DNA of 63,325 nt, filler included, from Platydemus manokwari (Eukaryota), in assembly GCA_037951405.1 (NCBI GenBank). It is 6 parts of 6 records of this genome, joined end to end, with 100 filler letters (N's around TTAATTAATTAA, not from the genome) between each part and the next. Parts side by side here need not be neighbours in the genome. Positions count along the whole stretch, not along the records: positions 1 to 12,831 come from JBBMOY011949160.1; 5 more parts are not named here. One strand, given 5' to 3'. Below the pieces are notes generated by a model. The model made no database searches. It was not told where the DNA came from and saw nothing but the letters and a program-made list of their open reading frames with translations. The position numbers were made by a program, and so were the translations under genes. Positions 1-63,325 of the stretch are shown piece by piece. The stretch's first letter is position 1, and each line of letters begins with the position of its first letter.

Positions 1-3000
1 TATCTGTCTGACTTTCTGAATCCATTATTAAATGACCAGTTTGACATGAAACTTCATAATCATAATCCAATCTTGGAATTCCAACTTGTAATTTCTTTCC
101 TTTCTTTTCTTTCATTTCTAATATTTCAATGTTCTCATCAATACCATACTGAATGATTTCATCGATCATATCATTAAACTGTAAACCACCTTGCTCTTGT
201 GCATATTTATGTGAAATCATTAGTTTTTCTTCCATTCCTGTTTGTTGCATTTTATTATTCATCAAACTACCAGATTGACATTCTACTTCCATATGTTCAT
301 TCAATTTTGGATATCCCACTTGAATTTTCTTCGATTTTTCAATTCTGTTCAACATTTGACCACTAATCAAAAGATCAGATTGCATTTCTTTATCACAATA
401 TTCGGTTTTCATTGAATATGCACTCACAGCTTCTTCAGATAATACTATATCTTTAACTAGGTCCGTTTCTTCTACATAATCAATATCTGTCTGACTTTCT
501 GAATCCATTATTAAATGACCAGTTTGACATGAAACTTCATAATCATAATCCAATCTTGGATTTCCAACTTGGAGCTTCTTAGCTTTGTTTATGATTCTAA
601 GTTCATTGCCAATTTTGTTAATTAAATCGTATTGTATACTTTCTTCAATCATCTTGTCAAATGTTAAGGCATTTCTTTGTTTTTCATCTCTTTGTATTAT
701 CATTATAGATTCATTGTTTTCGGTTTGTATATTATCGCTTGTCGTAACTCGACCACATTGACATTCAACTTCAAGATAGTCGTTTAGTTTAGGATATCCA
801 ACTTGAACCTTCTTTGATTTATGTATTTTTTCTAACAAAAGATTATCTGTGATTATGATTGATTGAATTTCTTTATCATTATATATTCTTTTCGTTGAAA
901 TTTCACAAGCTTCTTCTTGTGATGCGGCAACATTCATTATGCCATCTGGTTCATATACATAGTCCTCGACTGTCTGTGTTTCAGATTCTTTAACTAAGTG
1001 ACCAGTTTGACAAGAAACCTCATATTCATAATCCAATTTAGGTATTCCTACTTGCACTTTTTTCCCAATTTTGTCTTTGTTTCTTAAACTTTCAATCAGG
1101 TTTTTATTATATTGAATACTCTGCTCGATCATAGCGTCATTATTTAAGGCTTGTTCGTCTTTTCTGCCTTTCATTTCCATCACCATTTTCTCATCAACCT
1201 CTGTTTGAATAGATATGTCGTTTACCAAATTTCCTGATTGGCACTCCACTTCAAGACAATTATTCAATCTTGCATAACCAACTTGAACTTTTTTGGATTT
1301 TTCATTTTTCTTATGTAAATCACTTTCAATCATGAATTCTGACTGCATCTCTCTGTCATAATATTCTCCTTTTGTTGCATATTTATTTAGAGATTCTTCC
1401 AATTTTACAACAATTGCTGTTTCATCCACTTTATTTATATAATCCATATTGGTTTGACTCTCGGAATCCATTACTAAATGTCCAGTTTGGCATGACACTT
1501 CAAAATCATGCTCTAATCTTGAAATTCCTATTTGCACTTTTTTCCCTATTTTTTTAATTTTATTCGTTACCTCGAGGCAAATTTCATTATTATATTGAAT
1601 GACTTCATTAACCATGTCATAGTCTGTTAGAGCTTTTTCTTCACTATTCTGCTTTCTTTCTATGATAATAATTTCGGCAATTTCAGTTTGCATACTCATA
1701 TTATTAACTAATCGTCCAGATTGACATTCTACTTCAAGATCATTATTTAATCTCGGATATCCAACTTGAATTTTTTTTGATTTTACAATAATATTTGTTG
1801 ATTGGTTTTCATTTATCATATCTGATTGAAGTTCTTTCTCGTAATAATGTTTCTTAATACTAGCAATATTTTCATTCATTTCCATCTTATTAAAGGTTTT
1901 CCCTATATCGACATCATTCCAAATATCATCTTCTGTTTGGCTTTTGACTTCTTTTACTAAATGTCCTGTTTGACATGAGACTTCATAATCACAATTTAAT
2001 CTTGGATTACCAACTTGTAATTTTTTCCCCTTATATTCTCTTATTGTTGTAAGTGGAAAAGAATCATCAAGAATATGTTGAATATTTTCTTCTACCATTT
2101 CGTGAAATATTTTAGAATCGTTCAGATTTTGCTTCGTATCTAATGTAATGATTTCATCCGTTTCTATTTGAATCGATACATCTTTTGTCAAGCTACCTGA
2201 CTGACACTGAACCTCAAAATTTTCATTTATTCTGGGATATCCTACCTGGACCTTTTTAGCTTTGTTCTTTTTACTCTGAATTAAACTTGAATCATCAGAG
2301 AGATTTGATTGTATAGCTTTTTCTAAATATTCTACTTTCATGTTTTTAGGTAAATTTTCTTGCTTTTCCACTAACATTTTTGTTATTTCAATGTCTTGGA
2401 TATATTCATCAGCTGTCTGACTTTCACTTTCCTTGACCAAATGTCCCGTCTGACATGAAACTTCGTAATCATAGTTTAGTCTTGAATTTCCAACTTGAAG
2501 TTTTTTCCCTTTATATTCTTTTGTTGATGAAAAGTGTTCTTTTTCATGTGCAGGAGTGTATTGAATGATCTCTTCAAACATCTGATTATTAATCAAAGCA
2601 AACTCTACATTACTTTGCTTTGTTTCTATAACGATTGTTTCATCAGTATCACTTTGAATACCAACGTTATTTTTAAGACTGCCCGACTGGCATTCGACAT
2701 CAAAAATACTGTTCAACCTAGGAAAGCCTACTTGCACTTTTTTCGATTTATTCATTTTACTTGATGATTTAATTGAATCGATGATAAAATCCGATTGTAC
2801 TTCCATTTCTATAAATTCCTTTTTCTTTTCGTATGATGCAGCTACATTATCTTTGTCTATTAAAGTTTGTGAATATTCAATTATTCCTACATTATTTGAA
2901 TCAGTTTGAGATTCAGATTCTCTTATTACGTGACCCGTTTGACAAGAGACATCATAATCATGATCCAATCTTGAGTTGCCTACTTGAAGCTTTTTGGATT

Positions 3001-4560
3001 TTTTACTTTTTCTAATTGAAATCGAAAGTATTTCTTCACTAACATTGTATTGTGTAGTTTCATCAACCATATTTATACAAAGTTGATAAGCTTCTTTATT
3101 ATCGAGTCTTAAATATCTAACATCATTAGTTTGAACTTCATCGTCACCTACAATACAACCTGATTGGCATTCTACATCTAAGCAGTTATTTAACTTCGGA
3201 TAACCAACCTGAAGTTTTTTCGTTTTAGTTAATTTGTTTGATAATATAACGGGTTCACTAAATAAAAATGGTTGTATTTCTTTTTCTGAAAATTCTATTT
3301 TTGGTTTATCATCAACTTCTCGCATTTGTTGTGTAACTAATAAATTTGTCATTTCGGTATCTTCTGTTTGACAACCTAATTCATTTGTTACGTACCCTAT
3401 CTGACAAGATCCCTCTAAATCCATACCAAGCTTTGAACTTCCCGCTTGCATTTTTTTGGACTTGGTTTGCTTTTCATAATTTTGATATGAATATTCTTTG
3501 AAATTATACTGAAACTCGATATCGATCAAATCTTTTTCTCGTAAATCGTAAGCTTTTTCATACTGACTCTTAGTTTCTAAATACTGAATTTTTGTATAAT
3601 AATCGTATTCAGTTTGACAATCGATTTCTCTTACTATATGCCCAGCTTGACAAGAAACATCATAATCAATTGATAATCGACAATTTCCTACTTGTAGTTT
3701 TTTCGATTTTTTATCTTTTAAAGGTGGATGTATATTTTCTGAGTCATTATCCCATTGTACTTCTCCATCTATCATATCTATCACAATCAATTGGTTTTTA
3801 ATTCCTTCGTCCGAAACTTGACTCATTTCCGTTTGGGATGAAGCATCATTAATCAGACACCCACATTGACAAGCGACTTCAAACTTTGTATTTAATTGAG
3901 GAAATCCTACTTGGATTTTTTTGCCTCTTGTCTGCTGTTTTTGAAAATCCTTACCTAAAGGCTGAATTTCTTTTTTGTCTGTTATTCCTCCGTGAGAATC
4001 ATATGAAATTAAACTTAGCCGCTCTTGAAAGTCAGTGTAGTCATTGTCTGTTTGGCATTCCTCCTCAACAACTACTCGACCAGTTTGACATGATGTCTCT
4101 AAATCGAATCCTAATCTTGATTGTCCAACTTGTACCTTCTTGCCTTTTGTTATCACATCACGTTTAATGACTTCATATGATGTCAAATTTGATTGGTTTT
4201 GTTTTTGAATTTCTTCGTTTAATATAAAGCTACTGTCATATTCATCAAATTCTGTTTGAATGGCATCATCGCGTGAAACAATCCCGATTTGACATGATGA
4301 ATCAAATGTGTCAAATATTTTAGAATACCCATATTGGATATTTTTCTCTTTTTGCTCTAATGACGCTAGACCTACTAATTCTGATTGCATTTCCGTTTCT
4401 AACGTTTCGCTCATATTTTTATCAAGAATCTCGTATTGCCACACCTCATTATTGATTGTTTGGTCGATTTGGTCTTTGTAAAAATTATCAGTTTGAACAG
4501 CAATTTGTCTATCTGGATCTAGATGTGCTGTCCCGATTTGTAAACGTTTGTTTTTCGTCA
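1..4560 (-). repeat. Coding tandem repeat: ~20 units of ~80 aa, mostly alternating A/B into a ~160-aa (~480 bp) super-repeat
   Basis: A KKxQVG-type motif recurs near 81, 316, 564, 798, 1047, 1278, 1527, 1761, 2010, 2241, 2490, 2727, 2979, 3204, 3441, 3687, 3907 and 4126, with degenerate copies near 4328 and 4533. All but the last are followed by a CQxG..QT-type segment. Bases 1-88 recur at 484-571. Confidence 0.92.
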
Positions 4561-7500
4561 ATTCTATTGAGTTCATTTCAGTAGAATTATCTTTTATATA
4601 AATCACGGTTTTCATTGGGAGTTCAGATGATAGATTTCTCAATGAATTCAAATTATCTCTCGTAATATCTGTTTGAACGAAATTATCTTTATTTAAAACT
4701 GACATTTGTGTGATGGCATCAAGCTGGAGAGATGATTTTTGAATTCCCTTTGATTTATAGTGAACATTTGTTTGAGTTGTTGTTTCGCTTCGAAGAGTTC
4801 CAATTTGTGTTTGACAATCCCGCTTTAACCGTTTTGATTTTGATGGTTTTGTCTGGATAATTCGATCATTACGCAAAATACTTATCTGTGTCATTACATC
4901 CATTTGTGATTTGGCTGGTGTGAAACTGATATCGGAACTTGTTTGCGTAACTGACGATTCAGTGAAACAACCAATTTGTGTCATACTATCGGCAAATAGT
5001 TTCCTTGGTTTTCTTTTTTGATTGACTATAACTGCTGAACTAGAATCATACGATAATTCGGCTTGGGTGCTACAATCTTTAAACAAAACTCCAATTTGTG
5101 TCTGAGCATCAAGCTGTTGATATTTTGTTCTTGTCATAGATTTTTGTTGCTTCTTGGTTGATGCAAGAGAAGAGTCAGTTGTGGAAAAAATATCATCTTG
5201 AATATACGTAGATTCATCGAACGTCATTGGACTACATTGAATCTGGCTATCTCGTACCCTTACACCGAGCTGAGTTTGTGAATCAACCTTCCATGTTCTC
5301 TTCTTACTTGTTTTATGTGATTTATGCTTGAAATATTGTGTTTCTGCATTGGCTATTGCATCAGGAAGAGAATAACTTTCTTTCATATGTCGATTAAATT
5401 CAAGTCGCGATCCGTCACCGAAATTTTTGGAATTTATTGGATAACGTAGATCAGAAGAACTGTGCCGGCTACTGAATTCATGTTCATGGTGTGAAACCTT
5501 TGTTAAATTGATGTGATCGTGAGAAATATTCGGACTTAATTCCAAATTGTGAATATGTCGTAAATCTAAAGCACTGGAAAAACGATGATAAAGATCATCA
5601 TCAGCTTTATCTGGTGATCGAGAAAAATAAGCGATATCGTCACTATGTCGATTCTTGTAATTTTCAGCCGGTATTGTTTCGAGTCGTCTCAATAAGTTAT
5701 TCAATTCACATTTGTTCTCTGAATTCAATTTGCTGCAAATTGCAATATAAACAAAAAACGATTTGATTAAAACCATTTACTTCAAAGTTTCAATATTATC
5801 GGCATAGCGTTTATCTCGAGTTTCACGGGATATTTCATCTCTATATTGAGTGATATTTTGACTGAACTGAACCGAATCCCGCAAAGATCGCAAATTTTTC
5901 AGGTGGTCCTTAAAGTTTCATTAACATTTTATTATAACAATTTCAGTATTTTTTGTCAGAAAATTCACTAATTCAGAAAATTGACTAATAAAAATCCTAC
6001 TTAGTTACTTGAAATTTTTAAAAACCCTTAATCATTATTCTAAGGATAAAATATAAAAGTTTAATTAAAATTACACATGTTACCAAATTAGAATAAAATC
6101 AAAAAAATTTCAATTATGAAATAATTCTTGTGATTTTACATATACAGATATTTGATAATTTATCTATTATAAATTTTTAATGAAAAACACGAACAATTTT
6201 TCTCAAAATATTCTAGACATTACAAATTAAAAAAAGACTCCTTTTGTGGAAATTCTAAAAACATCTTTATTTGATTTATTGTTACAAAACTTCATTCTTG
6301 AAGGTATTAAGTACATTTGATTTTAAATAATTTAAATAATTTATAATTTCAGTAACATGTGAATGAAGTGCTAGTAATTATGTGGGAAATAATATTATAA
6401 AGAACTTACAATATATTTAATGAGTGGAGTATGCATTTTAACAATTTCATGTTCTTTGTAAAAACGATTTGTTCGTAAATCATCTGGACCTATAAACACA
6501 AACAAATAGAAAATAAGACATTAATTAAAAATAAACTTCTCAAGACAATTTTTTGGCGCAATTCTTTTAACAGAGTCTTTAGCTCATTACTTTTGATATC
6601 ATTCGAATTTGATAGAAGAATTTCCTGGACATCTTTAATCAAAATATTGATTTGTTCAATTTTAGAAACAGCAATTGACTACAGGAAAATATATTGACAC
6701 TTAAGAAAAATGGAACAGTTTTTTCACTTACGGGATCACTGAGAATGTGCTCAAAAAGATTGATGTAATGATCGATTAGTACAATGGAGAATCTGTTCAA
6801 ACATTGCTCCCAATTCTTTATCAATTGATCACAGAGGCTAATTAATTATATATCAAGATATTAAAAATAATTTTAATAAAATAAATAGCTATTAAAATGG
6901 CATTAAATGAAAGAAAATTTTCATGGAATTTCAAATATTATTTCACAAATTATCAATTAAAACCCAAATATGCCTTCTAACTATTCCAGCACATATGATA
7001 CATGGATTATAATTGACCTTAATCATGGTAACATGAAATCTCAAACAGAATAAATAAACACACAAATGCTTGATTAAAATTTACAATTTAATTCAATTTT
7101 AGAAAGGCTTTTCATCTACCATGGATACTTTTGAAATCGATTTCAAATATAATTAATGATTTAAGACAAACATTTTGAATAATCAATAAAAATTAAGACT
7201 AATTAATCAATAAATAGTTGATATTTCACCCTCGTGGCTTTTACTTTGTCGAATACTTGTCTTATTAAGAGATTATAATTTTAATTTGCTGCAAATCTAT
7301 TTATCAGAATGTTAGGAAAAGAAGAATACTTAGCTCTCAGCTATCTCATATTTTTCTGATAGGTATATTTCTGTTAGTATATAATGAATAGCATGCAGAA
7401 TGTAAATGTTAAGTAAATTATGAAAAATTACAAAATTAGTTGGCATTAGAAAATAAAATCCTCGAATAATCAACATTATTTTAAATATATCGAAAAATAT

Positions 7501-9529
7501 TATCTAAAGTTTACCTGCTTAATAATAATCAATAAGTAAAAATGTTATTGCGTCTTAATATTGAAGTCAAAATCTTCACCAGAAATCACAAAATGTATAA
7601 GGAAATATTTTGCATATAACTCAATTTCAAAAAATTAAAAGTTATTTCTATCAAATTCAACTACTTATTAATTGTCAATAAATAAAAAATCTTTAAAAAA
7701 TTTTGCTTAGAAATTTATAAACTAAAAATGTTGAAGATTTTTTAATTTGAAATCTTAATCAATCATTATTCTTCATTACATTTAATTCATACCTGCTCGT
7801 TTTTTCTGTTGATAAAATATCCGGACCTGGAATCCAAATACAAACTGAAGGAACTTCACCTACTTCACCTTTATAATTTTGAATTTTCCACATTTGAGGA
7901 TTAGAATTATTAAGAATTATAACTTCTTCTTGATCTTGAATGGATATTTCTGGGCCTTGAAATGAAATGGGAATTATAATTTCACTTAATAAAGGAAAAA
8001 ATTGAAATTTACTTGTATATGAATATAAACTTTGACCTAGTAATGAATTCTGACTGACAGGATCTTGTCGAAGATGAACTGGAACGATTTTTCTGGATTC
8101 TGTTTTTAAATTGTCTATTCTACTCCATAAATACAGAAAATAAGATTGATGATCCTTTAAAAATGGAATGCCATTAACTTAATTAGGTCAATATAATATT
8201 TCCGAACTTTTAAATAGTTCGTTAATTGATCTGATTCTTTAATTGTTCCCTTTGGTTCAAATGTTAAAATTTGATTCGATATAATTTTCCATCGTTTTTT
8301 CAACAGAGCTGTGACTTCATTCAGATTGTGATGAAACTAATTATCAAGATAATTACTAATTATTCGGTATTCGAATTTACTTGGTGATAATGTGATGCGT
8401 TTCGCAAATGAACTTGTGACAAATGAGCTAGATTAGTAATATAATTCCAACACTCATTCACATTATTTGATATCGGCTAAAATGAATGTTATTAGTTATA
8501 ATTCTTTAATAACCTTACTTTGTTTGTAAGCATTTCATCGGAAAAATTCTGGATCACGCTGTGATGTAATACGCATGCCCCAATATTACTCGTAAGTTCC
8601 TATTATTAAGTTAGTTAGAAATCCATTTTGATAAGATATAAGATAATTTTCACATAATGTTAACATAAAGATTATTTAACATTATATTATGATCATCGAA
8701 GAAACATTTACAACGAAAATAGCTTTAATATTGTCTTATATTGATCAGGTAAATTCGTTATCATAAAGAAATGCACTTAAACAACATGTAATATGTATTC
8801 AAAAATTAAAATTAATATCTCATTGATTTTTCTTAAAGAATTCCAGTATTACTGGGTTAATTGCAAAATTGATAACAATAATATTGTAATATAAAAGTAG
8901 TAACTATAAAAAATTTAAGTTGGTCAGTGATAAATCTATTATGGACTATGTATATTAACATGAGATTTATAAATCGAACTTACAATTGCAAATCGTATAA
9001 ATTGAGAATGATAATTTTTGAAACATTCTTTAAGTAATGATTAAATAATCTTTTATTGTGTAATTTGTTTAAAAATTAATAATAAGATAAAACCAACTGA
9101 ATAGAGTTTTTCTAAATTTGAAATTCCTCCTAAATACTTCAACGCTGATACGTTTGATTCAATTTCGGTCTATGTAAAATAAAAAATATAACTCATTTAG
9201 GACTTAAAGAGATCTAACTTTGATTTCAGCTAGTTGTGCAGCTGTTCTGCTTGTTCTGTCATCCTACAGACTTGATTAAACAAATATACAAAATAATAGT
9301 TGAGTTACTTTAAATTTAAAAGAATTTTCTAATTCTCTCAGTTCTTGCAAAATTATTTGTTGACGATTTTCTTCACCTTTAAGCATCTTTGATGTCACAC
9401 CAATATTTAAAATATTTGATCGATCCTAAGATAAATAATTAATTATTCTATAAATAGCTTTTAAGAAACTTTTACCTTGCAGTCAGCCAATCTGACTCGA
9501 AAATAGTCGAGGTCTATGTCCAGTGCCAT
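1..9529 (-). CDS. Plakin-family protein (partial spectrin repeats + plakin SH3) with a giant C-terminal Gln-motif repeat array; 3' end outside the window, >2360 aa
   Basis: Phase-consistent GT-AG model. Exons: 9529-9476, 9425-9309, 9263-9219, 9169-9098, 8599-8519, 8476-8381, 8336-8208, 8154-8013, 7955-7793, 6837-6732, 6678-6537, 6489-6410, 5908-5781, 5732-<1. The translation has plakin-domain hallmarks: WNYITNLAHLSQVHLRNASHYHQFHH, KIVPVHLR and the SH3 SLYSYTSPEISIQDQEEVIILNNSNPQMWKIQNYKGEVGEVPSVCIWIPGPD. I read the last exon codon by codon and found no stop in ~1910 codons. The start codon is inferred. Confidence 0.88.
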
Positions 9530-10618
9530 TTGTAATAGCTTCTGATATTTTCAATAAATTTCAATTTATACAATTAACTAAAGCCTACTAATTCTTCTCT
9601 TGTTTTCCTTCGGTTCTTATTTACAAAGGCTTTTATCGATTGAATTTATCAATCACAATGAAAAATGAGTTGACATTGAATAACATTAACTTATATAATT
9701 TCATTTACACACTACAACAATGAGTGCAGAATTGAATTTGGAATGAAACTAGATTACAAAACTACTTGTTCTCTGGTGTATCTAGTATCGATCAGTACCG
9801 AAGATGCTGTGCTTGTCAATATATGCACAACGCATTCTTAGACAAATTGATGTGAAGTATAAGCTGAGTTTAAGAATAATATTACTAGCAACTACCTAGC
9901 TGTCTTTTGTAATATGTATACACTATTCACAAAGCACCAAAATCAATATTGATTTTGTACACAGTTATATTTGTTCAAGCCTTTAAATTTCGCGATGAAT
10001 GTTAGAATGATTTTTTTAAAATAGAGCTTGCAATAATTGATTTTTAATGCAAGTTAAAATAACAAAAAGATTCAAGTAATTTATCAATATCGTTGCACAA
10101 TTTAAATGGAACGAACAAGGTCAATTTTGAATATCTAATGAAACAATGCAAATTTTATTCTTACTCCAAAACCAATTTTCAAGTCACACTTTATTAAAGC
10201 CTGGTTTTAGTTTTTTATAAAATAGCTCAAAACCTTGTGATCCATGTGTCTATTTTTAAGACAGATTTGAATAACAATTATATATATACAATATCATTCC
10301 AACTTTAAAGCAATTTGAACATTAAATTACGTTATAACAAAACACATATGCAATATTGCCTTCAATTCTTGAAATATATAAATGCAGTGTTCGATTGACT
10401 GAATTGTGTAAGTATTCATGATGTCAGAATGTAATATTGATGATTGTTATCTATACTGTCAATAATTTGTAGGTAACAGGGTGGATTAATTATTAATCTT
10501 TAAAATTAATATATTCAATGATTATTATTAAATGGATGTTTATTGTAAAAAGATTACAACATTAACAATAAGGAAGAAAAATATCGATAATGATGTAATC
10601 GTGAAGAAATTATTATTA

Positions 10619-10808
10619 CAGTTTTCTTCCTTCCAACCGCCACTTTTTGGGAATTGGAAAAATGTGGCAATTAAGAGCAGTTTTTTGTACGAAAAATAAA
10701 AAAGAAGAACAGTCAAACGAACTTTTTATTTTTTTAATCATTGGAAAAATGTTGGGGTTAAGAGGAATTGGCGGTTAGATGAAATTGTGATTACGAAGAG
10801 GAATACTG
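10619..10808. mobile_element. pogo/Tigger-like MITE (190 bp)
   Basis: TA-flanked CAGT...ACTG ends with imperfect TIRs (cagttttcttcc / gaggaatactg). Internal inverted AACCGCC/GGCGGTT and inverted A-rich/T-rich tracts. Confidence 0.6.
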
Positions 10809-10999
10809 TATTATTATTATTAATGTNNNNNNNNNNNNNNNNNNNNNNNNNNNNNNNNNNNNNNNNNNNNNNNNNNNNNNNNNNNNNNNNNNNNNNNNNN
10901 NNNNNNNNNNNNNNNNNNNNNNNNNNNNNNNNNNNNNNNNNNNNNNNNNNNNNNNNNNNNNNNNNNNNNNNNNNNNNNNNNNNNNNNNNNNNNNNNNNA

Positions 11000-11458
11000 A
11001 TTTAACATAATTAAACTCGTTACATTTGAAAGATCACGTTGTCCTACCACTATTAAGTTTGCTTTTGTATATTTTGGTTGCTCATTAAAAAGGAATATCC
11101 TACAATTGCTCCGATTTCTTGTGCAATTTTCAACATCATATCTGTGTAAATTTTGATTTCCAGATGTGACAACCATCAAACACAAGAAACGAGCACAATT
11201 GTTGTTTGTGGAAGATGAACATGGCCAAATATTAAAGAGTTGATAATAATAAATTTATTCTCAAACATGTACAATTTTGTTTTCATTTCATCAATTGGAC
11301 ATCAGCATGTACAATATTCTGAATATAAATACTTTTACTTCATTTTAAAAAATAAATGCTGTTTTCTTCGTAAAAAAATTAAATAATTGCACAGTGGTTC
11401 CTCGAGAGAAAGAAATGTTTCCTTGAGTCCTCTTCAGGAAAAATGTTGAAAACCGCTG
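11000..11458 (+). mobile_element. hAT (Charlie/Buster-type) transposon 3' remnant
   Basis: Decayed hAT dimerisation domain: FWLLIKKEYPTIA, frameshift, then LVQFSTSYLCKF*FPDVTTIKHKKRAQLLFVEDE. A Charlie-like 3' TIR follows (aaaaatgttgaaaaccgctg, ending 11458). The 5' part is lost at the N gap. Confidence 0.7.
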
Positions 11459-12831
11459 TATTAAATATTAATTAATTTTAAAATTCTAAGAAATTTGAAA
11501 AAAAATATTTCAAAAATATCATTTTTACAACTGCATACAAAATTTATTTAGAGAGTTTTAATGACTTATATCAGGTAATTATGTAGACATAACATTAGTA
11601 ATTTGAACTATCATCAAAATTATTATTATTTCTCTTATTTTTAAATATACACAAAGAAATTCTGAATCTGCATTACCATTATTTATGGAATGCTGTAATA
11701 TTCGTTTTATCGAAAAAATCAATGCAATTCCTTCTTTTTTAAACATTTATTCTTTTCATTCATGTTTCTTTTATTTTGTTATGTATTTATTTTTTATAAA
11801 CCGAGACAATTAGTTTGTCTAACTTTGATTAAGCAATTTAGTTTTTTCGAAAATTATGTTAAGATTTTACACAATTAATTTATATTATAATTCTATTATT
11901 TATTATGTAAATTAATATAATTTATTATTAATTAATTTTAAAAAATTCAAAATTTTGCTGTTGATAATAATAAAAAATTCTATGTGCAATAATAATTTAT
12001 CTTTTATTATCAAATACATTGGAGATAATATTTTATTCCCTACTCGACATCAAACATGCACCGGTTTAAGGTTAATATTCGAATCTTTAAAATTTCTATT
12101 CAAATTCTAGATATATATATATGTGAATGAAAGTGTGAACCAAGTGTGATATTCTTGTGATATTTTATAAACAGTTGCGAGCCTAAGTTCATTTATAAAA
12201 AGTTCACAATTAAAAATATGCTCACAATGAATTTGAAAAATATTTTCAGAATAATTGATTTGTGAAATATTAAATAGTGGTATTGTACAGATTCGTGTGG
12301 ATTTATCAGAGAACAACTTTTGCGTGGCTAAAATCTCAAAACTTTTCCATCGTTTTGGATTTAATAATTATCAACAAAGATCGAAACAACATAAAAAATT
12401 TTAACAATATAAATAAAAACATTTATAGAATAATAAATAACTGTATAAAAATTAATAACTCATTTTTCAAAAATTATTATTAATTACACGTGAAATAAAT
12501 AACTGACTAAAAGTTACTCTGATTAGTAAACATTATTTATGTTGTCTATTGATAATTCACAAGTTCGAGATTTTTTAATAATCTATCATATCATTTTATA
12601 AAACCTAACGTTGTTCTGCATGGATATGAATAATCAAAATTATCTCATTTTTATAAATGTCTAAAATAAGAAGATTTACAGCTCTGCTATTCGAAGGTTG
12701 TTTATTGAATAGTATGCATAAATCTACACCCAGAACTCATAACTCTGTCCTCTTAAATGGTATTACTATATTATATGCTACTGTGCCATGACCTTATATA
12801 AAAAGCGAATTACCAATATAAAAGTTTTCAT

Positions 12832-12931
12832 NNNNNNNNNNNNNNNNNNNNNNNNNNNNNNNNNNNNNNNNNNNNTTAATTAATTAANNNNNNNNNNNNN
12901 NNNNNNNNNNNNNNNNNNNNNNNNNNNNNNN
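12832..12931. other. Assembly gap spacer (N44-TTAATTAATTAA-N44); same at 22126-22225, 31293-31392, 43729-43828, 52900-52999
   Basis: Identical 100-bp blocks containing a six-frame stop linker. Artificial. Confidence 0.97.
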
Positions 12932-15839
12932 AAATAATAAACTTTTTTAAAATTATAAAACCGTAGTATTACTTAAGCAATGCTTAACAATTATTATTTT
13001 TAGTTAAATTATAAAACCATGTTTATGAATTGAACTGATTTAGTCTGAAAATATCATTCATCATCAGAATTAAAACACAGAAAACATCATTATCTATTTA
13101 TTGATGGACATGTTAAGTAATGTTGGTGAGCAAAGTTCATAGATCATATGCGTTCAAATATTGGATAGAAAATGGGAATTATTAATGTAATCGTCTGGAT
13201 TTTGTTCTGGAATTGAGAAATACAATTTCATGCAATCACTGCTAATCAGTGATGACCCATGTCATTTCTCTAATTTATATTTAGCTGCACTTTTATTATT
13301 GATTTTTTCTAAGATATCAGTACTTGAAAATTGTGAGGATTTTAAAAATTGATTTAGTTTCTGAAGATTTTTTAGTGAGATTTTTCATTTTAAAAAAGTA
13401 TTGATTTTTTAAAATAAATGTAATTAACATAATTTTGTGTTATGATTTTTCAATTTTTTCCCTACGCGTGGTTTAATACATTGTAGCGGCTTTCAAGAAT
13501 AAAAAAATGTAAGTTGAAAAAATGTATTTTAACGATAAGTGATAATAATATACTTTCATTGCTATTATTTTTTTGTTACAGGTCAAAGGTTATGTTTAAT
13601 ATAGCACTAGATTATGCCAACAATCTGATTCATATCAAAATATAGATTGCATGTGCAGATCAATAGGAATGAAAACAAATGCAGTATTACAACAATAATT
13701 AATTATAGATATAGTGTTAGATTAACCTTAAAATGATTCAAAACAAACTTAATTAATTCGTAACTAATCTTTATCTTGATATGCTTTGTACAATGACATT
13801 GGATATACACTACCGAATCTCATACAACAGACTCTTGTCCAACACAAGAAACAGTCAGGGAATTTATTTATTGACGGTTGTAGTTAATCCGTTTTTGAAA
13901 GTTTTTCTCCATATTTGTGAGTAAATAATCATTAAAATTTGGTGAAATTTAAATGTCACCTCAGTTATTGGCTCCCCACAGGCATTCAGAAAGAATAACA
14001 ATATTTCAAAATCCAAAATTCGCCGTAGATTCGATACAATATAAAATATATTGTCTGAAATATTGATTAACAAATGCGCTTTCAGCACTACACAATAAAA
14101 TCTAATAGATTTTGGTTTCGAGACGTTTTGGGTAGACTAAAAGTTAGTATCGGTCTAAGTTTCAATAGTATCATGGTTTTTCTCTTTATCTTCTATTCAC
14201 AATCACATTATACATTAACGATAATTTCCCAAAGCTATTATACTACATAACCTATTGACAACGATGAAACAATTATTTATTTAATATTTACCACAAATAT
14301 AAGCTAAATTATTTAATAGATATAGGAAATAGATATAGGAAAAAGTGAACGCTATCTTATCGATAACGTAAGAATCGGTGCGATTTATTTCACTTTAAAT
14401 ATTCGAATTTTTAGACATAACTTCACGGAATTCGAAACTAGATCTGTCGAACTACATCAGTTATTATGTTACTTCAAATGATAATGATTCAATTCGCGTC
14501 AAATATCGCAAAATTCAGAAATTACAATATTTGCACTCGAAATATTCGATAAAATTCACGGATGCAAAATTAGATTCTAACTCTGCTTTCTGGAATTAAC
14601 TCTTAGTAATTTTACTTCAATTCTTTTGGATTTCGTTTTTACGTTTTTTGCAGTAGTATCTGTGTGTCGAAAGTTGATGAATTATTTTATTGGTCTGATT
14701 TTCTGTTTATTAAATAAGAATGGTTTATTTTATTTTATGACCTTTTATTTCTATTGATTTTAATTTGCTATTCTGAAATGTAAATGATTGGCTTTAATTC
14801 GTGGCACAATATTCATTTATTGATTTTTATCTCCTTTATCGGTAATTATCATTTTATTAATAAAAATATTAGCATATCGTTTTGTAAATTATAATTTAAA
14901 TTGATATAAATAACACCATTCAATCAATACTTTTATGCTGAACATCATTTAGTTATCAAATTTCAATCTCGAATTTCAAAAAGTTTTATTCACCACAATC
15001 CATAAAATTGCCCTGTAAAATTATCTACAATCATTCATAACAACCAATCATAAGATGTGCAGATTAATTCTAAGATAAAGGTATTGGAATACAAATATTA
15101 TGATGTCAAATGTTCTTATGTTTATTGTACTAATTTTTTGGATTGACCAGATCCAAAACATTCGAGTCATTACGCACCAAAACAGATCGGCTATAACAGG
15201 GGAAATTGGAAGCAGTCTCACTACTTTCACCACACAAAATTGCTACACAAGAAAACGCCTTTCAAAATTTCTTGTGTTAATATTCTTAGTCAATTATTTA
15301 AAGGTCTGATAAATGATAAAAGTTAAAGTAAAATGATAAACGATGGCACATAATCATACAAGATATAATGGAATTTTATTCCGGCGATAAAAGTTTATTT
15401 ATTCCTTCCCTTTGTAAGAATAACTAAGTAATAGATTGATTAAACATTCAATGATCACTTAGAAAAACCCCCTTTCGGATAAGATAAGTAGAAAGTCTTT
15501 TCCATCATTGTCAGTTTTCTTTCACAGTTCAGACGAAGCAAAGTCAGTATTTCATAATAATAATCATAATTATTTATAAATATTAATAAAAATCGAACAA
15601 TAATTCATCTCAACATATTTTATTATTTATTTTAAAACATAAAAACATAATAGAAACACTTAATTGCCATAATCACTTGCTTCCACTACTCTTCAGGTAC
15701 CTTAAAACTTTATTACAACTTTAAGACCAATCTTTTTAGAAGAAAACAATATTGTTGAATGGCTTTATTTAAATACTGTAAATTAAATCTAAATAAAAAC
15801 AAAAATATTTATAATTTTACTTTTGAAAGTTATGATGTA

Positions 15840-16017
15840 CCAGGTGTACCGGTATGAAATGAGCGTTTTTTGTTAAAAACTAATTTTGAATGGAAATGTA
15901 AAAAACATTTATTATGTCATTCCAACCAAACAGAATAAAAATTAAGGCTTGTTCACAACAAATCTTCCCTACCAACATATTTGTATCTTAACGCTCATTT
16001 CATACCGGTACACCTGA
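15840..16017. mobile_element. Mariner (mauritiana/Mos1-like) MITE, 178 bp
   Basis: 28-bp TIRs (C/T)CAGGTGTACCGGTATGAAATGAGCGTT, identical to each other except at the first base. TA on both sides. Confidence 0.9.
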
Positions 16018-17715
16018 TATATATAATGAATACCTTGCTACAGGTTAAAAATCGATCAATATGGATGCATTTTCCTACAATGAATATAGATTTTTTAAAG
16101 ATTATTTTCCCCAATTAATAACAAGATAATTTTGAGTAAATCAATGGATGTCCTTGGTTGATTTAAAGGTATGAAGTCAGTTGAAGGACATGTTGAACCA
16201 AATATTTTAATATCTCAATTACAAAAATCGATACTCAGTTTTCTGCAAATCAACACTGCAAGCCATGATTATTTTATAAAGCACCTATTGAAAACGAATT
16301 GAAACATCACAACTTTGTATTTTTTCATTTTTTCCTATGGAAGCCTTAACATTTTTCTAAGTTTATTTTTATCAGATTTTTATCAACCAATTTGATAACA
16401 ATATGGATTTAGTTTGGGTAAGCACTTCCAAAATTTTAGCTATCTCCCATTGTCTATGTATGTTATAATATAATTTTAAGATCCAGTATTCAAAATACAG
16501 GCATGCAATTTTATAAAAATATTATTTATATCTATTTATTCGTTTTAAACGGATTACACTCAATTTTTTGAGTAAATGCTCTAGATTATTTCCATTCAGT
16601 TTCTCGATACTTACCACAAAAAGCTATTATTTTAATTTAATATCAGACACTTATTTTAAAGTAACATGCATCCAAAGTCAGTCTTGATATTAATTGATAT
16701 TTCTACCCCCAATTATCTTTTCTATCAGGAGCTATTTGAATAGTGAACTGAAATACCTTCGGGTCTCTTGAATTTCGAGCTTAGTTAGACTCTCGAAATA
16801 ATATTTAATAAATAATATTTTTAAAAAATAAATGCTATTCATCAACGATATCCCAACTCAAGTTAATTGATCAACACATGAAAGCCTATTGTTAAATTCA
16901 GGATGTATTTTCTTTCATGAAGTAGAAATTAATGACCCATCTCCAATTTCTTAAAATGTGCTTTTAAAAATATTAAAAGTAATAGAAAAGCTATTATATT
17001 TTTTTCTAAATTTATTTTTCTCTATTTATTGACAAAGATATCGTTATAATAATAATTATTATTGTAGTTATAATTACTATTATTATTATCATTATGATTT
17101 TTACTTTTTAATATTGTTATGACTGATAAATTAATTATAGAAACCAGATATTTGACAACCAGGAATTATTAAAAATAAATTTTATCATTCCTATTCAAGT
17201 TGCAGCATTTCTCTTTTCCTCTTTTTTTTACAAATTTAAAGATAAAGTTTGTCGTTCAATTTTCCATTAAATTTTTGTTGAGAAACTGTAATCATTTGAC
17301 TTTTTCTCTTTTCAATTTCGCTTTGATTTCTGAGATTTAAAAATGTAATCCATCAGTTTTTTCCTAGGTATTGTTTTTCAATCAAAAATCAATATAAGCC
17401 AAGAAATTGGAATTAGAAGAGAAAATTTGAAAATTTAAAATAGCTCGAAGGAAAATTTTTAAACAATAAAATTAAAATCATACTTCATCAATATCTTATT
17501 ATTATAGTGAATTTTTTGGTAAATATCGATTATAAAATTTACAAAAATAAGATAACACATTTGCATCTATATGTTGAGAAAATACCTTAAATTTTTGTAA
17601 AGATTTTATACGAAATTAAAGATTTTCTAAACAAAATCTATATTGTATCTGGTGTCTAATTTCCTCGGTTTAAAACTTAGCTTAGAAAGTTTTTTTTTGT
17701 TTTATCAGCCTTTTA

Positions 17716-18235
17716 TGTGATTCGCTTTTTAAGCTTTGAATTTCAAATAAAAAAACTTTGACAAAATGAAAACGAAATTACACATTGGAATCCTTGTTTT
17801 GGCACTTTAAACATTTGCATGCCTACATATCCATACAGCCTTAGCAATTAACCAATCACAGCTGAGTTAGATGAAAAACAATAATTGGAAAAATGCAAAT
17901 AGCCAAAGAATTGTCCAATCTCACACATACAAAAACCAATAACCCCAATAGAAATATGGAAAATTAAAGATCAAATCAAAATGTGATACAAATGTGACAC
18001 AAAAGGCTACACACAGATTTCGAGTATAAATATGGATGTAAGAATGGCTAACTGTCAGTTGGAAACCAAATTTTGATTACATTTTTTGAGACATTGTATT
18101 GAATTTCTTAGTAGTACTGAGTCTTAGGCGTGTAGTCAGAACTGAAGTTTTTGTTGTAATTTTGTGAAATAAATCTTTTGTTTTTTGGATTCAATAATTG
18201 CTTGGTCATTCAGGATCAAGACTTCCATAACTACA
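17716..18235 (+). mobile_element. Possible solo LTR (~520 bp)
   Basis: TGTGATT...AACTACA termini and flanks TTTTA/GTTTA (4/5 TSD). CCAAT boxes, TATAAA (18025) and AATAAA (~18168) occur in LTR order. Confidence 0.4.
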
Positions 18236-19382
18236 GTTTATTGAAGAATTTCTGACAATAATGATTATTGCGTTAAAAATGGAAGACAAAATGATATTGT
18301 TAAAATAAATAAATTTTTGAAGATTCGCTAATCGAATCACAAATCTTTTGTTTTTTAAATTTAAGTGGATTATTCTTTTGTATTTTGGGTTTCAAATATG
18401 TTGTTACATTTTCCGAACACGTATGTATTATCAAGTAGTAGCATTTTATACCAATGTGTTTCATACCATATGATATATTGGAAAAACTCTTACTTTAGAA
18501 TCTACTCACATATTTTCCGGCATATTTGACACTGCAACTTCACTTTTTAGAGTCTGAGATTAATCATTCAGTATATGTGAACTCTATCTCTAAATAGCGC
18601 TTTTCCTAGGTTAACATGACCTAGTGAAATAGTTCACCATGCAAGACTTTCATAGACTCAAAAGTGACATACTGGATCACATAGTCTCATAGGCTCTAAA
18701 TAAATAGTCCACTAAATCGACATAGTTTTCCGCTTTCTTGTTTCAAAAGAATTTTTTATGAAGTTTCTTTTAAAGTTATTTTATGCTTCTTTTTCAAAGT
18801 TTCTCAATATTGAAGAAAAATTATGTTTCTTAATAAATTGACTATTTTGTGGACCTGCGAAAATTATTTTTGAAAGTAAACAATCATCAGTGGATTCATA
18901 AGAATAATTTTAATTCTTCATTATGGTTATTATCTATTATCAAAATCGGAAGAAAGTATTTAAAAATACACCAATTTTTACCGACCATGAAAGACTGACA
19001 TTTTCTGAGAAGATTTCACTACTGATATTGATCGAAGTTCTGTTTAGAAGTTTTGAAATTTTTTTCTCAATTCTTCTATATCTTTCGTCCATCTGAGAGT
19101 CTGTTATCTTCTGTTGGTCAATCTCGAATGAAAACTGGGAAAGTTGGTATAGCGCTTATTACCTGTTGGTGTGTGTTAGCTGCTTCTATTTGAAAAACCA
19201 AAAATTTTTAAAACCGGACATCACCATTCTATTTCAATATAAATATTTAAACAAAAAAATTTAATTTTATGTAAATATGATTTTATACAAAATTAGAATT
19301 AAATTAAATTTACTTAATAAATCTCACACTCCTCTTTCTTTAAAATATTTTGTTGATTGCTTCTTTATTGAATACTCTACCT

Positions 19383-19833
19383 CAGTGGTTTCCAACCTGT
19401 GGGGCGCGAGACTGTTTAAAAGGGGGTATGCAGCCGTTTCCAAAATATCATTTTCGAATACAAACCAAATAAGTCGAATAGGTGTCAAAATATGAATCAG
19501 CAGTATACGTAATATATTGATATAATTGCATTGAATTTTAAATTAATATAAAGTCATTGATTTAAAATAATACCCCTTTTAGATGGATAAATACGTAACT
19601 GGCTTGAAAAGAAAATTAAATGAGGCAGAAGCAGAGTGCAAAAGAAAAGATGATGAAAATATATTATATTTTTACATAATATTGTATATTATTTTGTAGC
19701 CCATCAAATAAATTATAATATCAGTTGAGTATTTATTAGATAAATTAATGGGACACAACAATTTGTTTTTTAAAGAGGGGTGCACCAATTTTTTCAAAAG
19801 GGGGGCGCGGTACAAAAAGATTGGAAATCACTG
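19383..19833 (+). mobile_element. hAT Charlie-like non-autonomous deletion derivative (451 bp)
   Basis: TIRs CAGTGGTTTCCAAC / GATTGGAAATCACTG and 8-bp TSD CTCTACCT/TTCTACCT. G-rich subterminal motifs. A residual transposase-like start MDKYVTGLKRKLNEAE lies at ~19583. Confidence 0.85.
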
Positions 19834-22029
19834 TTCTACCTATTTCATTACGCGAAAACTCTAATTCTTCTATTTTTTTAATATCTGCTTTTACATATCC
19901 ATTATATCTTCTTTTATATCCCCTTTTTATCTCTTCTACAACTTTATATCTTCCTTATATCTTCTTTTTACGCTCTCAATATAGTCTCAGTATCTCCCTC
20001 CCTCTTTTCTATAATGGTCGCCGAGTTAGCTGCTATATAAATATATCTCAACACAAGAGGATATGGTTTGAAAATTAAATGAACCCAAACCGAAAATCAA
20101 TAACTATCACATTTTAAATATTTAATTTCAGTCACATGATTGTCGATCATTTGAAAGTTTTACGTTACAAATAAATACAAATGAATATTTTGGTATTATT
20201 TTGACTCGCTTTGGTGAAGACCATTGTTTCGTTTTGAACTTTTATTGATCCGAATATTGATTATTTATAGAATTTTTCTAGTATTTTGACATCAGAGATT
20301 CGGTATTTTTGTTATATATTTATATGTATTATTAAAACCAAACTGTTTTTCAGATCTTAAATCGAAATTTCTAAGAGAAATAAATGTTTATAGATTTATT
20401 ATTTCATTGATTTTGATGTGCAGGAAATTTTTTACACATCGCCATCTTTCTAAACTATTAATATTATTTTAGTGTTACCGTTAGGTGAGTCATTTTTTAT
20501 ATATGGAAACAACTAAGCACTAATGATTCCGATAAAATAATTATTTAAGAGTGTCAGTTCGAGTTTTCTTTTGATATCAGACGCGTAAATGGCCAATTAT
20601 ATCGATAGTTAATGAGTTGTTTAATAATTGTTTTGCAAGAGGTAATTTGTTTCCTTAAACGGTTATGTAGATGAGGAAATATATTTTTGGATCACACAAT
20701 GATAAATGGAAACTCATAAGTGTCTGCTAACAACCTGATAAAACAAAGCCCCGAGTTCAGATGGTGATGAAATTAATATTGATTTACTATTGAAAATGTA
20801 TGATATAAATATAAATGTGTGTTGTATGGGATATCGTGATTTGAAACCTTTATTACAAAATGTGATCATTACCACCTTGTAGAGTTGATTGCTACTATGT
20901 AGAATAATAAATCTCTTAAGGCTCTAATAGGCTGTAATGATCGGATGTAGTTATTACGAAGGATAGATACAGGATTTGTAAATATGTTATGAATAAGTTA
21001 ATACTCAATGAGTTGACCTGAAATATTATAATATTGGACTCTAAAGATATTTTATATTTAGATTTCAGGAACTAACCCTAACAGATTAATTGTTACCCCT
21101 AAAATTTTAATAATTATCACCACCTTTATCGCCTAACAGCTGAGCACTAGCTGCCTTTAACTATGGATGTAGGTATGAAATAAGTGGAGAAAGGTTGAAT
21201 TTGAAAAAATTAAAGAAATATTGTCCTGGATAAACCTGCTCGATTGTAAATGTAAATTATTAATTGAAAAATATATCGTCAAAATAATAAGGGAAGCTGA
21301 TGAAATTGGATTACTTTTGATAAAATTTTTCTGTGGAGTACTGCTGATAATCTGTGTCGAGGTTTCGAATTTTGAGATCAACTCAGATTTCTGAATTTTT
21401 TATTCGATTTTTGTTTAATCAATAATTGTTCAGTACAGTGAGAGCTTACTCTGATTTGACTTTATTAAATTTGTGCTTTGATGAGGATACGATGTGCAAG
21501 GCGTAAGCTTATAATTTATGTTTGATTTTTATGCAAGGCTGATTTGACCATATGATTTTGTGCCTTTGTGTAATCATGTGTCAGTTGTGGGAATTTATAA
21601 TAATTTTGAAAATTAAAATTTATCCCATTTAAATAAAAGATGAATTTGTTTAAATCAATGTCATTGTAATATAATTTGATGTTCTGACTTTTCAGTTCGT
21701 TTTCACTGCGTGCGTTATAAAATAGTAGCGGTTTATATCGGTAATAATGATTGCATAATTTTGTGCGATTATCACTCAGAACAGTTTTGCTTAAATAGTA
21801 TTAACTGTGTTTGCTTTGATTGGGTTTGTGATATCAGGAGAATATTGATTGATTTTCTGGCAGCCATGGTTTTTCGAATCATAGGGAGCATATACCAACA
21901 AACGAATTTCGGGAATTTATTAACTTTCGAAAAAGGTTAGAAAATTTTATGATCTTTACATGGTTCTCATATTTATTATCTGATATGTATTATCGCTTTA
22001 AATAGGGACTACAGAAATTATTCACAGGA

Positions 22030-22125
22030 GTTAATATTATTATTATTGTTATTATGACTATTATTATTTGCTATTATTATCATTATTATTATTATTATTA
22101 TTAATATCATTATTATTATTATTAT
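22030..22125. repeat. (ATT)n microsatellite abutting a gap
   Basis: Direct read. Similar tracts at ~17045-17095, 31393-31467, 48990-49036 and 56965-57040. Confidence 0.9.
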
Positions 22126-22225
22126 NNNNNNNNNNNNNNNNNNNNNNNNNNNNNNNNNNNNNNNNNNNNTTAATTAATTAANNNNNNNNNNNNNNNNNNN
22201 NNNNNNNNNNNNNNNNNNNNNNNNN

Positions 22226-22364
22226 GTTGGCCTGGTTTCACATACGATTTTTTGCGCTTCGGGTTGTCGTAATGAATCCATTTTTCATCGCCAGTAATGA
22301 TTTGATGCAAGAACGACTTCTTTTTATGACGCTCGAGCAGCATTTCAGATATGCAAAATCGTCT
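22226..22364 (-). mobile_element. Mariner transposase fragment (mauritiana-like), truncated by a gap
   Basis: Open frame RRFCISEMLLERHKKKSFLHQIITGDEKWIHYDNPKRKKSYVKPGQ contains the TGDEKW first catalytic Asp motif. Confidence 0.9.
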
Positions 22365-23733
22365 ATTTACACATAATATATTCGATTATATTTATTTAAT
22401 TAATAACAAAAGCAAAAATTAAAGATATCAACATCATTTCATTGAGGTTTCATACTACTCGAGTGTCCACTATTTGGATTCGAACTGCTTAATCGTCCGC
22501 CAATTGAATTCATTATCGAAAGATCTTCAATATTCTCTCTTCTTATAGAATTTTGATTGGTTCTGGAGAATATAATAAGAGTATATCTCAATTGTTTATG
22601 TCTTGATTGTGGGTAATATTGAGATAGTTTATTTTTCTTATTAATTGAGCTTCGACCGTGACTTAGATTTTACTAACAATTTCAATTATGTGGCTTTTCC
22701 AATACTGGAATCATTTCGTTGGAATGATAAGTGTTTTGTACTCTATAAGAGATTTATAGAACATTAAAATTGTTAGAAATTTAAAATCAGATTTCTATAA
22801 AAAATATAATTTGTAATTAATCAATAATATGATTTTGCGACTTTTCAAAGCATCATGAAAAATAAAGATTCATAATTTGTAAAAAATTATGGTGATTTAG
22901 TCTGGAATAATTATTAGAATTTGTTTTCGTCAGTCACAACTATTATAGTTCATATTCTTATGAAACGATTATGTCAGTCTTTGTGACTTCGTCAGTGATT
23001 CGTTCTTAATTCTGAATATTTTTATTATTATCTTGTATTGTGAATTCACAGTTTTGTTTACACTCGAAATTTCGCATTATGAAATATCTAGGAAATTTTC
23101 ACTGTTCGATTTTGTTGTCTATGGTACGTTTTGGAATAAAATTCAAGATGTATAAAGATTTGATTTTTCTAAATAATAAATCAGTTTCAGACACTTGAAG
23201 TGATTCTCAATTTGACAAAATCAATAATTATTATAAAAAGCTAAACATTAGTAGAATAAAGCAGTTCTTTCATTTTGTCAAACAAACTATATTTAAACAT
23301 TGAAATATCTAAGAGAAAGTTACAAAGTCATTATCAAAGTCATTTTTTACACTTATAGTAGTATCATATAAAAAATATATGTTAAATTCACATCCGTAAC
23401 AATAAATATAAAAATCGAGATATCATTTGATGTAATTTCAGGAGGATCTAAACACTGTCAAATAAATCACAATAAACTCAAATGGACATCGCTGATTCAA
23501 TTACAATTTATTTCAATTGTTATCAAATAATATTTGAATATTTTAACAAGTTTTATGGCTTTTGATTTTTAATAAATGAAAACATTTTATTTTACAATCA
23601 GTTGCTTAATATTAACGTTGGTTTGAGTCATATTTTCATCCAATCAGTTTTTGCTTGTACGTATCCAATTTCCATTTGTCATTACAAGCAATAAATCGAA
23701 TTATATTTCACAACAAATCTCACTTATTCACAG

Positions 23734-24799
23734 ATGATTAAAATGATGATTTTATATGTTATATCGAGTGCCTTGATGCTTGATTCGATAAAGTCTGAAT
23801 CGAATACATTTATTAGGAAGCTAACCTGGGTTGGTAATTCAACTGAAATTAAATTTGATATCGACATTCTAAACTGTGCATTGATATGTTTGATGAGAAA
23901 ATGTTTTGGATTCGTGCAGCTTAACAATCAATGTTTGATATATGGAAGATTTGATCATTGTGACGAAATATTGGAACCGAATCTGATACACATTTATATT
24001 ATCGATACAGAATGGGATAAGGTAACACTGATAGTTATCGTGTATTTTTTTGAATTTTATTAGAAATATTAACCAACGATAGTAGGTAATGTTTTGTAAA
24101 TAGTGTGTAATTGAAAATGTTAAAATCGAGATGATTTGCATAATATTTATTTATATTTATTAATTTAATTTTATTATTACTGTTATTGTTATTCAGTTGA
24201 TGATCTTGCGGTTATCCACTCGTTTTAATATTTTAAGAAATGTCAGAACAATATATTTTAACGGTAGCTCATCGGCTTTCTCATCAATAAACGCTACCTA
24301 TAGCCAATCAATACTTGATATCGAAAATAGACACCCGATAATTATGAGTGGAACATTTAAAAAAGGAAGAGCTTTGGCCTTTTATAAAGAAGAATTCATT
24401 GAGTATATGTTTGATAAAAAACGACCGGGTTTTGATGCACATCTATATGCTAATATGGCTAAGTGGTTGACTAATGATGAATGTACAAATTTAAAGGCTT
24501 GTTACATTTATATCGATAAATATAAATCGAATTTAAATCGAGACAATCTCGTTGTGATGTTTCCACAAAGATTTGCCAAAGTTGATACAATTGATGCAGA
24601 ACTTTTAAAGAAATTAGAAAGCGGAAATTGGGGAATCATATTCTCAGGTACGTACTGGACTGGAATCAACCCTAATCAAAAATATTTGATAAATAAATTT
24701 GGATTTTGTCCGACGAAATTGAAAATCAAACTTAATACTAAATTGGATTTGAATTGGTGTCTGAAAATATCTCAAGCTTCGAGATTTAAATGTGGTTAA
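23734..24799 (+). CDS. Putative secreted protein (296 aa): signal peptide, PAN/apple-like Cys module, TCAF/FAM115 N-terminal-like domain
   Basis: Exons 23734-24021 and 24197-24799, joined by a phase-0 GTAAC..CAG intron. Hydrophobic N-terminus; CALICLMRKCFGFVQLNNQCLIY; SGTFKKGRALAFYKEE..LYANMAKWLT..GNWGIIFSGTYW. The gene model is solid; the domain calls are from remembered patterns. Confidence 0.7.
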
Positions 24800-26699
24800 A
24801 GAATTTTATTCGAAAGACTTTTAAATGTGAAAATCATTGTATGTTGTATAGACATAATTTATTTGTTGTGACATTCATTATAAAATATATTTAACAATAT
24901 CACATCGATATGAGATGTTGTGACATAAGTGGTTATCAATGTACTTTTTTGAATATTAAATAAAATATTAGATTGTTTTACTCCAATGCCATTGTTCAGG
25001 ATTTCATGGAGTCTGAACTAAATAGATAGAAAAGTTATTTTTAAATGTCTTTAACTGAAACTGTAATTCGCTGGATCAATGGAGGTACAAAAATAATTTT
25101 TAGATAGTACCGCTAAATATATTTCACATCCCGGTTAAATGTAATGCATTCAACATGATAATTTAGAGAAACGAAAAAGAATGGTAGAGTTTATCTAATT
25201 TGTTAAGTTAAGTAACTTCTTGGGTCTTCCACATGCAGAACACAACTATATGTTATTTAATCGATTCCTAAATGTTAAACAGGTATACTCACTGAAATTA
25301 ATATTTTTGCATCAAATACAAAATTTTATTTAGTCCAATTAAGTAAAGCTTCTAATAAAAGTCCAATAATTAAAAAACTAAATGAAATAACTGTTATATT
25401 TCACTTATTTTGTTATACAATATGACGTCATTAGTATGAATTCAAATTACGAAGAATATTATCATACATTAATTTTGCAAGTAAAGATATAGCAAAACTT
25501 TATTATCTAGAAATAATAGACCCAATCTAACAGCAATTTGTTAACTTTGTTTACATCTTGTTTATATCATCAATCTATTTAACTTTGATATTTAAGAAAA
25601 GAAAATGAAAATCAGTTTCTTCCAAAAATAAAATGTAATGAAAAATTTTAAAAATATAATTTGATCTTTCAATTCTTAAAGATAATTATAATTAGATATT
25701 TGAAAGAGAAAAATCTTAAGACTGGTGGCCTATATTCGATATTCAACAATTGAAAGTGAAAATATAAAATAAAAACATGTGGTCAAAATTTTAAAACTTG
25801 TAAAACTTAAGTTGGAATGACAGTAGAAAACCTGAAAAATGTATCAAAAAAATTCAAAGATGATGAAAGTATTTTGTTTAATATGAAATAATTTAGATTT
25901 TATTTTCCCTGAAGTTTTGTGCATTGAAAATTTTGAAATGAAAATCCAAATTCTCAAATTTATAAATTTCAAATAATAAAATTATTTCATCGCTCTATTT
26001 AAAAAATTTGAATAAAAATAAAAAACAATGAACGTGTACCAATTGTTATTTTGTTGGTTGGATTTTTAAATAGAAATTCTATCATTGAATTAGAAAGATA
26101 TGTTTCAATATTTTCTGTTAGCATATGAACATTATTTTGCTAAACAATTGTTTTGCTTTCTTTTGCAAAAATATATCAAGAGCAAATATGAAGAATACAG
26201 ATTTTTCACAAAACAGTGTGAAATTTAAATTAAATATAAAAAATCAAATATTTACACAACTAAATTTGGTTGGTTTAGAATAAAGGCTAAAATAAAGCAA
26301 ATCTGTAATCTGATCTCTTATTTTTAATTACATACAAGAAAATGATTTTAAAATTTATGACAGAAATAAATGGTATTCTTGTCGGATAAATCGTGCTAGA
26401 TATATCTTTTCCATTAATATTTTAAAAAGTTTTTCACACTGTGTGGTTTATAATTTCAATTACAAAATGTTATTAATTAATTATATTAAAATTATTTAAT
26501 ATTTGCATTAACCTTGCTCAAACTATTACTGTTACCTCTCAAAAAAATATACTGAAAAATGAATTGAAATTTTAAATTTTTAAAGAATGCTGAAAATAAT
26601 AGAGTATTTGTTAGGAAAACATGTAATATGGAAATATATTATTTATGGGTTAAAAAATTATGACTTTTGAATCCAACATAAAAAATGAAGAAGTGTTGT

Positions 26700-28015
26700 G
26701 ATCCTATGATCGTTGTTGCCAGACAGATTCAAATTGAGGGATAACATCGAACACTTTATTAAAAAGTGTAATCGATTTTTCGAGACTGGGAAAATCTCAA
26801 AGTACGTCCAATACGCTATTGTATTAGCACGATTGTTATTGTTACAATAGATGTCAATATGCGAGTATGAGGCTCTAGAGTTCAGAATGAAGGCCTTGAG
26901 GCGGACGTGTACTTTAAAAAAGTAGATAAACTGGTGAATGATATATTGTCTCACAACATAACTAAAGGAAAGTTAACTGCTTTCCTCTTGGCGCATTATC
27001 CAGATGTGGAGCTTGAGAAATTAAAATGAGGGATATTGAAGTCAGTCAAATGAAAGAAACCACAAAAAGCTAGATGAAGTTAGAAATAAAGAAAGAGAAG
27101 TAAACATGATGGGACCAGAAGAATGGACCACGATAGTCAGAGCACAACCAAAACACAGGTTTTTGGAAAAAAGTTAAATAATATAAGGTACTATAATTGC
27201 CAAAAAACTAAGGTATATAGCACGAAATTGTAAAAGCGAGAAATAGTGACATGCTACCCCGGTCACCAAGTAGGTCACATAGCAAGAAATTGTACAAAAG
27301 TCATAAAGTACCGCAGATGCCAATACCGAGGACATCAAGAGAGTGAATGTCATACAAATTTAGAGAGAAGGGACAACAAAGCTCCAATTACAAACAAGGG
27401 ACATCAATAATTCAGCGAAGATTTGATCACAGACAGAGTAACTATAGAATAAATGAAAACAGACAGAGTTTAAAAGGAAAAAATTACAGAATGGTAAACC
27501 TAAATAAAAGACAAATAGAGGCGGTCGAGTAAAAATCGAATTCAGAATACGACAAAAAACACCCAAAAGAGAATGCGCCGACTCCCTTCGAGTGTGTCGG
27601 GGCAATACAATAAACAGTAAATCTAAGTCTGGGCAAGATACTGAGAGTATAAGTGGTCATATTCATATTTATTATAGAATTAAATTAAAGCAAATAAACA
27701 AAATAAAAATAAAATAAATAACCAAGGCTGTCCGCAGAACAAAGAAATCGGATAGTGGAAACACAGATTTTAACCGGTAACAACGACGATATAAAATCAG
27801 AAAAGAGAGTACAATGGAAAGTTGTAAAATTTTAAAAAGAAGATGACTGAAAAGGTGGTAGAAAAACAAGATGACGAAAAAGTATCAAAAATATTAACGA
27901 TTAAGGAGTTAAAGCTTCTCCGGACCAAAATAGACAATAAAAAATTTCAATGCTTGTTAGACAAGGGCGCGTGAGTTAATTTTATGGAAAAGACGACATC
28001 AGAGACACTCAAACG
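26700..28015 (+). mobile_element. Decayed Ty3/gypsy-type gag-protease relic
   Basis: Three degenerate CCHC knuckles at ~27190-27350 (e.g. TCYPGHQVGHIARNC, YRRCQYRGHQESEC). Aspartic protease motif FQCLLDKGA*VNFM at ~27945-27987. Multiple stops and frameshifts. Confidence 0.75.
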
Positions 28016-29455
28016 TGAAGAGCAAATATGAAGAATATATATTTTCTTTCATTAATATTTAAAAAGTTTTTAACACATTAGCCAATATTTCTTTTTTTAT
28101 ATAAATTAGTTTTTCAAGAGCTAATAATCATTTGGATATTTATTAGTAATTGTCACCGAGAACATGTTTATCATAAATAATATGTCATTATAATAATTAT
28201 AATTATAATTATAATGTAACATTAACAATATATGATTTTCATAATTGTTATTTTTTTGTGGTTTAAGGCGTCAAATGGAGGGTTTAAAATTAGGAATGAT
28301 ATTTTCAAGTGCTATTTTTCAAGGAAACAAAAGTGATGCTTAAATCCTAAAATCTAGAATAAATCCAAATCCATTGGACAACATTGTTAATTTTATTTAA
28401 CTTTAATTATTATGACTTGATGTTGAAAATAATAACTATCAAAAGTTTTTAGGTTAGGATTTTCTAAATGAAATAAAATGTGATCCAGATTATAATGCAA
28501 ATAAATAAGCTTATGAATTAATTTGATATAAATCAATTGAAAGGTGATCGCGTCAAAGATTTCGACAAGATAATAAGCATATCATTTTTATCGATTAAGG
28601 AACAGAGTGATAAGATAATGTTTGACATCCTATGTTAAGTTTCCGCAAAAGGATTATATGAAAAGCCTCTGTAGAATTACAATGGTACTTTAAGATTTTT
28701 ATTAAACCTTGTTTTCCATTATGATCCCCCTCAAATATTTACATTTTCTCTCTAAGCAAAGCTCTATCATGCTCTATAAATAATTTTTGTTTTTCAATTT
28801 TTCATCATTTTATCAAAATAAGAAGAAAATAGCTTGAGAGAAACGGGCATGTTTCTCAGAGTTTTTCATATCGATTTGATTATGCCAACAATATATTTTG
28901 TTCATTTTTATTTTTTTAGGTACTGAATACAAAAAAGGATAAACGTTTACATTGTCAACAGAAATACAATTCATGATTGAAAAATGAATATAATTTCCAG
29001 ATAACTGCAGGTTTATTGGTAATGGTTGTTTCAAAAATTACCAGTATATTGTCAAAGATTTTAGACAATATAAAAATTTACATTCTTTATATTTATGTTA
29101 TTTTTATTCTAATATTTCTAAAATCTCATCGTTTTTGAGTTTGAGACAATTGTTGCTTCATGCATATTCACAATAACTAAGAATCACATATGTCTAGGAA
29201 ATAGGACAGATGCTGTGTAATATAAATTGCAGTGATGTAAAAAATATAAAAAGCTCAGTACAATGCAAACAATTCTTTCTACAACATAGTTTTAAAGCAA
29301 AAAATGAAAGAGAATTGATATCATTTTGATTGAAACTATAGCTTTAAATTTGATACCAATATTAAGTTTGGAAATATTATTATTTGATATTGTTAAACAT
29401 TACTTAACATAATTATAACAATAACTTGCCACACAAAGTATTTCTTGCCACTTTG

Positions 29456-29563
29456 AGAAAAGTAGTATGATACACCAGTAACCCACGGCATACTTTGAAC
29501 CTTCAGGTTCTCATCAGCTTCGCTTCCTGGTACTGGAGTGCTGGTGTATCATAATACTATTCT
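29456..29563. repeat. Imperfect palindrome/hairpin upstream of the pPolB relic
   Basis: AGAAAAGTAGTATGATACACCAG (29456-29478) matches the reverse complement of 29541-29563 at 21/23 positions. Nested GAACCT-TC-AGGTTC stem at 29497-29510. Confidence 0.85.
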
Positions 29564-29635
29564 AAAATTAAGGGCATTGGCGAAATTCATAAAAATAACA
29601 CGCATAAAATTCTAATAAAAATAGTATGCTTAAAA

Positions 29636-31050
29636 ATGAAAGAAAAAAAGTGCGAAATTTGTAACAAGTTGTTTAAAAATATTCAAGGTTTAAGAAACAA
29701 TGAAAAATCTCAAGCTCATATTGATCAAATAAATATGAAGAGCCAAATATTTCTTCAGCAAATGAAGAAGGAATTCCGATATCTGATATTTATAAAAAGA
29801 AATATATTAAAAAGAAATCTATGCCAACTAAAGATGTCTGTGAGCATGTTTTAGAAGAAAAGGAAGAAATATTAGATTTTATAAATGAATATCAAAATAT
29901 TAAATATGAAATTGTTTTAAAGGTATTATTGTATAAAATTAATCCAAATACAGATGAAATAGAATTTATAACAATAAAATTAAAATCTAATCAAACTTTA
30001 AAGCTCGGAAAAACACAAGCAACAGAAGAAGATCTATCTTTTGCAATTAGAGATTTACCTGCTCAATTAGATGAAGATTTAATGAAAGTTCAAGGAAGTG
30101 GGTGGAATATATTTGAGATAGGAAGCATAATAATAAATATTTCAAAGATAAATGTTCTTGCAGGTCGAAGTTATTTACCTTTACCTTTTCGAAGTAATTC
30201 TTTAGTAAATGTAGAAAATTATGATAACAGATGTTTTCTTTATTCAATATTTGCACACTTATTCCAAATTGCTTCTAGATCTAATCCAAATAGACCAGGA
30301 CATTACAATGAACATTTTAATGCAATAAATATAAAGGATTTAACATTTCCAACACCAATTCAAGAAATCAAACAAACTATTTAAACGGAGAAAATATACG
30401 TAAATATACCGAAAGAAAAGATTATCAATTTATATATCACAAAAACAAAATTTTACTCAAGATATAAGACTTTTATATTTAGAAGAAAGAGGTAAAACAT
30501 ACTATGTTTATATAAAACACTTTAATAAGTCTATGAAGGGTGAAATAAATTATAGATTAAGAAGTAATGAAAAATAAAATATATACGATAGATGTTGCTG
30601 CTATTTTATAACAGAAAACAGTTTTAGAAATTACCAAATAATTTGGAGAAAAACGGAAAAGAAATCACAAGAGTAACCATGCCTTTTAAACATACGGATG
30701 TAAAAGATTGTAGTGTATGTAAAAATAAAAGTGAATGCACTTGTAATACTTTATATTTTAAAGGTTATAATCATTAAATAATGTTACATTTTATAATAGT
30801 AATACCAGATATTGAATTTTTAAATATTCCCACTGATCTTCAAAAAGAAAGGAGCACAAAAGTTAAATTTATACATAAGCCATCGTGAATCTATCTGAAA
30901 CTAAAATCAAGATACCCAGCTTTATAGGGAAATGAGGAAAGATTATTTAAAGGTGAAAATTGTATAAATGAATTTGTAAAATATATGCTTGAAAATGAAA
31001 ATAGATTTAAAGAATTATTAAATTCCAAATTTGAAATAGATATGAAAGAC
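29636..31050 (+). pseudogene. Polinton/Maverick (adintovirus-like) protein-primed DNA polymerase B, N-terminal portion, decayed
   Basis: In order: C2H2-like finger CEICNKLFK; QGSGWNIFEI..INISK..LAGRSYLPLP..VNVENYDNRCFLYSIFAHL; LLYLEE..YYVYIK; YDRCCCYF; LYFKGYNH*..FIIVIPDIEF (degenerate ExoI); HKP; LFKGENCINEFV. This is the motif order of that family. Frameshifts and stops throughout; the polymerase core is missing. Confidence 0.75.
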
Positions 31051-31416
31051 GTTTACAGCATTTTCCGATTTGTTCCTTTCAAAGAATTTCTTTTATTACA
31101 AGAAATAATTTTTCTAAATCTATATTGGGGATTTTTTTGATATTTTTGATTTTGATATTCAACCTGTTTTTTATAGAGACATGTTTTACATTGGTTTTTA
31201 TTTTTGAAAATTCTTTAATATTTTTAATACATAAGCAAAATGAACGTTCTAGATATAAATTTCCCTTCACTTCATTTAATAAAATATTAAATNNNNNNNN
31301 NNNNNNNNNNNNNNNNNNNNNNNNNNNNNNNNNNNNTTAATTAATTAANNNNNNNNNNNNNNNNNNNNNNNNNNNNNNNNNNNNNNNNNNNNTATTATTG
31401 TTATTATTATTATTAA

Positions 31417-31468
<52 letters not shown>

Positions 31469-32949
31469 CTTTCTAAAAAGATCGACTAAATTCTATTGTT
31501 TTTTACCTTCAATATTATAATGAATAATGTTTTCATATATTTTAACCGTTATTGATTAAATTATTATTTAACTTAAGAATTAAATTCATAATAATTATTT
31601 ATGCTTTTGCTTTGTTAAGTTTTTAACAATAGAAAAGATAAAAATTGAAAAGTATTATTTGATACATTATAGGCAAAAGTCCCAAAAATCGTTACAATAA
31701 TTGACGCATTGATTCACACAAAAATGGTTTCTGTTCAATGAAATCGTTACACTGTGTATAAAATATTTTTCCAAAAAAACTGTACACTTAAAATGATACT
31801 TTTAAACATTGATAACATTAATAATTCAAATATTGTTTTTAAATTGTTAGTTTTGTTGCAAACCCCAACATGCGGCTATCACAAAAATTTCATTTTTGAC
31901 CTAATTCAACTGGAGAGTAATTAATTCTTAAATATATTAACTTAATGTGTTTAATAGTAGTGATTACACTGCCATTAGACCTAACCACTGATAAAATAAT
32001 CAACTTGGTCTCTTTCGGGTACAGCCATATGAGTCACTTCTAAAATTTCTTCGTTCTATAATTACAGAACGATGCGATAAAGTTTATGAATGAAATATAC
32101 TAAACGGTCCGACTTGGCTTTGTCTAAATTAATTATTTTTAGGCAGCTATTATTGCTGGATGGCATTCCGATATTTATCTTAATTGTGTTTATTTTTATA
32201 TCCTTTTAATTCAATTAATTTAATACAATATATTTTTCGAAATTCATTTATTCTATTATTGATTTACACGTTAATATTTATCAAATATTATGTTTATAAT
32301 ATACACACACCTCTTGGAGTCAAGTGTGCCAAATAACATTCTTGATAAAATATTTCAGAGCTCGATGCACTTATAGATTTAAATTAATTATAGGAAATAG
32401 ACAATTTTCAGATAATTTTCAATTTATTTTGATCCATATTATACCGCATCTAAAAATCCTAACAAATCAAACAATATTTTAAGGATAGGTTCACATTTTA
32501 AATTATACTTTTTTCTGGATAATTAGGAATATTTATAATTATTCTTAATGAATTTGTTTTATTATCTCTATTATTCTGAATAAATTTTCAACAAATAAAT
32601 TTTCTGTTGGTTTAATTTTTCATTTTTATAATCTTTGAATCCTAATAATTCATATATTTAGGTTTTTAGTAGGCCTAGCTAACAATTACACATTGTTCAT
32701 TTGAAACATCAGTTGAACTTGATTAATACAAATAATTTATTCGAACAAGCTTTTCAGTATTTAATCCTCCTAATTTCATTTCTGGAATTAAAACCAAATC
32801 TGTTTTACAAAATCTTAGGGTTTATTCAATATAATGAATACATTCATGTTTATTAATTGATAATAGGCAGAAATAAAATTTTATTTATCACTTTATATTC
32901 AAATAGAGACAGATGCTTTACAAATATATGTAAATATTTAAATAATACA

Positions 32950-33680
32950 GTTGTCAGGTTTCTATTATTTGCATAGGATGCTAGTTTTGTCATGAGCATC
33001 GTGTGTAAATTAATGTTTAATATCTAGGGTTGTGCCTTTAAGTGCGGACTTCTATCTAATATTTACATTAGTCTGGTTTGACTCTCGTTTTCTTTGTCTG
33101 TTATTGCTTGACTTTATTACAGTTGTAAAGTCCTTGAGTCATTCCTATGCTTTGTTTTCGTTAAAGACATCTGTGTTTCTAGGCGTCGTTTTTACCTTGG
33201 TAGGCTCATTTATTATTATTTCTTAAAAATAAAATGTTCCTGATTTTTTAAAATTTTATTCGATTATCTGTTTCTATATTCAAATATTTTGTTCTTTGAC
33301 GTCCCAAACCCTCGAAGTCTTTTTATTTACTATTCCGTTTGATATGTTGTTCCTGGAAATATCAGTGACATATGTTTCACATTGTTCCTTTATAAATGTT
33401 TCCTAACGTTCATTGGACTGTTCGGAGGTGCTCAACTCTATTTATTTTCTTCTGTGCATTTATTCTAAATGTTAAAAACCTTTCCAGCCTCTGAGGACTG
33501 ATTGATCTTGTACAAACTCACTGGACATATTATGTATGGTATTCTCCATATAGTTGTTTGCGATCTATAAATCTTTGTTCAAAAAGATACCAGTAACGTC
33601 AGACTATATACAAGTCCAAAAATTGTCTAAATTCTGTCAAAATTTTCAATGGTGTTGATGAATTCATTAAGCAATTAAAA
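32950..33680 (-). mobile_element. Possible heavily decayed LTR-retrotransposon integrase 3' end
   Basis: Coding-like composition with many stops, ending in EVRT*RHNPRY*, reminiscent of gypsy integrase C-termini. No clean catalytic motif. Confidence 0.25.
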
Positions 33681-35540
33681 ATTTTTCTGATCATTATAGC
33701 TAAGTATACTTGCAGGAATTTTATCATTTTTTTCCAGGCTTATATAGTAAGAGTGAGCCAAAAATAAAAGGTACAAACTTGGATAGCAATTATATAGTAT
33801 TTTTACATATAAAAATGATAATGAGGTGATAGTAATTGTGGAATCATTAAAAATCATTACTACTGAAAACGAAATTTTATCGATTAATAAGTTCAAACCC
33901 AAGCGATAAGAACAACAAAATACTGACCCCAAGAATTCAAATAAAATACGTTTAAATGAGAAAAATAAAATACTGATTATATTTTGTTATATTTAGTAAT
34001 CTGATCGTTTTTGCACACAATTGAATTATCATTATTATAATACTCTAATTTATATATAATTATTATCGACAACTATCGACTTAATCAAATGGTAACATAT
34101 TTCAAATTATAAGTGCAAATAGATTAAAATAATGAAAATATCAAATTAATATAATAATGAACGATAAAACATTAAAATAACAAATATTAAACATACCAAA
34201 ATAAAAATAAGTATATCAGGGAGAAAGTTATTATTATTACTTATAAATACTCATCTTCATTTATAAAAATCTCCAGCTCCAACAGTTATAGTAAGGTAAT
34301 TGTTAACTTCGCATTTTCGATTAACAATTAAATAAAATTATAAAATAATTACTTGATCCACTTATTATTTTTTATCGTTCATTGTTTATTTTTATTTAAT
34401 TTTAGTAAAAATAATTAGTTATCGAAGAATTGCGTTTGATTGAAAACATAAGCACCGGAAATTGCAATTAATAGAAAGAATTAATGTACTTTGGTAAGTG
34501 GTTAATATTCCATGTTATTGATTGTAAAGTTATTAGTAACAAAGCATTGTTTAGTACAGAGAATTAATAATAAAATACAGAATTCATGATATGCATTGAA
34601 TTTCATTACATGATTGGTTTCTTTTTTAACTTTCCTCGATTGGTTAATTTTTCCTATGAGGTTATGATGACGTAAATGAATCGTTTTTTGTAATTGAATT
34701 TCTTAATGTGGTACAATTGATTAAAAATTATTTTAAGAAACAGAAATTCTAACCATTACAAGAAATTTAGAATTTACACAATTCTTTCAAACTCATATTC
34801 AATTAAATTAGTTTAGTGATTAAACAGTTAACTATTTAGTAGTTTTATAATAATATCATGGGGCAGTTATTTCATAAATAAGGAATTTTTTCAATATCAA
34901 TTGAAATATAATTCCTGTCCACTGTGCAGTTAAATCTTCTATAATTAATTAATTATATTGTCTCAAAAATGTCTTTCATCTGGGTTCATTTAGATGTTTA
35001 TTACTTAGAAATTATTGCTGTTATATAGCTTTGATTTTAACTTAAAATTGAAACCAATTTATTGATACATGGATATTCAGTGTTATATCATAATTTGATA
35101 AAACTGAATTAATAACCGTCGATAAACACCTGAAATTTTAAACTGAAATGATTTAACATTATTGTTTATCATATTTGTCGCTAAACTAAATTGAAAATCA
35201 TGTACTTGAGAGAATAATTGATTTTTTAACAATGGAATATTTTCACCATGACAACCGGTATTATTCATTGATTGGTTCGTTAAATGATTAAACTCGAATG
35301 AACACATGAGCATTGTAAAATGCACTTGAGCCGTTATTATATTCCATTTTCCAGTAATGATTTTTTTTCAATTTTAAGTAGTTTAACTTTTCAAATCCGA
35401 AACATGTTGAGATATTTGAAAATATTTTATAAGGTGACTATGTGAGATATTATCGCTCATTAAAAATGAAATAAAGTCAAAAATTATTCGAAAAAAAATC
35501 AATAAGTTTGTTCCTAGAGAAAATTTTACCAAAAATCGAT

Positions 35541-37154
35541 TCAAGCCTTTTCAAATTTATAAATGGTCGTTTGGGTATAAACTTGTCCCGGATTGAGCAA
35601 AATTGACGGGAAATTCGGATGATTGATCGCATCGGGATAGTTTTGAGCTTCGAGACACAATGCACCGTATTGTTGGTGAATGATGCCATCGGAACATTTG
35701 ACGTTGTTGAAAAAGTTGGACGTGTAAAACTGGACGCCGATTTGATCGGTATACAAGGACATTTTCGTGATTCCATCAGTCACAGTTGCCTGGCAATGTT
35801 CCAAACCAACTTTATCAAATATGTAATAGTTGTCAAATCCTTTGGGGTTATTTCCAACATGCGCAATCATCTTTTCCAGCGGTTCTTTATTAGCTTTTAA
35901 ATTATAATGTTCGGCCAGAGCAATCACTTTGCCGTTAGGTAGAAGATTAGCATCGAGTTCAAGAGTCTTCGATGCATTTATTTGAACAACGTGATCTTTA
36001 ACACCTCTTTCGGCATGTTCGATGCCAGAGAGATTAAAGTAGCTGTGATTCGTCACATTGATCGGACATGGATGTTTTGTCACTGTGGCTTCGTATTTAA
36101 TGATGACATTATTATCCGATGTTACCTTATACATAATGGTGATTTTCATTTCACCAGGAAAGCCTTCTTCGCCGTCAGGACTCACATAGCTTAGAGTCAC
36201 AGAATCAGACGTTTGGGATTCAAGAACCCAATTTTTCCGTGATAACCCCAATCTATAGTAAAAAAAATCCTTTCAAATTGGCTAAAAACAACAATAACAA
36301 CCTATTAAATTAATTTTAGTATCTATTTCTTTAGAAAATTACTATTGTCATCTATTAACTCCACAGGATTTAACCTATATTTTAAAAATTTATCCAAGAA
36401 AGTAAAACAAATTAAATCGATTAGTAAATAACTGAATACTAAATCATGATTGGCAATCTCTAAATACAAAAGTCCAATAATGAAAATAAAAATCAACCAA
36501 TCAAAATCGAAATCAATATTAGACTGGATTCAATCATAACAAACAAAATTCTGCAAATTTTAACAATGTACTTTGAAGTAACAATTTTTCCCCGATTAAA
36601 TCAGAATTTTTTACTTTAGAATCTTTTTACTTTAAATTGAATATCAACTTAAAAATTAAAGATCAAAAAATGAAAACCATTCGAAAATATCACAATATGG
36701 AAATAACATTTTTGAAACACGAATTAAAAATATTAGATAATAAAATATTTTAAATCTCGATCTTTTGCTTAAATTAATTCATAAAAACAAAATCAAAAAT
36801 ATTCAAATTAATTCTTAACCTTCCACCATGCAAACAATTGCTACCATGGTTCTTCGTAACATTGAAACATTTATTATTAACTTCAAATTTTGCGTTACTT
36901 ATACGTCCTGCAACTCGTCCAACTGCCACACCGAGATAACAATCATTGATTTCATAGTCTTCTATACTCGAATACCCTAAGACCACATTAGCTGATGCCT
37001 TTAATTGATTTTTTCCTTTCCACGGTAAATTGATACTTTGAATAGCAGCTCCAAAAGATAATATCTTGACTTTCAAACCTTTTTCATTTGTAATTTCATA
37101 AAGACCAACATCCTCATTTGCGAGTTTCGAATGACCAAAATTTTGTTTATGCAT
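35541..37154 (-). CDS. GALM: Aldose 1-epimerase (galactose mutarotase), 348 aa
   Basis: Exons 37154-36820 and 36252-35541 with a phase-2 intron. Motifs GRVAGRI, LHGG, DGEEGFPG, NVTNHSYFNL, GFDNYY, QFYTSN, CLEAQNYPDAINHPNFP. Confidence 0.97.
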
Positions 37155-38276
37155 TGTGTTTTGAAAATATTCGAATCAATTATTTATATTGCTATTTGGT
37201 ATAAAGCTGATTTACAACCTATGAGAAAAACCTAAATGTTCACAACTTGTACGAAATATGTAAATATAAAACCGTTATTATTAAATCAGACAGGCTTCAA
37301 TAAAATTGTTTACAATTTGGTCTGATGTTTTACTACCGGATATGCAGTAAAATTTTTAAAATTAACTTCAAATTCAAGAATTTTAAAGCATAAATTTGAA
37401 GGTCAATAATTTATTAAATGTATATAAACAATTGGATCACTATAAAAAATATTTTAAAGTAACTACAAAATGATTTCAACTACCATTTATATTATATTAA
37501 ATGAGCTTTCTTTTCTAGAAATGCATTTAATGCATTAAATCTAACGGATCAGGTTTTCGGGTTATTACATAATTCCCAATTAACCATTTCGATCAATTAC
37601 GAAGCATTTAATTCTAGAAATTACATAATAAGCAATGCACATATTGAAATAAATATTACACACCGATTCTTTGCAAATAACTGACCAAGAAAATTTGAAT
37701 ATTATTGATTGAAATGATGACGAATGCAACTGGGCGACATTTATATACAAATCAATAAATGAGTAATCATTATCGTGATTTTTGATCGATTGATAAATAC
37801 ATATTTTCTATAGATTAATAATATTATTTGCTAAGATTTCTTTTGTACCAGCAAGTGAAGACCGAGATGATTACACAAAAACGAGCAAAAGTAAGAGAAG
37901 TATGATATGATGGTTTTAATTAATAATTTACAGTCGTAGAATAAGGAAAAGTAATTTAAAATTTAAGTTTTTACTTTAAATGGATATTGGTTTCCATTTA
38001 AAACTAAAAACAATCTTTAAGATGGTAGGGACATAGTTGTTATCTTATGCTTTTTAAAACTTATGGCTTGTGGGATATGTGAAAAAAGTTTTATCTTTAT
38101 TATCAACTTTAATTTATATCTTGCAATCATGATAGGATCCCATTTTCCATTTATGCCTAGATGCTTTATTAAAAAAACATTTATGTTACACTTATGTTTA
38201 ATTTTTGAATCAAAATTATATTGATGTTTATTTATTGATTTTAATTATAATATTTCTGACTAATTTTTAATTTTAG

Positions 38277-39165
38277 AGTGAACTATCACTGACAAATATA
38301 ATGGTTAATAATATGGACCCAACTCTATCAAAAAATGATGCACCGAAAATGAGAGCTTATTTTTCACAGTTTGGGGCTATTGTCACAGCAACCGTTCATG
38401 TTACTGACTCAAACTTTTATGGTGATTTTTTAAATAAATCCATAAATGTTAATTATTATTTTAGGCCCAAAAACTGTATTTGTTGAATTTCAAAACGAAG
38501 AAGATGCAACGAATTGCGTTAACTTTTATAAAAAAACGAAAGTTATTCATTATCTTGGTGGTTTGCCAATAGCTGCGAAATTTTCCTACAGACATTCTGA
38601 TCCAAAGCATAAGTAGAACGTAATTTTTGTTAAAACCATGATAGATCTATTTAGGAAATCTAAAACTCCAGGAAGCACTGAAGGTAATAACAGTAAGTTC
38701 TATAAAATAGTTGTCAAATAACTTAAAGTTCGATCAGACAAAAATAAGCCTAACGCTAATACACCAGGAAACATAATGTCTATAAATCAACTTCAACAGC
38801 AACAAATAGCGGCATCATTGCAATTACAGAACATGTACTTGATGCCACAAATCTATCAACAAGCTTATAATCCATTTATGACGAATCCTGCTTATCAGCT
38901 GCCAAATATTGGTATAGGAAACTCCTTAGTACCCAACTATTATTCAATGGATGATTCACAATTTCAACAGTACAACATGGATCCAAGCACATTGGCAAAT
39001 TATTCAAATATGATGACAAACAATTTATTATCACAAATGATGCTCAATAACACACCCGGTTTTTTACCTTTGAATACTGTTTCTGTGCCAAATAATTTGT
39101 TGCAACCACAACAACCATTAAATGCACCTTTGAAAGACGACAAACACATATCGGAAACGCAATAA
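38277..39165 (+). CDS. Single-RRM protein with Q/N/M/Y/P-rich low-complexity C-terminus (5' end uncertain; candidate upstream exon 37836-37890)
   Basis: Exons 38277-38421, 38465-38612, 38655-38692 and 38738-39165 are phase-consistent. RRM: IMVNNMDPTLS..YFSQFGAIV..PKTVFVEFQNEEDATNCV..LGGLPIAAKFS. Confidence 0.8.
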
Positions 39166-54170: not shown

Positions 54171-54332
54171 CCCTTTCAATAAGACTTTTGGCCAGTGAAA
54201 ATATTTTTGTATAACTGAACTATATGTGCTGCAAATAAATAAAGGAACTTATTTACATAATTTCAGATTTTTAGAAAATATGGTTTTTTGAACATTCTCT
54301 GGGACTTATATATCCCCACAGTATTGAAAGGG
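54171..54332. mobile_element. piggyBac-like MITE (162 bp)
   Basis: TTAA on both sides, 11-bp TIR CCCTTTCAATA/TATTGAAAGGG, and a subterminal palindrome GGGACTTATATATCCCC. Confidence 0.8.
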
Positions 54333-54582
54333 TTAAAGGTCTCACATTAGTAATTTGCATAAACTGTGTATAAGCTGCGGTTTAATTGTGCTCGATTTCT
54401 TGTCTCTAAATCAAAATGTTGCATCTTGTTGCAACGTGGTTCAGAAATTGATTATTTGTCAGCAGATGACAGACAGAATCGTATGGCGATCATTTGAATT
54501 TGTTCTCATCAATTAATGAGTGAGAAATCCACCGATCACATTTGTTAATATATCTAAACACGGTTGATTTATCACAATTATA

Positions 54583-54936
54583 TGCAGTCAACCATGTTCA
54601 ATATGAACCCTATTTAATATGAACACAGTTCAATGTGAACAATTAAGTCGAAAATTATTGGAAATAATATGATTCTCATATTAAATTATGTTTTTTAATA
54701 CGAACACCATTTATTTTTGAATAGTGAACAAAAAATAGTGCAAAATAAATCAATAAATTCTATAATTTTTGTTTAAATATTTAATTATTAACTGTATTTT
54801 ATGAACATGAAAAACACAAATACCTGTTTGTGAAATTTTTGATGTTGTTTTGTTAATAACTGTTCATATTAATTTTTAATATGAACATTTGGAAAAATTG
54901 GAACGCTAGTGTTCATATTGAATAGAGTTGACTGCA
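54583..54936. mobile_element. pogo/Tigger-like MITE (354 bp)
   Basis: TA-TGCAGTCAAC..TTCAATATGAAC and GTTCATATTGAA..GTTGACTGCA-TA ends. AATATGAAC/GTTCATATT is repeated several times subterminally. Confidence 0.8.
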
Positions 54937-55322
54937 TATGAATGCTATTCATATTGGAAACGTTCCAACCTATTTGGAAATAGAATAACTTTTTCACTCT
55001 TTTCAATGATATAAATAACATTATGTGCCGTAAATATCATAAATATAAATGATACAGATCAGTTAGGATAACTTTTAGCACATATATAAAATTATCAAGG
55101 TTCATTCGATCATCTCACGTATTTTTAAAATCGTAGATTGAAAATATTTCCCATGGCGGCTTTCAATGATATGTTACCTCTTAGATACAATATTTTTCTT
55201 TTTCTATAATTTCATCGAATCGTTCACAAACCGATTTGAATAATGTTTGGACCAATATCTTCTAAGATCAAGAAATATCACCAAGTGAATATCAGTTTTT
55301 CATTGGTTTTATTAACTTCTAG

Positions 55323-56977
55323 ATACTACGTATCATTCTTTTCTTGAAGCTTTAAGTTCAAGAAATGAGCATGGTGGCGATTGGGTGATAGAAGAAACTC
55401 AAGAAATTCTCGATCGTCAAGCTGATCGATATCGAAAAATAATTGAAGGTTATTTAATATTTAATATATTTGAGTGATATTGTGTTTGATATTTTATCAA
55501 ATTCATTATCTATGTACTTTTAGTTTGTGTTTCACAATAATACCGATAAAAACATTTGTGGGTGGGAATCTTGAAATCTGAAATTCATATGTTGGTGTGT
55601 TCAATATTTTTGCTGAATTGATCGGCAACAGTAACCACAAGTTATTTTTTTGCGTTAATTACTTAACAACACCATTGGCAACAATGCTATCGATTTCTTC
55701 GGTTAATTTTACAAATACACAAATTATAGTGTGTGTAATTTCGAGAAAAATTAATGTATTGGAAATGGATAGGAAATGATAAATACCATTTATTTATTCT
55801 CGATAAAACTATTAGACAATTCATTCAAAAAATTAAGTTATCAATAAATAATATCGAATTAATTTTTCAACATTTCTTCAAAAACCTTGATGTGACATAT
55901 ACGAGTTTAAATCAATTTTTAAAATATATTTTTTATAGAAAATTTTACGGGTAAATATAATTTTTTTTTTAATTCAGACGAAAAGAAAGAAGCTATGACA
56001 AAGGAAGTCAAGAATCAGAAGCCTGGACAAGTCAAATGCAAAGAGTGAGCAATAATAATGCTTTGCTATTGACTTATTATATCACTTTAACGATTATTTA
56101 GTAGAAAACATAAATGAAAAACAAATTGGTTGGATGCGAAGTAGGCATGAATATAAAGACAATATTTTTGCTCTTCATAAATAAGATTAGAAAACTTGAT
56201 TAGAAAAGTTTTATAATTCTCTGATTTATTTAATTGTATATCTTCGAAACCTTTCTCACAACTTCCAACGATTCAAATCATTTTTATCAAGATCCAAGAG
56301 CGAAACTTTTAACCATTATTTATTCTATTAATTGTAATTGTGTTTCTTGATTAATATTCGTATCGATATGAATAAACTATTTGAATAATATTTAGTTTAT
56401 CCCTGAAACAATGGTTGAACATATATGGTCTTGTACCGCAACATATGACCATTCTTGATGCTCTGGCACCGACAGTGATTAAAGTTAAACCGAAATACAT
56501 TCCAATAATCGATCGTCAAGTGATATCGAAGGTTTTCGAGGAAATCTTTCCAATTTCTCACGTTGTAACCGAAGGATCACCGACAAAAGGTTATAAGCCC
56601 GTTGTGAGACTTGTAAATCCATTAGCCATTGATATACAAGGCTATCAGGATAAATTGGAAAAATTATTGAAAAAATACAAAAAGTCGAGTTGTAATTGGT
56701 TAAAGATGTTTTCATGTTATTTTCTTCAGAAAGTTACGCCAATTAATTAAAGAAAAAATCGGCGATGAAGCATTATCTCAGTTCGATGATATACTGTTAG
56801 GATCTCCTTTGGGTAATGATGATGTAAAGCGATGGATTTTGGAAACTTTCAATAATGCTGATTGGCCAATATGTGAAGATGAGTTGGAAATGTTTCTCAA
56901 GGAAATTTATATTGTAGGCAAAATAATTAATTTTTTCTTACTTTCATAATGTCTCTTTCAAAATAATAATAATAATG

Positions 56978-57011
<34 letters not shown>

Positions 57012-60000
57012 CAATAATAACGGTAATAATAATAATGATGATATATAGCTTATATTTTTTTATCAATGTCATATATTGCTGATTGTCTCGGCCTTTTTCC
57101 CTCTTTCAATGCTCATATGGGTTAACCACCATGGGTATTTTCTCATTTTCTGGTACACTATCTGTTTTCCCACTGTCTGAATAGAGAACTAGCCTACCCA
57201 TGTTATTATGCGCCTCTAAAACTAAAAACAGATAAGAATCAATTTACATTCTAAGGTGTATGTACTGTGCGATTGTAAAATTGTAACAGCATTTATTTCA
57301 TTGTAAAGTTTTGTTAGTACAATTAGTACAGTTGGGCTCGTATTGTAAATAAAAAGCAATTTTATCTCTTAAAAAATTATAAGCTAGTCCTAGTTTGTAC
57401 ATGTTATAACTAACTTATTAAGTAACTTATACTGTATCCCTTAAGTATGTGTGTAATATTAAATATATGATAATGATATCACTAATGACAATAATAATAT
57501 TGGGTGATGCATAAGTTCTTGCGGTTTTTTACAATTATGAAAAATCCATACTGATCAAGAATAAAAACCATGCGAAAAATTCCAGATAACAAAATGATTT
57601 TGTGAAATCATTAGAAATAAGAAATATCTCAATCTCAATAGGTGAGAAATTCTCCGCTACAATGGATCACTTCCTTCCACCTTTCTGGCAGTTTGTCAAT
57701 CCCAGGTTTGAAGAATCTTGTTGATTTTTGTTCGAAAAATTCTTTAATCCACGTTTTTATTGCTTCTTCGTTTTTAAATGAGACCAAAAAGATGGTTCGA
57801 CTTGGAACGGAAAAGATGAAAATCGAAACATTTTGAATTTTTGTGACTTTCTTTGAGAAGGTGAGGTACCCATGATCCAAGCTTTCGAACTTTTCCCATT
57901 TTCTTGAGTTGTCGGGAAATAGTGATGTGATCACAATCCATGCGTTGTTCAAGCGCTTGTGTCGATTAACGCCGATCATCATGAATCAATTGGTTCAAAC
58001 TGTCTTCATCAAAGTCACCAGATCAGCTTAACCGAGGTGCATCGTTTAAATCAAAATGACCACTTTTAAATTTCGAAAACCACTTTTGTGCTGTTCGTTC
58101 ACTGACTCTCTTTTCTCCATAAACGCAACAAATCATTCTGGTGGCTTCTGCAGCATTAAATGTTGATTAGAATAGAAAAGGAGTAGTTGCCGGAAATGTT
58201 CATTTCTATCTTCCTGACACTCCATTTTAATGAGTGTAATGAAAGTGAAAGTCAGTCTAAAATGATTTAAATAGATGATTCAGTTGAATGAAAATAACTC
58301 AAATCAGTTAAAACAAGAAGTTGGTGTGATTTCTCTGCAACAAATAAAACCGCACGAATTTATACACCAACCCAATAATAATTTGGGTGTACGAATACAC
58401 TGAATTTCAAAAGATAACCATCATTTGAAATGAACAAATATTTTTCCTTTCAGTTCTCTTCGAAGAGTTATCTGAATTGAATCGATAATTTGAATTTATT
58501 GGAAATATTGTTACACATTTCTTACATAATGATTTTCTGCATTAGTATAGTTAGGAGAAAATAAATTTCGAACTGAAGAGGAAAATCCATTATTAATAAA
58601 TGATACTGCTTTATTGATAAGCCACTGAAAAAGGTTTAAAACCGTTATATTGATAGATATCAAATAAAATTTTTTTTGGAAATTTAGTCTTTTCTGTAAA
58701 TCTCATAATTACATACGAATAAGAATGGTAGACTGAATCTATGTTAACAACAATAATAATCTGATAAGATTAGATATTACCTATATATCGGAGATGATTG
58801 GATAACGGTCAATTATATTATATTTTATCAATATTATTTATTTTTAGGGCCAAAAATATTTCATTCAAGCTGGTGAATTGCTGAGAATAAGAAAAGGTAG
58901 TCCTGATTTCGGAAATCGAACGGATATCGCTGAAATGGAAGTGAGTTTGCCAGTTTCAGCAAAGTCAAAACAGTCATCAACTTCGTACGATCTAAATAAT
59001 AAAGCTAGTAAATCTGTGAAAGGTCAGAAACAGTTGAAAAACTAAATGACAATGAAAACAAGTTGATAGCTGTGTGAGATATTTGTTGAGAATTGATGAT
59101 AAAAGTTTCTATTAAGTTGTGTTGATTTTCATATTTTGTCTTTGGTTTTTATTTATTAATATTTCTTTATTACCTTGTTTACAAATTCTCTAATTGTAAA
59201 GCAGACTCTTTGTTTTTTTGTGAATGTGTGCAGAGTATATATTATTTTTATATTATCTATCAGTTACGTACGAATAAATTCCATTTTTTTTAAAGATTTG
59301 TTTCGATTTTGTCCGATTACAAAAACTTTTAGGTACTTTTAATGTTTAGTATATTGTCTATGGTGTACACATCCAATCTCCTGTACCATCTTTATGCGAG
59401 CTATTTTAGTATATAAAATGATTTGGTCTTCGATAGATTTTTTGGTTAGTTATGAAATTTAGGATATTAATGTAGTGATTTTCTTGTTTTCATTTGACAT
59501 TCGTATTTTATATGGTGACATTTATCGACATAGCTTATAAACGAGGCATTGCGAAACACGTTATATGATATGAGTAGTTCAAAACTATTCTGAAAATGCT
59601 GCTATAAATTTTGAATTTGAATTATATTCACTGACAGAGCTTTTAAATAAACACTCTCTAATTGGATTTCATTTTTCAATCGAGAAATGCCAACAGAATA
59701 GAACGAGCTATGAAATGGGTCAAAGACAGTGACAAATGAGAAAAAACTTTTAATCAAAACCCGTTAGCAGGAATTGGAAATATTAAATAAATGGAAATGA
59801 AAGTACTTGACATTGATCGAGACACAAAAAATTAACACTACATTTTGAGCGAGTTATGGGCAAAAAATTCCAATCTTTCATGATCGCTAAAGTTTTCATT
59901 ATTTTCATTTCCTCCTTTCTGATGCTGATCCCACTTGTATTTGAGCATTTATTCTAAATCTACTTTTATTTTATCCAATAAATATTTATTGAACCCAACA

Positions 60001-62729
60001 AATTATTTAAGAATTTAAATTTTTGTTGACCTTATTGGTTAAGAATTTAATCTAAAATGGTTCTATCGTGTGTAAATAATCCTGTGTATTTCATAAAGTT
60101 CAAATACTGCAATATTGAAGTGTTACGCTTACATTCACATATTTCGTTGTCTTGGTTTTAATATCAAAATCGACAACAACGTTGGATTGACAACCGATAA
60201 AATCTGATAGCAGAATTCAGGTTATTTTATGAAATGTAGCTGAATTCATAAGACACTTACAAGATTTCATTACCCATTTTGTAGAAATTTTTTATTACTA
60301 TTTTTATGTGTTTGACTTTATAATACTATTTTTGGACAATTCCTAGTCATATAAAAGTAGAACCTGGTTGATATTAAATTATTAATATTAAGATAAAAAT
60401 TCTCAAATGCCTATCAATGTTTTTTATACCACTAAGACTTGTATATATGGGATATCATTTATATTATTATCCATATGATTTCAATACGTTAATCATCATC
60501 CATTTGACGATCCAACTTTCTTTTTTTATAGAAAGATAGCAAGATTGTTCAGAAATAGTTCCACCGAGTCTATGCTATCGTTTAAGAAATTTCTTGATTC
60601 TATGTGTATTTTACGAAATATAATTACATCCGTTGTCTAAAACGGATACGACATTAATTATTGAGAATAAAAGACCATAATATTTAAAATTTTAATTACA
60701 TACTAATTATATACTAACATTGAAAAATTAATTTTTTGTAATAATATTTCTTATACTTCACATGAGATAAGAAAATCAATAAAAATTATTTTATTTTTAA
60801 TTTAAAAAACGTTCTTAAAAGATTTAAATTCTTTAATTTGAACGGTCTTTTGAAATAATTATTTAAAGAAAGATGTCTGACTCTTGAACTGTTTTAAATA
60901 ATAATAATTTTCATTGATAAATAAAAAGAATTAATTTAATCGATTCATTCACAAGATGGAATCATTTAATATCGATTTTAAAATATTGATTTGGAGAAAA
61001 TGAAATATAATGCGAAAAACCTACTACCGGATACAACATGAACTCGCCGTAGTTGAATTTTATTAGAAAATTATTTCAGAATATCAATTTATATTTTCTT
61101 GAATGATTTTTTTGGTATTTGCTCTGACATTTATTTTAGGGTAACGAAGCATATGCAAACCCCACCAATCAGGATCCTTTTTCCACAATGCTATTGGCAG
61201 CAATGAAAGGTGCTACAGTGATAGCTCCAGGACCAGAAGATGGTTATTATTATGAAGGTAACTCACTGACAACTGTACTGTTACCGTTCGATGATTTCTT
61301 CATAAAATTTCAGCTCAAATTATTAATTGGCCCAATTGTCAGAACGTCGAAGTTCAGTTTAACATGTTCGGCGGTGTGACAAATGTTCCCATTGAAGATT
61401 GCATCATCTTGCCTAAGAAACACGTCAATAAGACAGTGAGTCATTCGACAATTTTATCTCAACAAATAATTAAAAATATTGATTATTATTAAAATGTTGT
61501 CCTAATTTATCTTTTGTAAATATTGTTATCTTAATACAATATTCCTGGTCAATGTGTTTACATTGGATAAGATCGAAATAAATATTTGACGGCAAATATC
61601 TATTTATACGAACGGAAACGTGACTAATCTTTTAATTCATGACTATCAAAGAAAAATAAATAAATAAAGAATATTTGAAATCGATGAAGTTTTCGTTTTT
61701 GTTTAATTGTAAAAATATCCGATTTAAGACTACTTATTTGATCTAGTGGAATTTAAATCAATTATTCAATTCATGTAATTATTTACATTGTAAGTCTCAA
61801 CGGTGAAACATATTGTCAACAAATCTCAATCATCCAATGGTCCGAATAGGAATTATCAATCGATTTTCACTGAATATTTTATTAATGATAATTTTTTATG
61901 TAAATTTTTCTGATTTGTTGTACGATTAGTTGGCTTCCATTTAGATATCATGTAAATTTGTTGACATTTCTTAATGTTCCTCTATCGACTTTTCCAGACT
62001 TCTAATCACTTATAGTGATGTATGAATAATCGGGCTATAATCGCGAGTTTTATTTCTTTTCCTATACTAATTTTTCTTAACCCATTTATTCGTAAACACG
62101 TTATCTATACTAGTTGAAATATTCCGCTAGGAATTGATTTTTAACATTATCTCCATGGTTATTATTCACATATTTATCGTAATGATATTTAGAAATATTG
62201 ATATTATCTTGTTACGTATATTATTGGAAAATTGTTTTTTTTTTATTTAAGAAAGAAAATATCATTTATTAGTTGCTAAAATTTCTTCATTTTTCATGTT
62301 TAATTCAAAAGACTTAATTTCATCGCACAAATGATATATTTTTATAATACATGCATTTTAAACAAATATTCGATTATTTTCAACATTCTTTTAAAATTAA
62401 AATTAGTTTGAACATATTTTTAACAAATGAAAATAATTATTTATCTTTCATTAGTCTGGAATGAAAGCTCTTATTAAAGTCTATAACATGGATAACGGTC
62501 GAACATTTTACTTACCTGGCATCATAATCTCTAAATCAATGGATCGGGACACTAAAACAGAAAAATATCTTGTCAATCTCTACAATGGAATTGAAGTTTG
62601 TCTTGTGAATAGTGATAAAATTTCATACATTCACGTTAGAGTAATGTGCGGCCCGATGAAATCGTTGTGATATCGAATGAAACCTATGATAAAATAGTTC
62701 AAAACATCAGAAACAATATGGCTGAGTAA
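55323..62729 (+). CDS. VWA3B: VWA3B-like protein, C-terminal half (including DUF4537-like domain); 5' end unresolved
   Basis: Exons ~55323-55448, 55978-56044, 56396-56683, 56730-56913, 58848-58940, 61140-61257, 61314-61435, 62455-62595, 62640-62729. The segments QWLNIYGLV..TILDAL..YIPIIDRQVISKVFEEIFPISHV..LVNP, DWPICEDELEMFLKEIYIGQKY, GATVIAPGPEDGYYYEA and FYLPGIII match VWA3B C-terminal motifs as I remember them. Confidence 0.78.
57500..58375 (-). mobile_element. Mariner element with internal deletion (876 bp), inside a VWA3B-like intron
   Basis: TA-flanked ~30-bp TIRs TTGGGT(GA/TGG)TG(C/T)ATAA..TGCGGTTTT. Transposase MECQEDRNEHFRQLLLFY..KWFSKFKSG..GSWVPHLL is joined almost directly to DFHLFRS..GIDKLPERWKEVI. 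Stops and frameshifts present. Confidence 0.92.
59640..59870 (+). mobile_element. Possible RTE-type LINE 3' remnant
   Basis: Frameshifted MKWVKTVTNE.. resembles the WxDxVTNEEV motif near RTE ORF ends. Weak evidence. Confidence 0.3.
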
Positions 62730-63325
62730 TTATTTTCTTTAATTGTCGAATATAATATGATATTAATATCACTGAAGTGAATATTCCTCTTTGAATACGA
62801 ATTCAATGTCAACGAATATTGTATCGTTTAGTGAATCGAAAATTCAGAACCTTTCTACATCAGCAGAAATTGCAGATTTAAATACCATGACAAAGGTTAT
62901 TGAATTGATTTTTCTAAAAGCTATATAAATGAGACAAAATCAGTACGAAATCGATATGTGTTTATCTTTTAATCGGTCTATATACGACAATATTGATAGG
63001 GTTTAAAAAAGCTTTTTCGACAATTGCAAATGACAACTGTAGTAACGATATCTGAATATCCGTTAAAATGCATGGTTATATTTTTGGACCTTGCTAAAAA
63101 TAGTTGTCAGAAGAAAAATATAGTTGGCATTATGAATCAATTTGGCGGATACATATTGTTTGCTCCAATAAACAGGATGAGAAAATGATAATAATGAATA
63201 ATTCGGAATGAATGAATTTTAAAATATGGAGTATCCAAGGAAATATACATATACTGGTCGACAAGATGTTTAACCCGGTCTTAATTAGTATACATTAAGG
63301 CGTTTTCCCAATTATTATTGTTGAA

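What the first reader, a model, noticed from the sequence alone, without database searches (positions are those of the whole stretch)
1..5732. Mini-plakin with a >1900-aa tail of Gln-anchored motifs: candidate extreme multivalent LC8/dynein-light-chain scaffold
Seen: one open exon spliced to a plakin SH3 head. Each ~80-aa unit carries about four Gln-centred motifs: KKxQVG, VxCQ(T/S)G, DxxxQT(D/E) (e.g. ESETQTV, DSESQTD, DISIQTE) and DKEIQS or EExIQY. With ~20 units plus six upstream dyads, that is roughly 80-90 motifs, and the ORF continues past the window. Established: LC8 (DYNLL) binds TQT-like and GIQVD-like Gln-anchored strands in disordered regions; multivalent partners such as ASCIZ have about a dozen sites; parasitic flatworms have expanded DLC families. 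Inference: the plakin coiled-coil rod and intermediate-filament-binding tail are replaced by a disordered tail. DLC dimers could zip this tail into a stiff, junction-anchored filament, and different motif classes might recruit different DLC paralogues.
Basis: partly seen in the sequence, partly recalled or inferred. Interest (0 to 1): 0.88.

Follow-up and report, generated by a model that had tools for sequence, protein, structure and literature searches.

The report
Flatworm plakin with LC8-motif array
A parasitic-flatworm cell-junction protein (a plakin) has, in place of the usual coiled-coil rod, a disordered stretch thousands of residues long that carries about 70-120 conserved glutamine-centred motifs of the kind bound by dynein light chain LC8; it may therefore be the largest LC8 scaffold yet seen, and a partner for the many light chains these parasites make.

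Summary
The minus strand of 2-5776 is one open frame of 1925 codons. It has an acceptor at 5732, a 48-nt GT-AG intron, and plakin-head exons upstream that include a Pfam SH3_10 exon.

The exon carries 7-8 N-terminal motif dyads. They are followed by 17.5 units that alternate between 83 and 78 residues, each with four invariant Gln motifs.

The gene continues on a second contig (C383111) for 1771 more codons to a stop.

Orthologs exist across Neodermata (flukes, tapeworms, a monogenean). They are uncharacterised and mis-named ("Desmoplakin SH3 domain-containing", "Mucin-4", "Titin").

Motifs, their order and an exact 11-residue Gln-Gln spacing are conserved, while the linkers are not. AlphaFold2 finds no fold. 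A complex model places the TQT motif in the canonical groove of the worm's own LC8 (0.61 against a best control of 0.13).

I read it as a multivalent LC8 (and perhaps Tctex or divergent DLC) scaffold that replaces the plakin rod, at about 55% confidence.

Binding, expression and splicing have no experimental support. No RNA run was found, and only one of the four motif classes was modelled.

The parts
9327..9422 (-). Most upstream plakin-head exon mapped in the window. It aligns to residues 21-52 of the Echinococcus ortholog P0037.
   Evidence: tblastn
9095..9169 (-). Plakin-head exon
   Evidence: tblastn against four orthologs
8244..8596 (-). Three plakin-head exons (about 8495-8596, 8381-8473 and 8244-8336) encoding spectrin-repeat helices
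   Evidence: tblastn, (E down to 1e-26 for the summed HSPs against S. mansoni Smp_073450)
7777..8175 (-). Exon encoding the plakin SH3 domain (Pfam SH3_10)
   Evidence: PF17902 at E=1e-12, 48 bits; 31-38% identity to ortholog heads
6413..6842 (-). Further head exons (about 6735-6842, 6493-6678 and 6413-6463). Support is weak but they are collinear with the orthologs.
   Evidence: tblastn; open segments
5781..5917 (-). Last head exon. It ends with two bases of a split codon before GTAAAT.
   Evidence: Sequence read; junction peptide aligned to orthologs
5733..5780 (-). 48-nt GT..AG intron between the head and the giant exon
   Evidence: The splice is inferred from frame, consensus sites and ortholog collinearity. 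No RNA data are available.
4148..5732 (-). First part of the giant exon. It holds 7-8 dyads of the form D-x-x-T-Q-[ILM]-[GS], then 8 residues, then x-Q-T, with the two Gln exactly 11 residues apart. The dyads are islands of conservation against ortholog P0001.
   Evidence: 68% identity inside motif octamers against 37% outside, p=1e-10
2..4147 (-). Array of 17.5 units alternating 83 and 78 aa. Each unit has KKxQVG, then 15 residues on (S/E)CQ(T/S)G, then 11 residues on xQT(D/E), then 31-37 residues on (I/M)Q(S/Y). The frame is cut by the contig end.
956..1069 (-). 38-residue segment (motif classes 1-3) modelled with the worm's LC8 dimer. Residues 24-33, ending in E-T-Q-T, sit in the LC8 groove, with the Gln next to LC8 residue 63.

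Best explanation
WHAT THE GENE IS. The window holds the 5' two-thirds of a single-copy gene for a giant plakin (at least 4100 aa) of a neodermatan flatworm.
- The N-terminal plakin domain (spectrin repeats plus SH3) is followed directly by an intrinsically disordered array of at least 3600 residues. There is no coiled-coil rod.
- The array consists of short Gln-anchored linear motifs.
- The protein ends, on a second contig, in a conserved RPxHKNKRIQRG element and a reduced plakin (Plectin) repeat.

PROPOSED MECHANISM (inferred).
- Dimers of LC8/DYNLL bind the TQT-like octamers on two parallel chains. This zips the chains into a ladder-like, stiffened duplex.
- The duplex would do what the coiled-coil rod does in other plakins: dimerise the protein in parallel and hold the junction-binding head away from the filament-binding tail.
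- The invariant 11-residue Gln-Gln spacing equals an 8-residue motif plus a 3-residue linker. KANK1 has the same short-linker geometry (3-4 aa), and that work reports rod formation by its LC8 assembly and proposes that the short linkers favour rigidity and cooperativity.
- The KKLQV class may take a different light chain (Tctex-type or a divergent DLC/TAL). Its core is identical to the segment of the worm's own dynein intermediate chain that aligns to the N-terminal part of the intermediate-chain peptide in PDB 2PG1. From my memory of that structure, this is the Tctex-1-binding part.

SHOWN: gene structure, repeat anatomy, motif conservation, lack of a predicted fold, and rule compliance of the motifs.

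INFERRED: binding, stoichiometry, rod formation, and the tissue where it acts.
For: 1. The anchor triads are about 4-fold enriched over shuffles here and 2.3-4.6-fold in the 17 ortholog sequences tested from flukes, tapeworms, a monogenean and the closest relative P0001.
2. Measured against the published LC8 rules and the 79-binder table, 38 octamers in the window have no violation and 13 have only soft ones. A further 19 lie on contig C383111. Some come close to known binders, for example DAITQM/DAITQI against RSP3's DAITQI, and KKVQVG against the GVQV/GIQV anchors of ATMIN, DLGAP1 and nNOS.
3. Motif classes and their order (dyad, then xVQH/xIQS, then KKxQV) persist from the monogenean to the flukes, while linkers change completely in length and composition. 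Motif octamers are 68% identical against 37% for linkers between the window and its closest ortholog. Invariant residues use varied synonymous codons.
4. A Gln-Gln spacing of exactly 11 is the commonest spacing here and in 7 of the 13 ortholog sequences tested: 22 cases in the window, 26-44 in four of the flukes, and at most 1.2 in shuffles. This matches the 3-4-residue linkers of KANK1.
5. AlphaFold2 gives pLDDT 46 / pTM 0.12 for one super-unit with an 18-row alignment, and pLDDT 32 / pTM 0.15 for three super-units. There are no strands and no solenoid. No Pfam, PDB or ESM Atlas relative was found.
6. Complex model of the worm's LC8 x2 with the unit segment x2: ipSAE 0.61 (runs 0.45, 0.61, 0.65) against a best control of 0.13. 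The mark was reached by 51 of 78 solved complexes and 2 of 108 mismatched pairs. The runs agree in at least 78% of their contacts. Partner pLDDT is at least 47. The contacts are those of the canonical groove, with the Gln against residue 63.
7. The genome encodes 4 canonical LC8 genes among at least 49 PF01221 matches, and at least 24 Tctex-1 matches. DLC-domain proteins are the one domain family enriched in the tegument proteomes of all three cestode species studied, and the function of the related TAL proteins is described as largely unknown.
Against: - No binding experiment exists, and there is no RNA or proteomic evidence for this gene in any species in the library searched.
- The complex pass may be recall of solved LC8-TQT complexes. 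The tool says so, and it is not calibrated for peptides or disordered chains.
- Only the canonical class-3 motif was tested.
- Class 1 often has Leu or Phe at position -1 and Ala at +1 in flukes. These are absent from the binder table, and one listed non-binder has Leu at -1.
- Class 2 has Cys at -1, which is also not in the table.
- Tapeworm arrays are dominated by KKLQV plus weak SQT/SQA/TQS anchors with prolines.
- The linkers here are fairly hydrophobic (31% ILVFMWY), and the charge-hydropathy test is only borderline.
- TQT-containing peptides can fail to bind: there are 32 non-binders in the table.
Confidence: 0.55

Rival explanations
1. The array is a scaffold of short linear motifs, but its main ligand is not canonical LC8. 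Candidates are Tctex-type light chains, the divergent tegumental DLC or TAL proteins, or an unrelated partner that recognises KKLQV and Q-x-G.
For: - KKxQ[VA] is the most widely conserved class, including in tapeworms, and it fits LC8 rules least well.
- Its KKLQ[IV] core, followed by EVSC and ETQT in the same order, occurs in the worm's own dynein intermediate chain. The N-terminal half of that segment aligns to the N-terminal part of the 2PG1 peptide, which from memory of that structure is the Tctex-1-binding part.
- There are many DLC and Tctex paralogues.
Against: - The similarity of the intermediate-chain exon to the unit profile is not significant (1.3 bits; 390 of 5000 shuffles reach it).
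- The second motif of each dyad is a textbook TQT site across the family, and it models into the LC8 groove.
Confidence: 0.2
2. The units are not free linear motifs. They assemble into a beta-rich or otherwise ordered polymer, by self-association or on a filament, that single-chain prediction cannot see.
For: - Spacings are fixed at 15 and 11 residues.
- Gly, Cys and hydrophobic positions around the Gln are conserved.
- The linkers are rather hydrophobic, and the charge-hydropathy result is borderline.
- The alignments used for folding were shallow (7-18 rows).
Against: - No strand or solenoid appears even with three super-units.
- In flukes and tapeworms the linkers are Pro-rich (9-13% Pro) and vary in length. 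That does not fit a conserved fold.
- There is no PDB or Pfam relative.
Confidence: 0.1
3. The Lys- and Gln-bearing motifs are transglutaminase cross-linking sites. The protein would then be an envelope precursor, like envoplakin, periplakin or involucrin in the vertebrate cornified envelope.
For: - Plakins are known transglutaminase substrates of the cornified envelope (title and abstract of PMC2132639).
- Every unit pairs conserved Lys-Lys with a conserved Gln.
Against: - The conserved context is the T/V/I/C-Q-T/V triad with Asp at -4, which is specific to LC8-type strands.
- The exact 11-residue spacing has no rationale for cross-linking.
- No transglutaminase evidence was sought or found here.
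Confidence: 0.07
4. Artefact: a non-coding or mis-assembled repeat that happens to be open.
For: The assembly is very fragmented (about 2 million contigs), and no RNA evidence exists.
Against: - 1925 open codons in 30% GC DNA.
- Orthologs exist in more than 15 species, with chromosome-scale gene models.
- Synonymous variation occurs at invariant residues.
Confidence: 0.01

Closest known systems
KANK1 L2 linker with LC8 (bioRxiv 10.1101/2025.07.16.665182)
   Same: A long disordered region of a cortical or junctional adaptor, with many LC8 sites separated by 3-4-residue linkers. LC8 converts it into an extended rod that spans a cellular gap.
   Different: KANK1 has at least 15 mostly non-canonical sites in 220-300 residues. 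Here there are about 70 rule-compatible octamers (118 relaxed anchors) in at least 3600 residues, many of them canonical TQT, arranged in conserved 80-residue units. The host protein is a plakin, and binding is unproven.
ASCIZ/ATMIN, Nup159 and RSP3 (classical multivalent LC8 clients)
   Same: Arrays of TQT octamers in disordered regions. RSP3's site TDAITQIE closely matches the DAITQ[IM] dyads here and in flukes.
   Different: Those clients have 3-10 listed sites per protein in the binder table, and the KANK1 paper describes Nup159's linkers as 4-5 residues. Apart from Nup159, the listed sites are irregularly spaced, 20-49 residues apart. None is a cytolinker.
Plakin family (desmoplakin, envoplakin, periplakin, plectin, BPAG1e)
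   Same: An N-terminal plakin domain with the embedded SH3 (PF17902), and Plectin repeats at the C-terminus of the orthologs.
   Different: There is no coiled-coil rod; the head runs within about 150 residues into the motif array. The tail is reduced to one or two Plectin repeats. No calponin-homology domain was seen in the window.
Light-chain cassette of the dynein intermediate chain (PDB 2PG1: the intermediate-chain peptide with Tctex-1 and LC8)
   Same: A disordered segment in which two different light-chain dimers bind adjacent strands. The worm's own intermediate chain reads KKLQI...EVSC...ETQT, in the same order as motif classes 1-3 of the unit.
   Different: The profile similarity is not significant, the spacing differs by 4 residues, and the cassette is iterated about 30 times here.

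Membership tests
Plakin family | Plakin domain: spectrin repeats with an embedded SH3 (Pfam SH3_10) | tested here: met
   PF17902 at E=1e-12 on exon 7777-8175. The head exons are collinear with ortholog heads.
Plakin family | Central coiled-coil rod (desmoplakin, plectin or periplakin type) | tested here: not met
   The last head exon ends at 5781, and the first motif dyad starts about 150 residues later. AlphaFold2 of the array shows no long confident helices. No dedicated coiled-coil predictor was run.
Plakin family | C-terminal plakin (Plectin) repeats | tested here: inconclusive
   The tail on contig C383111 scores PF00681 at 15.6 bits, E=0.014, below the 20.5 cut-off. Orthologs pass the cut-off: S. 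mansoni 30.2, Clonorchis 26.6, S. haematobium 24.5, E. multilocularis 22.3 bits.
Multivalent LC8 (DYNLL) clients | Octamers with a [TIVS]-Q-[TVCI] anchor that obey the positional rules of Jespersen et al. 2019 | tested here: met
   In the window, 38 octamers have no violation and 13 have soft violations only. Cys at position -1 was allowed by my own extension of the rules.
Multivalent LC8 (DYNLL) clients | Motifs lie in an intrinsically disordered region | tested here: met
   pLDDT 46 and 32, pTM 0.12 and 0.15. Charge-hydropathy is borderline but on the disordered side. The alignments were shallow.
Multivalent LC8 (DYNLL) clients | Physical binding to the LC8 dimer groove | not testable with these tools
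   A model only: ipSAE 0.61 against a best control of 0.13. The mark was reached by 51 of 78 solved complexes and 2 of 108 mismatches. Contact agreement is at least 78% and partner pLDDT at least 47. Only the TQT class was tested.
Multivalent LC8 (DYNLL) clients | Motifs conserved while linkers drift | tested here: met
   68% against 37% identity. The motif classes are shared with flukes, tapeworms and a monogenean.
Dynein intermediate-chain-like Tctex plus LC8 cassette | Sequence similarity of the unit to the light-chain-binding segment of the intermediate chain | tested here: inconclusive
   KKLQ[IV], EVSC and ETQT are shared in the same order, but the profile score is 1.3 bits and 390 of 5000 shuffles reach it.
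Mucins (the public name of some orthologs) | Pro/Thr/Ser-rich secreted tandem repeats | tested here: not met
   The array has 1.5% Pro and 17.7% Asp+Glu, and it sits behind a cytoplasmic plakin head. Signal peptide not tested.

The most novel reading that the evidence does not exclude
Each unit of about 80 residues is an iterated copy or mimic of the light-chain cassette of the dynein intermediate chain. About 30 units (more than 60 in schistosomes) would then recruit alternating Tctex-type, LC8 and parasite-specific DLC/TAL dimers. Together they would build a sub-micrometre hetero-polymeric rod that replaces the plakin coiled coil. The assembly would be the missing structural partner that explains why parasitic flatworms expanded their light chains and concentrate them in the tegument.
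Probability: 0.15. Interest if true: 0.9.

Novelty: new variant of a known kind. Interest (0 to 1): 0.72.

Why it matters
If LC8-family dimers really zip this array, several things follow.
- It would be by far the most multivalent LC8 client known. It has tens to more than a hundred sites, against at least 15 for KANK1 and 10 listed for human ASCIZ/ATMIN.
- It would be a natural example of a coiled-coil rod being replaced in evolution by a disordered chain rigidified by a hub protein.
- It would give a concrete, testable partner for the expanded DLC and TAL proteins. These are abundant in the neodermatan tegument, and the function of the TAL proteins is described as largely unknown.

The family is parasite-wide in the searches made here, and no relative outside Neodermata was found. 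It includes the S. mansoni gene Smp_073450, where RNAi and localisation are feasible. In the paper library searched, no text or checked supplement names Smp_073450, and the listed results of two plakin searches showed no flatworm plakin or plakin-LC8 link.

Tried and rejected
NOTHING FOUND.
- RNA evidence: the look-up of sequencing runs returned only one run. It holds the introns too, so it is DNA and probably the source sample. Splicing and expression therefore could not be checked.
- Tandem Repeats Finder found nothing at the DNA level.
- The ESM Atlas feature search gave no usable hit.
- A PDB profile search of the unit gave only a chance EF-Ts match at E=0.41.
- Pfam GvpH hits on the array have 0-1 significant stretches and are low-complexity noise.
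- Searches for Smp_073450 in full texts and in two single-cell atlas supplements found nothing.

WEAK OR REJECTED.
- Intermediate-chain mimicry was tested with a unit HMM against 5000 shuffles and was not significant. I keep it only as a lead.
- BLASTP of the C-terminal tail against Clonorchis matched only the RPxHKNKRIQRG element.
- A PDB search of the last 81 residues gave only chance hits.
- The antisense + strand ORF at 3886-4167 is a by-product of the coding strand.
- I did not build an LC8 position-specific matrix from the 79 published binders, because that would have meant typing them into a script. I used a short rule set instead.

Full report
WHAT IS THERE. The piece is an entire 12,831-nt contig of a very fragmented, 911-Mb, roughly 30% GC genome. 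On the minus strand, 2-5776 is one open frame of 1925 codons that runs off the contig end.
- Reading the DNA, a polypyrimidine tract and AG place an acceptor at 5732.
- A 48-nt GT..AG intron (5733-5780) joins it, through a split codon, to exon 5781-5917.
- Further upstream, still on the minus strand, exons at about 9422-9327, 9169-9095, 8596-8244, 8175-7777, 6842-6413 and 5917-5781 align in order to the N-terminal heads of orthologs.
- Exon 7777-8175 hits Pfam SH3_10, the plakin SH3, at E=1e-12.
- The conceptual peptide across the 48-nt intron aligns without a break to the Clonorchis, Echinococcus and S. mansoni proteins, with scores of 59-73 against a shuffle maximum of 48-56.
- No RNA run exists for this organism, so the splice rests on sequence and on comparison with orthologs.

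ANATOMY OF THE GIANT EXON. Residues 1 to about 545 contain 7-8 'dyads'. Each dyad is D-x-x-T-Q-[ILM]-[GS], followed exactly 11 residues later by a second Gln in x-Q-T.

From residue 544 onward there are 17.5 units alternating 83 and 78 aa. Each unit holds four motifs:
- class 1, K-x-K-K-x-Q-V-G;
- class 2, 15 residues on, (S/E)-C-Q-(T/S)-G;
- class 3, 11 residues on, x-Q-T-(D/E);
- class 4, 31-37 residues on, D-K-E-(I/M)-Q-S or E-E-x-I-Q-Y.

Eight aligned super-units are only 31-48% identical, yet they have 23 invariant columns, including all eight Gln. Twenty-one of those columns use more than one synonymous codon. The DNA copies are only 66-68% identical, too diverged for Tandem Repeats Finder. 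So the residues themselves are under selection.

THE REST OF THE GENE. Only one other sizeable contig in the genome, C383111, carries the unit, so the gene is single-copy. Its + strand frame (1771 codons) starts inside a unit and shows about 6 increasingly degenerate super-units. It then runs through a non-repeat region with scattered xQT motifs to a stop.
- It shares with fluke orthologs a C-terminal RPxHKNKRIQRG element.
- Its last 71 residues give Pfam Plectin repeat as their only hit, at 15.6 bits, below the 20.5 cut-off.
- The protein is therefore at least about 4100 aa, with an unknown gap between the two contigs.

RELATIVES. A profile of the super-unit, searched against 1.84 billion representative proteins, found 12 proteins. 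Ten of them carry species names, all parasitic flatworms:
- several Schistosoma species, Heterobilharzia, Clonorchis (with Opisthorchis in the same cluster), Dicrocoelium and Fasciola;
- the monogenean Cichlidogyrus;
- P0001, an unnamed close ortholog of 3195 aa, and P0011, an unnamed 314-aa ENA protein that I did not examine further.

A search with the Clonorchis head added Opisthorchis, Echinostoma, Calicophoron, Trichobilharzia, more Schistosoma (including Smp_073450), and the tapeworms Echinococcus and Taenia. Public names are 'Desmoplakin SH3 domain-containing protein', 'hypothetical', 'Mucin-4', 'mucin-like' and 'Titin'.

Gene models in Clonorchis and E. multilocularis, and the one from S. 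mansoni, were each shown here to hold head, array and Plectin-repeat tail in a single protein. No paper text, nor the supplements of two single-cell atlases, mentions Smp_073450. The listed results of two plakin searches showed nothing on flatworm plakins or on plakin-LC8 links.

WHY LINEAR MOTIFS RATHER THAN A DOMAIN.
- AlphaFold2 gives pLDDT 46 and pTM 0.12 with no secondary structure for one super-unit (18-row alignment).
- For three super-units it gives pLDDT 32 and pTM 0.15. The only elements are low-confidence helices in the linker of the 78-aa unit, and these cover the 'IQY' motif.
- Pfam, the PDB and the ESM Atlas give nothing.
- Across species the linkers are unrecognisable. They are acidic and Ile/Asn-rich here, and 9-13% Pro in flukes and tapeworms.
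- Yet the motif classes and their order (dyad, then xVQH or xIQS, then KKxQV) persist.
- Between the window and P0001, identity is 68% inside the -5..+2 octamers around Gln anchors and 37% outside (p=1e-10).
- The Gln-Gln distance of exactly 11 is the commonest spacing here (22 cases), and also in P0001 (33), S. haematobium (44), Clonorchis (33), S. mansoni (26), Trichobilharzia (33) and Calicophoron (19). Shuffles give at most 1.2.

WHY LC8. The published rules are as follows (PMC6607443):
- Gln at position 0;
- mid-sized residues at -1 and +1;
- a polar residue at -4;
- a large residue at -3;
- no bulky residue at -2;
- preferably D, E or P at +2.

I applied these rules, together with the table of 79 binders and 32 non-binders.
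- The window has 38 octamers with no violation and 13 with only soft violations. Contig C383111 adds 11 and 8.
- Class 3 is textbook (SETQTV, DISIQTE).
- The first dyad motif has the hallmark Asp at -4. DAITQM/DAITQI closely matches the RSP3 site TDAITQIE.
- KKVQVG resembles the [GV]-[VI]-Q-V sites of ATMIN, DLGAP1 and nNOS.
- Gly at +2 occurs in two listed binders.
- An 11-residue spacing is an octamer plus a 3-residue linker. KANK1's LC8 assembly, whose linkers are 3-4 residues, forms rods, and its authors propose that such short linkers favour rigidity and cooperativity.
- The genome encodes four canonical LC8 proteins among at least 49 PF01221 matches.

A controlled complex prediction used the worm's LC8 x2 and the 38-residue segment 956-1069 x2.
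- It scored ipSAE 0.61 (runs 0.45, 0.61, 0.65) against a best control of 0.13.
- That mark was reached by 51 of 78 solved complexes and 2 of 108 mismatched pairs.
- The runs agree in at least 78% of their contacts. Partner pLDDT is at least 47.
- Residues H-L-V-K-E-S-E-T-Q-T lie along LC8 residues 59-70, and the Gln lies against residue 63, which is the canonical anchor geometry.
- The tool warns that such a pass can be recall of solved LC8-TQT complexes, and that it is not calibrated for peptides or disordered chains. I take it to show that the motif is a proper look-alike, not that it binds.

WHAT IS WEAK.
- Only class 3 was modelled, because one job was allowed.
- Class 1 is the most widely conserved motif, including in tapeworms. 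But it often has Leu or Phe at -1 and Ala at +1, which are absent from the binder table, and one non-binder has Leu at -1.
- Cys at -1 (class 2) is my own extension of the rules.
- The E-E-x-I-Q-Y form breaks the rules (hydrophobic -4, Tyr at +1) and falls in a predicted helix.
- Tapeworm anchors are weak (SQT, SQA, TQS) and flanked by prolines.
- The charge-hydropathy result is borderline.

A LEAD ON CLASS 1. The worm's own dynein intermediate-chain exon reads ...KKLQISKLNEVSC...ETQT.... Its only PDB match is the intermediate-chain peptide of 2PG1, the Tctex-1/LC8/IC complex (E=0.36). From my memory of that structure, the N-terminal half of that peptide binds Tctex-1 and the C-terminal half binds LC8.
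- KKLQ[IV], EVSC and ETQT occur in the same order in the plakin unit.
- A profile test was not significant (1.3 bits; 390 of 5000 shuffles reach it). This remains a lead, not a finding.
- The genome has at least 24 Tctex-1 matches.

READING. The rod that in other plakins dimerises the molecule and spaces the head from the tail is absent, since the head runs within about 150 residues into the array. I propose that light-chain dimers bridging two parallel chains supply both the dimerisation and the stiffness, giving an extended ladder of possibly hundreds of nanometres (inference).
- Where the protein acts (tegument, hemidesmosome-like junctions) is unknown.
- DLC domains are the only Pfam domain enriched in the tegument proteomes of all three cestodes studied, and the function of the related TAL proteins is called 'largely unknown'. 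This makes the link attractive but unproven.

VERDICT.
- Confidence is about 0.9 that this is a conserved array of Gln-centred linear motifs replacing the rod of a Neodermata-wide plakin.
- Confidence is about 0.55 that LC8-family dimers are its main ligand and zip it into a rod.
- I class it as a new variant of known kinds (a multivalent LC8 client and a plakin).
- It is of high interest because it is directly testable in S. mansoni.

Noticed in passing
G000:C1137118 (L031:1471-1638, minus strand): The worm's own dynein intermediate-chain exon carries KKLQI, EVSC and ETQT, in the same order as motif classes 1-3 of the plakin unit. Its only PDB match is the intermediate-chain peptide of 2PG1 (the Tctex-1/LC8 complex). 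The profile similarity to the unit is not significant.
   Followed up: partly
G000, genome-wide: The light-chain families are large: at least 49 six-frame matches to PF01221, including four intronless canonical LC8 genes (L009-L012), and at least 24 matches to Tctex-1 (PF03645).
   Followed up: partly
G000:C383111 (L008:1-5313, + strand): This contig holds the 3' part of the same gene. It has about 6 degenerate super-units, then a non-repeat region, then a conserved RPxHKNKRIQRG element, then a sub-threshold Plectin repeat and the stop at 5314-5316. The gap to the window contig is of unknown size.
   Followed up: yes
window:104-1549 (minus strand), residues 118-156, 277-312 and 434-481 of the three-super-unit model: The only predicted secondary structure in the array is a low-confidence helix (pLDDT up to about 57) in the linker of each 78-aa unit. 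It covers the E-E-x-I-Q-Y motif and may be a separate interaction or self-association element.
   Followed up: no
window:10827-10998: An assembly gap (a run of N) lies upstream of the mapped head exons. The gene's first exon and start codon were not located. The most upstream mapped exon aligns to residue 21 of the Echinococcus ortholog.
   Followed up: no
Public ortholog records: Orthologs are named 'Mucin-4, variant 3' (S. haematobium), 'mucin-like protein' (S. japonicum) and 'Titin' (Cichlidogyrus). The names probably come from the repetitive TQT-rich sequence. Several Schistosoma models also carry a methyltransferase domain (PF13847) at the N-terminus, which suggests fused gene models.
   Followed up: no
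G000:C621552:14-238 (minus strand): A short stretch on this contig holds a fragment of one unit (E=8e-4). It may come from the gap between the two main contigs.
   Followed up: no
window:3886-4167 (+ strand): A 93-aa ORF antisense to the giant exon. I take it as a by-product of the coding strand's composition, not as a gene.
   Followed up: no
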